64,000 nucleotides of DNA. Source: Parcubacteria group bacterium. GTDB lineage: Bacteria; Patescibacteriota; Minisyncoccia; Moranbacterales; UBA11712. Every line of letters begins with the position of its first letter. Position 1 is the stretch's first letter. Made by a program: the position numbers and the translations under genes. This document shows positions 1 through 64,000 of the stretch, piece after piece. The notes beneath the pieces are model-generated. The model did no database searches. It worked only from the letters and a program-made list of their open reading frames with translations, and was not told the origin of the DNA. The stretch lies in assembly GCA_041659685.1 (NCBI GenBank), contig JBAZXV010000006.1:2032-66031 (forward strand), written 5' to 3'.

Positions 1-171
1 TTCTCCTTCAACCTGGATATCCTTAACTTTTCCTTCATTGACTTGGTTGGCAAGCTCATTAAGATTCACTTCGCTGATTTTTTGGACCGGCGCGTTGTAA
101 ACCATCACAATGCCGGAAATCGCGAAAAAGATGAGAAGAATTATTGCTAAATTTTTAATGAAATTTTTCAT
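1..171 (-). CDS. ftsH: 5' end (N-terminus) of a membrane protein, probably the ATP-dependent zinc metalloprotease FtsH; the gene continues beyond the window start.
   Basis: Reverse-complement translation from the ATG at 169-171 reads MKNFIKNLAIILLIFFAISGIVMVYNAPVQKISEVNLNELANQVNEGKVKDIQVEGE. This gives a TM helix followed by the typical FtsH periplasmic start. It lies downstream of tilS (tilS-ftsH synteny is common). Confidence 0.45.
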   Translation of the reverse strand, partial: MKNFIKNLAIILLIFFAISGIVMVYNAPVQKISEVNLNELANQVNEGKVKDIQVEGE

Positions 172-208
172 ATGTTATTTATAGGAAGCTTGTTCTTAAG
201 AATTAAAA

Positions 209-1093
209 TCATGCTTTACTGATTATTAACTTATCACCTTTTTTTTTAATCTTCAACCCCGTTATCTCTGTTTCCTGTGTTTTGCTTTTGTTGCTTTTTA
301 TTATCTTCATAATTTCGTCTATGTGCCTGAACTCTATTTTTCGAAGATTTGGATTATATTCTTCTATGGCAAGGCGCAGCACTTCCTTCCGGATCGAAGG
401 ATGAAGTTTCCTCAGATCTGCCACGGACAGATTTTTTTTTGCCTTCAGCCATTCGCTGGAAAATAATCTGATAAAGCTATAGTCCTCGGCAACCGATTGC
501 GAGAGATTATACAAGGCTTCCTCGATATTGGGGTTGAAATCCTTTGCGATTTGCGGGAGCAATTGGTTTCGAATTTTATTTCGCGTGAAATTATCCTCAA
601 AATTGGTTTTGTCTGTGCGGGAACCTATCTTATTTTTACGTAAATAATCCAGTATTTCTTTGCGAGAGACATTGAGAAAGGGCCGGATGATGTTTCCGTT
701 TTTAAACTTAATCGCGCCCAGTCCGCGAAGTCCCGTCCCCCGAACGATTCTCATTATTACTGTTTCGGCTTGGTCTCCGCGGTTATGCGCAACTGCAATT
801 GCACCGGCTTTGTGTTTTTTTTGCACCTCTCGGAAAAAATTGTAGCGGAAATTCCGAAGTTTTTCTTCCAAATTTGCAGATTTCGGCGAATATCGACCGG
901 TGCGGATGATTTCAACCGGCAAAGAATATTTTTTGGCAAGACCGCTTACTAATTTTTCATCGAGTTCAGAATCTTTTTTCCGGAGGCCGTAGTTCACATG
1001 TGCGACGACAATCCCAAGGCCGTATTTGTCCTTTAATTGGCAAAAAATATCCAGAAGGCAAACCGAATCCGGTCCGCCGGAGCATCCGATCAC
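209..1093 (-). CDS. tilS: tRNA(Ile)-lysidine synthetase
   Basis: 294 aa; PP-loop motif SGGPDS near the N-terminus; classic position upstream of ftsH. Confidence 0.8.
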   Translation of the reverse strand: MIGCSGGPDSVCLLDIFCQLKDKYGLGIVVAHVNYGLRKKDSELDEKLVSGLAKKYSLPVEIIRTGRYSPKSANLEEKLRNFRYNFFREVQKKHKAGAIAVAHNRGDQAETVIMRIVRGTGLRGLGAIKFKNGNIIRPFLNVSRKEILDYLRKNKIGSRTDKTNFEDNFTRNKIRNQLLPQIAKDFNPNIEEALYNLSQSVAEDYSFIRLFSSEWLKAKKNLSVADLRKLHPSIRKEVLRLAIEEYNPNLRKIEFRHIDEIMKIIKSNKSKTQETEITGLKIKKKGDKLIISKA

Positions 1094-1179
1094 GATTTTC
1101 GCGCCTTGGGAAAATAGATCGTGGCGAAAAATATTTTCCTGGATCTTCTTTATGAGTCTTTTTATCGCAGTTTTACTGA

Positions 1180-1743
1180 CTATTTAAGGTTTTTTCTTAT
1201 AAATTCAATAACTTTTTTAAATACTTCCTCCCGGGAAAGGTCTGTGGTGTCAAGATAAAGGTCGTAATTTTTTGAATCGCGGATGTTTATCCCGTAGTAT
1301 TTTTCATATCTCAAATCGTCGGTTTTTCTCCTCTTGGAGATGTTTTTCATGATATCCTCCAGCGAGCTGAACTTCTTTATTTCGTTTCTTGAATTCCCGG
1401 CCTCCTCCTGAAGCTGTTTGAAAATTCTTCGCGCCCCTTCTCTTTCATCGACTCGCAAATATATTTTCAAAGACACCGGGATCAGGTGCCAGGCCGTCCT
1501 GCTTTCGATTATAAAATCACTCTCGTTTTTTGAAAGCTCGAGAATGTGATCATCCAACTCTTTGTCTATTTGCGGGTCAGATTCTCCCAGTTTCCCGTAT
1601 TCAACAACGGTTAAGCCTCTTCTTTTCGCCATGTCGCGAAAAATTTGGCCCATGTAATATCTTGGGTAACCGAGCGTTTCGGCGATCTTTTTTGCAATCG
1701 TGCTTTTCCCCGACCCCTCATCTCCGTTAAAAGAAACAATCAT
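1180..1743 (-). CDS. cmk: Cytidylate kinase-like P-loop nucleotide kinase
   Basis: 187 aa; Walker A GDEGSGKST; adjacent to rpsA (conserved cmk-rpsA neighbourhood). Confidence 0.55.
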   Translation of the reverse strand: MIVSFNGDEGSGKSTIAKKIAETLGYPRYYMGQIFRDMAKRRGLTVVEYGKLGESDPQIDKELDDHILELSKNESDFIIESRTAWHLIPVSLKIYLRVDEREGARRIFKQLQEEAGNSRNEIKKFSSLEDIMKNISKRRKTDDLRYEKYYGINIRDSKNYDLYLDTTDLSREEVFKKVIEFIRKNLK

Positions 1744-1816
1744 ACTGCCCTTTAAAGAAGGATTATTATTTTCTGAATACTAAATTTCGCTTCCATGTAA
1801 GCGTTAACCGAAAGAC

Positions 1817-3067
1817 TTATTTTTCTTTGCTCGCCCCCGTCAAAGCAAGCCCCATTCGGTGCTCCTTAGGTTCAATGGACAGGATTTTCCATTTGTAGGT
1901 ATCTCCGGTTTGGATGATATCCTCTATATTCTTTCCCGGGTGAGACTCAAGCAGCTCGCTTATATGGGCAAGTCCGTGAATATCGTCATCCAGGTATACA
2001 AAAGCTCCAAAATGATTGATTTTTCTCACTTGACCCTCTACTACGTCTCCCGGCTTGTATTTATTCTCCACTTCAGACCAGGGATCTTTTTGAAGCGCCT
2101 TGATGCTCAGGGACACCCTTGTATCATCAATGCCGATGATTTGGCATTTCACCTTGTCTCCGGTTTTAATGATTTCTCTGGGGTTGTCAATAAGTTGCCA
2201 GGCTAATTCCGAAATATGTACCAGTCCTTCGAGCTTGTCTTCCTCGTTATTGGAATCTTTTTTGCTTGGCGGAAGAAATTTAACGAAAGCTCCAAAATCG
2301 ACAACTCCGCTGACTTCTCCCTCGATAACATCCCCTATCTTGAGTTCTGAAATCGATTTTCTCTCCTGATCGCTGAAGGCAGCCTTTTCGCTTACGATCA
2401 GCTTTTCGCTTTCCCTGTCAGTATCAATCACTTTTACCCGCATTTCTGTCCCTATATATGAACGAAGTTTTTCTAAAATTTTGCTTTTTTCCCCTTCCTC
2501 AACGCGAGGATAGTGCTCGTTTGAAAGTTGAGAAACAGGAAGGAAACCGGTGATTCCGTTAACCTCGACGATAAGACCGCCCTTGTTGGCTTCCAATATC
2601 TTGGTATTGAATATTTCTTCGCCTATTTGCTTTTCTTCAAGATCCAGCCAGGCCTTTTCAATAGAAGCTTCGCGGATTGAGAGTTCGACATATCCCTCTT
2701 CATTCTCAAGATCTGTTACGGTCGCTGAAACGCTGTCTCCGATTTTAAGTTTGTCTGTTGCTCCGAGTCCGTCTTTGATCTCTTTTCCAAGAACAATGCC
2801 CGTTCCAAAAATACCAAGATCCAAGTAGATGGCGTTCGATCCGATTTCGATCACTTTTCCCTCAATGACGTCGCCTTCTTTGGGAAAATTGACCTTGGCT
2901 TGGTTCAAAAAATCGGCCATGCTTGAAGCCGTTTCTTCTTTTTCTTCGGTTTGAGTTTTAACTTCTTCTGATTCCTTTTCTTCCGAAACTGTGCTGATGT
3001 TATCGCTTTTTTCTTCAGAAACCTTGTCGACCTCTTTAGCCAGAGTGTCGTAAATATTATCCAGCAT
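1817..3067 (-). CDS. rpsA: 30S ribosomal protein S1
   Basis: 416 aa with four repeated S1 domains (GDVIEGKV..., GDSVSATV..., GDVIEGEV..., GDKVKCQI..., GDVVEGQV...). Confidence 0.8.
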   Translation of the reverse strand: MLDNIYDTLAKEVDKVSEEKSDNISTVSEEKESEEVKTQTEEKEETASSMADFLNQAKVNFPKEGDVIEGKVIEIGSNAIYLDLGIFGTGIVLGKEIKDGLGATDKLKIGDSVSATVTDLENEEGYVELSIREASIEKAWLDLEEKQIGEEIFNTKILEANKGGLIVEVNGITGFLPVSQLSNEHYPRVEEGEKSKILEKLRSYIGTEMRVKVIDTDRESEKLIVSEKAAFSDQERKSISELKIGDVIEGEVSGVVDFGAFVKFLPPSKKDSNNEEDKLEGLVHISELAWQLIDNPREIIKTGDKVKCQIIGIDDTRVSLSIKALQKDPWSEVENKYKPGDVVEGQVRKINHFGAFVYLDDDIHGLAHISELLESHPGKNIEDIIQTGDTYKWKILSIEPKEHRMGLALTGASKEK

Positions 3068-3409
3068 TTGATTAATGTTTAGGTTAACAATTATACTGCT
3101 AAGGAAGAATATAACATAAATGGAGTTTTAGCAAGGGGCGATCGAAGAAAACAGCTTATATCAGCAGATAATAAGGATTTTAGGAGGATAATATCGAACT
3201 CGTTGTCCTTCCGATGAAAGTGATAAATCGGCGGCCTGATAAGGTTGATATTTTATCTCCGCCGTGCTATTATTCCTTATGCAATGAGCTATAGGCTTTA
3301 TTTTTTATGTCCGGCGGCGATTTCTTCAGAGCTTCGGTCGCCGGAAGTTTAAGTTTTAATTCCAAGGTCGCCGATTTATTATTTATAGAAAGGCGAACTG
3401 ATATCAGGT

Positions 3410-4078
3410 ATGACCATTCAATGGTACGGACATTCTTGTTTTAAGATTTCAACCAAGCCCGAGGGGCGCGGTTCAGGGGAAGATGTGATTGTTTTCACCG
3501 ATCCTTTTCAAAAGGAGATCGGACTCCGCCCTCCCCAGGGAAAAGCCGATATTGTGACAATAAGCCATGACCATAATGACCACAATAACTCAGATGCTCT
3601 CAGAGGAGAGCCGGCGGTTTTGGACATACCAGGAGAATATTCTATTAAAGGAGTTTCGATTAAGGGGGTCAGTTCTTTCCACGACAAGAAGGAAGGGATG
3701 GAAAATGGCTTAAACACAATATTTATATTCGAAAGCGAAGGCGTGCGATTTTGCCATCTTGGCGATTTAGCAACGCCTCTTGACAAGAAGCAGCTTGAGG
3801 AAATAAACGGAGTTGACATTTTGGCGGTCCCGGTCGGAAACCGAAAATCTCTTAATGGAAAGGAAGCTAAAGAGGTGATCGGCCAGATCGAACCGAAGAT
3901 TATTCTGCCAATGCACTATAAAATCGAAGGATCGAAATTTCAAGGCGACGACGAGAAAGTTTTTTGCAAGGAAATAGGTTCTTGTCCAAAGGAAAAACTG
4001 GCAAAATTAATTATCAAAAAGAAGGATTTGGAAGGAAAGGAGATGGAAATAGTCATGATGGAGGCATTGAGCAGCTAA
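3410..4078 (+). CDS. MBL-fold metallo-hydrolase
   Basis: 222 aa; HxHxDH metal-binding motif (ISHDHNDHN). Confidence 0.7.
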   Translation: MTIQWYGHSCFKISTKPEGRGSGEDVIVFTDPFQKEIGLRPPQGKADIVTISHDHNDHNNSDALRGEPAVLDIPGEYSIKGVSIKGVSSFHDKKEGMENGLNTIFIFESEGVRFCHLGDLATPLDKKQLEEINGVDILAVPVGNRKSLNGKEAKEVIGQIEPKIILPMHYKIEGSKFQGDDEKVFCKEIGSCPKEKLAKLIIKKKDLEGKEMEIVMMEALSS

Positions 4079-4079
4079 A

Positions 4080-4514
4080 TTGAAAATAAAGTCAGATTTT
4101 TGTTACGAAAGTTATTTTATGGGGCTTCAGGAATACGTAAAAAATCTTCAAAAAAAGCCTCTTCGCCAGCGCGAACGGATTGCCGTTGCGGCTACTGGCG
4201 TCTCTTTTGCTATTATTCTGATCATTTGGCTCATTTCTTTTTCAGAAATGAACAGTAGCAACGCCCCTGCGGAAAGCAATACTTCAACCATCGATCAGCT
4301 GAAAAACCTGAAGGACGATATGGGAGAAGGAAAGAAATCAATACAAGAAATGTGGAGCCAGCTTCCGTCTCAGGAAGATGTTAATGCCTCCGTCCAGCCG
4401 TCCGGACCAGGAGAAGGGGGCATTAACGGCGCCGATGCTTCCGATAATCAAAATGCGGGCGAAAATGAAAAAAGTGGCGATCAGCAAAATGACGGCATAC
4501 CCCCGCTTCCCTGA
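4080..4514 (+). CDS. Hypothetical membrane protein
   Basis: 144 aa; one TM helix, then a low-complexity tail rich in acidic residues, Gly and Asn. Confidence 0.4.
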   Translation: MKIKSDFCYESYFMGLQEYVKNLQKKPLRQRERIAVAATGVSFAIILIIWLISFSEMNSSNAPAESNTSTIDQLKNLKDDMGEGKKSIQEMWSQLPSQEDVNASVQPSGPGEGGINGADASDNQNAGENEKSGDQQNDGIPPLP

Positions 4515-4632
4515 AGATTGATCAATTACGAGTCAAATATGAGTACGCGAACTGATGGCGAGGAAAGGACATTCCGATTTCGCCGGGATTAGTTCGCGTA
4601 TTGATAAAAATTAGTAATTCTCAAATAAAATC

Positions 4633-7065
4633 ATGGAAATAGGGTACATAAAACCAAGAGAAATAACGAAAGAGATGAAAGAGTCTTATCTCGCTTACGC
4701 GATGAGTGTTATCGTATCGAGAGCTCTTCCGGATGTTCGTGACGGGATGAAACCGGTCCATCGCCGGATTCTTTATGCCATGCGCGGGTTGGGTCTAACC
4801 CATGCGGCGAAATACAGAAAGTCGGCTACGGTAGTCGGAGAAGTACTCGGAAAATACCATCCGCACGGAGATTCTGCTGTTTACGACTCTATGGTGAGAC
4901 TCGCGCAGGATTTTTCCATGCGCTACCCTCTTGTCGACGGACAAGGGAACTTCGGATCAATGGATGGAGACAGCGCGGCGGCGATGCGTTATACGGAAGC
5001 CAAGCTTATGCCTCTGGCTGAAGAAATGATGGCCGATATTGAAAAGGATACGGTCGATTTTATACCCAACTATGATGCGTCAAGAGAGGAGCCCTCTGTT
5101 CTCCCGACCAAAGTTCCCCAGCTCCTTCTTAATGGTACGATGGGAATCGCAGTCGGAATGGCGACAAATATTCCTCCCCATAACCTGGGAGAATTGGTTG
5201 ACGGCCTTATCCATATTATTGAAAATCCGGATTGTGAGGTAAAAGATCTGATGAATTTCGTAAAGGGGCCCGATTTTCCGACCGGAGGATCGATTTTCAA
5301 TCAAAATGACATAAACCAGGCATATCTTACGGGGCGGGGCGGGATAGTTACGCGAGCCGAGACTGAAATTATGGAAACCAAAAACGGCCAATTCCAGATT
5401 ATCGTAACCGAGATGACCTATGCGTCAAACAAAGCAACGACCATATCAAAGATCGCCGAACTCGTGAAAACGGGAAAGATTGAGGGAATCAGAGACATTC
5501 GGGACGAATCAGATAAAGACGGAGTAAGGATTGTCATTGAACTCAAGAAGGAAGCTTTTCCAAAAAAGGTCCTTAATAAGCTTTACAGCCTTACCGATCT
5601 TCAAAAATCGTTTCATGTGAATATGCTGGCGCTTGTGGACGGAATTGAACCGAAGATTTTAAATCTCAAGGCAATATTGGAGCATTTCATCAACCACAGG
5701 CGTGTGGTTGTTACCCGCCGGACAAAATTCGATCTTCAGCGGGCCAAGGATCGCGCGCACATACTTGAAGGACTCAAAAAGGCGCTTGACCATATCGATG
5801 CCGTGATTAGCACAATAAGAAAATCACCCGACAAGGAGGCAGCCCATTCAAACCTTATGAAAAAGTTCAAGCTTTCCGATAAGCAGGCAGCCGCTATTTT
5901 GGAAATGAGGCTTCAGACGCTTGCCGGGCTTGAAAGAAAGAAAATAGAAGATGAATTGAAGGAAAAAAGAGGGTTCATAAAAGAACTCGAAGATCTTCTG
6001 AAGAGTCCCAGAAAGATTTTGGGCGTCGTGAAGAAAGAGCTTACGGAACTCAAGGAGAAATACGGAGATGAGAGAAAAACGCGCGTCGTGAAATCGGCCG
6101 TGGGCGAGTTTAAACAGGAGGATCTTATTCCCAATGAGGAGACAATCATCGTTCTTACGGAAGATGATTACATCAAACGCATGCCTCCTTCGTTTTACCG
6201 TGTTCAAAAAAGAGGCGGAAAAGGCGTGATCGGAGCGGCAACCAAAGAAGGAGATACGATTGATCGGGTGGTGACCGCCATGACTCATGACAGTCTTTTC
6301 TTTTTTACAAACACCGGCAAGGTGTTCCAATCCATGGCCTATGAAATTCCCGTTTCGTCGCGAATTGCCAAGGGTCAAGCCATTGTGAACTTTCTCCAGA
6401 TTGCGCAAGGCGAAAAAATTACCGCCATTATTTCAATCAGCAAAGACAGCCAGGCAAAATACCTGTTTATGACCACCAGACTGGGAACAGTAAAAAAATC
6501 AGCCATTTCTGATTTTGCCAAAGTCCGGCGTTCCGGCCTTATTGCTTTAAATCTGGCAAAGGATGATGAGCTTCGATGGATTGCGCCTATAGCGGGGAAG
6601 GATGAAATAATAATAACAACGGCTTCCGGTCAGGCTATTCACTTCAAGGAAACGGACGTTCGTCCGATGGGACGCGGGGCGGCTGGAGTACGCGGAATCA
6701 AACTAAAAAAAGATGATCTGGTAGTCGGAATGGATCCTGTTTTCAAGGAACAAAAGGGAAATCAACTGCTCGTTCTTACTGAGAACGGATTTGGGAAAAG
6801 AACAGACTTAAAAAGCTATAAAATTCAGCGGCGGGGCGGCTCAGGGATTAAAACCGCAAAGGTAACACCTAAGACGGGAAAACTGGTTTCAGCCCACGTA
6901 GTCAACACAGACGGACTTGAGGCGGATCTGATTGCAAGTTCCGCTAAAGGCCAGATAATCCGAACACCCCTAAAAACCATTTCTGTTTTAGGAAGAGCTA
7001 CGCAGGGGGTGCGCGTAATGAGGTTTAATCAAGACGACAAAATTGCGGCCACGACGGTTCTCTAG
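4633..7065 (+). CDS. gyrA: DNA gyrase subunit A
   Basis: 810 aa; N-terminal signature [28 protein letters not shown] with the active-site Tyr region; C-terminal beta-pinwheel repeats. Confidence 0.93.
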
Positions 7066-7085
7066 CGAAAAATTACGAAATATCA

Positions 7086-7114
7086 AAAGCGGCTTCCCTG
7101 GAAGCCGCTTTTTA
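7086..7114 (+). terminator. Rho-independent terminator after gyrA
   Basis: Hairpin AAGCGGCTTCC-CT-GGAAGCCGCTT followed by a T-run. Confidence 0.6.
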
Positions 7115-7328
7115 GATGACTTTGCATTAAATTCCCGGTTTGTATCTTTTTTCTGTTTATTGTAAAATTCAATTAACATTTCAGAAGCCACAAGGAGATT
7201 TTTAAAATAAATCGGCATTAACCTTTTCGATGCTATTGCTTGCCCGGAAATAATATTGTCAAGAAGGAGCATCCCCGTTCTCCGCCTGCCGGCGACAAGC
7301 ATCCAAAATAAAAATTAATCCAAATTGA

Positions 7329-8768
7329 GTGAATAAAAAAATATCCGTAGCGGCATTTCTTCTTATTCTGCTCATTACGTTTTCCGGTTGCGGGTGCAAA
7401 GCGCCAACCTCAAGCTATCAAGTCAGTCTCGAAGTCTGGGGTCTTTTTGACGATTCCGACGTGATGGCGAAGGTAATAAATGAATATAAAAAACGAAATA
7501 CTTTCGTCAAAGAAATAAATTACAAAAAATTGACGGTCGATTCTTACGAGAATGACTTGAGGGACGCTTTGGCATCCGGCAAGGGTCCTGATATTTTTTT
7601 AATTCATAATTCTTGGCTCTCAAAACATAAAGACAAACTGGCACCGGCGCCTGATTCGGTCATAAATGCAAAACAAATTCAGGATGCATTTGTTGATGTT
7701 GTGTCTCAGGACTTTGTAAGAGAGTCAAAAGTCTACGCCCTTCCTCTTTCCGCGGACTCTCTCGCCCTCTATTACAACAAAGATCTGCTTAATCAGGCGG
7801 GAATTTCGGTTCCTCCAAAAACCTGGCTGGAGTTTGATGATGCGGTTAAAAAAATTACAAAAATCGACACATTCGGGAATATCGTTGTTTCGGGGGCAGC
7901 CATGGGATCTTCGAGCGATGCCAGCGCGGGAGAAGGCAAAATTAACCGGGCGACCGACATCTTAACGGCCATTATGATGCAAGCAGGCGCGGAAATGTAT
8001 GATGCTGAAAGCAACACCTCCACCTTTGCGAAATTCGCCAACAAAAACATCAGTACCGGCAATCAAATACCTCCCGGACAAGCGGCGCTGAACTACTACA
8101 CAAAGTTTTCCAATCGGGATAATTTGGAATACTCATGGAATTCGACCATGCATAACTCCGTTGACAGCTTTATTGAGGGGCAAACGGCGATGACTTTGAA
8201 TTATTCGTGGCTATTGCCGAGAATTCAGTCAAAAGCGCCAAAATTAAATCTCGGAATATCAACTCTTCCGCAAAACATTGATGCAAACGGCAAGGGCCTT
8301 AATCTGAATTTCGCCAATTACTGGGGATTCGCAGTTTCGAATAATAAGGTAATCGAGAGCGGCGTGGATTCAGGCGTTTCCAACGCCCAAGCCACCAATG
8401 ACCAAAGGATCGGGGAGGCCTGGAGGTTCATACGTTACCTTACGATGCCGCCTTCGTACAGCCAGGACGCAGACTTCAAAGCCGCCCAGGACCCGAAATA
8501 TGACCCGGCGGCGGAATATGCGGCGGAGCAAAAAAAGCCGGCTGCCCGAAGGGATATTATCGAAACGCAGAAAAGCGACATTTTGATGGCGCCTTTTGCT
8601 GAAGGAAACCTAGTGGCAAAAAGCTGGCCGCAGCCGGATAATTTGGCCGTAGAGAGGATATTCGATGAAATGATCGACGATGTTGCTCTTCGGAACGCTG
8701 ATTCTCGAAAATCAATCGAACAAGCCCAGAAGGATGTCGATTTATTGATCAAGAAAGATTCTTTGTAA
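7329..8768 (+). CDS. Extracellular solute-binding lipoprotein (ABC-type substrate-binding protein family)
   Basis: 479 aa; lipoprotein signal peptide ending FSGCGC; size and composition typical of sugar-type substrate-binding proteins common in CPR genomes. Confidence 0.45.
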   Translation: MNKKISVAAFLLILLITFSGCGCKAPTSSYQVSLEVWGLFDDSDVMAKVINEYKKRNTFVKEINYKKLTVDSYENDLRDALASGKGPDIFLIHNSWLSKHKDKLAPAPDSVINAKQIQDAFVDVVSQDFVRESKVYALPLSADSLALYYNKDLLNQAGISVPPKTWLEFDDAVKKITKIDTFGNIVVSGAAMGSSSDASAGEGKINRATDILTAIMMQAGAEMYDAESNTSTFAKFANKNISTGNQIPPGQAALNYYTKFSNRDNLEYSWNSTMHNSVDSFIEGQTAMTLNYSWLLPRIQSKAPKLNLGISTLPQNIDANGKGLNLNFANYWGFAVSNNKVIESGVDSGVSNAQATNDQRIGEAWRFIRYLTMPPSYSQDADFKAAQDPKYDPAAEYAAEQKKPAARRDIIETQKSDILMAPFAEGNLVAKSWPQPDNLAVERIFDEMIDDVALRNADSRKSIEQAQKDVDLLIKKDSL

Positions 8769-8780
8769 TCTAAGGATGTA

Positions 8781-10100
8781 ATGGGATTATTCGCCTCAGA
8801 AAAAAAAAGCAAAACAAAAGCTATTTTGATAGTTGTTTTTGTTTTGGCCGCGGGGCTGTTTTTTTCCGGTAAAGCGCTAGCCTGTACATCCGGCGAATGT
8901 CGCCCCACTTGCTTTGACACGGAAAAACCGACGGGAGAAGGCTGCACCGTTTCGGCGGATGGTTTCACTCAAGAAGGATCCTGCTGTGAAAAAAAGAGCG
9001 GCACTGATCTGGTGAGCGGAAAAGTTTGTTCTGAAGACAAAGGAATGGTAGCAGGAAGATGTTACGTCAGCGGCTCAGCGGGAATGGCCGGTTGCTCGGG
9101 AATAGGCCCGGGGTTGGCATTGGGGGAAAAAGGAGAGATGGGTTGTCCAAGCGATCAAATTTGCTGCAAAACGCAGGAATATCAAGATGCAACTCAGGGA
9201 AAGCCGGAAACGTCATCAAGTTCACCGTCTTCCCCCGCGGCAGCGGTTTCGCCCTCTAGCTCAGGAATTGCGGGCGGCCTCGTTCCCTGCAAAGACGATT
9301 GCACTCTTTGCCATCTGGTAATTGGTTTCAAAAGCATTTTTGATTGGCTGATGGGTCTTCTGTTTATTGCGACAATGCTTATTATAACGGTTTCCGGAGT
9401 GTTCTATATGGTGTCAACCGGGAGCAAAACAATGATAGATAAGGCCAAAAAAGCGCTCACATATGCGCTTACCGCCTTTGTAATCGGCATGGGATGCTGG
9501 CTCATGATCAATATCATCATGACGATGCTCGGGTTTTCAAATCCTCTAGGAGGAAATTGGTGGGAGTTTACCTGCGACACGACGCAGACCAAAGGGGCGG
9601 CCCCGAGTTCTTCTCTGCCAACTTCCGGGCAACCGGCCGGGGATTACAAGCCGTCTCAATGCGCGGACGGAGCGCTCAAAAACGCTATGGCACTTAAGGA
9701 TCAGACGATTTATGATCAAGGGCCGCTCAGGGGGAAAAAGGATTCAAACGGTTACTGGCACCTGGATTGCTCGGCGTTTGTGAATAAGTGTTGGCAGGAT
9801 GCCGGGCTCAAAAGTCCCGGCGGTTCCACTAAACAAATGACAGCAAGCAGTTCCATTAATAATGGAAACAGAAACTCCTTCGGTGCCGGCGATCTGTTGT
9901 TGGTCTCCGGACATGTTGTGATGTGCATGGATCAGGGCTGCAAACAGGTTATCCACTCGTCCGGAAAAGATGATAATGTTAAAATATCAAACGGAGATTA
10001 CTATATCAGCAAAGGCGCGGGGGTTATTCGGGCGGCGGATTACGGCGGCAGCTCGTGCAAAACCACTATGCTCAAAATTTTTCCGTCGCGATATAATTAG
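8781..10100 (+). CDS. Secreted three-part protein: Cys-rich ectodomain, VirB2/TrbC-like pilin TM hairpin, and C-terminal NlpC/P60-type cysteine peptidase domain
   Basis: 439 aa. Signal peptide; more than 12 Cys in the first 150 aa. Central two-helix hydrophobic module (FIATMLIITVSGVFYMVSTGSK...KAKKALTYALTAFVIGMGCWLMINIIM) resembles the downstream pilin paralogs. C-terminus has DCSAFVNKCWQDAGL plus GHVVMC, a Cys/His catalytic pattern of NlpC/P60-like hydrolases. Confidence 0.5.
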   Translation: MGLFASEKKSKTKAILIVVFVLAAGLFFSGKALACTSGECRPTCFDTEKPTGEGCTVSADGFTQEGSCCEKKSGTDLVSGKVCSEDKGMVAGRCYVSGSAGMAGCSGIGPGLALGEKGEMGCPSDQICCKTQEYQDATQGKPETSSSSPSSPAAAVSPSSSGIAGGLVPCKDDCTLCHLVIGFKSIFDWLMGLLFIATMLIITVSGVFYMVSTGSKTMIDKAKKALTYALTAFVIGMGCWLMINIIMTMLGFSNPLGGNWWEFTCDTTQTKGAAPSSSLPTSGQPAGDYKPSQCADGALKNAMALKDQTIYDQGPLRGKKDSNGYWHLDCSAFVNKCWQDAGLKSPGGSTKQMTASSSINNGNRNSFGAGDLLLVSGHVVMCMDQGCKQVIHSSGKDDNVKISNGDYYISKGAGVIRAADYGGSSCKTTMLKIFPSRYN

Positions 10101-10112
10101 CCTGTAAAATTT

Positions 10113-10856
10113 ATGAAAAAAAGATATATCATAATATTAATCGTTATTGTTTCGGCCATTATTATTTTGGCTGCTATCAATTTTTTTAAGGAACAAAATA
10201 AAAAAACAAGCCAGCAAACGGAAGAATCAAGTGAAAGCCAGGCGGGTGACGGATTGCCTGACCTGCCGGGTATAGACAGAAAGGAATTTACGGCAGGCGG
10301 CCAAAACAGCCTTTCGGAGCAAATAGATTCCTATGTTGATTCCCAAACAGAAAGCAGGCCTTCTTCGGGAGAAAACAAAGAATTGAAAGATATCCAGTTT
10401 AAAGACAAGGAAGGAAACCCTATTCCGCTTAATGATTTTGAGAAAGCGGTTGGAATAAAAGTTGATGACCAGCTCCAGAAATACTTAAAAAGCGGAGATT
10501 ACAGCTTTATGGTATGTTCCGGCAAAGATGGCGAAGAAAATCACGGTCTGCTCCTGAATATCAGGCTTCTCAGTAAAGAAGAGACTTTTCCCGACGTCAT
10601 AAAAATATTATCAAGGTGGGAGCCGAGCATGCTTTCGGACCTCAGTGGGATACTTTTCAAAAACGCGTCTCTCGGCGAATCCGATCTCTCGAAAAAAATG
10701 GAATTTAAGGATGGAAAGTACAGGTATGCCGAACTTACCCTCGAGAACGGAAAAAAAATCAGTTTGAATTATGTTTGGGTGGATGATTATGTAATATTCG
10801 CCACCTCACTTGAATGCACGGATGAAATATATGATTATGTGTATGGCGCTGATTAA
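10113..10856 (+). CDS. Hypothetical secreted or membrane-anchored protein
   Basis: 247 aa; N-terminal TM/signal anchor; no recognisable motif. Confidence 0.4.
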   Translation: MKKRYIIILIVIVSAIIILAAINFFKEQNKKTSQQTEESSESQAGDGLPDLPGIDRKEFTAGGQNSLSEQIDSYVDSQTESRPSSGENKELKDIQFKDKEGNPIPLNDFEKAVGIKVDDQLQKYLKSGDYSFMVCSGKDGEENHGLLLNIRLLSKEETFPDVIKILSRWEPSMLSDLSGILFKNASLGESDLSKKMEFKDGKYRYAELTLENGKKISLNYVWVDDYVIFATSLECTDEIYDYVYGAD

Positions 10857-10874
10857 GTGTCTAATGGAATACAG

Positions 10875-11465
10875 ATGAAAAAATTTTTTATTTTAGTTCT
10901 CTCTCTCGCCTCCCTTTTCGCGGTTTCGAAAGGCATTTTTGCCGCTTCTATGGATTTTTCCGAAAATATCCAGACCGTAAAGACGCTTGACGAGCTTTTG
11001 ACCAGCACGTCGGGTTATCTCAACGTTGTGGCCGGAACGATTGCGGTAGTCTTTATTATCATCGGGGCGTCTTTCTATGCCGTGGCCGCTTTTGGAAAAA
11101 AAGATATGACCGATCTCGGAAGAAAAATCATAATCGTCGCGGTCGGAGGATTTGCAGTGGTTGTCGGAGCGCCGGTAATCTATAAGGAAATAATGAACAT
11201 TCTCAACGGTGATCCTTCCAGTGTGGCAGAAAGTTCTTCCATGGCGAAGATACTCCTGAGGACTCTGGAGGGATTTGCCTATTTAGTGGGACTTTACGCG
11301 ATAATGGGTTTTCTTATCGGCGGAATCACCTATTTTATATCCTTCGGGGATGAAACAAGAAACGAGCGGGCAAAAAAAATTCTGAAGTTCACGCTTATTG
11401 GAAGTTTAATCGCAATCGGTTCAATGGTTATCGCAAAACAGATAGTAACCTTGCTTGGCGGATGA
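10875..11465 (+). CDS. VirB2/TrbC-like pilin family protein with two tandem pilin modules
   Basis: Signal peptide MKKFFILVLSLASLFAVSKGIFA. Two modules of hydrophobic helix, short charged loop, hydrophobic helix (AGTIAVVFIIIGASFYAVAAFGKKDMTDLGRKIIIVAVGGF... and ...GGITYFISFGDETRNERAKKILKFTLIGSLIAIG...). The ATG at 10875 is preferred over the upstream ORF-track start. Confidence 0.5.
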   Translation: MKKFFILVLSLASLFAVSKGIFAASMDFSENIQTVKTLDELLTSTSGYLNVVAGTIAVVFIIIGASFYAVAAFGKKDMTDLGRKIIIVAVGGFAVVVGAPVIYKEIMNILNGDPSSVAESSSMAKILLRTLEGFAYLVGLYAIMGFLIGGITYFISFGDETRNERAKKILKFTLIGSLIAIGSMVIAKQIVTLLGG

Positions 11466-11496
11466 CTCGAATTGAATAACGGATAAAATTAAAGAA

Positions 11497-12276
11497 ATGA
11501 AAACGAGAAAAAAAATAATTTTATTTTTTCTGGCGGCGCTTATATTCGGAGCACTTGCCTTTTCCGGCAATGAATCCCTGGCTGCAAATTGCGCCTATAA
11601 TTGTTTTCCTTCGGTTTGTCCGGAGGGAACGAGCGGAATTTCAGGAGAATGCAAAGACAAAGACGGGTATGTCTGTTGCGCGGGAAGCCCGACTGGTTAC
11701 GTCGGGGATCCGCTTTCAGGTTTTAATCCCAATGCCTCATCGGGATCTTCCGGCGCAAACAGCGACACTGGCGTGATAAATCCAATAAGCGCCAATTCTT
11801 TTTCGGATCTTTTCCAAAGCGCAATGAATTATTTTAAGACTATTGCCGGAACCGTGGCGGTTCTTTTTATAATACTGGGCGGAGTAATGTATATGGCATC
11901 CGGCGGAAATTCCGGGATGACGGAACGGGCAAAAAATACTCTCATATACGCAATGGTAGGGCTGGTGGTCGTGGTGGCCGCTCCCCTCTTTCTTTCTGAC
12001 ATCCTGCTTGTTCTTAAGGGCAGCGGCGGAGGCGGCGGTTCAAGTCTTCTTACGATCGTAACAAATGTTCTCAAGGTTCTTTTGGCATGCGTCGGAATTT
12101 TTGGTATACTGGGAATATTGAACGGATCAGTCATCATGTTTATTTCTTCGGGGGATGAGAAAACGATCGAAATGGGAAGAAACGCGGTTAAGTATTCGCT
12201 CATCGCCATCGCTCTCTCGGCCGGCTCCCTGATTCTGGTGCAGACATTCATGGCCATGATACTGGTTAAGGACTAA
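11497..12276 (+). CDS. VirB2/TrbC-like pilin family protein with a Cys-rich N-terminal domain and two pilin modules
   Basis: 259 aa; signal peptide; Cys-rich segment NCAYNCFPSVCPEGTSGISGECKDKDGYVCCAG. Two hydrophobic hairpin modules (AGTVAVLFIILGGVMYMASGGNSGMTERAKNTLIYAMVGLVVVV and ...IMFISSGDEKTIEMGRNAVKYSLIAIALSAG...); internal Gly-rich linker. Confidence 0.5.
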   Translation: MKTRKKIILFFLAALIFGALAFSGNESLAANCAYNCFPSVCPEGTSGISGECKDKDGYVCCAGSPTGYVGDPLSGFNPNASSGSSGANSDTGVINPISANSFSDLFQSAMNYFKTIAGTVAVLFIILGGVMYMASGGNSGMTERAKNTLIYAMVGLVVVVAAPLFLSDILLVLKGSGGGGGSSLLTIVTNVLKVLLACVGIFGILGILNGSVIMFISSGDEKTIEMGRNAVKYSLIAIALSAGSLILVQTFMAMILVKD

Positions 12277-12369
12277 GAACGGGTGTTTCCCGTTTTGGCC
12301 GCAAAATAAAAACAGACATCGGAAAGTTAATTTATATATTTTTTATAATTATTGAAAGGAGGTGACGAT

Positions 12370-12723
12370 ATGAATAAAATAAAGTCAGTTATTAGAAAAA
12401 TCGGAATTGGAGCGGTAGTGATTCCCTTTACGGCCCTGGCTCAGTTTCAGCCTCCTTCCGGAACGAATCTTCCGCAATCTTCTATTTATGACATCATCAG
12501 AGGCGTTATGATGTGGGTGTTGGGACTTCTCGGTTTTTTCGCGGTTATCGGTTTTGTGATCAGCGGTATAATGTATCTTGTGGCGGCTGGAGACGAGGAT
12601 TCGCAAAAAAAGGCGAAGAAAGCCATGTATTATTCCATAACCGGGGTGATTGTCGGTTTGGTTGGTCTGGTTGTGATATATGCCGTCAACAAATTGCTGG
12701 GAACAACGTCAACTCAGTTCTAA
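12370..12723 (+). CDS. VirB2/TrbC-like pilin family protein (single module)
   Basis: SD AAGGAGGTGA 5 nt before the ATG at 12370 (the ORF-track TTG start at 12352 overlaps the SD). Signal peptide, then ISGIMYLVAAGDEDSQKKAKKAMYYSITGVIVGLVGLVVIYAVN. Confidence 0.55.
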   Translation: MNKIKSVIRKIGIGAVVIPFTALAQFQPPSGTNLPQSSIYDIIRGVMMWVLGLLGFFAVIGFVISGIMYLVAAGDEDSQKKAKKAMYYSITGVIVGLVGLVVIYAVNKLLGTTSTQF

Positions 12724-12900
12724 GGCGCGTTATATTGCCGATACTATCATTAGCGGCTCTCGACAAGAGGGTCGCTTTTCTATTTCCTGACTGAAAATAT
12801 CGATTTGGGATAAAATCCGGACTATTTCCAGTTTTTAAAATGTATTATATAATCAGGTTGGGAGAATTCTTCGCGAAATAATCAATCTAAGAGAAATAAA

Positions 12901-13269
12901 ATGAAAAACAAAATTGAAAAAACGCTTGCTTTGACAGTAGGTTTCGTTGGAAGTGTCAGCGCCGCTTTTGCTGCTCCAAGCGGATGGAGCACCTCGAATT
13001 ATTCCGGCATGGGTCTTCCGGGCGGATCTATTTATAATATAATCAGCAATACAGTGATGTGGGTTCTGGGTATTTTCGGTTTTATTGCCATAATCGGTTT
13101 TGTGATCAGCGGTATAATGTATCTCACGTCCGCCGGAGACGATGCCGCCATGAAAAAAGCTAAAAATCAGATGACCTGGTCCATAATCGGAGTCGTTGTC
13201 GGATTGGTCGGATATATAGTCATATATGCGGTTAATTCCATGCTCGGCGGGATATCCACCAGTTTCTAG
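12901..13269 (+). CDS. VirB2/TrbC-like pilin family protein (single module)
   Basis: 122 aa; signal peptide; ISGIMYLTSAGDDAAMKKAKNQMTWSIIGVVVGLVGYIVIYAVN, near-identical core to the next paralog. Confidence 0.55.
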   Translation: MKNKIEKTLALTVGFVGSVSAAFAAPSGWSTSNYSGMGLPGGSIYNIISNTVMWVLGIFGFIAIIGFVISGIMYLTSAGDDAAMKKAKNQMTWSIIGVVVGLVGYIVIYAVNSMLGGISTSF

Positions 13270-13294
13270 AAAAATTAATTAATCAGCCAGCAAA

Positions 13295-13648
13295 ATGAAA
13301 AAAACAAAGGGAGTCATTTTTTGCGCGTTAGTCATTTTTTTATTTTTCTTTATCGGAAAAGCCTCTGCTGACGGAGTACTTCTTCCGGATGTCGGGCTTC
13401 CCAGCAAGGGACTCCCGGATATTATCGAAGGTCTCGTTAAATGGCTTTTGGGAGTTTTCGGTTTTCTGGCGATTCTCTCCTTTATTATCAGCGGAGCGAT
13501 GTATTTTTTTTCCGCCGGAGACGATGCCGCCATGAAAAAAGCCAAAAATCAGATGAAGTGGTCCATAATCGGCGTTGTTGTCGGTTTGATGGGATATGTC
13601 GCTATTGCGGCCGTCGATTCGGCATTGCGGGGGAACGGCTTGGGATAA
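13295..13648 (+). CDS. VirB2/TrbC-like pilin family protein (single module)
   Basis: 117 aa; signal peptide; ISGAMYFFSAGDDAAMKKAKNQMKWSIIGVVVGLMGYVAIAAVD. About 85-90 percent nt identity to the preceding gene over ~100 bp, indicating a recent tandem duplication. Confidence 0.55.
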   Translation: MKKTKGVIFCALVIFLFFFIGKASADGVLLPDVGLPSKGLPDIIEGLVKWLLGVFGFLAILSFIISGAMYFFSAGDDAAMKKAKNQMKWSIIGVVVGLMGYVAIAAVDSALRGNGLG

Positions 13649-13748
13649 GAGTCAGCGGGCAAAAGGCGGATAAACAGAGCAACGCTTTTCCGGGCGTTGC
13701 AATTTTTTCTCCAAGCTGATATCATTTTTCATTGTCAGCGCGAAAAAT

Positions 13749-13829
13749 GCCGGGGTGGTGGAATGGCAGACACACTAGCCTTAGGAGCTAGCGGGGCAAC
13801 CCATGGAGGTTCGAGTCCTCTCCCCGGCA
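13749..13829 (+). tRNA. tRNA-Leu (anticodon UAG)
   Basis: Manual cloverleaf: acceptor GCCGGGG/CCCCGGC; anticodon stem CTAGC/GCTAG with loop CTTAGGA; long variable arm; T-arm GGAGGTTCGAGTCCTCT; discriminator A. Confidence 0.8.
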
Positions 13830-13831
13830 CG

Positions 13832-14515
13832 ATGATAAATATTGTTTTCCAAAGCGAAGATTTGATAGCTGTTGATAAGCCGGCCGGCTTAACCGTACAC
13901 GTCGGTGCCGGAGCAAAGGAAGAAACACTGGTTGATTTCCTGAAGGAAAAATTTCCGGAGATAAAAAATGTCGGAGATGATCCCGATGTTCGTCCGGGAA
14001 TCGTGCACAGACTCGACAAAGACACGTCCGGGATTATGCTGGTTGCCAGGAACCAAAAATCCTTTGAATACCTGAAGGAGCTTTTCAAAAATCGCCGGAT
14101 AACAAAAAAATATTTGGCCCTTGTTTACGGGAAAATGACTCATGCAGAGGGAAAAATCGAGGGAGAGATGGGAAGATCAAGGCGGGATTTCCGAAAACAA
14201 GCGTTAGTCCGGGGAAAGATAGACGTCAGAAAAGAGAGGTATTCCCTGTCTTACTATAAGCTCCTTCAGGAGCTTAACGAAAATTCTTTACTGGAGGTTA
14301 GCCCTAAGACCGGTCGGATGCATCAGATTAGGGTCCATCTTCACTCTATCGGGCATCCGATCGTCGGAGACAAAAAATATACCTTCAAGAAATATAAAAA
14401 TCGGGAAGATATCAGGATGTTTCTTCATGCAAGCGAAATATCCTTAACTCTGCAAAATGGCGAAAAAATCACCTTAAGAAGCGAATTACCCCAGGAGTTT
14501 AGTGGCTTATCTTGA
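13832..14515 (+). CDS. RluA-family pseudouridine synthase
   Basis: Motif HRLDKDTSGIMLVARN with catalytic Asp. True start is the ATG at 13832 immediately after the tRNA; the ORF-track start at 13697 reads through tRNA-Leu. Confidence 0.8.
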   Translation: MINIVFQSEDLIAVDKPAGLTVHVGAGAKEETLVDFLKEKFPEIKNVGDDPDVRPGIVHRLDKDTSGIMLVARNQKSFEYLKELFKNRRITKKYLALVYGKMTHAEGKIEGEMGRSRRDFRKQALVRGKIDVRKERYSLSYYKLLQELNENSLLEVSPKTGRMHQIRVHLHSIGHPIVGDKKYTFKKYKNREDIRMFLHASEISLTLQNGEKITLRSELPQEFSGLS

Positions 14516-14624
14516 CTTCTTGAGCGAATAATTATAAGATAAATAGGCTTTTAGGAGTCATTTTTTTATTTATGGGCTTCGCTCTAAATGTATTTTCGGG
14601 CGGAATGCCATATATTGTTCAACA

Positions 14625-15146
14625 ATGGAAAAGAAGAAGGCGACAACTAGCGAAGCGGAAAAGCTAGTAAAATTCAATGAAAAAGTTCGAAAATCGGCAA
14701 AGCGTCCGGATCTTCGAGCTGGCGATATCGTAAAAATTCACCGCAAAATTAAGGAAGGCAATAAGGAGCGAGTCCAGGTTTTTGAAGGAATTGTTGTCTC
14801 TATAAAGGGCAAGCAAAGCTCCTCGCCGATGGTAACGGTAAGAAAAATATCTTTCGGAGTCGGGATTGAAATAACTGTTCCTTTGTACTCCCCGGTAATT
14901 TCGAAAATTGAAGCGGTAAAAAGAGCTCAAACGAGGCAATCCAAGCTTTATTATCTTAGAAAGAGAGATTTTCGTCTGTCAAAATTAAAAATGAAAGAAC
15001 TGGATAAATTCGTAGCCAAGGAAGAAGAAATACCTGTTGAGGAAGAAGTATCTTTGGATAGCAATATTAGCGACACGGAAAAAAAGAACAATCCCTTGCC
15101 TGAAGAAGGGAAAAAAGAAGAAGATTCCGGAAAGCATGAAGAATAG
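14625..15146 (+). CDS. rplS: 50S ribosomal protein L19 with K/E-rich C-terminal extension
   Basis: RAGDIVKIHRKIKEGNKERVQVFEGIVVSIKG matches the L19 core; about 55 aa acidic/basic tail. Confidence 0.85.
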   Translation: MEKKKATTSEAEKLVKFNEKVRKSAKRPDLRAGDIVKIHRKIKEGNKERVQVFEGIVVSIKGKQSSSPMVTVRKISFGVGIEITVPLYSPVISKIEAVKRAQTRQSKLYYLRKRDFRLSKLKMKELDKFVAKEEEIPVEEEVSLDSNISDTEKKNNPLPEEGKKEEDSGKHEE

Positions 15147-15173
15147 CCAAAAATTAGAGTGGAAAAATTTTAA

Positions 15174-15257
15174 GCCGTGGTGCCGGAATCGGTAGACGGG
15201 CCAGCTTGAGGGGCTGGTGTCCATAAGGACGTGGGAGTTCGAGTCTCCCCCACGGCA
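15174..15257 (+). tRNA. tRNA-Leu (anticodon GAG)
   Basis: Acceptor GCCGTGG/CCACGGC; anticodon stem CCAGC/GCTGG with loop TTGAGGG; long variable arm; T-loop TTCGAGT. Confidence 0.8.
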
Positions 15258-15259
15258 CC

Positions 15260-15333
15260 TCGAACGGGAAAGGGGTCGGGAAAACGGGAGTTTCCCCGTG
15301 GCGGAAGAATTGAAACCGAGGGGTTTCAAAGAG
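15260..15333 (+). repeat. tRNA-associated ~74-bp repeat, copy 1 (TCGAACGGGAAAGGGGTCGGGAAAACGGGAGTTTCCCCGTGGCGGAAGAATTGAAACCGAGGGGTTTCAAAGAG)
   Basis: Starts 2 nt after the tRNA-Leu discriminator; contains an 8-bp hairpin TTGAAACC-GAGG-GGTTTCAA. It is followed at 15351-15370 by a duplicated 3' fragment of tRNA-Leu (GAGAGTCTCCCCCACGGCAC). Confidence 0.85.
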
Positions 15334-15371
15334 GCGTGAAGCGACGAAGTGAGAGTCTCCCCCACGGCACC

Positions 15372-15405
15372 TCGAACGGGAAAGGGGTCGGGAAAACGGG
15401 AGTTT
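15372..15405 (+). repeat. tRNA-associated repeat, truncated copy 2
   Basis: Identical first ~33 nt (TCGAACGGGAAAGGGGTCGGGAAAACGGGAGTT), then diverges; follows the duplicated tRNA-Leu 3' fragment. Confidence 0.7.
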
Positions 15406-15483
15406 TACCTCGGAGAAAGGTATCTGAAAGGGAATATTGATAACAATATTTATTTTTTTGGACAGTATTTTGAATTAATAAGC

Positions 15484-15557
15484 GGGCGCGTAGCTCAGTT
15501 GGTTAGAGCATCTGTCTTACAAACAGAGGGTCAGAGGTTCGATTCCTCTCGCGCCCA
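15484..15557 (+). tRNA. tRNA-Val (anticodon UAC)
   Basis: GGGCGCGTAGCTCAGTTGGTTAGAGC...; anticodon stem TCTGT/ACAGA with loop CTTACAA; T-arm GGTTCGATTCC; acceptor 3' CGCGCCC-A. Confidence 0.85.
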
Positions 15558-15558
15558 C

Positions 15559-15632
15559 TCGAACGGGAAAGGGGTCGGGAAAACGGGAGTTTCCCCGTGG
15601 CGGAAGAATTGAAACCGAGGGGTTTCAAAGAG
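15559..15632 (+). repeat. tRNA-associated ~74-bp repeat, copy 3
   Basis: Identical to copy 1; followed at 15633-15663 by a duplicated 3' fragment of tRNA-Val (CGAGGTTCGATTCCTCTCGCGCCCAC). Confidence 0.85.
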
Positions 15633-15666
15633 CGCAGCGAGGTTCGATTCCTCTCGCGCCCACATT

Positions 15667-15705
15667 GCCGGGCTAGCTCAGTCCCGCCGGGGGCGGGCAG
15701 GGTCC
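15667..15705 (+). pseudogene. tRNA-like chimera: 5' acceptor/D-arm of tRNA-Phe fused to a CCCGCC...GGCGGGCAGGGTCC GC-hairpin module
   Basis: GCCGGGCTAGCTCAGT is identical to the tRNA-Phe 5' end, then CCCGCCGGGGGCGGGCAGGGTCC. No anticodon arm or T-arm. A related module occurs at 34967-35025. Confidence 0.5.
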
Positions 15706-15753
15706 GAGCAGAGGACTTGAGTTTAAAGTAAAATTAACATCCGAATAATTCTA

Positions 15754-15825
15754 GCCGGGCTAGCTCAGTGGTAGAGCAGAAGACTGAAAATCTTTGTGTG
15801 CCCAGTTCGATTCTGGGGCCCGGCA
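15754..15825 (+). tRNA. tRNA-Phe (anticodon GAA)
   Basis: GCCGGGCTAGCTCAGTGGTAGAGC; anticodon stem GAAGA/TCTTT with loop CTGAAAA; T-arm CCCAGTTCGATTCTGGG; discriminator A. Confidence 0.85.
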
Positions 15826-15840
15826 CAGTTAATGTAATCT

Positions 15841-15912
15841 GCGGGCGTCGTATAGTGGCCATTACACGGCCTTGCCAAGGCTGAAACGGCGGTTCGATTC
15901 CGCTCGCCCGCT
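15841..15912 (+). tRNA. tRNA-Gly (anticodon GCC)
   Basis: Acceptor GCGGGCG/CGCCCGC with discriminator U; anticodon stem CGGCC/GGCTG with loop TTGCCAA; T-loop TTCGATT. Confidence 0.8.
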
Positions 15913-15952
15913 CAGAAAACGAAAGAATCCCCCCCCCTGGGGGATTTTTTTG
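15913..15952 (+). terminator. Rho-independent terminator of the tRNA cluster
   Basis: AATCCCCC-CCCT-GGGGGATTTTTTTG; the stem includes a C9 homopolymer. Confidence 0.65.
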
Positions 15953-16172
15953 TTTGGTCGACCGTGAAAGGCTGAATCGGACAAGGGATAATTAACTAAC
16001 AATGCCTCCAGATAAACTTGAACCATGTCCGATAACAATCGCAAAATTATTGCATGATGAGAGCCTTAAATAAAAAATTGTTAAGACGGCAGCATGAATT
16101 AATTGTTTCCCGGCATCGCTTGCCGCAGGTTCCCTTTGTCCTGCCGTCCCGCATTCACGTTCCATTTTAGCG

Positions 16173-16201
16173 TTGACAAAATCTTTTTTGTCAGCTATAC
16201 T
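16173..16201 (+). promoter_or_regulatory. Sigma70-like promoter (TTGACA-17-TATACT)
   Basis: Exact consensus -35 with 17-nt spacer and near-consensus -10. Downstream is a small ORF (16303-16458, 51 aa) and then the 3D-domain gene. Confidence 0.45.
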
Positions 16202-16510
16202 ATTAGAGTGCCTTGAATGAGTCAGGCGCTCAAGAAGGGCAAAAAAACTACTTTCTGACAAAGTCGTTTTTTTATTTTTAAAATGCGTGAAAAAACAAAA
16301 TCATGTCTAAATTCGAGCTGCTGAAACAACTGGAATACCTCATTGCTTTCCAGTCTAACTGCCTCGCCGGCGGGGATTGGGAAAGTTTCGATAAGACCGA
16401 GGGTGAAATAAAGAGACTGGAGGAAAAAATCATTCACTGGGATGAAGATATTCCATAAAAAGACGTGAAACATTAGATTTTTTCTGTGAAACATTGAGAT
16501 CTTTCGATAC

Positions 16511-16539
16511 TTGACTTCGCACTCCAAAAATGCTATGAT
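16511..16539 (+). promoter_or_regulatory. Sigma70-like promoter (TTGACT-17-TATGAT) upstream of the 3D-domain protein gene
   Basis: Near-consensus boxes with 17-nt spacer about 110 nt upstream of the ATG at 16647. Confidence 0.45.
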
Positions 16540-16646
16540 TGTCCGTTAAGTCCTAAAAGGGCTTTTTTATTTTCTTTTAGAAGAATTGATTCCTAAAGGA
16601 AAAAAAGCCTGAATAAGGGTTTGACGTTAACAATTCATAACATTAA

Positions 16647-17219
16647 ATGCGTATTTTGGCCAGCACGATCCTGTTAAGCCTTGTCCTTAATTTCGCGATT
16701 ATTGCCAGGGCAAAAGCCGAAGAAGTTTCAAACCAAAATACAGAACAAAAACCAAAATATCAATCTGACGAAAGAATTGCGAATGGAGAAAAGGGGGATA
16801 CGCAACTTAAGATTGTTAAGATCGCCTCGGTTAATAACAGTTTTATCGCGCCGACATATATATCCGAAGGCTCTTCGAAAAATTATAGCAGACTGAAAAA
16901 AATAAGTCCGACAGCAACACGCAATATTCCTTCAGGGAGTTTTGTCATGAATGCCAGCGCCTATACGGCTTCGGCCGATGAGTGCGGGAAAAGTGATGGA
17001 ATTACTGCTTCCGGAGCGAGAGTACAATCCGGAAGAACCCTGGCTTGTCCTTCGGTCTACCGCTTCGGAACCAAGGTTGAAATTGAAGGAATGGGAACAT
17101 ATATCTGCGAAGATCGCGGAGGCGCCATCAAGGGAAACCACTTTGACATTTATATGAAGACAAAGAAAGAGGCTTTCTCTTTTGGCCGGAGGAATCTTGT
17201 AGCATCAGTTATCGAGTAA
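16647..17219 (+). CDS. 3D-domain (MltA/YabE-like) secreted protein
   Basis: 190 aa; signal peptide; C-terminal 3D-domain pattern with conserved Asp residues (ASAYTASADECGKSDGITASGARV...GTYICEDRGGAIKGNHFDIYM). Confidence 0.6.
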   Translation: MRILASTILLSLVLNFAIIARAKAEEVSNQNTEQKPKYQSDERIANGEKGDTQLKIVKIASVNNSFIAPTYISEGSSKNYSRLKKISPTATRNIPSGSFVMNASAYTASADECGKSDGITASGARVQSGRTLACPSVYRFGTKVEIEGMGTYICEDRGGAIKGNHFDIYMKTKKEAFSFGRRNLVASVIE

Positions 17220-17221
17220 AA

Positions 17222-17250
17222 AATACCCCCCGTTTATCGGGGGGTATTTT
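17222..17250. terminator. Bidirectional Rho-independent terminator between convergent genes
   Basis: ATACCCCCCG-TTTAT-CGGGGGGTAT flanked by A-run and T-run; lies between the 3D-domain gene (+) and clpP (-). Confidence 0.7.
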
Positions 17251-17264
17251 GCTGCTGCAGAAAA

Positions 17265-17852
17265 CTATTTGATTATCTTATCGATAATGCCGTAATCTTT
17301 CGCTTCTTCGGCGCTCATAAAATAGTCTCTTTCGGTATCCGTTTCCACTTTGCTTATTTTTTGGCTGGTATGCTTGGCCAAAATATCATTAAGTCTTTCC
17401 TTTACCTTAATAATGTGATTAGCGTGAATGGCGACATCGGTGGCTTGTCCCGAAGCCCCGCCCATTACCTGATGGATGAGAACCTCGCTGTTTGGAAGGC
17501 AGAATCGTTTTCCTTTTTTTCCGGCTGCCAGAAGAAGAGCGGCGCCGGAAGCGGCCAGGCCGATGCAAATAGTGGAAACATCGGCTTTGACATATTGCAT
17601 TGTGTCGTATATCGCAAGAGCCGAACTGACTTGTCCGCCGGGAGAGTTTACATAAAGTCTGATGTCTTCTTTATTGTCTTGGCTGTCAAGGAAAAGCAGC
17701 TGGGCGATCACGGCGTTGGCCGCATTATCTTCAATGGGGCCTCCAAGAAATATTATTCTTTCCTTCAAAAGCCTTGAGTATATATCGTAAGCCCTTTCTC
17801 CGTAGGCGGTTTTCTCTATAACTGTGGGAATAAGGATTTGATTTGTTGCCAT
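17265..17852 (-). CDS. clpP: ATP-dependent Clp protease proteolytic subunit
   Basis: 195 aa; active-site Ser region [14 protein letters not shown] and catalytic His (IHQVMGG) typical of ClpP. Confidence 0.9.
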
Positions 17853-17912
17853 GTATATTTATGATAATGAGTTAATGTTGGATGATATTTATTTTTATAT
17901 TTTATCAGCATT

Positions 17913-19190
17913 CTATTTAATGCTTTCCAGGAGTTGAAAAACCTTCTCGTTGGTCAGCATGCCTTTCGTGTAATCGTATAACTTTGCCATGTCGACGCTT
18001 TTTTCCATTTCGGGAAAACTTTTGTAGTAAGCGAGAACTTTATTCATTTCTTCTTCGATTTCTTTGCTGTCGATTTCAATCTGTTCTGCTTTCGCAATTT
18101 CGCGCAAAGCCAAAGCGGCTTTAACTCTTTTCTCGGCTGTTTCCCGCCAATTATCCAGGAGTTCTTTTTTTGTCTTCTTTATCTGCTCCAGATAAGAATC
18201 AAAGTTCAACCCCATTTGAGCGATATTCTGCTCGAATTCAGCCGTCATTTTTTCAAGCTCTCCTTTGATAAGTATTTCAGGCACTTCTATTTGGCTATTA
18301 TCAACAATTTCTTCGATTGCCTTCGTTCTCCACTCCTCTTTGTTTTTTTTCTTTTGCTCCGATTCCATTCCCTCTTTTACACTGGCCTTCAGCTTTTCCA
18401 GATTTTCAAAATTACCGAGACTTTTCGCAAATTCATCATTAATTTCGGGAACCTCTTTTTCCTGAACAAGGTTTACCTTTACCTTAAAATCAGCTTCTTT
18501 TCCGGCCAAGTCTTTCTTGTGGTAGTCTTTCGGAAAATCGAGCTTAAATTCTTTCTCGTCCCCTTCCTTCATTCCAATTAAGTTGTCTTCAAAGCCGGGA
18601 ATAAAATAATCCTCTCCGACAGTAAGCGGGTGGTTCTTGCTTGTTCCGCCCTCGATTGTTTTGCCTCCGATCTTAACCTCAAAGTCTATTTCGGCTCTAT
18701 CCCCTTTTTTAATCGGCCGGTTAACAGTAATTAGCTTTGCCCGGTTTCCGGCCAGATTTTTGAGTTCCCCTTCCACCTGTTCAGCCGTGATTTCTTTATC
18801 TTCTTCCTTCTTTATCTTCTTTATTTCTTTTCTGTGATTTCCCAGAGTTATCTCGGGCATAACGCTGACAACTGCCTTGTATTCCAGATCGTTGCCTGGA
18901 GCGATTTTAGTGATCGTTATCTTCGGTTCGCCTATTGTTTCGATCTTTTCTTTTACTACGAAGTCTGCGTAGGTTTTTTTCACCGCTTTCTCGGCTGCGT
19001 GGGCCAAAACTTTTTCAGTTCCCACCTTTTGCTCCACAATTTTCCGGGGAGCTTTTCCGGGGCGAAAGCCATCGGCTTTGATGTCTTTCGAAATTTCTTC
19101 CGCTGCATGATCAAGGTAAGTTTCGAGATCTTTTGCCGGAACGGAAATGTCTATTTCAATTTGAGAATTAGGAAGTTTTTTTATCTGCAT
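17913..19190 (-). CDS. tig: Trigger factor
   Basis: 425 aa; N-terminal ribosome-binding domain with GFRPGKAPRKIVE signature; PPIase and C-terminal domains; upstream of clpP as in many bacteria. Confidence 0.85.
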   Translation of the reverse strand: MQIKKLPNSQIEIDISVPAKDLETYLDHAAEEISKDIKADGFRPGKAPRKIVEQKVGTEKVLAHAAEKAVKKTYADFVVKEKIETIGEPKITITKIAPGNDLEYKAVVSVMPEITLGNHRKEIKKIKKEEDKEITAEQVEGELKNLAGNRAKLITVNRPIKKGDRAEIDFEVKIGGKTIEGGTSKNHPLTVGEDYFIPGFEDNLIGMKEGDEKEFKLDFPKDYHKKDLAGKEADFKVKVNLVQEKEVPEINDEFAKSLGNFENLEKLKASVKEGMESEQKKKNKEEWRTKAIEEIVDNSQIEVPEILIKGELEKMTAEFEQNIAQMGLNFDSYLEQIKKTKKELLDNWRETAEKRVKAALALREIAKAEQIEIDSKEIEEEMNKVLAYYKSFPEMEKSVDMAKLYDYTKGMLTNEKVFQLLESIK

Positions 19191-19723
19191 TATTTTTTAA
19201 ATTTCTTATTATAAAGTTCAACGCTCTTTTTGACTGCTTCAAACGCTTTTTCTTTTCCTTCCGTTCCATCAATAGTAACCACTTTGTCCTCGATGGATTT
19301 ATATGTTTCGAAAAAATGCTTTATTTCCTTTATGGTATAAGGATTAATATCACCGAGGTCGTTTACGTTTTCCCATCGAGGATCCTTCACCGGAACGGCG
19401 ATAATCTTATCATCCGATTCCCCGCTGTCAACCATGTGCATAATCGCTACCGGCCTAACCTTGAGAAGTATACCGGGATGGATCGGATAAGTCGCCAGGA
19501 CAACGATATCCAGAGCATCTCCGTCTTCCCAGAGCGTTTGAGGGGCAAATCCGTAATCGAAGGGGAAGTCCTGGGCGGTCTTCATGGCTCTGTCAAGCTT
19601 TATGAGGCCGGTTTCCTTATCGATCTCATACTTGTTTTTTGATCCCTTGGGATTTTCAATGATGACATTAAACTCTTCAGGAGCTTTTTCTCCAAGCGGT
19701 AAATCGTGCCAAAGATTAGTCAT
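19190..19723 (-). CDS. ppa: Inorganic pyrophosphatase
   Basis: 177 aa; family I PPase motifs (NVIIENPKGSKNKYEIDKETG..., DGDALDIVVL). Confidence 0.85.
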   Translation of the reverse strand: MTNLWHDLPLGEKAPEEFNVIIENPKGSKNKYEIDKETGLIKLDRAMKTAQDFPFDYGFAPQTLWEDGDALDIVVLATYPIHPGILLKVRPVAIMHMVDSGESDDKIIAVPVKDPRWENVNDLGDINPYTIKEIKHFFETYKSIEDKVVTIDGTEGKEKAFEAVKKSVELYNKKFKK

Positions 19724-19743
19724 TTTTTTAAATTTAATATTTA

Positions 19744-21095
19744 TTATTTTTCGTCTTTTCCTTTTTCCGGATCATTTTTATCGGATTCTTTGTCACTTTT
19801 TTTTAACTTCGTTTCTTTTTTCTTCTTTTTCTCTCCCGGCTCCCCCTTGTCTTTTGCGCTGATATCTTTATCCTCAGAATCTTCCGAATCAGTTGCCGGC
19901 TCTTTTTCCTCATTCTTTTCTTCGCCGGACAATACGTCTATTTTCCAGCCGGTTAGTTTTGCCGCGAGTCTGACGTTTTGTCCTTGTTTTCCTATGGCAA
20001 GCGATAATTGATCGGATGGGACAGTTACGCGGGCTTCTTTTTTTGCTTCATTAATGCTGACGCCCAGAACTTTTGCCGGCGAAAGGGCGTTGGAAATGAA
20101 TTTCGCCACGTCGTCGTTCCACTCGATGATATCAATTTTCTCTCCTCCAAGTTCATCAATAACAGCCTGGACCCGTGTCCCCTTTTGTCCGACACAGGAT
20201 CCGATAGGGTCAATTCCTTCTTCGGTTGAGGCCACGGCTATTTTGGTGCGCGAACCGGCTTCTCTTGCCATTGCCTTTATTTCAACCGTTCCGGCAAAAA
20301 TTTCGGGTACCTCTATTTCAAAAAGTTTTTGCACCAGCGCCGGATGCGAACGGGAAAGAACAATTCCCGGACCTTTGGGATCAGCCTCGACTTTCATAAT
20401 ATAAACCTTGAGTCTTTGTCCGAGCCGATATCTTTCGCCCTCTACTTGTTCGGAAGGGAAAAGAACGCCTGTTGATTTTCCGAGATCAACAAAAATGTTG
20501 CGTCCTTCGATTCTTTGAATTATGCCGCTTAATACCTCGCCTTCTTTTTGCTTGTATTCGTCATACATGGCATCACGTTCCGCCTCTCTTATTTTTTGGA
20601 TAATAACTTGTTTGGCAGTTTGCGCGGCAACCCTTCCATAATCGTTTTTTGGTTCAAGTTTTTCCTCAATAATATCTCCCACCTTGGCATCTTTCTTTGC
20701 TTTTTGGGCCTCTCCCAGGGTAAGATCTCTCTCAGGGTTATAGCGGGGAATCTTAATTTGACCTTCCTCGATTTTTTCTTCATTTTTCGCAATTTCTTCC
20801 GGTGCAGATTCCTTGTCTTCCTCAGTTTCGAAAACGCGGGTAGATTCATCAACAACCTCCTTTACCAAATAAAATCGGCTCCGCCAGTAATTTCGTTGAA
20901 CTGAGCCCGGATGTGCTGGCCGCGCCGGCCGTAATCTTTCTTATAAGCAGCCGCCAGGGCAGATTCAATTGCCTCAACGACCTTATCTTTGGATATTCCT
21001 TTTTCTTCGCAAATTTGAGCGATAGCGCTTCCAAACTGGCCAAGGCGGCCGGCTGATTGCGAATCTTCCGTATTAATTTTTTTTCGTTTAGCCAT
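19744..21095 (-). CDS. nusA: Transcription termination/antitermination factor NusA, split into two ORFs (20862-21095 N-terminal domain part 1; 19744-20868 rest) by an apparent frameshift
   Basis: The upstream 77-aa ORF ends GADFIW-stop. The downstream ORF (TTG start) begins VKEVVDE. Together they align to the E. coli NusA NTD segment GDFDTFRRWLVVDEV, followed by S1 and two KH domains and a K/E-rich tail. The frames differ by one nucleotide at about 20862-20868. Confidence 0.75.
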
Positions 21096-21223
21096 ATTTC
21101 AATGTTAAAAGTAAAAATGAAGAGGAACAAAATGAATGTTTTTCCCCTTTATTTTTGCTTTTTATTTTTAAATAAAAAGTCCGATCGCTCGGACACAAAC
21201 CAACACTTCAGTACTAAGTACTA

Positions 21224-21251
21224 ATTTAGCGGAGAAAAATATTCTTGTCAA
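21224..21251 (-). promoter_or_regulatory. Candidate promoter for nusA operon (TTGACA-16-TAAATT on the minus strand)
   Basis: Consensus -35 and a weak -10, read on the reverse strand about 120 nt upstream of the NusA N-terminal ORF. Confidence 0.3.
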
Positions 21252-21283
21252 GAAAACCCCTGCCTGGACGGCAGGGGTTTAGA
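21252..21283 (-). terminator. Rho-independent terminator downstream of the 863-aa membrane protein gene
   Basis: AAACCCCTGCC-GTCCA-GGCAGGGGTTT followed by TTCTTG on the minus strand. Confidence 0.5.
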
Positions 21284-21308
21284 GCTGGCTGTTATTGATC
21301 CGGTTTGA

Positions 21309-23900
21309 CTAATTCTGAGGCGGATTTTGCTGTTCATTCGTATTCTCAATCGGCGTTTCCGGCGGAACAGGCTGCTGCTCGCGCTGGACAGAAGGTTGAT
21401 TTTGCTCGGACTGGCCGCTGGTGCTCTGGTTTACAGCACTTTCTTCAAGTCCGCTGAGGGCGCTTTTCCCTGCCTCCAAGTTTGAGACAATTTTTTTAAT
21501 ATCTTCGTTGTCAGGATTCAACTCAGCCACTTTTTTGAATTGTTCAAGGGCTTTTTGCTTGTTGTTTTGTTTGTCATAGATGAGGCCGAGAAAGTATCGG
21601 GCGTTGGAATAATTTTCGGCGAGTTTAACCGCCTGTTCGAGCTCCGCCTTGGCCTGGTCGTATTTTTCCGCTTTATAATAGAAAACTCCAAGCTGGAAAA
21701 TGATGCCCACATCCTGAGAATTCATTTGCTTGCTTTCTTCCAACTTTGCAATGGCTTCATCAATTTTACCGAGTCTGTCGAGAGTTACGGCAATCATAAA
21801 CTGGGCGGGAATGTAGTTGTTTTTTGCATCAACAGCTTTCTCGAAGTTCTGCTGAGCCGAGACAATGTACTCTTTTGCCTTATCGGAAAGCTGGGGAGTC
21901 TTGCCGGATCCTTGCTGCTGGCTGGAGTTTTTTGCGGTATCGAGATCAGCCATCATGAGATATATTTGACCGATTTGGTAATAACTCGAAGGATTTTTCG
22001 GATCGTATTTCAACGATTCCAAATATTCATCTCGCGAGGCTTCGTCGGCTCCGTCTTTTGACCCGATTACATTTTGGTTGATTTGGGCGAGTTGAACGAT
22101 ATTGTCAGGATTTTTTTGATTCAAGCTGATAGCCGTTTGGGCTTCTTGTTCGGCGGCGAAATACAAGTTGCTGATTTCCGCCCGGTCATTTTCGGATAAG
22201 TTTTCTGCTCCTTTTTGGGAAATTCTGTCATTAAGGGCGGCAAATAATGCGACAGAAAGATTGCGATGATAGAGATCGCGGTTTGGGTCAAGATTAACCA
22301 CCCGGGAAAGTTTATTCACAAGATCGTCAACCTTGGCTCCCTGTACATCGCTCGCCAGGGCTTTATTGTATGCAACAGCCGCAACATATCTTTGACCCTC
22401 AAGAAAGATGAGCGAGATAAATCCGACGATGATCAAAACAAAAACAAATGAAAGAATGAGAGATACGCGCGGGGAACTGGTTTCGCTGATAATTTCCTCT
22501 TTTTTCTGGAAAAACAGGGAGGTCAGAACAATTATGGAAGCCGTAGCCACCCACCACATGAAATCGACGGTAATGTTCGACGGGTAAAGGAAATAAACCA
22601 GAGTAAGATAGAACCACATAGCTGTGAGGCCAATAAGCATATATGTTCCTTCCTGGTTTTTTCCGAATATCTTTACGAATGAAGAGAATATATACACCAG
22701 AACTGATCCAATCAGAAAAAGAAACGCAATCGCTCCGAGAAAGCCGGTTGTGGTGGCTATGGTGAAAAATCTGCTGCTGGCCTCGTTGAATTTAACCGAC
22801 CAAAAATTAGTAAGGTTGATTTCGTTCGGCTTGCTTTTCAGGTAAGCCAAATCATAAGAAGACATTCCGGGCCCAAGAAGAAAGTCATCCTTCCAGGCTC
22901 CTTTCATGACGTCATAAGAGGCGCTTGATGACAGTCCCACTTCTACCGGAAGCTGCGCCCTTACAATTGATCCTCTTTTTCCAATAAGAGTTGCGAGCAG
23001 GATCAGGGTTAAAACTACCATAGGGAATATTAAGGCCCGATTTTTTTCTTCATTTCCGCTTGTCATGATTGCTAGCCCGAGAAGAATAGCCATGCCAATC
23101 AAGAACACGATGAGAGAAGTTCCGAAATTTACCATTATAATGGTAAAGATAAAGATCAAGGAGAAAATAATAAGAGCAATTTTAACCGGAAGGGATTGCT
23201 TCTCGAGAAGCATCGCAACCGTAAGAATCAGAATGGCTCCTACGAAAATAGCCAGAGCATAAACAGATCCTACGGAATTAAATGAATTTTGGGCGACAGC
23301 CTGATTTTTAAAGATGAACTTTCCAAATATTTGAAATATTGCGTAAATATTGGCAATGGCGGATGATCCGATGATAGTCAAGGCCAGAACATTTATTTTT
23401 TTTCTGGTGTTGAAATTATTCGTGACTACCAAAAATAACGCGATCAGCGCGACAATAGAAACCAGAGACATACTCTCTGTTCCAAAGCTTCCCCACATGC
23501 TCTGGTCCCGATAAATAGAGAAAACAGTATTAAGCGCCAAAATGAAGAGCAGTAATAGTATAGGAATAAGAAGGAAGTTTTTCTTTACTCGAATTTTTCC
23601 TTCCCAAGCAAGTTTTCCAACCCATGCCAAAAAAGCAATCCCTCCGAGAACAACGATCAGTATTTGCTTATTGAGCTCAAGTACGCTTGGAACAATCGGG
23701 AGAAAGAAGATCGGCACCAGGAAAGCGAGAAGATAAACCGCACCTGATATAATCCAGTCAATAATCTTTGGCGCCTGCGCATCTTTTTTTGGCTGGGGTG
23801 AACTTGGCGCGTTGGTCCCCTCTTCTCTTTGGCCAGCATAACGTTCCGCCGGCCTTCTCGGAGAAAGAAATTCTCCCGATCTTTTCAGATTGATTTTCAT
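21309..23900 (-). CDS. Polytopic membrane protein (O-antigen ligase/polymerase-like) with C-terminal TPR repeats
   Basis: 863 aa; more than 12 predicted TM helices in the N-terminal 500 aa; C-terminal tandem TPR-like repeats (YYKAEKYDQAKAELEQAVKLAENYSNARYFLGLIYDKQNNKQKALEQFKKVAELNPDNEDI); Q/P-rich extreme C-terminus. Confidence 0.45.
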   Translation of the reverse strand: MKINLKRSGEFLSPRRPAERYAGQREEGTNAPSSPQPKKDAQAPKIIDWIISGAVYLLAFLVPIFFLPIVPSVLELNKQILIVVLGGIAFLAWVGKLAWEGKIRVKKNFLLIPILLLLFILALNTVFSIYRDQSMWGSFGTESMSLVSIVALIALFLVVTNNFNTRKKINVLALTIIGSSAIANIYAIFQIFGKFIFKNQAVAQNSFNSVGSVYALAIFVGAILILTVAMLLEKQSLPVKIALIIFSLIFIFTIIMVNFGTSLIVFLIGMAILLGLAIMTSGNEEKNRALIFPMVVLTLILLATLIGKRGSIVRAQLPVEVGLSSSASYDVMKGAWKDDFLLGPGMSSYDLAYLKSKPNEINLTNFWSVKFNEASSRFFTIATTTGFLGAIAFLFLIGSVLVYIFSSFVKIFGKNQEGTYMLIGLTAMWFYLTLVYFLYPSNITVDFMWWVATASIIVLTSLFFQKKEEIISETSSPRVSLILSFVFVLIIVGFISLIFLEGQRYVAAVAYNKALASDVQGAKVDDLVNKLSRVVNLDPNRDLYHRNLSVALFAALNDRISQKGAENLSENDRAEISNLYFAAEQEAQTAISLNQKNPDNIVQLAQINQNVIGSKDGADEASRDEYLESLKYDPKNPSSYYQIGQIYLMMADLDTAKNSSQQQGSGKTPQLSDKAKEYIVSAQQNFEKAVDAKNNYIPAQFMIAVTLDRLGKIDEAIAKLEESKQMNSQDVGIIFQLGVFYYKAEKYDQAKAELEQAVKLAENYSNARYFLGLIYDKQNNKQKALEQFKKVAELNPDNEDIKKIVSNLEAGKSALSGLEESAVNQSTSGQSEQNQPSVQREQQPVPPETPIENTNEQQNPPQN

Positions 23901-24130
23901 TTTAATCTTTATTATTAATTATGATATTAAATTTATGGACAAAATTAACACCCCGCAATTATCGCAAGACATGGGTGAATATTAATAGATATATTTCTTT
24001 TTATTTCTGTTCTCCCACGCCAATATACGGGGCTCGTTAGGGTAATTATAGCAACTAAAAATATTTTGTCCAACACTCATGGATTTTGATATTTTGAGGG
24101 TTGAGAAAGTATATATTGACCGCATCTAAA

Positions 24131-25603
24131 CTAGCGCATGCTAGCGTGAAAAAATTTTTCTGCCGATAATTTAAGAAAAATTATTGGGATAAAGAAAACA
24201 ATCATTCCAAGCTTAATATCCCAAAAATAGTGATCAAACAAGGAAATGAAAAGAAAAGAAAATATAATACAATAAAAAGATAAGTATGTCAACTCTCCAT
24301 ATGATATGCTTTTTCTATTGATCTTCGGCCTCATGGTCACAGAAAAGAAAAGGAGTAAGAATATAACCCCAACGATTCCTAGCTCGCTAAAGACTAATAG
24401 GTAGATATTGTGAACGGGTTGGTATTGCCATCCTTCCATGTCTGGATATTTTTTAAATTCGCCAAAAACAAATTGCCCTATGCCGATTCCTGTCAGTGGA
24501 TGGTGAGAAATTGTTTCATATGAAACACGTTGGTATAAATTTCTTTCTTCAAGTGACTGCGTAGAAAATATTGAAGTTGCATTGATATGTGATTGGGCAA
24601 AGAATGTAACGGAGATTATTAAGATAAATATTAACACGATAATCTCACGCCGAAATATTTTTTTGAACAGCAATTTTCTGAACCAAAGAAGGCCAAGTAT
24701 CAGGCCAAGCAGGAGTCCAATAATTGCAGATCTCGAAAATGTTAATAATAATCCCATTAATAAGATTGCAAAGGTGATGACCAAGAATTGAGTTGGTATG
24801 TGATAAAAAAAAGTTCCACGTGAAACTTCCATATTGTTTTTTGCAAATACAAGACGTTTTAGCAGTAATGACAAAATAAAGAAAATTGTGATTATCAAAA
24901 AACCAGCTAAAATATTGGGATGCGGAAATGTTCCGTAGGCGCGAATATGCTTTTCTCCCCGTATGATTATTTTTGCTACCCCTTCGATGTTGCTGGCCAA
25001 AATACTCTCGCCCATCCAATGGATTCCGACTGATCTATTGAGGAAAAATTGTGCACTGCCTAAAATAGACTGAAAAAGACCGTTAATGATTAACGCCAAG
25101 AAGGCTACGTCGATCCAATTCGAGTTTTTTAGCGATTTAATGCTGATATAAGAGAAAACCAATATCTCTAAAAATGTTGAGAATCTGTAAAGCGCAAAGG
25201 CCTTATTTTGGGACCAAGAAATTGAGATTCCCATCCAAAAGATAAATACAGTTAACAATAATGTTTCACGTGAAACATTATTTAAACACTGTATTACACT
25301 TGATATAAATCGTATTACGTGGTCTAATAATGAATTATCAGATAAATCCCATACAAATTGACTATACAACCATTTTATAGTATAAATAATTATAACGGCC
25401 AACATCAGAAAATCCGCCCAACCAAGACTAGGCGTCAGGTATTCATTGAATGTTCCATCGAGAAAAGAATAAGGCGTTAAAAAAACCTTACGGATATTGA
25501 AAGAGAAAGCGGCCAAAAACAAAATGATCAAAATTTTTTCCGCATTTTGCCGGAAATACTGAAAATTTACGCGAATATTGCCCATATAAAATAAGTCTAG
25601 CAT
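24131..25603 (-). CDS. O-antigen ligase family-like polytopic membrane protein
   Basis: 490 aa; about 12 TM helices; central loop with RSAIIGLLLG-type region as in Wzy/WaaL-like proteins. Confidence 0.4.
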   Translation of the reverse strand: MLDLFYMGNIRVNFQYFRQNAEKILIILFLAAFSFNIRKVFLTPYSFLDGTFNEYLTPSLGWADFLMLAVIIIYTIKWLYSQFVWDLSDNSLLDHVIRFISSVIQCLNNVSRETLLLTVFIFWMGISISWSQNKAFALYRFSTFLEILVFSYISIKSLKNSNWIDVAFLALIINGLFQSILGSAQFFLNRSVGIHWMGESILASNIEGVAKIIIRGEKHIRAYGTFPHPNILAGFLIITIFFILSLLLKRLVFAKNNMEVSRGTFFYHIPTQFLVITFAILLMGLLLTFSRSAIIGLLLGLILGLLWFRKLLFKKIFRREIIVLIFILIISVTFFAQSHINATSIFSTQSLEERNLYQRVSYETISHHPLTGIGIGQFVFGEFKKYPDMEGWQYQPVHNIYLLVFSELGIVGVIFLLLFFSVTMRPKINRKSISYGELTYLSFYCIIFSFLFISLFDHYFWDIKLGMIVFFIPIIFLKLSAEKFFHASMR

Positions 25604-25661
25604 AATAATATTGACTTAAGAAAATATTTCACATTGATAGGTTCTATGGTACGATGCTTAT

Positions 25662-26342
25662 ATGAAGCGACCGAATGTGAAACAAAAAGTCTTAGAGCTT
25701 AGAAAAAGAGGAAAAACTTATAAGGAAATTTTGAATGCTTTAAAAGTCGATGTGCCTAAAAGCACTTTGTCTTGCTGGTGCCGTTCAATATTTTTGCCAA
25801 GCGGTTATCGAAGAAAAGTGCGTAAATATAATTTAATTAATTTGGAGAAAGCCCGAAAAATAGCGTTGCTGGTTAGAAAGAAAAAAAGATATGCTTATCT
25901 TGAGTTGCTGAAAAACCGCAATGTTCATCTTTCAAAATTGATACAAAATAGAAACATTGCAAAAATAGCACTTGCATCGTTATATCTCGGAGAGGGGCAG
26001 GGAAACATAAAAAGAGGTTCTTTGATGTTTGGGAATTCCAATCCATTAATAATAAAATTATTTCTTAATCTCTTGAGGCGCTGTTATGATATTGACGAAA
26101 AAAAATTTCGTTGCACGCTTCAATGCAGGGCTGATCAAAATGTTAAAAAATTGGAAATATTTTGGTCACATGCAACCGGAATTTCTGCTGGTCAATTCTA
26201 CAAAGCGCAGATAGATCCCCGTACTAAAGGTAAACCTTCAAAAAAATTAGACTATAAGGGAGTTTGCAGAATAGATTATTTTTCGGCAGAGATATTGATT
26301 GAGTTATTGCAAATTCCCGAAATAATTGGTAGGTTGATGTAA
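25662..26342 (+). CDS. HTH-domain protein with LAGLIDADG-like motif (paralog A); possible free-standing homing-endonuclease-like protein
   Basis: 226 aa. N-terminal HTH (QKVLELRKRGKTYKEILNALKVDVPKSTLSCW); LASLYLGEGQGN followed by SNPLIIKLFLNLL, resembling a single LAGLIDADG motif and its following helix. Paralogous to 26765-27475. Ends 7 nt before tRNA-Ala. Confidence 0.4.
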   Translation: MKRPNVKQKVLELRKRGKTYKEILNALKVDVPKSTLSCWCRSIFLPSGYRRKVRKYNLINLEKARKIALLVRKKKRYAYLELLKNRNVHLSKLIQNRNIAKIALASLYLGEGQGNIKRGSLMFGNSNPLIIKLFLNLLRRCYDIDEKKFRCTLQCRADQNVKKLEIFWSHATGISAGQFYKAQIDPRTKGKPSKKLDYKGVCRIDYFSAEILIELLQIPEIIGRLM

Positions 26343-26349
26343 TGATAAA

Positions 26350-26422
26350 GGGCCGTTGGCGCAGTTGGTAGCGCGTCTCGATGGCATCGAGAAGGTCACC
26401 GGTTCAAGTCCGGTACGGTCCA
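26350..26422 (+). tRNA. tRNA-Ala (anticodon GGC)
   Basis: GGGCCGT acceptor with G3:U70; anticodon stem TCTCG/CGAGA with loop ATGGCAT; T-arm ACCGGTTCAAGTCCGGT. Confidence 0.8.
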
Positions 26423-26425
26423 CAA

Positions 26426-26764
26426 ATGCAATCAAAAAAATTTCAACGCCGAATTGAAGACTTTGTCTGTGAAAAATGCGCAGTGTTAGTCAAAGGCAAT
26501 GGATACACGGACCATTGCCCGAATTGTTTATATGGAAAACATGTGGATGTGAACCCTGGTGACCGCGCGGCCAGTTGCGGAGGAATAATGGAGCCGGTGC
26601 GGGCGGAGGTAAAAGGCGGAAAATATTTGCTATATTATATATGTAAGGAATGCGGGCATAAATTTCGGGTGAAATCATCCAAGGATGATAACTTCGAAAC
26701 GCTTGTAAAAATAAATCGAAGGGTGAACCTTTCTAGTCCAATAGATAAAGCCATCTTGTCCTAG
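26426..26764 (+). CDS. RNHCP-like zinc-ribbon protein
   Basis: Starts at the ATG at 26426 right after tRNA-Ala (the ORF-track start at 26381 lies inside the tRNA). Pattern CEKC...TDHCPNC...C...CKEC with a conserved HCP motif. Confidence 0.45.
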   Translation: MQSKKFQRRIEDFVCEKCAVLVKGNGYTDHCPNCLYGKHVDVNPGDRAASCGGIMEPVRAEVKGGKYLLYYICKECGHKFRVKSSKDDNFETLVKINRRVNLSSPIDKAILS

Positions 26765-27475
26765 TTGACTAATATGGTTCGTTATGATAAAATGGACTTA
26801 ATGGCAAAAAATCCTTTAAGTACAAATCAGATAAAAAGAATTGTCCATCTTAGGAAGCGCGGGCATAGTCTTCCTGAAATTAGAAATAAAACAGGTCACG
26901 GAAAGGCTACAATTTTCAAGTACATTCAAAATGTTGAAATTCTCCCTAGATTTATAGAGCGATGGAATAATCGTAAAAAAAGTAGTGTATCCCGGATGAT
27001 TGAAAATCAAAAAAAGGCTCGAATTGAGGCGGAAGCTGTAATTAGGGAGATAACTAGAAAGGACAAAATTCTAATCATTGGATGCTTGTATTGGGCTGAA
27101 GGGAACAAAAAAGATTTCAGCCTATCGAATACTGATCCTGTTTTAATAAAAACTTTTATAGATTATCTGTCGGAAATAGGGGTCAAAAAAAATGATTTAA
27201 GGGTAACAGTCAGGGTTTACGAGGATATAAATATAAAGAAGGCGTGTAAATTTTGGGCAAGAGTCGTAGGGATTTCAGTGAATAAAATCAGAAATATTAA
27301 CATTCTTAAGGGAAAGAAGAAGGGAAAATTAAGATATGGAATGTGTAGGATCAGAGTAGCAAAAGGGTCATATTTTTTGAAACTTCTTAGAGCAGTAAAA
27401 GACATTATTGGAGAAAATGTTATTCCTCCCCATAGTTCAACGGATCAGAACAAGGGACTCCTAAGCCCTAGATGA
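26765..27475 (+). CDS. HTH-domain protein with LAGLIDADG-like motif (paralog B)
   Basis: 236 aa; HTH (QIKRIVHLRKRGHSLPEIRNKTGHGKATI); IGCLYWAEGNKKDFSLSNTDPVLIKTFIDYL. Shares FW..GIS and GxCRI blocks with paralog A. Its last ~17 codons run into tRNA-Arg, so the functional C-terminus is probably earlier. Confidence 0.4.
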   Translation: MTNMVRYDKMDLMAKNPLSTNQIKRIVHLRKRGHSLPEIRNKTGHGKATIFKYIQNVEILPRFIERWNNRKKSSVSRMIENQKKARIEAEAVIREITRKDKILIIGCLYWAEGNKKDFSLSNTDPVLIKTFIDYLSEIGVKKNDLRVTVRVYEDINIKKACKFWARVVGISVNKIRNINILKGKKKGKLRYGMCRIRVAKGSYFLKLLRAVKDIIGENVIPPHSSTDQNKGLLSPR

Positions 27476-27498
27476 AGGTTCGATTCCTTCTGGGGAGA
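27426..27498 (+). tRNA. tRNA-Arg (anticodon CCU)
   Basis: Acceptor CTCCCCA/TGGGGAG; D-stem GTTC/GAAC; anticodon loop CTCCTAA; T-arm GAAGGTTCGATTCCTTC; discriminator A. Confidence 0.65.
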
Positions 27499-27550
27499 CA
27501 AAAAGTAATCGGGTAAAATTTCTGCCAAGGGCAAAAGATAGAGAATATAT

Positions 27551-28177
27551 ATGAAAAACATCATTATTTTTGACGCGGATGGCGTGGTGGTTAAAAGAGA
27601 AATTTATTTCAATTCCCGACTTGAACGTGATTATGGAATACCTGCTGAAGAAACGGCGCCTTTTTTTAAAAATGAATATAAACTTTGCGCGGTGGGGAAG
27701 GCGGATTTGGAAGAAGAACTTGAAAAGCATATCGACGCTTGGGGATGGAAGGGGACGATGGATGAGCTAATCAAATATTGGTTTGAGAGTGAACGGGAGC
27801 TTGATGAGGAAATAGTTCAAGAAATAAAATCTCTGCAAGAATTGGGATATATGTGTTGCCTCGCGACAAACAACGAAGCCTACAGGACGAAATATCTGGT
27901 TCAGGAGGTCGGTCTCGGGAAGGTTTTTGATAAAACATTCTCTTCTTCCCAACTTGGATATTTGAAATCGCAAAAAAGATTTTGGGAAGAGCTGTCCGAA
28001 AGACTGGAGGGTGTTAAGAGGAATGAAGTTCTGGTCTGGGACAATGATGAAGAAAACATTAAAGCCGCGAAGGAGTTTGGGTTTACAGCGCGGAGATACA
28101 GAGGATACGATGATTTTCGAACAGAAATGCAAAAATTATTTCCGCAAATTTCATTCATTCAGCCATTGAAAAAATGA
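27551..28177 (+). CDS. HAD-superfamily hydrolase
   Basis: 208 aa; motif I IIFDADGVVV. Confidence 0.65.
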   Translation: MKNIIIFDADGVVVKREIYFNSRLERDYGIPAEETAPFFKNEYKLCAVGKADLEEELEKHIDAWGWKGTMDELIKYWFESERELDEEIVQEIKSLQELGYMCCLATNNEAYRTKYLVQEVGLGKVFDKTFSSSQLGYLKSQKRFWEELSERLEGVKRNEVLVWDNDEENIKAAKEFGFTARRYRGYDDFRTEMQKLFPQISFIQPLKK

Positions 28178-28680
28178 AAAAAAATATTATCCATGAACTT
28201 ATAATGTGCACGAATGTTTTTGTCCGGAAGGACGGAAAATATTTACTCTTAAAGCGCGCAGAGAATAAGAAGTGGGCGCCGGGCAAGGTGCATGCGATCG
28301 GCGGAAAGATAGACCCGAATGAAAATCCCTTGGAAGGGGCGAAGAGAGAGCTTTGGGAAGAATCCGGGATCCGGGCAAATAATTATAAACTCGAGGTGGT
28401 GTTTCTTGAGATTGCCCCTTATGCCGATGATCCCAATAATTGGCTGGTTTTTTATTTCACCGCCGATTACGAATCGGGAGAACCAAAAGGAAGCGAAGAA
28501 GGGGATCTGCTTTGGCTGTCGCCGGATGAAATATACGGGTCCGATCTTATCTCTTCGATGAAACCGGTAATTAAAAATATTCTGAACCCGAAGGACGGGA
28601 CGATTTTTGGAACATTAACCTATGATGGCAAAAACAACGTAATAATTGGGAAAAGCCGAATAAAAATATGCCCAGCCTGA
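28174..28680 (+). CDS. NUDIX hydrolase
   Basis: 168 aa; Nudix box GGKIDPNENPLEGAKRELWEESGI. Confidence 0.75.
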   Translation: MKKNIIHELIMCTNVFVRKDGKYLLLKRAENKKWAPGKVHAIGGKIDPNENPLEGAKRELWEESGIRANNYKLEVVFLEIAPYADDPNNWLVFYFTADYESGEPKGSEEGDLLWLSPDEIYGSDLISSMKPVIKNILNPKDGTIFGTLTYDGKNNVIIGKSRIKICPA

Positions 28681-28764
28681 AGATCGAAATGCTTAAATGG
28701 AGAACCTTTGTGGAGGTTCTTTTATGCTGGTAGAATATTTAAGTAAAAGCTAATAAATAATATT

Positions 28765-29847
28765 ATGTCAAAAAAAATCAACCTCGCCGTTATTTTCGGC
28801 GGAAAGTCCGGGGAACATGAAGTTTCTCTTTCATCAGCCAGGGGAGTGATGGGAAATCTCGACAAAGAAAAATACAATATAATTCCAATCGCCATCACGA
28901 AGAAAGGGAATTGGCTGATCGGGGACAAAGGGGCGGAATACATGAAGTTAAATTCAGACAAAGCCGGAAAGGAAGGAGCGATCAGTGCAGAGGAGTCGCA
29001 AAAGCTCGTCACGATTTCCGAAGAAGAGAAAAGTTTCGTGAAATACGCAGAGGGAAATATAAACGGAAAGATAGATATGGTTTTTCCGATTCTGCACGGG
29101 CCGTTCGGCGAAGACGGGCGGCTTCAGGGCATGCTTGATATGCTCGGCGTGCCGTATGTTTTCTCGGGAGTGCTTGCGCACGCACTCGGAATGAACAAAC
29201 CGAAAGCGAAAATAATTGCCGCAAAATTTGGAGTGCCGGTGCCGGATGATGTGGTGGTCAAAAGGGGAGAAGAACTCAATCTCGAAGAAATAATCGAAAA
29301 GTTGGCTCTTCCTATGATGGTAAAGCCATCGGAACTCGGATCCTCAGTCGGAATTTCTCTCGTCAAAACCAAAGAGGAGTTAGAAAGGGGAATTCGGGAT
29401 GCATTTTCTCATGGAGATGAAGTAATTCTCGAGCAATATATCAAAGGAAGAGAGTTCACGGTGACGGTTATGGGAAGTGATGATCCAAAAGTCTTGGCCA
29501 TTACGGAAATTATTCCTGTCATTTCGGAATTCTATGACTACAAGGCCAAATACGAAGACGGGGGATCAAAACACGTTTGCCCGGCCGAAATTTCAAAAGA
29601 AGACGAGGAAAAATTGAATCAATGCGCCGTGGCTACCTTCAAAGCAATTGGATGCCAGGATCTCGCCCGCGTCGATTTTCTCTGGAGCGAAAAGAATAAC
29701 GAATATTATTTCACCGACATCAACACCATTCCCGGCATGACCCCGACGAGTCTTGCCCCGGAAGCCGCCAGGCGGGCCGGCATGGACTTTTCACAGTTTC
29801 TCGACAGGCTGATTGAGGGCGCGATGAAAAGATCTAGTATTGGATGA
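28765..29847 (+). CDS. ddl: D-alanine--D-alanine ligase
   Basis: 360 aa; N-terminal INLAVIFGGKSGEHEVSLSSA and ATP-grasp fold typical of Ddl. Confidence 0.85.
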   Translation: MSKKINLAVIFGGKSGEHEVSLSSARGVMGNLDKEKYNIIPIAITKKGNWLIGDKGAEYMKLNSDKAGKEGAISAEESQKLVTISEEEKSFVKYAEGNINGKIDMVFPILHGPFGEDGRLQGMLDMLGVPYVFSGVLAHALGMNKPKAKIIAAKFGVPVPDDVVVKRGEELNLEEIIEKLALPMMVKPSELGSSVGISLVKTKEELERGIRDAFSHGDEVILEQYIKGREFTVTVMGSDDPKVLAITEIIPVISEFYDYKAKYEDGGSKHVCPAEISKEDEEKLNQCAVATFKAIGCQDLARVDFLWSEKNNEYYFTDINTIPGMTPTSLAPEAARRAGMDFSQFLDRLIEGAMKRSSIG

Positions 29848-29937
29848 ATGCAAATAATTAATGGAAAGTTTTTAAGAAGAAGATGCAACTGAGCATCTTC
29901 TTCTTGTAATAATGAATTAGCGTGTTAATATTGGAAT

Positions 29938-31569
29938 ATGATTAGCAAAATTCCTAAGCCAATCGTCGAAATTATCCAAAAACTCGAAATGGCCGGTTTT
30001 GAGGCTTTTGTCGTGGGCGGGTGCGTGCGAGACCTTCTTATGGATGTTGAGCCGAAGGATTGGGACGTGACGACGATTGCGAAGCCGGAAGAAATTGTGA
30101 AAATATTTCCAGATAGTTTTTATGAAAATAAGTTTGGGACTGTTGGGGTAAAGATTAGGAATTATGAATTAGGAATTATGAATTATGGAGATAAAGAGGG
30201 AATAAGCGTGGTTGAAGTGACGACCTATCGCGTTGAGTCGAAATATTCTGACAAGAGGCATCCGGATGAGGTGAAGTTCGCGAAGACGCTGGAAGAAGAT
30301 TTGAGCCGGAGAGACTTTACAATTAACGCTCTCGCGTTAAAAATATCCAATATCCAATATCTCCCCCTACGGGGGACCACCCGCAGGGTGGCAATATCCA
30401 ACAAAATCTCAAAATTTAAATCTCAAAATACTAAATACCGGACACTAGATGCTAAATACGAGATTATTGATTTGTATGACGGGCAAAAGGATCTCCAAAA
30501 GAAAATCATTCGCGCGGTGGGGGATCCGGATGAACGCTTTGACGAGGACGCGCTTCGAATGATGCGGGCGGTGCGGTTTGCGGTGACGCTCGGAGGAGAC
30601 ATTGCCGTTAAGAAAACCGATGGTCCAAGAAAATTGAATGAAAAACTTCCGTTTGAAATCGAAGAGAAAACCAAAAAGGCAATTGCAAAAAACGCTAAGA
30701 ATTTGAAATATATCGCTCTTGAAAGGATCCAGGATGAGCTTAATAAAATTCTGGTTTCGGATTTTGCCGCTGAAGGAATTGAATTATTAAGAGAATTGAA
30801 ACTGCTTCAATATGTCATTCCCGAACTCGAAAGAGGATACGGAGTGGGACAAAACCGCCATCACATTTACACTATTTATGAACATTTGATTCTTTCGCTC
30901 AAAAATTGTCCTTCGAAAAAAATTGAAGTGCGCCTGGCGGCTCTTCTTCATGATATCGCAAAACCGGAAACAAAGAGGGGCGAGGGCGCATATTCGACGT
31001 TCTATAACCACGATCATGTCGGAGCGCGGGTGGCCGAGAAAATTTTGCGACGGCTGAAATATTCAAACGACGCTATTCAGAAAGTCAGGCTGCTCGTTGA
31101 CCACCATATGTTTTATTACAACGTTGACGAAGTGGGTGCCTCAAGCGTGCGGCGGCTTGTTCAAAAAGTGGGGCTTGAAAATATCGATGATCTTATTGAT
31201 CTTCGCGTCGGCGATCGGCTGGGGTCGGGAGTTCCAAAGGCTGTGCCGTATAAACTCCGCCACTTCAAGTATATGGTGGATAAAGTTTCGAGCGACCCGC
31301 TTTCGGTTAAAATGCTCAAAGTGGACGGCAATGACCTCATGAAAGAGCTTAAGCTTGAACCCGGTCCGAAAATCGGCGCCGTTTTAGACGTTCTCCTTTC
31401 AGAGGTTATTGAAAATCCAAATGAAAATAAGAAGGAAATATTGCTGAAGAGAGCAAAAAAATTATCGGAAGAAAATTTGCCAAAACTTCGCGAAATGGCG
31501 AAGGAAAAAATTGAAGAAAAAAAAGAGGAGGAAGATAAGGAAATTAAGAAAAAATATTGGGTGAAGTGA
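29938..31569 (+). CDS. cca: CCA-adding tRNA nucleotidyltransferase with HD domain; carries an in-frame ~35-aa insertion that contains a genomic repeat
   Basis: 543 aa; Pol-beta head GGCVRDLLM; RDFTINALAL then inserted segment KISNIQYLPLRGTTRRVAISNKISKFKSQNTKYRTLDAKYEIIDLYDG before the usual GQKDL; HD domain LHDIAKP; K/E-rich tail. Confidence 0.75.
   Translation: MISKIPKPIVEIIQKLEMAGFEAFVVGGCVRDLLMDVEPKDWDVTTIAKPEEIVKIFPDSFYENKFGTVGVKIRNYELGIMNYGDKEGISVVEVTTYRVESKYSDKRHPDEVKFAKTLEEDLSRRDFTINALALKISNIQYLPLRGTTRRVAISNKISKFKSQNTKYRTLDAKYEIIDLYDGQKDLQKKIIRAVGDPDERFDEDALRMMRAVRFAVTLGGDIAVKKTDGPRKLNEKLPFEIEEKTKKAIAKNAKNLKYIALERIQDELNKILVSDFAAEGIELLRELKLLQYVIPELERGYGVGQNRHHIYTIYEHLILSLKNCPSKKIEVRLAALLHDIAKPETKRGEGAYSTFYNHDHVGARVAEKILRRLKYSNDAIQKVRLLVDHHMFYYNVDEVGASSVRRLVQKVGLENIDDLIDLRVGDRLGSGVPKAVPYKLRHFKYMVDKVSSDPLSVKMLKVDGNDLMKELKLEPGPKIGAVLDVLLSEVIENPNENKKEILLKRAKKLSEENLPKLREMAKEKIEEKKEEEDKEIKKKYWVK
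30360..30401 (+). repeat. Twin-hairpin ~42-bp repeat (TCTCCCCCTACGGGGGACCACCCGCAGGGTGGCAATATCCAA), copy inside the cca coding sequence
   Basis: Two adjacent hairpins CCCCC-TAC-GGGGG and CCACCC-GCA-GGGTGG; flanked by AATATCCAA direct repeats. A second copy lies at 39702-39743. Confidence 0.8.
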
Positions 31570-31640
31570 TTTTTGTATTTGGTATATATTTTTATCAATT
31601 AAATACAAGATACTAGCTACTAAATACTAGATACCAAATC

Positions 31641-32255
31641 TTGGCTTATCAAATTTCCCACGTCGTCTACGCAAAGAAATACCTTGAAAAAAATCCAAGG
31701 AGCGACGCAGACGCTTTCATGCTCGGGACGCTTTTTCCGGATGTCCGCAAAGTAGCTCCGGAGATCAGAAGGCGCGATACGCATTTTATTCTTCAGGAAC
31801 TTAATCCTGACTTTTCCAAGCTGTCTCCTTTCCGGGCCGGTTGGAAATTTCATCTTTGGTGCGACATGAGGCGGGAAGAGATTCTTAATGGATATGAATT
31901 TTATTCCCTGGGGGAAATCACCGATTATGAAGATGGGCTGACGGCGAAACTTTTGGAGGATGAGCTGGTATATGAAAGATACAATAATTGGGAAAAATTA
32001 TGTTATCTTCTCAACAATCCTCCGGCAATAGAAAGCTCCCTTCCCGTTTCACAGGAAACAATCGAGAGATGGTATGCGGTAATTGCGAAGTATTTTGAAA
32101 AAAAACCGGATGACAGGACCATAAAAATATTTCTCATGAAACAGCCATCGTTTGCGGATGACGCCGAAGGGATTATTGACTCACTTCGAAAATTGAGGAA
32201 TAATCTTAAGGTGGCGGAAATACTGACTAAAATTTCTGAAGAAATCATAATATAG
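31641..32255 (+). CDS. Hypothetical protein
   Basis: 204 aa; no recognisable motif. Confidence 0.4.
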   Translation: MAYQISHVVYAKKYLEKNPRSDADAFMLGTLFPDVRKVAPEIRRRDTHFILQELNPDFSKLSPFRAGWKFHLWCDMRREEILNGYEFYSLGEITDYEDGLTAKLLEDELVYERYNNWEKLCYLLNNPPAIESSLPVSQETIERWYAVIAKYFEKKPDDRTIKIFLMKQPSFADDAEGIIDSLRKLRNNLKVAEILTKISEEIII

Positions 32256-32277
32256 CTCCTTGCGGGCAACAAATAAA

Positions 32278-32643
32278 ATGAAAATTTATTTCGGGCATTC
32301 AAAAAAATTTGATTACAAAAATGAACTCTATGATCCGATCCGAAAAAGCATTTTAAATGAAGAACATGAGATAGTTTTTCCCCATGAAATGAGCGAAGCG
32401 CCTTCGAACTCGAAAAATTTTTTGAAAACGCGCGACTTAATGATCGCGGAGCTGTCGTATCCGGCGACGGGACTCGGAATTGAATTGGGATGGGCGGATG
32501 CTTTCAACGTTCCCATTTTGGGTGTTTATAGAACCGGTTCAAAAGTTTCGAGTTCAGCAAAACTACTGACGGATAATTTCATTGAATATTCTGACCCAGC
32601 AGATTTAGTTGAAAAAATAAAAATATTTTTTAACGGGCTGTAG
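32278..32643 (+). CDS. Hypothetical protein, possibly nucleoside 2-deoxyribosyltransferase-like
   Basis: MKIYFGHS N-terminus and GIELGWA segment reminiscent of the Rossmann-like deoxyribosyltransferase fold. The 3' end overlaps tRNA-Pro by 10 nt. Confidence 0.3.
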   Translation: MKIYFGHSKKFDYKNELYDPIRKSILNEEHEIVFPHEMSEAPSNSKNFLKTRDLMIAELSYPATGLGIELGWADAFNVPILGVYRTGSKVSSSAKLLTDNFIEYSDPADLVEKIKIFFNGL

Positions 32644-32708
32644 TGTATCGGCAACACGCGCGATTCGGGTTCGTGAGACAGAGGGTTCGACTCCCTCCAG
32701 CCCGACCA
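32634..32708 (+). tRNA. tRNA-Pro (anticodon CGG) with encoded CCA
   Basis: Acceptor CGGGCTG/CAGCCCG; D-stem GTGT/ACAC; anticodon stem CGCGA/TCGTG with loop TTCGGGT; T-arm GAGGGTTCGACTCCCTC; then ACCA. Confidence 0.75.
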
Positions 32709-32722
32709 ATTAAAATATAAAA

Positions 32723-33133
32723 ATGAAAAAAGAACCAAAAGTAGGATTTGGAGTATACATCCTGAAAGAAAACAGGGTTTTGTTCGGCAAAAGAAAGAAT
32801 TCCCATGGCGAAGGAACCTGGTGCGCGACGGGCGGGCATCTTGAATTTGGAGAAAGTTTTGAAGAGGGCGCGAAAAGAGAAACAATGGAAGAGGCGGGGA
32901 TAGAAATAAAAAATATCAGAGTTGCCGGAATCACGAATGATTTTTTTGAAAAAGAGAATAAACATTACGTCACGGTGGCGCTGGTGGCGGATTACGCAAG
33001 CGGGGAAGTAAAAATGATGGAGCCTGACAAATGGGTGGAATGGGACTGGTTTTCGTGGGATAATCTGCCGAATTCGCTCTTTCTCACGACGGAACATCTG
33101 CTTGAACAAGGATTTAATCCTTTCGAAAAATGA
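32723..33133 (+). CDS. NUDIX hydrolase
   Basis: 136 aa; Nudix box GGHLEFGESFEEGAKRETMEEAGI. Confidence 0.75.
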   Translation: MKKEPKVGFGVYILKENRVLFGKRKNSHGEGTWCATGGHLEFGESFEEGAKRETMEEAGIEIKNIRVAGITNDFFEKENKHYVTVALVADYASGEVKMMEPDKWVEWDWFSWDNLPNSLFLTTEHLLEQGFNPFEK

Positions 33134-33320
33134 TGCGAATGCCGGAATAAAATGATCAGATTTTTATTCGGCCGCATTGAATATAAAAAGTAAGACTGCG
33201 CTGAAACAAACAATACATCGTCACTGGAAAGAATAATTTCGGAATTATATTTTCCGTAAGCGGCTGGAAAAAACGATTAACTGATATGTTCATAAACCCG
33301 GAAAGCATTATAAAAATTGT

Positions 33321-33698
33321 TTGAATCTGTTTGTGTTGATAAGCACAAAGTGTATAATAAAAAGAGATAAATACAAAAATATGATGAAGAAAAACAAAAA
33401 AAGCATTTCGGAGGAGGGCGGATCGGACTGGAAAGAAAAAATCGAAGGATATCTGGGAGAATTCGCCAAAAATCTGGCGGGGGGATTTCTTGAAAGAATC
33501 AAAAGCCAGCTTCACGATATTTACATTTCCATCCAAGAGCATGCCCTGGGGATGTTTTTTATTTTAACTGGGTTTGTTTTTGCGCTGATCGGGATTGCAG
33601 ATTTCATAAACGATGTGGTAAAAATCAGCAGCGGGGTCGGTTACGCGGTTGTCGGAATCGGCGCCTTGCTTATCGGACTAATTATTATAAAGAAATAA
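33321..33698 (+). CDS. Hypothetical membrane protein
   Basis: 125 aa; two C-terminal TM helices. Confidence 0.4.
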   Translation: MNLFVLISTKCIIKRDKYKNMMKKNKKSISEEGGSDWKEKIEGYLGEFAKNLAGGFLERIKSQLHDIYISIQEHALGMFFILTGFVFALIGIADFINDVVKISSGVGYAVVGIGALLIGLIIIKK

Positions 33699-33791
33699 GC
33701 ACTGCAATAGTGCTTGAAATTGCATCGTTCGCCTCAATCTGTTCCGCCCTGGCGGTACGTTTGCAGGCCCGTTAGCAATTGCAAAAAAATT

Positions 33792-34013
33792 ATGAACAAA
33801 AAAGAGGCAAAGAAAAAAGCCGAAGAGCTTAAGAAGAAAATGAAGGTTATGGCGGCCAAGGAGCTGAAGAAAGCAAAAGCGGAATTGGTGAAAGCGGGGA
33901 AGAAAGTCGAAGAGTTTGTCAAAAAGAATCCGGAAAAGGCGGCGATTATTTCAGCTGGCATTGGTGCGGCCATCGGTGCAGCAATTGCGTCTCTTGCCCG
34001 GAAGAAAAAATAG
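33792..34013 (+). CDS. Small Lys/Ala-rich protein
   Basis: ATG at 33792 (MNKKEAKKKAEELKKKMKVMAAKELKKAKAELVKAGKKVEEF...); followed by a strong terminator. Confidence 0.35.
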   Translation: MNKKEAKKKAEELKKKMKVMAAKELKKAKAELVKAGKKVEEFVKKNPEKAAIISAGIGAAIGAAIASLARKKK

Positions 34014-34043
34014 TTTTCGCAGTTTGAAGCGAATGTTTATTTT

Positions 34044-34076
34044 CCCCGCCCCGCGCTCGTATGCGGGGCGGGATTT
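34044..34076 (+). terminator. Rho-independent terminator
   Basis: CCCCGCCCCGCGC-TCGTAT-GCGGGGCGGG followed by ATTTT. Confidence 0.6.
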
Positions 34077-34127
34077 TACATTCTGACAAAGATTCGCTAG
34101 TATTTTATTGTTGTAGCATTAATCTAC

Positions 34128-34655
34128 ATGAAAGTCATTAGAGGTAAAAAATTCATTCTTCGGCCGCTGAAGATGGGTGACGCGCAGTCAATTACAGAAA
34201 ACGCAAACGACAAAATGGTCTCGCGTGGGATGGGTCATATGCCATATCCGTATAAATTGAAAGACGCGGAGGGGTTTTTGGCTGAAGTTATGAAAGACTA
34301 CAAACGAAAAAAGCCGGATCATTTCCGCCTAGCAATTGAAATCGACGGAAAAGCGGTTGGTGTAATCGGTCTTCATGTCTGGCAAAAAAGAGAAAGTCAT
34401 CGGGCGGAAATCGGATATTGGATTGGAAAAAAATATTGGGGAAAGGGCATTGTCTCAGAAGCGGTTGGAAAAGTGGTCAAATGTGGCTTTGATAATTTGA
34501 AATTTTTCAGGATTTATGCCCACGTTGTGCCTTTCAACAAGGCTTCAATGAAGGTGCTCAAAAAAAATAAATTCAAATTTGAGGGAATACTCAAGAAAAA
34601 CGCGAAAAAAGACAATAAGTTTATTGATCATTGCCTTTTTGCAAAAGTAAAATAA
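34128..34655 (+). CDS. GNAT-family N-acetyltransferase (RimJ/RimL-like)
   Basis: 175 aa; acetyl-CoA binding region IGYWIGKKYWGKGIVSEAV. Confidence 0.7.
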   Translation: MKVIRGKKFILRPLKMGDAQSITENANDKMVSRGMGHMPYPYKLKDAEGFLAEVMKDYKRKKPDHFRLAIEIDGKAVGVIGLHVWQKRESHRAEIGYWIGKKYWGKGIVSEAVGKVVKCGFDNLKFFRIYAHVVPFNKASMKVLKKNKFKFEGILKKNAKKDNKFIDHCLFAKVK

Positions 34656-34660
34656 TATTT

Positions 34661-34954
34661 ATGAAATTCGTCATCGAAAGTCCAACAATGAGCGTCGTCA
34701 ATTTTTTCCGCCGGGCCGGTTACGCTTTCCAAAAGCGGGAAGGTGACGAGATGGCCTTTGTGCGCCGGCTCACCGATCAGCCGTTTCCCCGGCTCCATCT
34801 TTTTGTGCGAATCGCGGATTACAATTTTCATGTCAGCTTCCATATTGACCACAAAGCGGCGAGCTACGAAGGAACGAGTATGCACAGCGGAGAATACGGC
34901 GAAGACAGCAAATTGCTTCAAGAAGAAGCGGAAAGATTGAAAAAAATTGCGTAA
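34661..34954 (+). CDS. Hypothetical protein
   Basis: The ATG at 34661 (MKFVIESPTMSVV...) is preferred over the overlapping upstream start. Confidence 0.35.
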   Translation: MKFVIESPTMSVVNFFRRAGYAFQKREGDEMAFVRRLTDQPFPRLHLFVRIADYNFHVSFHIDHKAASYEGTSMHSGEYGEDSKLLQEEAERLKKIA

Positions 34955-34966
34955 AGTATTTTAGAC

Positions 34967-35025
34967 GGGCCTGTCGTATAGTCCCGCCATATTTATCCGC
35001 CTTTGGCGGAGGCGGGCAGGGTCCA
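34967..35025 (+). pseudogene. tRNA-like chimera: tRNA 5' end (GGGCCTGTCGTATAGT) plus CCCGCC...GGCGGGCAGGGTCC module
   Basis: Starts like the adjacent tRNA-Ala. The middle is replaced by CCCGCCATATTTATCCGCCTTTGGCGGAGGCGGGCAGGGTCCACA with an inner CCGCC-TTT-GGCGG hairpin. No anticodon or T-arm. Confidence 0.45.
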
Positions 35026-35052
35026 CACACGGCATTCGTAAAACATTAAATC

Positions 35053-35123
35053 GGGCCTATGGTATAGTGGCAGAACGCGACATTCGCATTGTCGAGACGG
35101 CGGTTCGATTCCGCCTAGGTCCA
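35053..35123 (+). tRNA. tRNA-Ala (anticodon CGC)
   Basis: Acceptor GGGCCTA/TAGGTCC with G3:U70; anticodon stem CGACA/TGTCG with loop TTCGCAT; T-arm GGCGGTTCGATTCCGCC. Confidence 0.75.
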
Positions 35124-35139
35124 CAAAATAACAAATAGT

Positions 35140-35559
35140 ATGAAAGTAAAATTCTACAAAGTTATAAATTTTTCAGAAGAAACGGAAGTCAGAAGCTTAT
35201 CTGATTTTTATTTGCCAGAAAAAATAAAGCTTCCTTTTTATCCGCGCCTTTTCCGCGCCATTCAGCCATCAGAATTAGCGGTAAAAAATAAATTGGTTTT
35301 AGGAAACCATTATCATCCGAAAAAATCAAAACGCTGGGAATTTTTTGCCATTTCCGGAAAGCCTAAAGTTAATCTTTTTAAATTCAGGTATAAAATTGGA
35401 AAAAAAGTGAGGGAAAGACTATTAAAGAATGGCGATGCCATCCTTGTGCCCCAAGATATTTCGCATGCATTTCTGCCACTCAGGAAGGGAGTAATACTTT
35501 TTGAGCTATCGAATATTCCGTATAACAGAAGCCAGAGCGTAGCGGACAAAATTTTGTGA
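35140..35559 (+). CDS. Hypothetical protein, possibly cupin-like (FdtA/WxcM-like sugar ketoisomerase fold)
   Basis: 139 aa; LGNHYHPKKSKRWEFFAISGKPKV resembles the RGxHxH cupin core. Confidence 0.3.
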   Translation: MKVKFYKVINFSEETEVRSLSDFYLPEKIKLPFYPRLFRAIQPSELAVKNKLVLGNHYHPKKSKRWEFFAISGKPKVNLFKFRYKIGKKVRERLLKNGDAILVPQDISHAFLPLRKGVILFELSNIPYNRSQSVADKIL

Positions 35560-35577
35560 AATTACGGGTTAAAAAAT

Positions 35578-35664
35578 GGAGAGTTGGCTGAGTGGACGAA
35601 AGCGGCAGTTTCGAAAACTGCTGTCCTGGAAACGGGACCAGAGGTTCGAATCCTCTACTCTCCG
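35578..35664 (+). tRNA. tRNA-Ser (anticodon CGA)
   Basis: Acceptor GGAGAGT/ACTCTCC with discriminator G; anticodon stem GCAGT/ACTGC with loop TTCGAAA; long variable arm; T-arm AGAGGTTCGAATCCTCT. Confidence 0.8.
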
Positions 35665-35950
35665 AATTTATAATTTTGGCGTGGTGAGGTTTCATCCTAC
35701 GGGTGACTACTCGTCAAGGCGGCGACTCCCTCCCTCTCCGCATCTATCTAAGATCAGTCTTATCGCTCACTTTTGTAAGTGTCTGGTAGGGCTGTTTTAG
35801 TTTGAAACAAGCCATATTTTATTTTCCACGGAAGCGTTCAAAGGTATTTTTTTCAGGGCTTATTTTTAGGTTGTTGACTGGAAATATCCAATTGAGCTAA
35901 TATGAGCTTAGAAATCAACAATCGCAATAATAACCAATAATTGAAAACTT

Positions 35951-36724
35951 ATGCCTTTTCGTGAACCAACCCCCAATGTAGTAGAAAAAAAAGAAAATCT
36001 CCCTAGTGTAGTTGCAATTTATGCAAAAGACATAACGAAAACACATGAAAGTAAATTTACTGAACAAGGATTTGGCCTCAGCCAAAAATTGGCCTCCCCT
36101 GAAACGACAACTATTTATTTTTGGGAAGGAAAACTCCACCCAACTAAACAAGAAAGAGAACGAAAGGCAGAGGAAACCGAAGGATACAGCAGTAGCAGCA
36201 ACAGCAAAGAAAGCTTGGAATTATTGGCACAAAATTTAGCAGCTAATCTTTTTGGCCGAAAAAACCCTGTTCTCGTTAGAGAAAATAAACCTTCCTACGA
36301 ACTCAAATTCACTCCCCCGCAAAAAGACCTTGGAGCGCAAGAAGGGACAATAATCCGAGGATTAACCCCTGAAGAAGAAAAAGAATTTCTTCAACATTAT
36401 AGAGAAGCACATCGAAGCTTACGGGAACAAAATCCTGATCCATGGGCAATGACTTCCGAAAAGTTGTATGGAAAGGTTCCAGATAAAGACCCGACATATG
36501 ATCCGGAAGGATATTATAGTCTGCTCGAAATTAATCCGCGCGAATTAGGTGGATTAGATGATCAGCAAACCGAAGCACTTATCAGAACAAATTTTCGCAG
36601 GCTAATAAAGAAACATCATTCAGATAAAGGGGGAACAAAAATTGGCTCCAGGCCGATACAAGAGGCTTACGATTTCCTGATGGACAAAGAGAAACGAGAT
36701 TCTTATGGGCTGTCTAAAACATAG
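35951..36724 (+). CDS. J-domain-like protein (DnaJ domain at C-terminus, variant HSD instead of HPD)
   Basis: 257 aa; C-terminal YYSLLEINPRELGGLDDQQTEALIRTNFRRLIKKHHSDKGG. Confidence 0.4.
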   Translation: MPFREPTPNVVEKKENLPSVVAIYAKDITKTHESKFTEQGFGLSQKLASPETTTIYFWEGKLHPTKQERERKAEETEGYSSSSNSKESLELLAQNLAANLFGRKNPVLVRENKPSYELKFTPPQKDLGAQEGTIIRGLTPEEEKEFLQHYREAHRSLREQNPDPWAMTSEKLYGKVPDKDPTYDPEGYYSLLEINPRELGGLDDQQTEALIRTNFRRLIKKHHSDKGGTKIGSRPIQEAYDFLMDKEKRDSYGLSKT

Positions 36725-36935
36725 TATGGGAAAGAATGATTTTCAAGATCTGACTTTCATCTCAAAGCGATTAAAAAGCAAAATAATATTCTTAGAAACC
36801 ATCAGCATTAAACTGGTGGTTTTTTCTGGCTAAAATATTATCTATCCAGTATTATAGCAATGTGGGGAAGCCAGCGTTCTCACTTTATCCCAGGTTTCCT
36901 GCTAATATGTTTATTGCTTCCGGGAAAGCACTAAT

Positions 36936-37385
36936 ATGAAATTAAGGATAAAAAGATTCAATAAAAATATTCCGCTGCCCCGATATGAAAAAATGGCGGC
37001 GGGGTTTGATTTTTATCTGCCGAAAAGGGTGACTTTCAATCCGGGAGAAACAAGAGCTTTGGACTGCAATGTAGCCATGGAAATTCCGGAAGGATATTTT
37101 CTGCTTATCGCGCCCCGGAGCACAACTTTTTCGAGGTTTGGGATCATCATGCCGCATTCGATCGGGATAATCGACCCAATGTACCGGGGAGACAGCAATG
37201 AATTGGTTTTGCTTTTCCATAATGTTTCCAAGAAAAAAGCGATTGTTCCCAAGGGCGCCAAAATAGCCCAGGGAATTTTTATGAAATATGAAAAAGCGGA
37301 ATTTCAGGAAGTGAAAAAACTGAATAAACCAAAAAGAGCGAAGTGGAATATCAAGGTAAAAAATAAATACAGGATGGGTAATTAA
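36936..37385 (+). CDS. dut: dUTP diphosphatase (dUTPase/dCTP deaminase family)
   Basis: 149 aa; AAGFDFYLP and GIIDPMYRGD motifs. Confidence 0.6.
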   Translation: MKLRIKRFNKNIPLPRYEKMAAGFDFYLPKRVTFNPGETRALDCNVAMEIPEGYFLLIAPRSTTFSRFGIIMPHSIGIIDPMYRGDSNELVLLFHNVSKKKAIVPKGAKIAQGIFMKYEKAEFQEVKKLNKPKRAKWNIKVKNKYRMGN

Positions 37386-37392
37386 TCAAAAA

Positions 37393-38040
37393 ATGGTCAG
37401 GAAGAATATAAATAAAATTCCGGAATTAATAATATTTGATTGGAGCGGCGTGCTTAGCGATGACAGGATGCCGGTTTTTGCGGCGAATATGAAAATGCTC
37501 GAAGATTATGGAAAACTTACAATGAATCTCGAAGGATGGCTCTCAAACACCGAAATGACCATTGTCCGCTTTATTCATAAGCGGGGAATAAAAGCAACCG
37601 CCGGGAGTATAAACAAAAAATACAAAAAATATTATAATGAATCCATAAAGTCGGGAATCACTCCTAAAATCATGCCCAGTGCAAAAAGAGTTCTTCGACA
37701 CTTAAGAAGAAAAAATATCCGGCTCGCGGTCTTAAGCAGTCATCCGCACAAAAACCTCAAAAAAGAAATGGCCGAATATGGGCTAAGTCGTTACTTTAAT
37801 GAAGTTGTCGGTGAAGTGAAAGACAAGGTTGAAAGTTTGCGAAAAATTTGCAAAGATCTGGATACGGATCCCGGTCGGTCGGCGTATGTCGGCGATATGA
37901 TCTCTGATATTCAATCGGCAAAGCAAGTTGGAGCAACTTCGATTGCTGTCAGCACCGGATATCATTCCAAAAAAAGGCTAAAAAATGAAAAACCGGATTA
38001 CCTGTTTGGAAAACTATCGGATCTGTCAAAATTGTTTTAG
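37393..38040 (+). CDS. HAD-superfamily hydrolase
   Basis: 215 aa; motif I IIFDWSGVLSDD; motif IV GDMISD. Confidence 0.65.
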   Translation: MVRKNINKIPELIIFDWSGVLSDDRMPVFAANMKMLEDYGKLTMNLEGWLSNTEMTIVRFIHKRGIKATAGSINKKYKKYYNESIKSGITPKIMPSAKRVLRHLRRKNIRLAVLSSHPHKNLKKEMAEYGLSRYFNEVVGEVKDKVESLRKICKDLDTDPGRSAYVGDMISDIQSAKQVGATSIAVSTGYHSKKRLKNEKPDYLFGKLSDLSKLF

Positions 38041-38049
38041 ATTAATATA

Positions 38050-38424
38050 ATGGAAATTGTTTCCCAAGACAAAGCGAAATTTTTTGATAATCCTGAAGGG
38101 CGGAAAGCCTGGATTTTCGGTTTTCCCGAATATGAATTTCAGTATGACGAGCAGCAGCCGGGCGCGGTCCTCAAGTGGCACCACCACGAAAAAATTTGGG
38201 AGACGATATATATCATTGAAGGTGAGCTTGCGGCGAGATGGAAAGAAAATGGAGAGGAAAAAGAACAAATTGTGAAAACGGGCGATGTGATTGAACCGGG
38301 ATACGGAACACACACATTCGAAAATCGTTCCGGAAGCACCGTAAAATTTATTGCCTTCAAACAAATGCTATCCGGAGAAGATATGGGAGAAATGATTGCG
38401 AAGGATAAGGTTTATGACGAATAA
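38050..38424 (+). CDS. Cupin-domain protein
   Basis: 124 aa; cupin His pattern (WHHHEK...E...H). Confidence 0.5.
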   Translation: MEIVSQDKAKFFDNPEGRKAWIFGFPEYEFQYDEQQPGAVLKWHHHEKIWETIYIIEGELAARWKENGEEKEQIVKTGDVIEPGYGTHTFENRSGSTVKFIAFKQMLSGEDMGEMIAKDKVYDE

Positions 38425-38612
38425 TTTTTTGCGAATTAATAATAAATTGAGCTGCTAAAGAATCCGTATTTTCTTGAAATTGAACTCGAAGCCGGTTTTT
38501 GTCCCAAAAATTTCCTAGCGATGCACACGTAAAGCGGAAATTTTTGACAAAAATCAGCTCCTCAAACAACAATTTCTGCAAAAATTCGAATTTTTCAGTA
38601 GTTTCTAACTTT

Positions 38613-39062
38613 ATGGAAATAACCAGGCATTTTACGGTGACGACAACGATAGTTCATAAAAACAAAGTCCTTTTGCATTTTCATAAAAGCTTAAAGAAGT
38701 GGCTGCCTGTCGGCGGACATATTGATCGGGACGAGCTTCCCGAGGAAGCGGCAGTAAGGGAAGCAAAAGAAGAATCCGGGCTTGATATCGAGATCTATGA
38801 TCCCGATAAAAAGGTAATCTTCAAAAAATCGAAACAACTCATCAGGCCTTCCCTCATTACGCTTCATGACATTAATCCTTACCACCAGCATATTGATTTT
38901 GCATATTTTGCAACCGCAAAAACAAACAAGTTGAAGCCGAAGAAAAATGAAACGAAGGATCTCAGGTGGTTTTCCCTGAAAGAAGTTGAGTGTTTAGACA
39001 TGCCCGAAGATGCGAAAATCCGAGCCCTTAAGGCGTTTGGTGAGCTTGGCGAAGAAAAATGA
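38613..39062 (+). CDS. NUDIX hydrolase
   Basis: Nudix box GGHIDRDELPEEAAVREAKEESGLD; start chosen at MEITRH (the upstream extension looks non-coding). Confidence 0.7.
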   Translation: MEITRHFTVTTTIVHKNKVLLHFHKSLKKWLPVGGHIDRDELPEEAAVREAKEESGLDIEIYDPDKKVIFKKSKQLIRPSLITLHDINPYHQHIDFAYFATAKTNKLKPKKNETKDLRWFSLKEVECLDMPEDAKIRALKAFGELGEEK

Positions 39063-39158
39063 AAGTCCGGCAATGTTCATAATCCGCAACTCTTCCTTTA
39101 TGCGGGGAGCTTTTCTTTACATCCGAAAAAATCAGTGTTAAGTTTAAGTAACTGAATT

Positions 39159-39677
39159 ATGCTGAATTCCATTATTCAAAACAACATGGGGCTAAGCGTT
39201 ATTGGGGCAGCCGTGGTCGCAATTTTGCTTTTGGTTTGGAATATTTTTCTTCATCTCAATGTCGGCCGCTTAAAGAAAAATCAGCAGCAGCTTTTTTCAG
39301 GGAAAAACGGCGTCGATCTTGAAAAGATAATTCTGGAACACGCGAAAAACTTAAAAGAGCTTGACCGGGACATTCAGGATCTTTACGGCATTTCGAACCG
39401 GATTCACGGTCTGGCCTTGAAATCGGTGCACAAGGTCGGCATCGTCCGCTTTAATCCCTTTAAGGACCTCGGCGGAGATCAAAGCTTTTCTGTGGCCTTT
39501 CTTGACGGAGAGAACTCCGGCGTGGTAATCTCATCGCTCCATACGCGGGAAGGGAACCGTGTTTACTCGAAACCGATTGAGAAAGGGAAGGCCGTAAAAT
39601 ATCCCCTCACGGACGAGGAGCAAGACGCGATAAAAAAAGCGGATGCCGGGGGAAGCAATGCCGGAAAAAAAGCGTAA
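39159..39677 (+). CDS. DUF4446-like membrane-anchored protein
   Basis: 172 aa; N-terminal TM; conserved IVRFNPFKDLGGDQSFSVAFLDGENSGVVISSLH block. Confidence 0.45.
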   Translation: MLNSIIQNNMGLSVIGAAVVAILLLVWNIFLHLNVGRLKKNQQQLFSGKNGVDLEKIILEHAKNLKELDRDIQDLYGISNRIHGLALKSVHKVGIVRFNPFKDLGGDQSFSVAFLDGENSGVVISSLHTREGNRVYSKPIEKGKAVKYPLTDEEQDAIKKADAGGSNAGKKA

Positions 39678-39701
39678 ACTGAGAATAGCCAATAACCAAA
39701 T

Positions 39702-39743
39702 TCTCCCCCTACGAGGGACCACCCGTAGGGTGGCAATATCCAA
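39702..39743 (+). repeat. Twin-hairpin ~42-bp repeat, intergenic copy (TCTCCCCCTACGAGGGACCACCCGTAGGGTGGCAATATCCAA)
   Basis: 39 of 42 nt identical to the copy inside cca; the second hairpin is preserved with a loop change (GCA to GTA). Confidence 0.8.
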
Positions 39744-39852
39744 ATAAGTTCCAATCACCAATGACTGAATAACCAAGATGTTCTTTATTTTGAAAAATTG
39801 GTCATTGATTATTATTTAATTATTGTTCTAGGAATTTGAAGTTTTAAAGATT

Positions 39853-41631
39853 ATGGAAGATGTAGAAAAAGTAAAAGTGAAAATTCCGTCGCTGGTGACC
39901 GTGAAGAAATTCGCGGAACTTTTGGGTCTTTCTGTAACGGATGTCATCAAGGAGCTTATGAAAAATAAAATCCTGGCGACAATCAACGATGAAATAGATT
40001 ACGAAACTGCAGCCGTAATAGCTTCCGATTTGGGGTTTGAAACTGAAGAGGATATCGAGGTGTCGGGATCGGGAGTAATGACGCTGGAACAGCTTGATGA
40101 AATTATGCGGAAGGAAAAAGAATCCGGAAAAAATCTGAAACATCGGCCGCCGGTGGTTACTATCTTGGGCCATGTTGATCACGGGAAAACCACTCTTCTT
40201 GATACGATTCGAAAAACTTCGGTTGTAGAGAAAGAAGCGGGCGGAATCACCCAGCACATCAGCGCCTACCAGGTAAAAAAGAAAGGCGAGATTGTTACGT
40301 TTGTTGATACTCCGGGACATGAGGCTTTTTCTGCTATGCGCGAGCGCGGAGTAAGTCTTGCGGATATTGCGATATTAGTCGTTGCCGCCGATGACGGAGT
40401 CCGTCCGCAGACGGAGGAAGTGATCAAGTATCTTAAGGAAAAGAAGATTCCGATGGTGGTGGCGATAAACAAAATTGACAAGCCTAACGCTAACGTCCAA
40501 AGAGTGAAACAGGAGCTGGCGGACAGAGAAATCATGATTGAGGAGTGGGGCGGAAATATAGTTTCAGCGGAAATATCTGCCAAACAAAACATTGGCATCG
40601 ACGAACTTCTTGACATGGTCCTTCTTGTTGCGGAAGTTGAGGATTTAAGAGCGGACTATAAAAGGCTGCCTCTCGGAGTTGTGATTGAATCCAACCTTGA
40701 TCCTAAAAAGGGACACATGGCGACGGTCTTAGTGCGGACGGGAACCCTGAAAGAGGGACAGGATATTATTGTCGGATCAATTTCCGGGCGGGTGAGAAGA
40801 ATTGAAGATTTTAAAGGCCGTCAGCTCAAAGAAGCCGGGCCTTCAACGCCGGTTACGGTCATCGGGCTCAATCAGTCCCCCAACGTAAACGATGTTTTTC
40901 TGGGTGTGGCTGATCTGAAGTCGGCAAGAGCCATGCAAAAGGATCTTGGAGCCAGCGGAACCGGAACAAGAAAATTCGATTCGCAAAGCATGCTGAAGAG
41001 CATTGAGGATCAGAATATGAACAGACTCAATATTATTCTTAAAACCGATGTGCAAGGGTCGCTCGAGGCCATTGACCAGATTTTGAGCACCATCAAATCC
41101 GAGGAAGTGGGAATAAATTACATAAAACAGGGAGTGGGAGATATTACCGAATCGGATGTAAAGCTTGGACAAACGGCGGGTACGGTTATTTTTGGCTTTA
41201 ACAGCCAGCCGACAACGGTTGCCAAGCGCCTTGCGGAAATGAACAACGTTGAAATAAAAAGTTATAAAATCATCTATGAATTGGTTGAGGATATCAAGAA
41301 GAGACTGGAAGACATGTTGGGAGAGGAAACCGTCAGAACCGATCTCGGAAAATTAAAAGTGCTGGCCATTTTCATGACGGGCAAAAAAGACATGATTGTC
41401 GGCGGAAAAGTGATCTCGGGGAAAATGGTCAACGGGGAAAATATAGAAGTTTTGCGCGAGGAAAAAAATTTGGGACGAGGAAAACTTTCCAATCTTCAGC
41501 AAAACAAAATCAATGTGGATGAGGTGAAAGAGGGAAACGAGTGCGGAATCACTTTTATTGGGGAAACAAAAATAAAAGAGGGAGACACCCTTGTTTGTTT
41601 TCATGAAGAGGTGGTGAAGAAAGTATTATAA
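39853..41631 (+). CDS. infB: Translation initiation factor IF-2 (short N-terminus form)
   Basis: 592 aa; GTPase motifs GHVDHGKTTLLD, DTPGH and NKID. Confidence 0.9.
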   Translation: MEDVEKVKVKIPSLVTVKKFAELLGLSVTDVIKELMKNKILATINDEIDYETAAVIASDLGFETEEDIEVSGSGVMTLEQLDEIMRKEKESGKNLKHRPPVVTILGHVDHGKTTLLDTIRKTSVVEKEAGGITQHISAYQVKKKGEIVTFVDTPGHEAFSAMRERGVSLADIAILVVAADDGVRPQTEEVIKYLKEKKIPMVVAINKIDKPNANVQRVKQELADREIMIEEWGGNIVSAEISAKQNIGIDELLDMVLLVAEVEDLRADYKRLPLGVVIESNLDPKKGHMATVLVRTGTLKEGQDIIVGSISGRVRRIEDFKGRQLKEAGPSTPVTVIGLNQSPNVNDVFLGVADLKSARAMQKDLGASGTGTRKFDSQSMLKSIEDQNMNRLNIILKTDVQGSLEAIDQILSTIKSEEVGINYIKQGVGDITESDVKLGQTAGTVIFGFNSQPTTVAKRLAEMNNVEIKSYKIIYELVEDIKKRLEDMLGEETVRTDLGKLKVLAIFMTGKKDMIVGGKVISGKMVNGENIEVLREEKNLGRGKLSNLQQNKINVDEVKEGNECGITFIGETKIKEGDTLVCFHEEVVKKVL

Positions 41632-41649
41632 TTTATACCTAGCGAAATT

Positions 41650-42006
41650 ATGAAATTAGATTCAGCAGTTTTTTATTCCAATGACATTGAAAAAGCTACT
41701 GAATTTTACAGAGATGTCATCGGGCTGGAGGTTGATTATATTCAGGAAGGAAAATATTCCTCATTCAATTTTGAAAACGCAAAATTTGGCATAAAACAGA
41801 GAAAAGAAGAGAGGGAGGTTCCAGGATCCCAAACGATATTTGTTGAAGCGAAAAATATTGAAGATCTATACTCTCTTTTGAAGGAAAAAGGAGTTTCTTT
41901 TTATAAGGAAATTGTTGAGGAGGATTGGGGAACGAATTTTAGCTTGCTTGATCCAGATGGAAATAAAATCCAATTCGTAAGAAGACGCGATGTTTTCAAG
42001 AATTGA
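41650..42006 (+). CDS. VOC/glyoxalase-family protein
   Basis: 118 aa; glyoxalase-like beta-alpha-beta-beta-beta module. Confidence 0.55.
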   Translation: MKLDSAVFYSNDIEKATEFYRDVIGLEVDYIQEGKYSSFNFENAKFGIKQRKEEREVPGSQTIFVEAKNIEDLYSLLKEKGVSFYKEIVEEDWGTNFSLLDPDGNKIQFVRRRDVFKN

Positions 42007-42319
42007 TCGTATCAACGAACTGATAAAGAATACCCTGGCGCAAGTTATCCAGGAAGAGGCCGAAATTCCCCTCGGTGTTTTTTTGACAGTAACTAAAGTT
42101 GACACTTCGCGCGACCTTCGCTATGCTAGGGTGTTTGTGAGTGTTTTTCCGGAAAAAAAATTCGGCGAGACTCTCAGAAGACTTGAGAAAAAAGTTTATT
42201 CAATTCAGGGGATATTGAATAAAAAACTGAACATGAAACCGCTTCCGAGAATTGAATTTATTTCTGACCGGACTGAAGCGCAGGCGGATGAGATTGAAAA
42301 AATTCTCAAAGATTTATAG
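41990..42319 (+). CDS. rbfA: Ribosome-binding factor A
   Basis: 109 aa; infB-rbfA synteny; KH-like fold residues. Confidence 0.7.
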   Translation: MFSRIDRINELIKNTLAQVIQEEAEIPLGVFLTVTKVDTSRDLRYARVFVSVFPEKKFGETLRRLEKKVYSIQGILNKKLNMKPLPRIEFISDRTEAQADEIEKILKDL

Positions 42320-42354
42320 GCCGGCTTAACGAATCGGGGAAACGATAATATCCG

Positions 42355-43350
42355 TTGCGATTCTTTCTTTGTATGACCAGTATTTTTTCGAAAGAATTTA
42401 TAGATATAAAAAATGAGCTGGAAAAATCCAGAAATATTTTACTTGTGGCCCATTCTAATCCGGACGGAGACACAGTCGGATCCGTTTTTGCCCTGAAAGA
42501 ATATGCAAAGAGTTTTTTGGGAAAAGAAGCGCAGGTGACTTGCGTCAATTCTCTCCCTCAGCACTTAAAAGACTTTTTGCTTGGCGATGATATTATCGAT
42601 CCTAAAACAGTGGATACGTCCAAGTATGATTTGCTGATCGGTTGTGATGCTGTGGAACGGGGTTTCGAAAAAATAGTAACTTCAAAAAATGAGGGTCAAA
42701 AAATAATTCTTCTTGATCATCACACGACATTGCGGATGAACAAGGTGAAGCCGGATATAATTATCAGCGATGAAAAATATTCCTCGGTTTGCGAAATAAT
42801 TTTTGACTTTTTCGATTTTCACCGCGTTGAAATAAATCGAAGAATTGCCGAGTTTCTCCTCCTTGGCATCATAGGAGACACAGGAATATTTCAACATGCC
42901 AATACAACGCCGAAGGTTATGGAAATAGCGGCCAAGCTCATGAAAAAAGGCGCTTCCCTCTCCAGGATAATCAGGCTGGTATTCAAAAACAAAAGACTCG
43001 AAACCCTGAAGTTATGGGGGCGGGCCATGGAACGGGCGGAAATTAGTCCGAAGACGGGGGCGATTATGTCTTATATTACCAAAAAAGATCTGGAAGATCT
43101 TCAGGGCGACATCGAAGATATTTCCGGCGTTGCAGAAATTCTCAATACGGTTTCGGGAACAAAGTTTTCTTTGGTTTTGTCCGAGCGGGGAGAAAATCGC
43201 GTTAAAGGGAGTCTCCGCAGCGAGGAATATAAAAATATGGATGTCTCGGAAATAGCCCGATTCCTAAAAGGAGGGGGCCATAAGCTCTCCAGCGGTTTCG
43301 AAATCAGAGGGCGTCTCATAAAAGATGGCGATGGCTGGAAAGTGGAGTGA
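42355..43350 (+). CDS. DHH-family phosphoesterase (NrnA-like)
   Basis: 331 aa; DHH motif region LLVAHSNPDGDTVGS; DHHA1-type C-terminus GGGH. Confidence 0.75.
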   Translation: MRFFLCMTSIFSKEFIDIKNELEKSRNILLVAHSNPDGDTVGSVFALKEYAKSFLGKEAQVTCVNSLPQHLKDFLLGDDIIDPKTVDTSKYDLLIGCDAVERGFEKIVTSKNEGQKIILLDHHTTLRMNKVKPDIIISDEKYSSVCEIIFDFFDFHRVEINRRIAEFLLLGIIGDTGIFQHANTTPKVMEIAAKLMKKGASLSRIIRLVFKNKRLETLKLWGRAMERAEISPKTGAIMSYITKKDLEDLQGDIEDISGVAEILNTVSGTKFSLVLSERGENRVKGSLRSEEYKNMDVSEIARFLKGGGHKLSSGFEIRGRLIKDGDGWKVE

Positions 43351-43414
43351 TTTTCCGTGAATTGCAAATAGGAGATAAACAATTTATTCATACGATTTAA
43401 TTTCCGCAGGTCGC

Positions 43415-44080
43415 ATGAAATTAGCAGTTCGTAAAGATATGCTTCAATATAAAAATATCGAGAAAAAGATAGTATCTTGCTGCAAGTGCCTTTTGCGGGG
43501 AACTTGCTCGCGGGTTGTTCCCGGTGAAGGCAGCCCCAACGCCGAGATTATGTTTATTGGCGAGGCGCCCGGTGCAGAAGAAGACAGGCAGGGCCGCCCG
43601 TTTGTGGGCTCAGCCGGGAAGTTTCTCGAAGAGATGATTTCTCTTATCGGAAAGAAGAGGGAAGATGTATTTATTGCAAACGTTCTCAAGTGCCGTCCGC
43701 CTGGGAATCGGGATCCTCTTCCCGAAGAAATTGAAGCCTGTTGGCCGTGGATGATTGAACAGATAAATATCATAAACCCCAAGCTTATCGTAACTTTGGG
43801 CCGTCATGCCATGGAGCGATTTCTTCCCGGCCAGAAAATTTCGCAAATTCATGGAAAAGTAATGAGGCGCGAAATTCCGGGAGTCGGGCGGCGGGTCTTT
43901 TATGTTCTCTATCATCCGGCGGCCGCCCTTTATCAGGGCAGCCTTCGCGAAACCCTCAAGGCGGATTTCAAAAAGATTCCAAAGGTTATTGAAGCAATCG
44001 AAAAAGAAAAATATGTTCCTGATAAGAAAACGGAAAAAGGAGTTGAAGTTGAGGAGAATAAACAAAAGCCTCTGTTTTGA
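43415..44080 (+). CDS. Uracil-DNA glycosylase, family 4
   Basis: 221 aa; GEGSPNAEIMFIGEAPGAEED and HPAAAL motifs; Cys ligands for the Fe-S cluster. Confidence 0.8.
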   Translation: MKLAVRKDMLQYKNIEKKIVSCCKCLLRGTCSRVVPGEGSPNAEIMFIGEAPGAEEDRQGRPFVGSAGKFLEEMISLIGKKREDVFIANVLKCRPPGNRDPLPEEIEACWPWMIEQINIINPKLIVTLGRHAMERFLPGQKISQIHGKVMRREIPGVGRRVFYVLYHPAAALYQGSLRETLKADFKKIPKVIEAIEKEKYVPDKKTEKGVEVEENKQKPLF

Positions 44081-44139
44081 ATGTTTGCCGAAAACGGACC
44101 AATATTAAGCCGGCCCAGTAATGCATAAATCCGCTTCAA

Positions 44140-44168
44140 TTGACCGTCATTTCAAATGATGCTATTTT
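44140..44168 (+). promoter_or_regulatory. Candidate promoter for tRNA-Cys (TTGACC-17-TATTTT)
   Basis: Near-consensus -35, 17-nt spacer, AT-rich -10, about 12 nt before tRNA-Cys. Confidence 0.3.
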
Positions 44169-44180
44169 TTTTATAGTTTT

Positions 44181-44251
44181 GGTCCGATGGCCGAGTGGCT
44201 AGGCAGAGGACTGCAAATCCTCGTACGGCGGTTCGATTCCGCCTCGGACCT
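44181..44251 (+). tRNA. tRNA-Cys (anticodon GCA)
   Basis: Acceptor GGTCCGA/TCGGACC with discriminator U; anticodon stem GAGGA/TCCTC with loop CTGCAAA; T-arm GGCGGTTCGATTCCGCC. Confidence 0.8.
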
Positions 44252-44282
44252 CAAAAGATGATTGCCGGGATGTTATTCGCAC

Positions 44283-44322
44283 GGCGTACTAACTGTATAT
44301 TATATACTAATTAGTATGCCGT
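44283..44322. repeat. 40-bp near-perfect palindrome (CGGCGTACTAA...TTAGTATGCCG around an AT-rich palindromic core)
   Basis: 11-bp arms with one mismatch around TGTATATTATATAC; immediately upstream of the HNH-like ORF. Confidence 0.6.
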
Positions 44323-44326
44323 TGTA

Positions 44327-44554
44327 TGAAGAAAAGAAGCTGGTCTGAAAAAAGCTAAGGCAGGCTGCCGCAGCATTGTGAATTTTGCGGATGGAAGGAA
44401 AAGTCAAAGGACGGAAGATTGCCATTGGAGCTTGATCGCATAAACGGAGTCAGTAATGACAATCGCCTAACGAATCTTCAGGTACTTTGTCCCAACTGTA
44501 ACTGCCATAGTCCGCAACCGACTCATCGGAAAAGAAACAGAAAAAAGAAATAAG
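44327..44554 (+). pseudogene. Small HNH-endonuclease-like ORF interrupted by an in-frame TAA (44357-44359)
   Basis: MKKRSWSEKS-stop-GRLPQHCEFCGWKEKSKDGRLPLELDRINGVSNDNRLTNLQVLCPNCNCHSPQPTHRKRNRKKK. Has CxxC...N...CxxC of the HNH/His-Me finger, but the first His is replaced (DR). No alternative start codon after the stop. Confidence 0.4.
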
Positions 44555-44639
44555 CCGAAGTGGCGGAACTGGCATACGCGCGACACTTAAAATGTCGTGA
44601 GATTTTATCTCTTGTGGGTTCGAGTCCCACCTTCGGCAC
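44555..44639 (+). tRNA. tRNA-Leu (anticodon UAA)
   Basis: Acceptor GCCGAAG/CTTCGGC; 3-bp D-stem with 11-nt loop; anticodon stem CGACA/TGTCG with loop CTTAAAA; long variable arm; T-arm GTGGGTTCGAGTCCCAC. Confidence 0.8.
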
Positions 44640-44648
44640 AATTATTCT

Positions 44649-45350
44649 ATGCTTCAACCAAACAGAAAAAAAATGATAATTTCCGCCGATGACTTCGGTG
44701 TAAGCAAATCGGCGAACAAAAATATATTGGAGCTGGCTAGAAGAGGAAAGCTTGACAGGGTGTCAGTGATGGCAAGCCAGGATTATCTCGGCGGAGAAGA
44801 TGTCTCGGAGCTAAAAAAAACAGGAGTTAAGCTCGATATCCACCTCGAGCTTCCGAGAGCGAAAGGCAAGAAGCATAAACTTAAAGACGGAGTTGCCCGC
44901 AGAGGACTGATTTTTCTTTTGCACTATATTCTGGGGAGAAACGGGAAAAAAAATATGAAACAGGCGTGGGCTTATCAGATCGAAAGATTCAGGGATATTT
45001 TTGGAAGATATCCGGATGGCATCAATTCCCACGAATACATTCATTTTTTTCCGCCTTATTTTAAAACAGCGCTGGAGCTTGCTCGGGATAATAAAATTAA
45101 TTTTATCCGTTTTGGAAAAGAGGGTCCCCTAAGAAAAAAAAGCAATGTTTCCAGGGTTCTTGGCAGGCTTCATAGGGTTAACAACAAGCGGTTTGTCTGT
45201 TCCGGCCTTCAATCAAGCGATTGCTTTGTCAGTCTCGACTGGATAAGGGACAGGAAAAAATTTCTGGATAATCTTCCGGAAGGAAAAACGGAGTTGATCT
45301 GCCATCCGGAGCGGGGGGAAGAGTTCGACATTATCAATAAATGGGAATAA
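44649..45350 (+). CDS. ChbG/YdjC-family carbohydrate deacetylase
   Basis: 233 aa; N-terminal MIISADDFGVSKSANKNILELARRGKLDRVSVMA typical of YdjC. Confidence 0.65.
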   Translation: MLQPNRKKMIISADDFGVSKSANKNILELARRGKLDRVSVMASQDYLGGEDVSELKKTGVKLDIHLELPRAKGKKHKLKDGVARRGLIFLLHYILGRNGKKNMKQAWAYQIERFRDIFGRYPDGINSHEYIHFFPPYFKTALELARDNKINFIRFGKEGPLRKKSNVSRVLGRLHRVNNKRFVCSGLQSSDCFVSLDWIRDRKKFLDNLPEGKTELICHPERGEEFDIINKWE

Positions 45351-46102
45351 TAATCATGACTGTTTGGATTTACACAATTTTAAGCGTGATTGCCGTAAGT
45401 CTGATTTCATTAGTCGGAATTTTCACGCTTTCTTTCGGCGAATCGAAAATCAGAAAGGTTATTCTTTTCTTTGTCAGCTTTGCAGTCGGGGCGCTTTTTG
45501 GAGATGCGCTCATTCATCTCATCCCGGAAACTTTTGAGAAAATGGAGTCGAATCTGCTGGCATCCATGCTGGTCCTGTCGGGGATCATTATTTTCTTCGC
45601 GCTTGAAAAATTTATACACTGGAGGCATTGCCATGATGCATCCTGCGAAGGCCATTTGCATCCGGTTATCACAATGAATATTGTCGGAGACATGGTCCAT
45701 AATTTGATTGACGGTATGATTATTGCCGGAAGCTTTTCCATCAGCGTTCCGCTTGGAATCGCGACGACAATAGCTGTCGTTCTTCATGAGATACCTCAGG
45801 AAATAGGGGATTTTGGCATAATGATTCATGGCGGATTAACCGTAAAAAAGGCGCTTATGCTGAACTTTCTCTCAGCCACAACGGCAATTTTGGGGGCCGT
45901 TATTGTATTGGCGGTTGGGAGCCGCATTACCGGATCTTCCGTTTTTCTTCTCCCTGTCACGGCAGGCGGTTTCCTTTATATTGCCGGATCGGATTTGATT
46001 CCGGAACTTAAACACGAAACAAAAATAACTGTCTCGATTGGACAGCTACTTGCAATGATTCTGGGTATTGCCGTGATGGCAGCGCTGCTACTGGTTGATT
46101 AA
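45341..46102 (+). CDS. ZIP-family metal transporter (ZupT-like)
   Basis: 253 aa; 8 TM helices; HNLIDGMIIAGSF and HEIPQEIGDFGIM signatures. Confidence 0.75.
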   Translation: MGIIIMTVWIYTILSVIAVSLISLVGIFTLSFGESKIRKVILFFVSFAVGALFGDALIHLIPETFEKMESNLLASMLVLSGIIIFFALEKFIHWRHCHDASCEGHLHPVITMNIVGDMVHNLIDGMIIAGSFSISVPLGIATTIAVVLHEIPQEIGDFGIMIHGGLTVKKALMLNFLSATTAILGAVIVLAVGSRITGSSVFLLPVTAGGFLYIAGSDLIPELKHETKITVSIGQLLAMILGIAVMAALLLVD

Positions 46103-46141
46103 CGAAAAAATAAGCACTAAGATATTCCCGCTTCGTTTAAA

Positions 46142-47722
46142 TCATCTTAAGAATTCCAGTAAATTTTGTCCTGTCATTTCCGGCGGGATTTTTATTTTCA
46201 TCAAGCTTAATATTGTTGGCGCAACATCGCTGAGAAATCCTCTCACATTGGTCGTGTCCTCCAAAATCTCAGATTCGCCTTTCTGGCGCTGATTGTCAGG
46301 AGAGACATACCAAAAAGGAACGGGAAACGTGGAGTGCTCGGTATCAGGTTCTTCCGTCCGGGGATTCGTAACTTCTTCGGCGTTTCCATGGTCCGCCGTT
46401 ATGAAAAGAGTTCCGCCAATTTTAAGAACCTCCGGAATTAACTTGCCCAGGCACTGGTCCACAGTTTCTATGGCGGAGATCGCAGCTTTTAAATTTCCGG
46501 TGTGTCCGACCATGTCGGGATTGGCATAATTTATCAGGACAAAGGAATATTTTCCCGTGCCTAATTCCTGAATCGCTTTTTCGGTTATGGAGGAAGCGCT
46601 CATTTCCGGGGCTTTGTCGTAAGTTGAAACTGACTGGGAAGGAATCAATACATGGTCTTCGTTGGGGAAAGGATCTTCTTTGCCCCCGTTAAAAAAATAT
46701 GTGACGTGAGCATACTTTTCCGTTTCTGCGATTCTGAGCTGGTGGAGGCCTTCGCGACTGATTATTTCACCGAGGCAATGGTCCATTTTTTCCGGAGGAA
46801 ATATAACTTTGACCGGCAGGTTGTCCTCGTATTGAACCATGCAGATGAATTCCAGATCCGGCAGATATTTCTGACGATTGAACTTGGAAAAAGAAGGAAG
46901 GACAAAAGCCTTGGTAATCTGGCGGGCGCGATCTTCCCGGAAATTAAAGAAGATAAGGGAATCTTTCTCCGTGACGAAATTTATTTCTCCCTTTTCGTCC
47001 TCAATTGCAGTCGGCTCGATGAATTCGTCGGTAATATTGGCTTTGTAGGATTTTTGGACGGCCTCTTTGGCGCTTTTTTCTTTTTTTCCGATTCCTTGCG
47101 TAAGAAGATTATACGCCTTTTCGGTGCGGTTCCAATTGTCGTTTCGATCCATGGCGAAATATCTTCCGCAAAGAGAAGCTATTTTTCCGCTGCCGAACTC
47201 GCTGAGACGCGTTTCAATGTTTTCAATCACTTCTTCTCCCGATCGGGGAGGGGAATCGCGTCCATCCAAAAAAAGATGGAGATAAACCTTCTTCAGCTTA
47301 TTGTTTTTTGCAAGCTCCAAAAGGGCAAAGAGATGACTGAGGGAGCTGTGGACTCCGCCGTTAGAGGCAAGTCCCATGATGTGGAGGGCGCTGTCATTTT
47401 TTTTTACATTTTCAATCGCGGCGTTCAAAGCTTCTTTCTTGAAGAAATTTCCTTCCTGGATGGAAAGGGTGATGCGGGGAAGGTTTTGATAGATTACCCG
47501 GCCGGCCCCCAGAGCAAGATGCCCGACTTCCGAGTTGCCCATTTCTCCCCAGGGGAGCCCGACGGAGATTCCTGATGCCTGCAAGAGCGTTTGGGGGTAA
47601 TAGCGTTGCAGTTTGTTCATTGTGGGCGTGTTTGCCTGCGCGATTGCATTTCCTTCGAAGGCCGGATTCACTCCCCAGCCGTCAAGGATTATCAAGAAAA
47701 TTGGTTTTACCATGTGTGTCAA
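46142..47722 (-). CDS. gpmI: 2,3-bisphosphoglycerate-independent phosphoglycerate mutase
   Basis: 526 aa; N-terminal LIILDGWG and metalloenzyme-domain residues. Confidence 0.9.
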   Translation of the reverse strand: MTHMVKPIFLIILDGWGVNPAFEGNAIAQANTPTMNKLQRYYPQTLLQASGISVGLPWGEMGNSEVGHLALGAGRVIYQNLPRITLSIQEGNFFKKEALNAAIENVKKNDSALHIMGLASNGGVHSSLSHLFALLELAKNNKLKKVYLHLFLDGRDSPPRSGEEVIENIETRLSEFGSGKIASLCGRYFAMDRNDNWNRTEKAYNLLTQGIGKKEKSAKEAVQKSYKANITDEFIEPTAIEDEKGEINFVTEKDSLIFFNFREDRARQITKAFVLPSFSKFNRQKYLPDLEFICMVQYEDNLPVKVIFPPEKMDHCLGEIISREGLHQLRIAETEKYAHVTYFFNGGKEDPFPNEDHVLIPSQSVSTYDKAPEMSASSITEKAIQELGTGKYSFVLINYANPDMVGHTGNLKAAISAIETVDQCLGKLIPEVLKIGGTLFITADHGNAEEVTNPRTEEPDTEHSTFPVPFWYVSPDNQRQKGESEILEDTTNVRGFLSDVAPTILSLMKIKIPPEMTGQNLLEFLR

Positions 47723-48026
47723 ATGAAAAACTTATATTTTAGCCCGCATAGCTTAGTCTTTGAATTAATTTTAGCGTGCCAGTTCGAAAGTTATTAAATT
47801 TTAACACGGTATGCTTAATTTTGACAAAAAAAACAGAATGTTTTAATATAATCTTCGTTGATTGTTAAAACGCAGCGTCAATTGATAACAAGTTAGCACC
47901 TAGTATTTGAGGTCATATCCCGTGTTTATAAGTCGGATCATTATCCTAAAAAATAAACTGCGAAAGACGTATTTCGCATAAATATCAAGATGTATAGATG
48001 TTATCAACTGAATAGCTCTCAAAATT

Positions 48027-49559
48027 ATGGAACTAAGTTTCGGTCTTCTTGCTATTGGAATTTTAAGTTTAGCGGTTGGTTCGCTGTTGGGGTATCTTGC
48101 CCGCCAGTCAATCGCTAAAAAACAACTGGGCACCGCAGAAGGGAAAGCCAACAAAATGATCCAGGACGCTGAGGTGGCGGTTCAGGCGAGTCTTTTGGAA
48201 TCCAAAAATAAAGCGGTTGAAATTCTTGAAGAAGCCAAAAAAGAGGAGAAGAAAAGGCAGGATCAAATCTTCAGGCTTGAAAAAAGACTGGAGGCAAGAG
48301 AGGTGACTCTCGACAAAAAATTGGACGAGCTGGAACGGGGAAAAGATCTTCTGATAAGAAAAGCTGAAGAAATCAAAAAGATAAAAAGAGAAACCGAAGC
48401 CGCAAAGCAGGAGCAGCTCACAAGGCTTGAAAAGATTGCAGGGCTTTCAAAAGAGGAAGCGAAAAAAATTCTTTTGCAGCTGGCTGAGGAGCAAAACAAA
48501 GATCTCGTGGCAAAGCAAATGAAGAAGCTTGAACGGGAGGGAAAAGAAGAGCTGGAAAAGAAAGCTAAAAATATCATGACTATAGCTCTCCAGCGTTATG
48601 CGGGAAGTCACGCAATGGAAACCACCACCTCGACCGTTGCCATTCCGTCGGATGAACTAAAAGGGAGAATTATCGGTCGGGAAGGGAGAAATATAAAGAC
48701 TCTGGAGAGACTGACGGGAATTGAGATCATTGTTGACGACACGCCCGAAGCCATAGTGATTTCCGGCTTTAACCCTGTGCGGCGGGAAATCGCAAGATTG
48801 GCTCTGGAAAAATTAATTGTGGACGGGCGCATTCATCCGACCCGTATTGAAGAAGCGGTTAATTTTGCCAAAACGGAGGTAAATAATAAAATCAAGGAAG
48901 CCGGAGAGGCAGCCGCTTACGATGTCGGCATTGCCGGACTTGACCCGAAATTAATTCAGCTTATCGGAAGACTTCGGTTCAGGACCAGCTACGGGCAGAA
49001 CGTTCTGCTTCATTCTTTGGAGGTGGCGCATCTTTCCGGAGCGCTGGCATCCGAGCTTGGACTTGACGTCAGTCTGGCAAAAAAAGCGGGACTTCTCCAC
49101 GACATTGGAAAAGCGATCGATCATGAGGTGCAGGGCACGCATATCGAAATCGGCGTAAGTATCCTGAAAAAATTCGGGATGGAACAAGCGGTGATTGATG
49201 CCATGAAATCCCATCACGAAGACTATCCCTTTGAAAGCAATGAATCCATGATTGTGGCCGCCGCCGACGCTCTTTCAGCTTCCCGGCCAGGGGCGCGCAA
49301 AGACACTTTGGAAAATTATCTCAAGCGCCTGACGGATCTTGAGAACGTTGCCACTTCTTTCCCGGAGGTTGAGAAATCTTATGCCATTCAAGCCGGCCGC
49401 GAGATCAGGGTGTTTGTTAAGCCCGATCAAGTGGATGATCTTGGCGCTCTGAAACTTGCCCGGACAATTGCCGACAAAATAGAAGACGAACTGAAATATC
49501 CCGGAGAAATAAAAGTTAACGTTCTTCGCGAAACAAGAGCTGTTGAAATCGCAAGATAG
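48027..49559 (+). CDS. rny: Ribonuclease Y
   Basis: 510 aa; N-terminal TM, coiled-coil, KH ([17 protein letters not shown]) and HD domain ([12 protein letters not shown]). Confidence 0.9.
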
Positions 49560-49733
49560 GGCAAAGACAAAAGAAAGAAAAATTATTGCGCCGCTGTATT
49601 GAACATCAGTAACGATAAAATGGCGGAATTTCGGCAAAATGGATCGGATCTATTGCAGTAAGGCGGATAATGGCTTAAAATAAATAAAAAAGATAGGTAT
49701 TCATTAATTCTAAAATAGAAAGAGAGGTGTATT

Positions 49734-50057
49734 ATGGCTACCGATATCAATAAAGATGCTCTGGTCGAAATGGTTGCGAATAAGACCGGCCAAACAAAAA
49801 AAGAAGTTGAGTTGACTGTTGATAATGTAGTGGATGTGATTATGGACGCTCTTCATCAGGACAGGAAGGTCACTATCGCCGGTTTTGGAACCTTTAAGGT
49901 TACGCATAGAGCGGCGCGGGAGGGGATTAATCCGCAGACCAAAGAAAGAATAACAATCGGAGCGGTTAACACTCCAAAGTTTACAGCCGGGAAACGTCTT
50001 AAGGAAACAGTGAGATCTCAAGTTGTGCCAGCACCTCAAGAAGCTCCAGCTGAATAA
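49734..50057 (+). CDS. hup: HU-family DNA-binding protein
   Basis: 107 aa; GFGTFKVTHRAAREGINPQTKERITIGAVNTPKFTAGKRLKE matches the HU arm. Confidence 0.85.
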   Translation: MATDINKDALVEMVANKTGQTKKEVELTVDNVVDVIMDALHQDRKVTIAGFGTFKVTHRAAREGINPQTKERITIGAVNTPKFTAGKRLKETVRSQVVPAPQEAPAE

Positions 50058-50247
50058 ATTATTACTTGGCTTAAGATAAACTACCTCGCGTTTTTTCTGT
50101 GCGAGGGAATCGCAAACCATCCTCTTTTCAGGATGGTTTGCATTATCAATTGCCGAACTGAAGCGGACGGTTATTCGCTCGGCAGGAATTAGAGACCGGC
50201 CAGGTCATTGCCAGGATAACAATTTTCCAATAGGATATAAAAGTGTC

Positions 50248-50318
50248 CGGGCTGTCGTATACCGGTAGTACGCATGCTTTGGGAGCATGTCGACTGGGTT
50301 CAATTCCCAGCAGCCCGA
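50248..50318 (+). tRNA. tRNA-Pro (anticodon UGG)
   Basis: Acceptor CGGGCTG/CAGCCCG; anticodon stem CATGC/GCATG with loop TTTGGGA; T-arm CTGGGTTCAATTCCCAG. Confidence 0.75.
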
Positions 50319-50320
50319 AA

Positions 50321-50393
50321 TCGAACGGGAAAGGGGTCGGGGAAACGGGAGTTTCTCCGGGGTGGAAGTATTGAAACCGAAAGGTTTCAAGGA
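50321..50393 (+). repeat. tRNA-associated ~74-bp repeat, copy 4 (variant TCGAACGGGAAAGGGGTCGGGGAAACGGGAGTTTCTCCGGGGTGGAAGTATTGAAACCGAAAGGTTTCAAGGA)
   Basis: Begins 2 nt after tRNA-Pro; hairpin stem TTGAAACC/GGTTTCAA is preserved with loop GAAA. Followed by hairpin CCGCCAGATGGCGG and a duplicated tRNA-Pro 3' fragment (ATTCCCAGCAGCCCGAAA, 50418-50436). Confidence 0.85.
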
Positions 50394-50471
50394 TCCGCCA
50401 GATGGCGGAAACGTGAAATTCCCAGCAGCCCGAAATAAGAAGAAATAGTAAATAATAAGAGTATTCGCGCT

Positions 50472-50816
50472 ATGATCGAAGATGGATCAGGCTTTGAGAA
50501 CAAGGATATCGGTTACAGAGCGGAAATCAGGCTTAGATTTGTGAAAGAGCTTGCTTGGAAGCTTCAATCGGCTAAAATTTGTTTTGATGCGTTAGAGCGA
50601 AAACCGCACGATGAATCACTGAGAGCGGATCTTGAAAACCGCAGAAAAGAATTTGCGGAGGCCGTCGATAGGTTCATTGAGGAAGAGCGCAGCCGCCCGA
50701 CTGTCAAGATAAACGCGGCATCCCTTTCGAAGCTGAAGGAATACTGCGAATTCAGCTGGGAAGAGGGAGAACGTCTTAAGGAATTAATGAGGAATGTTTC
50801 CGAGATGGCAAATTGA
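50472..50816 (+). CDS. Hypothetical protein
   Basis: 114 aa helical protein located between two tRNA-repeat units. Confidence 0.35.
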   Translation: MIEDGSGFENKDIGYRAEIRLRFVKELAWKLQSAKICFDALERKPHDESLRADLENRRKEFAEAVDRFIEEERSRPTVKINAASLSKLKEYCEFSWEEGERLKELMRNVSEMAN

Positions 50817-50874
50817 CGCGAGCGGTGGGAGAGAGTTTACTATATGTCTGGACTCCTATAATATAAAAATACCT

Positions 50875-50946
50875 GCGGGTGTTGTATAATGGCTATTACA
50901 TCAGGTTTCCAACCTGAGGACGAGGGTTCGATTCCCTTCACCCGCT
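50875..50946 (+). tRNA. tRNA-Gly (anticodon UCC)
   Basis: Acceptor GCGGGTG/CACCCGC with discriminator U; anticodon stem TCAGG/CCTGA with loop TTTCCAA; T-loop TTCGATT. Confidence 0.8.
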
Positions 50947-50947
50947 C

Positions 50948-50988
50948 ACTGAAACGAAAAATCTCCTTAAGGGGATTTTTTGTTTTGC
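50948..50988 (+). terminator. Rho-independent terminator after tRNA-Gly (ATCTCCTTAAGGGGATTTTTTG)
   Basis: Hairpin plus T-run. A 34-nt segment including it (50946-50979) is repeated at 52321-52354. Confidence 0.65.
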
Positions 50989-51006
50989 TGAATATGAGGG
51001 TGGGAA

Positions 51007-51080
51007 TCGAACGGGAAAGGGGCCGGGGAAACGGGAGTTTCTCCGGGGTGGAAGTATTGAAACCGAAAAGTTTCAAGGAG
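51007..51080 (+). repeat. tRNA-associated ~74-bp repeat, copy 5
   Basis: TCGAACGGGAAAGGGGCCGGGGAAACGGGAGTTTCTCCGGGGTGGAAGTATTGAAACCGAAAAGTTTCAAGGAG; followed by hairpin GCGAAGCGACGTTCGCTTC and a duplicated tRNA-Gly 3' fragment (CCCTTCACCCGCTCAG, 51097-51113). Confidence 0.85.
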
Positions 51081-51356
51081 CGAAGCGACGTTCGCTTCCC
51101 TTCACCCGCTCAGTTTTCGAAAAATTCAAATCAAGGCTTTCACAAAACTTTTTCCAGTTCTGACCAAAAAATTATTTTCACAAAAATTGGCTTGCTTGAT
51201 CCCTTTTTTGTGTGAATTTTCTTCATATTTAAGGCAAAATATCTCCTCAAAAACTTGGTTCTAGCTGTGTGCCCTTGCTTCTGTCGAACTTACGGAAGCA
51301 CGACTTGACAAAAATAGTGAATAGAGTATGATAATAGTATAATATTCACTAAAAAT

Positions 51357-52247
51357 ATGCCAGTGACTCGTCCTATCAAAAACCACATTCAGGCCTTGAA
51401 AAAACAGTATGATATCCTCAAAAAAGGCAAAGATTCGCTTTTGAATTTGATCGACCAGACCGAAATTCCGGAAAGCGTCTACAATTCAAATGCTATCGAA
51501 AATTCAACTTTGACATTCAAAGAGACGGAGAAAATACTTTTGGAGATGGAAATGTCTCGCGATGTCAGTGTCAGGGAAGTATACGAAGCCAAAAATCTGG
51601 CTCGCGTCATGGATTACATTAAGAAAAAGTCGGAAGAATCGGAAATCAATAGGGAGCTGATTCTTCTGCTTCATCAAATGCTTATCGGTGGCATTGATGA
51701 TAATATTTCCGGACGGTTCAGAAATACAGGCGAGTATGTTCGAGTGGGAACACATATCGCGCCGCCTCCAGAAAAAGTGAGCAGTATGATTGCGGTGATA
51801 ATAAATCAATATGTGAGTGACAAGGAAAAATATTTTCTCGATAAAATTTCCCTATTTCACCTTGATTTTGAAACTGTCCATCCGTTTTGTGACGGCAATG
51901 GCCGAATTGGCAGAGCGCTGATGTGCTATCAGCTGGTTCAATTAGGCTATCCGCCGATAATTATCCGTGATAAAGAAAAAGGAAATTACTATAATGCTTT
52001 TGGCGAGTACAGATTCAAAAAGAATACCAAGCCAATGGAAAAAATAGTTGCTCTTTCTGTGATGGAATCTCTGCACAAACGCATAGCCTATCTTTCCGGA
52101 GAAGAAATCATTACCTTGTCCGATTATGCTAAAATAAAAAACAAAAAAGCGCCAGCCTTGTTCAACGCGGCGAAGCGCCAAAACATTCCTGCTTTTCGGG
52201 AAAGGGGAGTTTGGAAAATCAGTTCCGATTGGAAAGATAGCAAATAA
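51357..52247 (+). CDS. Fic/DOC-family protein (putative AMPylase or related nucleotidyl/phosphocholine transferase)
   Basis: 296 aa; Fic active-site motif HPFCDGNGRIGRALM. Confidence 0.85.
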   Translation: MPVTRPIKNHIQALKKQYDILKKGKDSLLNLIDQTEIPESVYNSNAIENSTLTFKETEKILLEMEMSRDVSVREVYEAKNLARVMDYIKKKSEESEINRELILLLHQMLIGGIDDNISGRFRNTGEYVRVGTHIAPPPEKVSSMIAVIINQYVSDKEKYFLDKISLFHLDFETVHPFCDGNGRIGRALMCYQLVQLGYPPIIIRDKEKGNYYNAFGEYRFKKNTKPMEKIVALSVMESLHKRIAYLSGEEIITLSDYAKIKNKKAPALFNAAKRQNIPAFRERGVWKISSDWKDSK

Positions 52248-52320
52248 GAAAAGGATAAAAAAATATCTTAGCCAAGCATCTTTTCCATAAATCCGGTTCT
52301 AACCGCGTGTACTAGTCAGT

Positions 52321-52354
52321 TCACTGAAACGAAAAATCTCCTTAAGGGGATTTT
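52321..52354 (+). repeat. Direct repeat of the tRNA-Gly 3' flank and terminator (TCACTGAAACGAAAAATCTCCTTAAGGGGATTTT)
   Basis: 34 of 34 nt identical to 50946-50979. The two copies bracket repeat copy 5, the tRNA fragment and the Fic gene. It also acts as a terminator between convergent genes. Confidence 0.8.
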
Positions 52355-52376
52355 CATTTCTGTAGCAAGCACTAAG

Positions 52377-52631
52377 TCATTTTCTTATCAATTCTTTCAA
52401 CTCCTTATATTCCTTGCTTTTATCAATTATTTCTTGAAAATATTTATTGCTTTTCCAATATACTTTATATGCATTCGCACTAGATCTTGAAGAAATGATT
52501 CTGTAAGTTTTGTCTATAATTTCAAGCGCGCAATAATTATCAACTGCGACGGCGACACCGGGAGTCTTTTTCATCATTTTTTTCAAATCAGCTTTTCTGT
52601 GTATCTGCGTGTCGTAATGAAGATTAAACAT
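52377..52631 (-). CDS. Hypothetical protein
   Basis: 84 aa ORF convergent with the Fic gene. Confidence 0.35.
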   Translation of the reverse strand: MFNLHYDTQIHRKADLKKMMKKTPGVAVAVDNYCALEIIDKTYRIISSRSSANAYKVYWKSNKYFQEIIDKSKEYKELKELIRK

Positions 52632-52685
52632 CCTGGCTTTTTCCTGATATAATTAAAGCGATCAGTAAGGCTTTAGATTAATATT

Positions 52686-53723
52686 ATGAAAAGAATGGAA
52701 TTTCGTGCAGGCGAAGAATCTTTACCTGACAAAGCAGCGAAAAAAAATGCCAGTGGAGCTGATCTGAGTCCCTTCAAGGAAGGGGCGGTAGGGAAAAGTA
52801 TTTCTGAAGGTTCGCATGCGAATATTCATGAGATAAACAAGCCAAGAGAGGGTTTTCCGGATAGGATAGTTAAAATCGGGAAAACGGATGGTTATACGCC
52901 GCCTCTTTTAAGCGATAAACTGCGAATCAAATTTTCCAGAAAAAGAGTCAGTGACGCCTTGGTTAAGCTGTTCGGGCCGAGATTTCAAATTCATCCGGAC
53001 CAGGATTTTATTAAAAACGGAGTGGCGGAATACTTAATCATGAGGGAATATTTTGGGCATGACGGAAGAGAAGATAAAAATACCAGCCAAAAAAATCGCA
53101 GAGAATTATTGGCTTCGCTGGAGGATCATGGCAACCCATTCTATAAAGAGATGGCGTGCGTTCTCGGCGATAACGGATTAATTGCTGAAACCATCCAAGT
53201 TCTCAAAAATCACCAGCATGATAATTTTCTTCCTGAGGAGCAAACAATTATCGGCCATCCGCCCAATGCAGTTCATGGACAGGCGGGGAGTTTCCGGGCC
53301 AGGGGCGAGAAATTGCCGGTCACTTATTATATTTATCAGGAAAAAATCGCCGGTTCAAACACCGTTCCGCTCCGGGAGTTAAGCGACGAGGAACTATTGA
53401 AGTATCCAAAATTAATTGAAAAATTACTTACTTTTGCGATTTTAACCAAAAAAATGTATTTCGACACCGGTAAATTAATTGACACAAGGCCTGAAGAGCT
53501 GGCAAAGCATCCCTTTGAGTGGTTTCAAGAGACGGCTAATATTTTAGTGAACAAAGATGAACAGGAATTATCGTTTACTGACACTCGCTGGCTTTGGGAT
53601 GGGGACAGCCGCGTAGGAAAAGAAGGGGTGAACCTTGTAAAGCATCTTGGGATAAAGTCGGTTAACGGCGCCATAAGGAAATACGCCGGCATGCTAAAAT
53701 CACTGAGGAGGATGCGGTTATGA
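52686..53723 (+). CDS. Hypothetical protein
   Basis: 345 aa; no motif recognised. Confidence 0.4.
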   Translation: MKRMEFRAGEESLPDKAAKKNASGADLSPFKEGAVGKSISEGSHANIHEINKPREGFPDRIVKIGKTDGYTPPLLSDKLRIKFSRKRVSDALVKLFGPRFQIHPDQDFIKNGVAEYLIMREYFGHDGREDKNTSQKNRRELLASLEDHGNPFYKEMACVLGDNGLIAETIQVLKNHQHDNFLPEEQTIIGHPPNAVHGQAGSFRARGEKLPVTYYIYQEKIAGSNTVPLRELSDEELLKYPKLIEKLLTFAILTKKMYFDTGKLIDTRPEELAKHPFEWFQETANILVNKDEQELSFTDTRWLWDGDSRVGKEGVNLVKHLGIKSVNGAIRKYAGMLKSLRRMRL

Positions 53724-53852
53724 TTTTTTTCCGGCAGGGCGCTATTTACTTAACGTCCTGATCCGCCTTTGTTTGCAACGGGAGTATTCTAAAACGCCGG
53801 TTTTATGTCTGTGATATAATTATTTTATGTGATAATTCGCGATTATAGAGCC

Positions 53853-54632
53853 ATGAGAAAATACGGCGTTGATAAAAATGGATTTATTAAATCAGGGGCA
53901 GGTCTTAATGAGATAAAGGCGCCCTTTAAAAAAATCGTTACCGGTTCCAGGCGAGAAATTATCGGTAAATTTGGAGGCAAAATACACAGCATATATATTT
54001 ACGGAAGCGCGGCAACCGGAAAGGCCCGGCCCCGAATATCGGATTTAGATATCCTCGTCGCGTTCAGGAAAAAGCCGACTTCCGAAATTGAAGAACAAAT
54101 TAAGGATCTCCAGAATATATTGTCAAACAAATTTCGGCAGGCGGTTCGCAAAGTCGACATTGTTTCAATTTTTGTTAAGGAAGCAACCGGCGACAAATAT
54201 GGCTGGGGCTGCTTTATAAAACACCTCTCGGTTTGCGTTTATGGAACCGACCTTTCAAAAAATTTACCGAAATTCAAACCGTCAAAAAAAATCGCCTCTG
54301 CATTCAACAGCGATATCGGAAAATGTTTGGATGACACTCTGGAAAAATTAGAGTCTATTTCGGATGACAGGGAAGTTATAAATCTATGCAGGGAAACCAT
54401 GAGAAAAATTGTTCGCGCGGGATTCAGCCTGGTTATGGACCGGGAAGAATCCTGGACTTCTGATCTTGATAAATCCTGCGAAGTATTTTCGAAATACTAT
54501 CCGGAGCAAACTCTGAAAATGAAGAAGGCTCTTGCAATGGCCAAAAAACCGCTGGCGGATAAAAAAACATTAGCGGATTTCCTTAACGGATTTAGATACT
54601 GGCTGACGAGGGAGGCAAATAGAAAGCTGTAG
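53853..54632 (+). CDS. Nucleotidyltransferase-domain protein (AadA/ANT(3'')(9)-like fold)
   Basis: NTase motif IYIYGSAATGKARPRISDLDILVAF followed by a helical C-terminal domain, as in aminoglycoside/streptomycin adenylyltransferase family proteins. ATG at 53853 preferred over the GTG at 53829. Confidence 0.55.
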   Translation: MRKYGVDKNGFIKSGAGLNEIKAPFKKIVTGSRREIIGKFGGKIHSIYIYGSAATGKARPRISDLDILVAFRKKPTSEIEEQIKDLQNILSNKFRQAVRKVDIVSIFVKEATGDKYGWGCFIKHLSVCVYGTDLSKNLPKFKPSKKIASAFNSDIGKCLDDTLEKLESISDDREVINLCRETMRKIVRAGFSLVMDREESWTSDLDKSCEVFSKYYPEQTLKMKKALAMAKKPLADKKTLADFLNGFRYWLTREANRKL

Positions 54633-54652
54633 CTTTTTTAAAGTTAAGCATC

Positions 54653-55546
54653 ATGAAAATTAAAAAAGTCCTGGCGCATCTTCTTGGGCTTCTTGAAAAG
54701 TGGGGTATTCCTTCGGAAGATTGGATTTTGACCGGCCAATACGCAGACCGTATGCAAGGTTATGAGGTTAAGGTTCGCAAGGGTCATCTGAATATTCTCG
54801 TTCCCCGGGCAAAGATTCCCTGGAGAATCGGAAGAGCGCTTGAAGCCCATGCGCCGGCAGGAACTTCTCAAGGAAATCAATTTCAAAAATTCTTAAAGGA
54901 AACCGGCTTTGAATTCGATTTTTTGCCAATGTCTTCGGGGGAATTTAAGAAAAATGTAAAGAAAACCGTCCGATACAGTCTTCGGGACGGGAGAGAAATT
55001 TTGCTTCTGGCTCCTATCGGCGAGCTTAAATTGCTTAAAAATATCTTGGAAAAATCAAATGAAAAAGCGTGGGGTACTGAAAAGGGAAGAAGGATACTCG
55101 GCTATGTCGAAGAATTCGCGAATGAACTGAAGCGAAAAAATGAAAAAGAAGATTCCGAAGCCTATTCACGCGTTGCGGAAAAATACAAATATCTTAAGAA
55201 AACCTCAATTCAAAAGCGGGGTCGGAAAAAAGAAATCAGAGGACTGACGGCTTATGCAGGCAAAGCTAAGGGCATCGCCAGGATTATCGGTGAGGCTTCA
55301 AAGACAAAATTTGATCGCGGCAATATCTTGGTGACAAAAATGACGAGTCCTAAATTCACTCCACTCATGCTGAAAGCGGCTGCGATTGTTACGGATATTG
55401 GGGGCCAGCTATGCCACGCGGCAATTACCAGTCGGGAACTCAAGATTCCCTGCATCGTTGGCGCAAAGAGCGCTACAAAAATTATTCATGACGGTGACAT
55501 GATTAAAGTGGATGCCGGCAGGGGGATAATAAAAATTATGAAATGA
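54653..55546 (+). CDS. Protein with C-terminal PEP-utilising-enzyme mobile (swivel phosphohistidine) domain
   Basis: 297 aa; C-terminal ILVTKMTSPKFTPLMLKAAAIVTDIGGQLCHAAITSRELKIPCIVGA matches the PEP-utilisers mobile domain. N-terminal 200 aa are uncharacterised. 4-nt overlap with the next gene. Confidence 0.55.
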   Translation: MKIKKVLAHLLGLLEKWGIPSEDWILTGQYADRMQGYEVKVRKGHLNILVPRAKIPWRIGRALEAHAPAGTSQGNQFQKFLKETGFEFDFLPMSSGEFKKNVKKTVRYSLRDGREILLLAPIGELKLLKNILEKSNEKAWGTEKGRRILGYVEEFANELKRKNEKEDSEAYSRVAEKYKYLKKTSIQKRGRKKEIRGLTAYAGKAKGIARIIGEASKTKFDRGNILVTKMTSPKFTPLMLKAAAIVTDIGGQLCHAAITSRELKIPCIVGAKSATKIIHDGDMIKVDAGRGIIKIMK

Positions 55547-56286
55547 AGGAATTAAGATTAAGGAGAAATAAATTCATAGTCAAAGGCGAGAAATATACGG
55601 TTATATTTTGCCATGTGCAGAAGAAATGCGAAATAAACAAAATCTGCAAGAAATTTTCCGCTATAAAAATGGGAGACATAAAAGAGATTAGATCTTGTGC
55701 CCGTTTCATATCAAAGGTGATTATTGAAAGTATCCCTGATTATGCGAAAAACGAATGGGTGATTGCCGGAATTCCGAATGTAATGCCAAGCGCCGCGCAA
55801 TACATTGGCAAAGAGATTTCCAAGCTGCTTAAGAAAAAATATGTTCAGTTGAAAATGAAATCCTGGAAAAATTCGTTGTACTATCTCGATCTAAAGCCAG
55901 GCGATAGGATTAAGGAGTTAAGAAAATTAGTGTATTGCGATGTCAACTTATCCGGTAAGAAAATAATAATAATCGATGACGCAGTTTCTTCCGGATCCGT
56001 TTTAAGGGCTAGCGGAGAAATATTGATTGACAATGGAGCTGAGGATATACGCGCGTTTGCCTTTGTTAAATTTATGGAAGAAAAAAACGCGGAGAAAGAA
56101 GCAAGTCTCTTAAATTATAGATTGAAGGGGGTCAGATATCTGGTCAAAATTGCCGGAGACAGCAGGAATCCTGTCTTATCCCGCATGGTCTCGGTATCCA
56201 AAAACCTTTCTTCGCCGGAATTTTGTTATTTGCTAAAAAACATGACCAGCGGCAGAAGAAAAAAACTCATTCACTATTTAAAATGA
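55543..56286 (+). CDS. Phosphoribosyltransferase-domain protein
   Basis: 247 aa; PRPP-binding motif KIIIIDDAVSSGSVLRASG. Confidence 0.55.
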   Translation: MKELRLRRNKFIVKGEKYTVIFCHVQKKCEINKICKKFSAIKMGDIKEIRSCARFISKVIIESIPDYAKNEWVIAGIPNVMPSAAQYIGKEISKLLKKKYVQLKMKSWKNSLYYLDLKPGDRIKELRKLVYCDVNLSGKKIIIIDDAVSSGSVLRASGEILIDNGAEDIRAFAFVKFMEEKNAEKEASLLNYRLKGVRYLVKIAGDSRNPVLSRMVSVSKNLSSPEFCYLLKNMTSGRRKKLIHYLK

Positions 56287-56335
56287 ATTGATATAAAAAT
56301 AGAACCGGCCTTCCCGCCCCTTCTTTTTTATGGGG

Positions 56336-57055
56336 TTACTGCTTCTTCGCGGTGAGCAGGGCTTCCAAACGGCAGCGGCTGTTGATTTTTATATTCTTAA
56401 ATCCAATCTTTAGCATAACGGCGATTGATTCTTCCGCTCGCATAATAATTTCCGGTTTATTGTCAGTTTTGTAGTGCTCGATCCAGGCCGTTCTAATTTT
56501 TTCGTTCGGCGCTTTATTGAATTGGCGGAGTTGCCATGCGTATTCTTTTCCATACTCTTCTTCGTCATCCGGAACATATTTGTCGGCGTTTATGAAAATT
56601 CCCTGCGGCTGCAAAACACGAAATATTTCCCGAAGAATATTTTCGCGGTAGACTCTTTTGAAGTTATGGAGCGTCATCGCGCTCGCAAGCGAATCAACGC
56701 TTCCGCCGGGAATTCTCCTGAGGTATTTCAGCGCGTCTTCCAAAATCAATTCCAGCCTTCCGCTTGCAATAAAACTATTCAGATTTTTTTCTGCCACCCT
56801 GATCATTTTCGGTTCGTTGTCGATGCTCTCTAATATTATTCTTTTGTCAGCCTTCAGTATTTCAACAGAGGTGAGTCCGGCGCCGGTTCCGATCTCGATA
56901 ACGCTGATTCTCGGGCCGCAAAATTTTTTGAAACCATCTTTCAGTTTTTTCCCGATCATTTTTTGGAACTTGTCCTGATGAGGCGCGGAAAATCGGATGG
57001 AGGCCAGATTTTTTCCCGCCAGCGCTCCGCTGAAACGGCTGTTGTTTTTATTCAT
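56336..57055 (-). CDS. Class I SAM-dependent methyltransferase
   Basis: 239 aa; motif I VIEIGTGAGLTSVEIL. Confidence 0.65.
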   Translation of the reverse strand: MNKNNSRFSGALAGKNLASIRFSAPHQDKFQKMIGKKLKDGFKKFCGPRISVIEIGTGAGLTSVEILKADKRIILESIDNEPKMIRVAEKNLNSFIASGRLELILEDALKYLRRIPGGSVDSLASAMTLHNFKRVYRENILREIFRVLQPQGIFINADKYVPDDEEEYGKEYAWQLRQFNKAPNEKIRTAWIEHYKTDNKPEIIMRAEESIAVMLKIGFKNIKINSRCRLEALLTAKKQ

Positions 57056-57172
57056 ATATAAATTTTAGCATTATTTTAGTTTGTTAAATAGATTTGATTT
57101 CTTCTTTAAAAAATGCTATAATGACAAACAGTAAGATAGCTTAAGAACGGGTGTAAGCCCGTTTTTGCATTT

Positions 57173-57790
57173 TTGGAAAATAGCATGGCTAAAAAGAAAA
57201 AACAAAGAAAAAAAGCGGAAAAAACATTGAAAATCACTCCGAAATATCTCAAAACCCCCGAAGATATATTTTTCGGTCTTTTAGTTGTGATTTCGGTTGT
57301 TTTTGCGACCTTTTGCCTGATGAGCGCAAAAAGCTCCATGCCGGAAGCGAAATCAACGGTTCGCAGCGATAAATCTCCGGAGCTTGAAAATAATATCGAG
57401 AAAATTGTTTCCGGCTATCCGATTGATAAAATGGCGCCGTATATCGCTAAGAAAGACAACAAAGTGGCCGCTTACCTCGTGGCGATCGCCAAAAAAGAAA
57501 GCAACTGGGGAAAAAACACTCCCAAGAAAGACGGCAAAGAATGCTACAATTACTGGGGGTTCAGGGGTTCCTATAATCTGACCGCATCCGGCTATAGCTG
57601 TTTTGATTCTCCCGCCCAGGCGGTCAACGTGGTGGGAAAAAGGATCGGTAATCTGGTGGCGCAGAATATAGACACACCGAGGGAAATGGTGGTTTGGAAG
57701 TGCGGAAAGAGCTGTTCGAGCCACAGTTCGCCGGACGCTTCCAAATGGGTTCGGGACGTAGACTTTTATTACAGGAAACTTTATGATTGA
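57173..57790 (+). CDS. Secreted glucosaminidase-like (FlgJ/LytD-type) cell-wall hydrolase domain protein
   Basis: 205 aa; N-terminal TM anchor; LVAIAKKESNWGKN and YNYWGFRG resemble the ESGWG core of mannosyl-glycoprotein endo-beta-N-acetylglucosaminidase domains. Confidence 0.35.
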   Translation: MENSMAKKKKQRKKAEKTLKITPKYLKTPEDIFFGLLVVISVVFATFCLMSAKSSMPEAKSTVRSDKSPELENNIEKIVSGYPIDKMAPYIAKKDNKVAAYLVAIAKKESNWGKNTPKKDGKECYNYWGFRGSYNLTASGYSCFDSPAQAVNVVGKRIGNLVAQNIDTPREMVVWKCGKSCSSHSSPDASKWVRDVDFYYRKLYD

Positions 57791-57829
57791 AATTAGCGGA
57801 ACTTGATTTAAGGGTTTTCATCATCCAGG

Positions 57830-57851
57830 AAGCGCCGAAAGGCGTTTTTTT
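57830..57851 (+). terminator. Rho-independent terminator
   Basis: AGCGCC-GAAA-GGCGTT followed by TTTTTTG. Confidence 0.5.
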
Positions 57852-57870
57852 GTCGGCTGGGGGGGGGCTA

Positions 57871-57899
57871 TTGACAAGACTTTATTTTGGCAATATACT
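57871..57899 (+). promoter_or_regulatory. Sigma70-like promoter (TTGACA-17-TATACT) for the marR-efflux operon, preceded by a G9 homopolymer tract
   Basis: Consensus boxes; G9 run at 57859-57867 directly abuts the -35 box; AT-rich palindromic segment downstream (a possible MarR operator). Confidence 0.5.
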
Positions 57900-57931
57900 T
57901 AGAAAATCTAAATATTATATATTCTAATGAT

Positions 57932-58351
57932 ATGAAAAAGGAAGATGCCACAAATCAGGCCGTCTCCCTCATATTTTCACTGGGCAGGCAGATCAAGGAA
58001 AGGTTTCAAAACGAAAGGAAAGGCTGGATCTCGGGAATGAATCTTGAAGTGCTGCGCTATATCCGGGAACATAAACCCCTTATGAAAGACATCGCCGATT
58101 ATCTTTGCGTCACGCCTCCCTCTGCCACATCCCTTGTGAATAATTTAGTGAATGATAAGCTGGCGGAGAGAGTCTACGATGAGGAGGACCGGAGAGTTGT
58201 CAGGCTGCAGATAACTGTTCACGGAAAAAACGAACTTATGAAAGGGAAGGAAAGAATAGCGGATCGGATGAAAAAAATTCTGAGTTCGCTTTCCAAAAAG
58301 GAAAAAGAGGATCTGATAAGAATTCTCGAAAAGATATCTAATAACAATTAA
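57932..58351 (+). CDS. MarR-family transcriptional regulator
   Basis: Winged-helix region LEVLRYIREHKPLMKDIADYLCVTPPSATSLVNNLVNDKLAER; ATG at 57932 preferred because the ORF-track start overlaps the promoter -10. Confidence 0.75.
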   Translation: MKKEDATNQAVSLIFSLGRQIKERFQNERKGWISGMNLEVLRYIREHKPLMKDIADYLCVTPPSATSLVNNLVNDKLAERVYDEEDRRVVRLQITVHGKNELMKGKERIADRMKKILSSLSKKEKEDLIRILEKISNNN

Positions 58352-58362
58352 CTGAAAAGGGA

Positions 58363-59439
58363 ATGAATAAAAATATATTCGGAATGAGCCTGGTTGCAAT
58401 ATTGGTAATCGGGGCAATAGTTTCCATTTTCATTTACGGCAACCTTTCCAAGCGGCCGGATTATTCAACGATGCAGGTTGAAAGGGGGGACATTACCCAG
58501 GAAATCAGCCTTGAAGGAAAGATAAGGCCCCGGGACGGTGCCGATTTGGGCTTTGAAAGAGGGGGGAAAATTACAAAATTGACTCACAAAGTCGGAGATT
58601 TTGTGGAAGCCGGAACAGTTTTGGCTCATGCCAACGCCGTTGACCTCCAGGCTCAATACAGCGAGGCAATTGATCTGGCCAAGAGTTCCGAAGCCGATCT
58701 TTTGCAGTATCAGGAACTTTATAAAAAAGAAAAAGCCAAGCTCGATTCCCTCAAAAAAACTGATACCGCAAATTCATCCGACAAGAAAGCGCAAAAAAAA
58801 CAGATTGAAGCCAGCGAGGCGCAGGTAACTTCGCAGGAAGAAAAAGTGGCGGCGGCTTATGCGAATGTCGAAAATGCCAAAGCTCAGATTGATAAGACGG
58901 TTGTCACAGCTCCCTTTGCCGGTGTTATTTCGGCGCAGGACGTCCACGAAGGAGAGGTGGCGCAATCCAATGTCCCGATAATCACGCTTGCCAGCCAAAA
59001 TTCATATAAGATCGAAGCCTTCGCTTCCGAAACGGATGTCCGGAGTCTTAAGGCAGGCGACTCGGCGCGAGGAAATCTTGATGACAGGCCGGAAAGTTAT
59101 TTTGATGCAAAGATAACAGCGGTTGATCCGGCGGAAAGTGAAATCAACGGCATATCAAATTATAAAATTACCCTCAGTCTTTCTGAGAATATTTCCAATC
59201 TTCGATCCGGCGTAGGGGCGAATATTTCTGTTGCGATTCAGAAAAAGAATGGCGTTGTCGCTGTTCCGAAAGACGCTGTCTTTGAAGAAGGCGGGAAAAA
59301 CTTTGTTTACTTTTCGGAAAACGGACTGAGGTTAAAAAGAGAAGTCCAAACCGGCATATACGGATCGAATGGCAATGTTGAGATAATCAGCGGCCTTAAC
59401 GCCGGAGACAGTATATTCATTACGAGATCTAATTCTTAA
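58363..59439 (+). CDS. Efflux periplasmic adaptor subunit (HlyD/EmrA family)
   Basis: 358 aa; N-terminal TM, biotin-lipoyl-like and coiled-coil regions, beta-barrel. Confidence 0.65.
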   Translation: MNKNIFGMSLVAILVIGAIVSIFIYGNLSKRPDYSTMQVERGDITQEISLEGKIRPRDGADLGFERGGKITKLTHKVGDFVEAGTVLAHANAVDLQAQYSEAIDLAKSSEADLLQYQELYKKEKAKLDSLKKTDTANSSDKKAQKKQIEASEAQVTSQEEKVAAAYANVENAKAQIDKTVVTAPFAGVISAQDVHEGEVAQSNVPIITLASQNSYKIEAFASETDVRSLKAGDSARGNLDDRPESYFDAKITAVDPAESEINGISNYKITLSLSENISNLRSGVGANISVAIQKKNGVVAVPKDAVFEEGGKNFVYFSENGLRLKREVQTGIYGSNGNVEIISGLNAGDSIFITRSNS

Positions 59440-59449
59440 GCAAGTCGCT

Positions 59450-60100
59450 ATGGAAAATAACATCAAGGAAAATCGCCTGAAAGAAAAAAGTTCCGGCAGA
59501 AAAAAGCTAATGCTTCTTGCCCTCATCGCATTTGTCGTTGCGGGAGTGGTGGCTATTTTATATCTTTCCCTTTCAAAAAAGCGGATTTACGTTGAGAAAT
59601 CATCGGTTGCCGCTTCTTCAATAGATTTATCTTCGCAAAGCGGGGGAACTTTGCAGAAAATATTCGTCGAAGCGGGAGGCAGAGTCGGGGCGAACGAAGC
59701 CGTCGCCCAAATAGGAAACGATATCGTGAAAACAAAAGAAGCGGGGATTATTATTTCAGCCCAAAATGACATTGGAAAAAATTTTTCTCCCCAGGAAACC
59801 GTGGCCGCCATGGTAAAGCCGGATGATCTTCGGGTTGTCGCCCGAGTGGTGGAGGATAAGGGATTGAGCGATATAAAAGTCGGGCAAACAGCGGTTTTCA
59901 CAGTCGATGCTTTCGGTTCCAAGGAATATTCAGGGGTGGTCGATGAAGTCAGTCCTACTGCAAGAAGCGGAGATGTAGTTTTTAATATTTCCACTGCCCG
60001 GGAAAAGCAGGAGTTTGATGTGAAGATACGTTTCGACGTTAAGGAATATCCGGAGCTCAAGAACGGGATGTCTGCCGAAGCCTGGATTTATAAAGATTAG
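59450..60100 (+). CDS. HlyD-family periplasmic adaptor-like protein (short paralog)
   Basis: 216 aa; N-terminal TM; lipoyl-like half-motifs; operonic with the preceding and following genes. Confidence 0.5.
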   Translation: MENNIKENRLKEKSSGRKKLMLLALIAFVVAGVVAILYLSLSKKRIYVEKSSVAASSIDLSSQSGGTLQKIFVEAGGRVGANEAVAQIGNDIVKTKEAGIIISAQNDIGKNFSPQETVAAMVKPDDLRVVARVVEDKGLSDIKVGQTAVFTVDAFGSKEYSGVVDEVSPTARSGDVVFNISTAREKQEFDVKIRFDVKEYPELKNGMSAEAWIYKD

Positions 60101-60106
60101 ACTCAC

Positions 60107-61612
60107 ATGATCAAAAGACTGAGAAGGATAAAAAATAATCCTGATAATTTTCGCTGGCTCATTCTGCTTACCGTCATTGTTGGAACTTTTTTAGGGAGGC
60201 TCGACCAGACAATTGTCAATCTGGCTCTTCCGAAAATTATTGATGATTTTGGCATTACGGTAACCGCGGCGGGATGGATTGCCACGGCTTATATTCTGGC
60301 TAACGCCATATTTGTTCCTATTTGGGGAAAACTTGGGGATACCATCGGCCGAAAAAAGGTTTACGTTCTGGGATTTTCGATTTTTATTCTCGGATCCGTC
60401 CTCGCGGGGCTTGCCTGGAACTTAAGTTCGATGATTGCCTTCAGAATCATCCAAGCCATTGCCGGTTCGGCAGATTATCCGACAGCGATGGCGATTATTG
60501 CCGTTACATTTCGCGAAGGCAAAGAAAGAGCCCAGGCTCTTGGCATCTGGTCATCGTCTTTTGCGGCTGCCGCGGTGTTCGGTCCGCTTATTGGAGGACC
60601 GCTGATCGACAATTTCGGCTGGCGATCGGTTTTTCTCATTAATTTGCCGGTCGGTATCGTTGGCCTGTTCATGGCCATGGCTTTTATCAGTGAATCTGTT
60701 TCGGGAAAGGTCAGCAAGAAATTCGATTGGTGGGGGGCAATCACGCTTGGATTGGCGCTCTCTGCGTTAGTTCTGGTCCTTGATAAGGGATTGGATTGGG
60801 GCTGGTTTTCCGCCAAAAGCCTGCTTTCATATCTGACAATACTGATTTTTGGCTATATTTTCATTGATATTGAAAAAAAACAAGAAGAGCCGCTTGTCGA
60901 TTTCAAATTCTTCAAAATCGGAACCTTTGTGAACACTCTGGGGAATAATTTTATCGTGTTTATGGGGATGATGGGCGCGATTTTTCTTATTCCTATTTTT
61001 GCCCAAACTTTTTTGGGGTACGATGCCACTCAAACCGGATTTTTGTTTATTCCCATGGCCTTCATAATGATTTTAGCTGCGCCGATCGGAGGAAGCTTAA
61101 GCGGAAAAGTGCAACCCAGATACATCATCGCCGCCAGCACTTTCGTTGCCGCCATCGGACTCTATTTATTTTCAAATCTTGATCCGCGATCTACTGCTTT
61201 CGACATTGTCTGGCCGCTTTCGATCATGGCGTTCGGCCTTGGTTTCGGGATGGCGGAAAGGACAAATATTATCGCCTCCATTGTTCCCCAAAATGAGATC
61301 GGCGTTGCTTCATCCGTTTTGGCGCTGGCCAGGAATATCGCGGGAGCCTTTGGTATTGCCATTTTTGGAACTCTTCTCAATAATTCAATAAACGCAAATG
61401 TGCTTGAAATATCCCGCAACAGTTTTATGAACATGAAAAGCCCCTTAATCGTCAAAGAATTTGTCGGTCTCATAATTCTCAAGTCCCAGGTTGCCGCTTA
61501 CGGAAGAGTTTTTGTTGTGGCATCGATTTTTGTCCTTATTGGGGCGGTGCTGGCTCTTGGAATAGTCGTGAAAAGGAGAATTAAGCCGGCTGAAAACGTT
61601 TTTATTGATTGA
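60107..61612 (+). CDS. MFS transporter, DHA2 (EmrB/QacA) drug-efflux family, 14 TM
   Basis: 501 aa; motif LPKIIDDFGITVTAAGWIATAYILANAIFVPIWGKLGDTIGRKKV; 14 hydrophobic segments. Confidence 0.8.
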   Translation: MIKRLRRIKNNPDNFRWLILLTVIVGTFLGRLDQTIVNLALPKIIDDFGITVTAAGWIATAYILANAIFVPIWGKLGDTIGRKKVYVLGFSIFILGSVLAGLAWNLSSMIAFRIIQAIAGSADYPTAMAIIAVTFREGKERAQALGIWSSSFAAAAVFGPLIGGPLIDNFGWRSVFLINLPVGIVGLFMAMAFISESVSGKVSKKFDWWGAITLGLALSALVLVLDKGLDWGWFSAKSLLSYLTILIFGYIFIDIEKKQEEPLVDFKFFKIGTFVNTLGNNFIVFMGMMGAIFLIPIFAQTFLGYDATQTGFLFIPMAFIMILAAPIGGSLSGKVQPRYIIAASTFVAAIGLYLFSNLDPRSTAFDIVWPLSIMAFGLGFGMAERTNIIASIVPQNEIGVASSVLALARNIAGAFGIAIFGTLLNNSINANVLEISRNSFMNMKSPLIVKEFVGLIILKSQVAAYGRVFVVASIFVLIGAVLALGIVVKRRIKPAENVFID

Positions 61613-61741
61613 TATGCCAGCATCGATTCGAAAACTTTAGTGACAAAATGATAGAATACTGCTAATTTTAAAAGGCGAATATTTTTTGACGGGCTTGACC
61701 GCGAGTCGGCAAAAATTAGCTCATCTCCGTATGAAAAGTAT

Positions 61742-62032
61742 ATGCCAATGAAAATAATTTTCGAAATTAAGAGTAGTAACAAGGTGCGGCTTATGATTTT
61801 TGAATGTGGAAATGAAATTGATTCTTTAAATTGGGAGGAAAAAAATAATCTTTCCCAAAAAATGCTTTCGAAACTGGACCAGATTCTGCGTCGCAACAGG
61901 CTGGGGCTTGACAAAATTTCTGGATACGAGATAATAAGCGAAGTGCCGAAAAGCTGGACAAGCTTCAGGATAACTAAATGTACGTTTGACATTCTTGGGC
62001 TGGCAAAAAATTATCAGCATAAGGCGGTGTAA
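61742..62032 (+). CDS. Hypothetical protein
   Basis: 96 aa ORF; no motif. Confidence 0.3.
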   Translation: MPMKIIFEIKSSNKVRLMIFECGNEIDSLNWEEKNNLSQKMLSKLDQILRRNRLGLDKISGYEIISEVPKSWTSFRITKCTFDILGLAKNYQHKAV

Positions 62033-62254
62033 GGGCCTGATGAATGAAGAATATCGGATTTGCCAAAAAAAGGAAGTTGTGATAGAGTAAAAAGCACGTT
62101 ACTAAAGCACGGGGGATTTGAATAATTTATCTACAGTTAATTAAATATCTTTGCCCTGTGAAATTATTTCACGGGGTGAAACTAAAACCATTCACCAGCC
62201 AGTTTGCTTCCAAGAAATTTTCGAAGTAAACGACATGGGAATGGAGAGTCTTTT

Positions 62255-64000
62255 ATGTCTTTAGGGCCCAAAACTCTCGGGGTGAAAGAGTCTTTCAGCC
62301 CGCAATCCTCTCTCCGAAAGAGGAAATTCTTTAAGCGTCTTCCAATGGTTTCTCTTCCGAATCTCATTGAGGCGCAGATGAACTCCTATGATTGGTTTCT
62401 TAAGGAAGGACTTCGGGAACTTCTTGACGAAATCAATCCGATTAAGGATTTCACCGGGAAAGACTTGGAGCTTTCTTTCGGTGATTACTACCTTGACGAA
62501 CCGAAATACGACGAAAAAACCGCGAAATCAAAAAACATCTCCTTTGAAGCCCCTCTTCGATCCCGAGTGAAACTGCTAAACAAGCAGACGGGCGAAATTA
62601 AGGAGCAGGAAGTTTACCTGGGGGATCTTCCGATCATGACTGATCGGGGAACTTTCGTTATAAACGGTGTGGAGCGAGTCGTTGTCAGCCAGCTCATCAG
62701 GAGTCCGGGTGTGTTTTTTACTATGGATTATCAAAAGGTACAGAGACTCTTCGGCGCAAAGATTATTCCTAATCGGGGAGCTTGGCTTGAAATGGAGACG
62801 GATCTCGATGGGGTTATCTGGGTAAAAATTGACCGGAAAAGGAAAGTGGCCATTTCGTCGCTTCTCCGGGCTTTTGGCATTTCCGGCGACGAAGACATTA
62901 TAAAAACTTTTGCGGATATTAACACGGGAGAGGTGAACTATATTGAGGCGACGATTGAAAAGGACGCGGCCAAAAATCAGGGAGAAGGATTTATGGAGGT
63001 CTATAAAAGAATAAGGCCGGGGGATTTGGCGTCGGTTGATAATGCCAAGCAGATGATTGAGGCCATGTTTTTTAACTTTGACCGATATGATTTCGGAAAG
63101 GTGGGCCGCTACCGGCTTAACCAAAGGCTGGAGATCGATTGTCCCAACGACGAAGACCACAGAATTTTAAGATCGGAAGATCTGATAATGATAATAAAAG
63201 AAATTATCAACCTTAATAATGATCCGATGGCCATCCCGGATGATATCGACCATCTGGGAAACAGGAGAGTCAGATGCGTCGGAGAGTTGGTCCAAAACAA
63301 GTTCCGGGCGGGCCTTGCGCGGCTAGTAAGAAACATTAAGGACCGGATGAGTACCTGTGATCTTGCAACTGTTGTTCCGGGCCAGCTCATAAATTCAAGG
63401 CCGGTTGCGGCGGCGGTCAAAGAATTTTTTGCTTCTTCCCAGCTCTCTCAATTTATGGATCAGGTAAATCCGCTTGCCGAACTTGAACATAAAAGAAGGC
63501 TTTCCGCTATGGGACCGGGAGGACTTACTCGCGAGCGCGCCGGATTTGAGGTTCGCGATGTCCATCACTCCCATTATGGAAGGATATGTCCGGTGCAAAC
63601 GCCGGAAGGACCGAATATCGGACTGGTTAATCATCTGGCCTGTTATGCGCGTATAAATGAATTTGGTTTTGTTGAAACTCCTTATCGAAAAGTGGTTACG
63701 AAGATGGCTGGCAATTCGGAGGATCTTGCAGGAAGAATGCTTTCTCAGGACGTTAAAGATGAAAAAGGAAGCATTGTGGCTTCAAAAGGAGAAAAAATAA
63801 GCGAAGAATTGGCCCAAAAGATAAAAAAGGCGAAAGTTTCCGATGTTTCCATCCGTCCTTATATTACCAAGGAAATCGAATATCTAAATGCCACCATTGA
63901 GGATAGAAAAAGCGTTGCCCATGCGGATGTGGAATCTGATGAGGATGGCAATATTTTGAATGATAACGTGGAAGCCCGTGTTAAAGGACAGCCGGCGATG
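62255..64000 (+). CDS. rpoB: DNA-directed RNA polymerase subunit beta (5' part; continues beyond the window)
   Basis: ATG at 62255; open to the window end (582 codons). Conserved rpoB blocks: PNLIEAQMNSYDWFL, GDLPIMTDRGTFVINGVERVVVSQLIRSPGVFF, and the Rif-region FFASSQLSQFMDQVNPLAELEHKRRLSAMGPGGLTRERAGFEVRDVHHSHYGRICPVQTPEGPNIGL. Missing from the ORF track only because no stop codon falls in the window. Confidence 0.95.
   Translation, partial: MSLGPKTLGVKESFSPQSSLRKRKFFKRLPMVSLPNLIEAQMNSYDWFLKEGLRELLDEINPIKDFTGKDLELSFGDYYLDEPKYDEKTAKSKNISFEAPLRSRVKLLNKQTGEIKEQEVYLGDLPIMTDRGTFVINGVERVVVSQLIRSPGVFFTMDYQKVQRLFGAKIIPNRGAWLEMETDLDGVIWVKIDRKRKVAISSLLRAFGISGDEDIIKTFADINTGEVNYIEATIEKDAAKNQGEGFMEVYKRIRPGDLASVDNAKQMIEAMFFNFDRYDFGKVGRYRLNQRLEIDCPNDEDHRILRSEDLIMIIKEIINLNNDPMAIPDDIDHLGNRRVRCVGELVQNKFRAGLARLVRNIKDRMSTCDLATVVPGQLINSRPVAAAVKEFFASSQLSQFMDQVNPLAELEHKRRLSAMGPGGLTRERAGFEVRDVHHSHYGRICPVQTPEGPNIGLVNHLACYARINEFGFVETPYRKVVTKMAGNSEDLAGRMLSQDVKDEKGSIVASKGEKISEELAQKIKKAKVSDVSIRPYITKEIEYLNATIEDRKSVAHADVESDEDGNILNDNVEARVKGQPAM

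Follow-up and report, generated by a model that had tools for sequence, protein, structure and literature searches.

Genomic islands that reside in tRNA genes carry a recognizable signature, consisting of a regenerated tRNA gene, a displaced tRNA fragment at the far end and an integrase (PMC4383910). The locus described here holds a gene for a Fic protein. Class II of this family is defined by intramolecular N-terminal inhibition (PMC10628234), Fic enzymes such as CbFic2 and CccR are able to carry a C-terminal DNA-binding domain (PMC10628234, PMC9755527), and SoFic-type proteins act in AMPylation-based abortive infection (10.1101/2022.05.11.491447; PMC12249575).

The locus lies in a 64,000-nt stretch of DNA from a Parcubacteria group bacterium, the whole of which we refer to as the window. 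The first-pass annotation had read it as a small cassette integrated at the 3' end of tRNA-Gly(UCC) with duplication of its attachment site. The reading we favor, at slightly better than even odds (a probability of roughly 0.55), is that the region from the tRNA-Gly(UCC) terminator to a 345-aa gene is a variable hotspot that here holds independent items, and that its 34-bp direct repeat is a by-product and not the att duplication of a single cassette.

A native terminator, its exact copy and the variable slot

The tRNA-Gly(UCC) gene (50875..50947, + strand) is intact (ARAGORN; Rfam tRNA, 64.3 bits). Its body is identical to the tRNA-Gly of one syntenic relative, L145, and has two compensatory differences from that of another, L144. 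The native trailer behind the tRNA 3' end (...CCCGCTCA) leads into an intrinsic terminator (50952..50985), a 15-bp A-tract/T-tract hairpin (-16 kcal/mol, z = -6.06) that looks bidirectional and forms the apex of a long imperfect palindrome together with the 5' arm of an RNA element, E, described below. Window positions 50870-50983 align at 85% identity with the tRNA-Gly, trailer and terminator of L145, and the trailer is homologous to that of tRNA-Gly(GCC), including the T-run past the end of the repeat (0/2000 shuffles).

The repeat itself, TCACTGAAACGAAAAATCTCCTTAAGGGGATTTT, occurs as two exact copies on the + strand, at 50946-50979 and 52321-52354, identical at 34/34 positions as had been reported. 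The left copy begins with TCA, the last three bases of the tRNA call, and continues through the native trailer and most of the terminator hairpin, also as described originally; the alignments identify it, with the T-rich bases that come after, as the native terminator, orthologous to that of L145 and paralogous to the tRNA-Gly(GCC) trailer. The right copy is secondary: it reproduces the tRNA-Gly trailer and terminator (with the hairpin at 52333-52354), follows a conserved motif, M, and lies between the convergent Fic gene and ORF84. The order at the left junction is tRNA-Gly, 34-mer, TTGTTTTG, and at the right junction M, 34-mer, CATTTCTG. Only 3 nt of the tRNA (TCA) are duplicated at the far end. 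No third copy with up to three mismatches is present in the window, where the next-best match, at position 7326, has 68% identity, and shuffled sequence yielded no match at all (0/100). Exact matches are likewise absent from 185,579 GTDB representative genomes and from JGI metagenome contigs, and the 31-mer trailer has no match in IMG/VR; as far as those collections go, it cannot be called a generic terminator. For the source genome itself, the check covered the 64-kb window.

Exact-protein look-ups of ORF114, a small ORF upstream of the tRNA, and of the 345-aa ORF gave no match, and a homologue search yielded the loci of relatives instead. In L144 the order is HU, tRNA-Pro, tRNA-Gly, terminator and a 344-aa gene, the counterpart of the 345-aa gene of the window, with nothing in between, i.e., the empty site that the first-pass annotation had suggested looking for. 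Synteny between L144 and the window is supported by RNase Y (83% amino acid identity), HU (78%) and the tRNA-Gly (95% over 80 nt). In L145 the slot behind tRNA-Gly holds an unrelated 178-aa gene. The block specific to the window, absent from L144, extends over ~50984-52638; homology to both relatives resumes at 52639-52645, and from ~52639 onwards there is conserved synteny comprising the TGATATAAT promoter and the 345-aa gene (52686-53723). The GC content is 0.36-0.40 over 51100-52900, compared to 0.45-0.47 upstream. Two parts of the block besides Fic are orphans: the 182-nt spacer C (51113..51294) and ORF84 (52377..52631, - strand), which matches no family and is absent from the syntenic relatives. 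A third orphan, ORF114 (50472..50816, + strand), lies upstream, between the copy of E behind tRNA-Pro and tRNA-Gly; it matched no family, and the orthologous spacer measures only 10-15 nt in L144, L145 and a further relative, L061. None of the three has relatives in any fetched locus, and the first ~27 nt of spacer C bear a weak likeness to the tRNA-Gly trailer of the relative L142 (26/2000 shuffles).

These comparisons support insertion at a tRNA-Gly hotspot, and with its documented empty site the locus offers a clean example of gene gain in very small genomes with few recognizable mobile-element genes. They bear differently on a single ~1.4-kb cassette, consisting of the E copy and Fic, that would have recombined within the 34 bp at the tRNA-Gly 3' end, duplicating attL and attR, and that might excise as a 1,375-bp circle. 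Such a cassette would fit an exact 34/34 direct repeat beginning on the last bases of a tRNA, a syntenic relative with an empty site, a loss of L145 homology only a few bases from where the left copy stops, the lower GC content inside the interval, and a k=31 Logan contig ending exactly at the repeat, so that the assembly graph also permits a circle. We nevertheless consider it unlikely. The T-rich bases that follow the left copy seem to be ancestral. Those that follow the right copy are not, and ORF84 beyond them is also missing from the relatives; since homology resumes only at ~52639, the topology is not that of flank, direct repeat, insert, direct repeat and flank. No more than 3 nt of the tRNA are duplicated, and the remainder of the repeat lies in fast-evolving trailer, which would serve a mobile element poorly as a target. 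The interval between the repeats has Fic as its sole gene; no recombinase was found there, nor a recombinase domain in neighbors up to 55546. Finally, L061 and L142 have tRNA-Gly followed by Fic with neither an E copy nor the repeat. What stands of the original proposal is thus the inserted DNA behind tRNA-Gly (empty in L144, with other cargo in L145, and with Fic behind tRNA-Gly(UCC) in L061 and L142), and what does not is one cassette with a 34-bp att duplication.

A structured RNA element linked to tRNA genes

The interval between the repeats does contain the three items ascribed to it: a copy of an interspersed repeat ("repeat copy 5"), a tRNA-Gly 3' fragment and a Fic ORF. The first two can be identified as parts of one copy of E, a separate Patescibacteria-wide element and no att relic of a Fic cassette. 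This copy, E(Gly) (50996..51112, + strand; covariance model R1, 113.1 bits), comprises a 5' arm antisense to the acceptor/T region of tRNA-Gly (50996-51007), a conserved core with the P2 and P3 hairpins (51008-51080), and a GCGAAGC-type hairpin followed by a 3' arm (51081-51112), of which the final 23 nt, at 51090-51112, match the 3' end of tRNA-Gly at 22/23 positions. A second copy, E(Pro) (50319..50436, + strand; 116.4 bits), is fused to the 3' end of tRNA-Pro(UGG) (50248-50318), which it repeats in its own last 20 nt. The two cores are identical at 73/75 positions, and E(Gly) looks like a recent derivative of E(Pro) that has acquired new arms.

In GTDB representative genomes we found 57 stretches with E. 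Forty-seven of 62 E copies lie at most 120 nt behind a same-strand tRNA gene, spanning 27 anticodons across Patescibacteria, and an exact copy, at least 12 nt long, of the upstream (tRNA 3'-end) sequence is present downstream of the core in 42/62; the closing arms are antisense and sense copies of the 3' end of the neighboring tRNA. Covariation was seen for four pairs of P3, where 12-20 of 35 sequences had changes in both partners, and for one pair of P2. Among close relatives the element comes and goes: the covariance model finds none in L144, L145, L142 and a Fic-bearing relative, L060, there is no E behind the tRNA-Gly of L061, L142, L144 or L145, and E(Pro) is absent at the orthologous tRNA-Pro of L144 and L145. 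The placement of E(Gly) also counts against the single cassette: in more than 40 other genomes E has exactly this position behind a tRNA with no Fic beside it, and the arms of E(Gly) correspond to tRNA-Gly; E would therefore have been installed by its own process and not as cargo.

Of the Rfam 15 models only tRNA reaches its gathering score, searches of 50200-52400 at E-values <= 5 returned nothing above chance level, and ARAGORN makes no tmRNA call at E. The 5' GGAAUCGAACGGGA of E appears to resemble the 5' GGAUUCGACGGGA of tmRNA. A literature search for tRNA-linked RNA elements in Patescibacteria found no description of E. We propose tentatively, at odds somewhat short of even, that E is an undescribed class of structured RNA, with a ~75-nt core that is near-invariant over phylum-level lineages, and that it installs itself behind tRNA genes with its arms re-templated on each tRNA 3' end. 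The second 3' end and trailer would then offer further insertion points to small accessory genes, the Fic module among them. Two further roles were considered and rejected. E does not seem to be a platform for cargo genes, as the genes that come after it, examined at 39 loci, lie on either strand and include many of housekeeping type, and the window's Gly copy is the only E copy with a distant trailer repeat. Nor does E regularly duplicate the tRNA trailer or terminator: the sequence after its 3' arm is usually unlike the tRNA's own trailer, with significant similarity in only 3/30 loci. Judged by sequence, the housekeeping types after E include D-Ala-D-Ala ligase-like, polyprenyl synthetase-like and CCA-adding-enzyme-like genes. 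Widespread, structured, variable between close relatives and without an Rfam family, E is the more interesting by-product of this analysis and, if mobile or functional, would bear on the plasticity of tRNA loci and on RNA biology in the Candidate Phyla Radiation.

Repeats of this kind raise the question of a misjoined contig. If the metagenome-assembled contig had been joined wrongly at the 34-bp or E repeats, the arrangement would exist in no single genome. The k=31 Logan contigs of SRR18595301 do break at every repeat (at 51039 inside E, at 52354 at the 34-mer, and at tRNA-Pro), so that connectivity across the repeats lacks a second source. An artefact is nonetheless very improbable, given a 34-bp repeat far below read length that standard assemblers span, an order of tRNA, terminator and E 5' arm that is canonical in dozens of genomes, and a further sequence, L001, identical to the window over 1,316 nt.

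The Fic unit and motif M

The Fic gene (51357..52247, + strand) encodes a protein of 296 aa. Residues 97-193 match the Pfam Fic domain (PF02661) with 67.5 bits, well over the cut-off of 24, at E = 1.9e-18. The catalytic motif HxFx(D/E)GNGRxxR is present (HPFCDGNGRIGR; H175-PFCDGNGRIGR186) and, except for C178, invariant in 22 family members. The first-pass annotation had found the inhibitory motif (S/T)xxxE(G/N) not obvious, which it took to be consistent with an enzyme unregulated or inhibited in trans. Neither view holds up: the motif is present N-terminal to the core at residues 44-49 (S44-N-A-I-E48-N49, or SNAIEN), within the same polypeptide, which places the protein in class II. VYNSNAIENSTLT is invariant in the family alignment, and FICD in the PDB (5e-24) aligns its TVAIE234G residue for residue with SNAIEN. 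Because the helix is both present and invariant, the protein can be classified as an autoinhibited, FICD-like class II enzyme. The earlier statement that there is no antitoxin-like small ORF upstream is borne out, as none of at least 40 aa lies on the Fic strand at 51113-51356; the only listed ORF near the 5' side (50889-51215) runs across the tRNA and E. An adjacent small inhibitory-helix gene, as in class I toxin-antitoxin systems, is thus found neither there nor downstream, where ORF84 is convergent and family-less.

With ~70% identity across Parcubacteria and more than 8000 relatives, the Fic family is unusually conserved. Family membership suggests that the protein is an AMP-transferase/de-AMPylase of the FICD type, held in check by its own helix, and it may plausibly serve as a single-gene abortive-infection or stress module. 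The PADLOC models PDC-S04 (8.4e-36) and SoFic (1.2e-27) match, and the NCBIfam SoFic equivalog reaches 29 bits against a cut-off of 550. The C-terminal tail of ~50 aa is invariant in the family, and a Pfam search with it returned nothing; the AF2 model from a 22-sequence alignment is poor (pLDDT 49), so DNA binding by the tail finds no support from family or structure. Fic probably represses its own promoter via this tail.

That promoter (51305..51351, + strand) is of the sigma-70 type, TTGACA-16-TATGAT at 51305-51332 (score 11/12). In the window TAGTGAATA occurs just twice, at 51315-51323 and, inverted, at 51343-51351; the two copies bracket the promoter and give a putative operator of the layout TAGTGAATA-N19-TATTCACTA. 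Promoter and operator are conserved in L060, L061 and L142, with the half-sites co-varying in more distant Fic loci, and the whole conserved block in these three relatives corresponds to 51295-52323. Its 3' boundary is M, a 43-nt motif (52281..52323, + strand) of which the last TCA is also the first 3 nt of the right 34-mer. The Fic gene can hence be described as a self-contained unit, with its own promoter, palindromic operator, intact inhibitory helix and M.

The unit is found both behind tRNA genes and away from them. Among its closest relatives it either follows tRNA-Gly(UCC) directly or is located at another site with an M copy on each side. A same-strand tRNA is present at most 400 nt upstream in 7/61 distinct metagenome Fic loci against 1.0 expected (Poisson 8e-5), and the other 54 do not adjoin a tRNA. 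In one locus, L139, Fic and one other gene are located between two copies of tRNA-Arg(CCG); the remaining tRNA-adjacent loci have no displaced tRNA fragment downstream. This conserved, FICD-like Fic gene is an accessory module, and the slot behind tRNA genes is one that it has come to occupy repeatedly in Patescibacteria. A phage origin was rejected, as the E core, close relatives of Fic and the 34-mer are all absent from IMG/VR.

M also occurs after a GNAT gene in L060, where Fic and GNAT are flanked by two M copies in direct orientation, and after the 344-aa gene in L144, and the similarity among M copies ends at the same TCA in every case. We rejected M as a diverged tRNA-Gly 3' half, the classical attR, as local alignments were no better than shuffles (1401/2000 and 700/2000), and as an integron-like attC, as inspection by eye revealed only a loose RYYYAAC-like TTCTAAC and no matching inverse core. 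The end of M, CCAGCTCA, and the end of tRNA-Gly are alike.

The shared end point of the M copies, together with the direct copies flanking Fic and GNAT in L060, might also be expected if M were a terminal repeat of, or a preferred target for, an IS481-like element. An IS once beside Fic would have joined M to the copy of the tRNA-Gly terminator and later been lost, and Fic would have been moved by IS activity and not by tRNA-directed integration. In L144, M comes immediately after the 344-aa gene. Its last triplet there doubles as the stop codon of an IS481-like transposase gene that runs in the opposite direction (NCBIfam IS481, 4.5e-61), and at its other end this element has what may be an imperfect terminal repeat, TTTTTCC..ATAA. 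M is, however, connected with an IS end by this single case and one IS copy, and Fic lies on the outer side of M and not within the putative IS. The window has no transposase remnant, ORF84 being unrelated, and no target-site duplication is recognizable. On balance we regard IS-mediated rearrangement as improbable.

A junction model and its relation to known systems

Under the favored reading of a hotspot with independent items, E(Gly), recently derived from E(Pro), would have supplied a second tRNA-Gly 3' end, so that the junction between that end (...CCCGCTCA) and the trailer would have existed twice. The Fic unit (about 51113-52320) would have been inserted at this junction. The resulting junctions, 3' end/Fic-left and M/trailer, would leave one trailer and terminator after the genuine tRNA gene and another after Fic. 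Recombination could have been carried out by a trans-acting enzyme or through short homology, TCA being common to both partners, and the right 34-mer would now act as a terminator for both Fic and the convergent ORF84. We found no allele in which the trailer comes straight after E(Gly), nor one with Fic but lacking E in the same species, and the order of events and the exact junction are for this reason inferred. With significant trailer similarity as rare as noted above, 31 nt of trailer duplicated by E would be near the top of the observed range, and since the DNA specific to the window continues past the second 34-mer to include ORF84, the history of the right-hand side is more complex than a single Fic insertion. 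The exact duplication of a terminator nonetheless provides a concrete, testable junction model for the entry of integrase-less modules.

Each part of the locus has described counterparts. Like other tRNA-linked functional RNAs (3' external transcribed spacer sRNAs and the tRNA-like domain of tmRNA), E occupies the position of the tRNA 3' trailer, and its acceptor-like closing helix ends exactly as a tRNA does. It differs from them in its placement behind 27 different anticodons with arms re-matched for each tRNA, and in a presence or absence between close relatives that resembles that of a mobile element. The Fic protein shares with FICD/HYPE-type class II enzymes, including EfFic and CbFic2, the Fic fold, the HPFx(D/E)GNGRxxR motif and the N-terminal inhibitory helix, and is likewise one polypeptide with no antitoxin; unlike FICD, it lacks a TPR or transmembrane part and has a short C-terminal tail. 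As with the SoFic/PDC-S04 single-gene candidates for anti-phage defence, it stands alone in an accessory variable region, although it lacks a small same-strand downstream gene like AS1.

Measured against the Islander signature of tDNA islands, the locus has an insert that is absent from a related genome (L144), whereas neither a displaced tRNA fragment at the far end nor a tyrosine integrase inside the interval was found. The insert begins downstream of the terminator. The one tRNA-Gly fragment, at 51090-51112, belongs to E and is proximal to Fic, and the far-end repeat has only TCA in common with the tRNA. In other respects the locus resembles tDNA islands and their integrase-less, att-flanked (CIME-like) derivatives: accessory DNA lies directly downstream of a tRNA gene, a relative has an empty site, a direct repeat touches the tRNA 3' end, and different lineages share both the cargo and the tRNA behind which it lies.

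An insertion slot behind tRNA-Gly(UCC)

The 34-mer TCACTGAAACGAAAAATCTCCTTAAGGGGATTTT occurs in the window as two exact copies, at 50946-50979 and 52321-52354, with no third copy at up to three mismatches and zero matches in shuffled sequences. The left copy begins on the final TCA of tRNA-Gly(UCC) (50875-50947, called by ARAGORN and Rfam), and a strong A-tract/T-tract hairpin lies inside the repeat (-16 kcal/mol, z = -6.1). The first-pass annotation had reported this direct repeat and, between its copies, a repeat copy, a tRNA-Gly 3' fragment and a Fic ORF, all of which are indeed present. Its caveat that the 34-mer might be a common terminator does not apply in the collections covered, since the exact 34-mer is absent from GTDB representative genomes and JGI metagenome contigs and the 31-mer trailer from IMG/VR; for the source genome, the 64-kb window was covered.

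A 345-aa ORF follows the interval, and its homologues gave two syntenic loci, L144 and L145. L144, from a Candidatus Moraniibacteriota MAG (83% at the amino acid level to the window in RNase Y and 78% in HU), has the order iPGM, RNase Y, HU, tRNA-Pro, 11 nt, tRNA-Gly(UCC), terminator, ~75 nt and a 344-aa gene; L145 has the same order, but a 178-aa orphan gene lies between its terminator and a 341-aa gene. Window positions 50870-50983 match the tRNA-Gly, trailer and terminator of L145 at 85%, and homology with the relatives returns at 52639-52645, where the 345-aa gene has its TGATATAAT promoter. On this alignment the left 34-mer is the native tRNA-Gly terminator, and the slot that follows it is an insertion hotspot. 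The stretch specific to the window, ~50984-52638, contains E(Gly) (a copy of the tRNA-linked element E), a 182-nt spacer, Fic, the second 34-mer and ORF84, and GC drops to 0.36-0.40 from 51100 to ~52900. The earlier proposal that Fic lies in DNA inserted behind tRNA-Gly is thus supported by an empty site in a relative, L144 being an insert-free locus of the kind that the first-pass annotation had proposed to look for.

The tRNA-Pro/tRNA-Gly spacer is also enlarged in the window, by the element copy E(Pro) and ORF114. The orphan ORFs, at 50472-50816 (+, 114 aa) and 52377-52631 (-, 84 aa), occupy sites that are 10-15 nt long or empty in the syntenic relatives; neither is matched in Pfam, NCBIfam or PADLOC, and the fetched loci contain no relative of either. 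The nucleotidyltransferase that lies two genes past the interval (53829-54632, Polbeta/NTP_transf_2) gives weak PADLOC matches to PDC-S09 and oligonucleotide cyclases (6e-9 to 1e-5), so the region past the hotspot may be accessory or defence-related too.

A structured element linked to tRNAs

The repeat copy in the interval, E(Gly) at 50996-51112, recurs in the window behind tRNA-Leu, tRNA-Val and tRNA-Pro (15260-15371, a truncated 15372-15420, 15559-15667 and 50319-50436). With a covariance model, four full copies are detected in the window, whereas L144 and L145 have none, their orthologous tRNAs included. GTDB representative genomes contain the core, CGAACGGGAAAGGGGNCGGGNAAACGGGAG, in 57 stretches. 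Patescibacteria account for almost all of these (Saccharibacteria, Paceibacterota, Moraniibacteriota and Jorgensen-, Nomura-, Berkel-, Harrison-, Colwell- and Liptonbacteria). Most copies (47/62) lie at most 120 nt downstream of a same-strand tRNA, with 27 anticodons covered, and in 42 of the 62 at least 12 nt of upstream sequence, usually the tRNA 3' end, is exactly repeated ~60-125 nt past the core; the antisense of the tRNA 3' end often precedes the core.

Read from the fetched loci, the common layout is tRNA, often a terminator-like hairpin, a 5' arm, the conserved core, variable hairpins and a 3' arm. The 5' arm is antisense to the tRNA acceptor/T region and ends in ...GGAATCGAAC, and the 3' arm consists of GT(TC/GA)GATTCC and the last ~17 nt of the tRNA. 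In the window and L002-L058, the near-invariant core of ~75 nt comprises GGGAAAGGGGUCGGGAAAACGGGAGUUUUCCCGUGGCGGA and the covarying hairpin xGAAACCGNNNGGUUUCx. RNAalifold, run on 35 copies, supports two hairpins: P2 has one covarying pair (8 sequences double-changed), and P3 has four, with double changes in 12-20 of the 35 sequences. No Rfam 15 family matches E, and no description of it was found in the literature searched.

Within the window the cores pair by location, those of Leu and Val being identical and those of Pro and Gly matching at 73/75 positions. The arms of E(Gly) differ from those of E(Pro), 700 nt upstream, and by this comparison E(Gly) seems to be a recent, locally derived copy. 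Positions 51090-51112 copy the tRNA-Gly 3' end at 22/23, and given the layout of E, this fragment is the element's own 3' arm and not an attachment-site remnant of a Fic cassette. E itself is ruled out as a cargo carrier because the genes that follow it in other loci are ordinary and on either strand. A distant second copy of the trailer occurs with the window's Gly copy only.

The window contains further repeats. A duplicate of the 16 nt that begin tRNA-Phe (GCCGGGCTAGCTCAGT) lies 86 nt upstream of the real gene (15754-15826), in region 15668-15753, and a GC-rich stretch resembling a hairpin (CCCGCCGGGGGCGGGCAGGGTCCGAGCAGAGG...) parts the two copies; this could be one more small element that copies an end of a tRNA, in this case the 5' one. 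Upstream of tRNA-Leu(UAG), at 12514-13620, are three copies of a 179-nt repeat (70-77% identical), and a 71-nt sequence with two GC hairpins (CCCCCTACGGGGG and CCACCCGCAGGGTGG) occurs twice, at 30342-30412 and 39684-39754, with 85% identity.

The Fic module and its distribution

The Fic ORF (51357-52247, 296 aa; Pfam Fic 1.9e-18) has human FICD structures as its best solved relatives (5e-24). Its segment VYNSNAIENSTLT aligns on FICD IYHTVAIEGNTLT, such that S44-NAIE48-N49 is the counterpart of the T-VAIE234-G inhibitory motif. As class II Fic proteins are defined by an (S/T)xxxE(G/N) motif on the N-terminal side of the Fic core (PMC10628234), the protein is assigned by motif to class II and predicted to be self-inhibited. 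The first-pass annotation was therefore mistaken in finding the inhibitory motif not obvious, and with the motif in the same protein, the trans-acting antitoxin it considered is not needed. Aligning 22 family members shows three invariant segments, which are the inhibitory motif, HPFCDGNGRIGR and, towards the C-terminus, NAA(K/R)RQNIPAFRE(R/K)GVWKI. The C-terminal tail has no Pfam match, and the AF2 model of the protein was too poor for use (pLDDT 49). The family has >8000 relatives, with identity of ~70% across Parcubacteria lineages; the PADLOC single-gene defence candidates PDC-S04 (8e-36) and SoFic (1e-27) match, and the protein falls below the cut-off of the NCBIfam SoFic equivalog.

The top promoter-like site of the region, TTGACA-16-TATGAT (51305-51332), is bracketed by an inverted pair of TAGTGAATA, the only two copies in the window. 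Read from the sequences, this arrangement is kept upstream of Fic relatives, and the half-sites change together in more distant lineages. We infer that Fic may be autoregulated via its C-terminal tail.

The closest Fic loci share a block from the promoter (51295) to 52323, where it ends in M, a 43-nt motif (TTTTCCATAAATCCGGTTCTAACCGCGTGAACTAACCAGCTCA, 52281-52323) whose final TCA is shared with the start of the right 34-mer. The module sits immediately after tRNA-Gly(UCC) in L061 (85% aa) and L142 (81% aa), where neither E(Gly) nor the 34-mer is present; in L060 it is elsewhere, with a GNAT gene, between two copies of M. Fic is missing at tRNA-Gly from the nearer relatives L144 and L145 yet present there in L061 and L142, which are more distant, so that the association is patchy, as recurrent gain at a favoured site would predict. 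Of 61 distinct Fic loci from metagenomes, all more distant, seven have a same-strand tRNA (Trp, Asn, Ser or Arg) ending at most 400 nt upstream (expected 1.0, Poisson 8e-5), and in L139 two tRNA-Arg(CCG) copies enclose Fic and one other gene. Fic-flanking repeats recur with lineage-specific sequences (also L093 and L131): in L073, of a more distant lineage, a different repeat of ~150 nt, …AAAGTCCCAGATTATCTCCT…GGAATGCAATCNGRACCGAGCTGTTGAGCCA, is present in three copies (3349-3499, 5005-5155, 6443-6593; also in L072) between Fic and the gene after it.

Origin of the second 34-mer

Orthologous terminators have diverged (85% over tRNA and terminator against L145), and the identity of the two 34-mers in the window points to a recent duplication. 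The tRNA-Gly(UCC) trailer resembles the tRNA-Gly(GCC) trailer from 15914, including TTTTTTGTTT past the left 34-mer (0/2000 shuffles), and the T-run continues past the terminator in L144 and L145 as well. Beyond the right 34-mer come CATTTCTG and ORF84, for which the relatives offer no counterpart; such a layout is not the flank-repeat-insert-repeat-flank topology that a target or attachment-site duplication would leave. An assembly misjoin at the 34-mers is unlikely because a 34-bp repeat is well inside read length, although the k=31 Logan contigs of SRR18595301, otherwise identical to the window, break at each repeat, so that connectivity across the 34-mers comes from the MAG assembly alone.

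Three junctions, between tRNA 3' end and trailer (50948/50949), between the E 3' arm, with the same 3' end, and the left end of Fic (51112/51113), and between M and trailer (52323/52324), have TCA in common. On the simplest reading, a Fic unit (~51113-52320) would have inserted between a tRNA-Gly 3' end sequence and its trailer. The 3' end could have been supplied by E, provided that E had duplicated the trailer, or it could have been the tRNA's own, in which case E(Gly) would have come in afterwards through recombination from an allele lacking Fic; either route yields the observed structure. Against this reading, E seldom duplicates much trailer elsewhere (3/30), and ORF84 implies further history on the right side.

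M may offer another route to both Fic mobility and the terminator-copy junction, as an IS end or a target of IS or recombination. Its copies (also L060 3676-3718 and 5200-5242, L061 1181-1222, L142 1090-1131, L144 7055-7097) border genes of several kinds on their 3' side (Fic, GNAT and 344-aa genes), and their likeness ends at the same TCA in every case. In L144, M directly follows the 344-aa gene and its final triplet is the stop codon of an opposite-strand IS481-like transposase gene (NCBIfam 4.5e-61, just below cut-off), but this is a single IS copy. Fic is flanked in L091, and followed in L083, by a related but longer 3' element (~120 nt).

A single Fic cassette integrated at the tRNA 3' end with 34-bp attachment-site duplication, as originally proposed, is not the best fit, given a right flank without counterpart, a separate E and no recombinase gene encoded in the interval. 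The arrangement also differs from the tDNA-island signature (PMC4383910) in that the 34-mer repeats only 3 nt of the tRNA and, L139 apart, the Fic genes next to tRNAs have no displaced tRNA fragment behind them. The Fic part is a further member of already known kinds, a regulated enzyme of class II, and within the interval it is E that most deserves follow-up.
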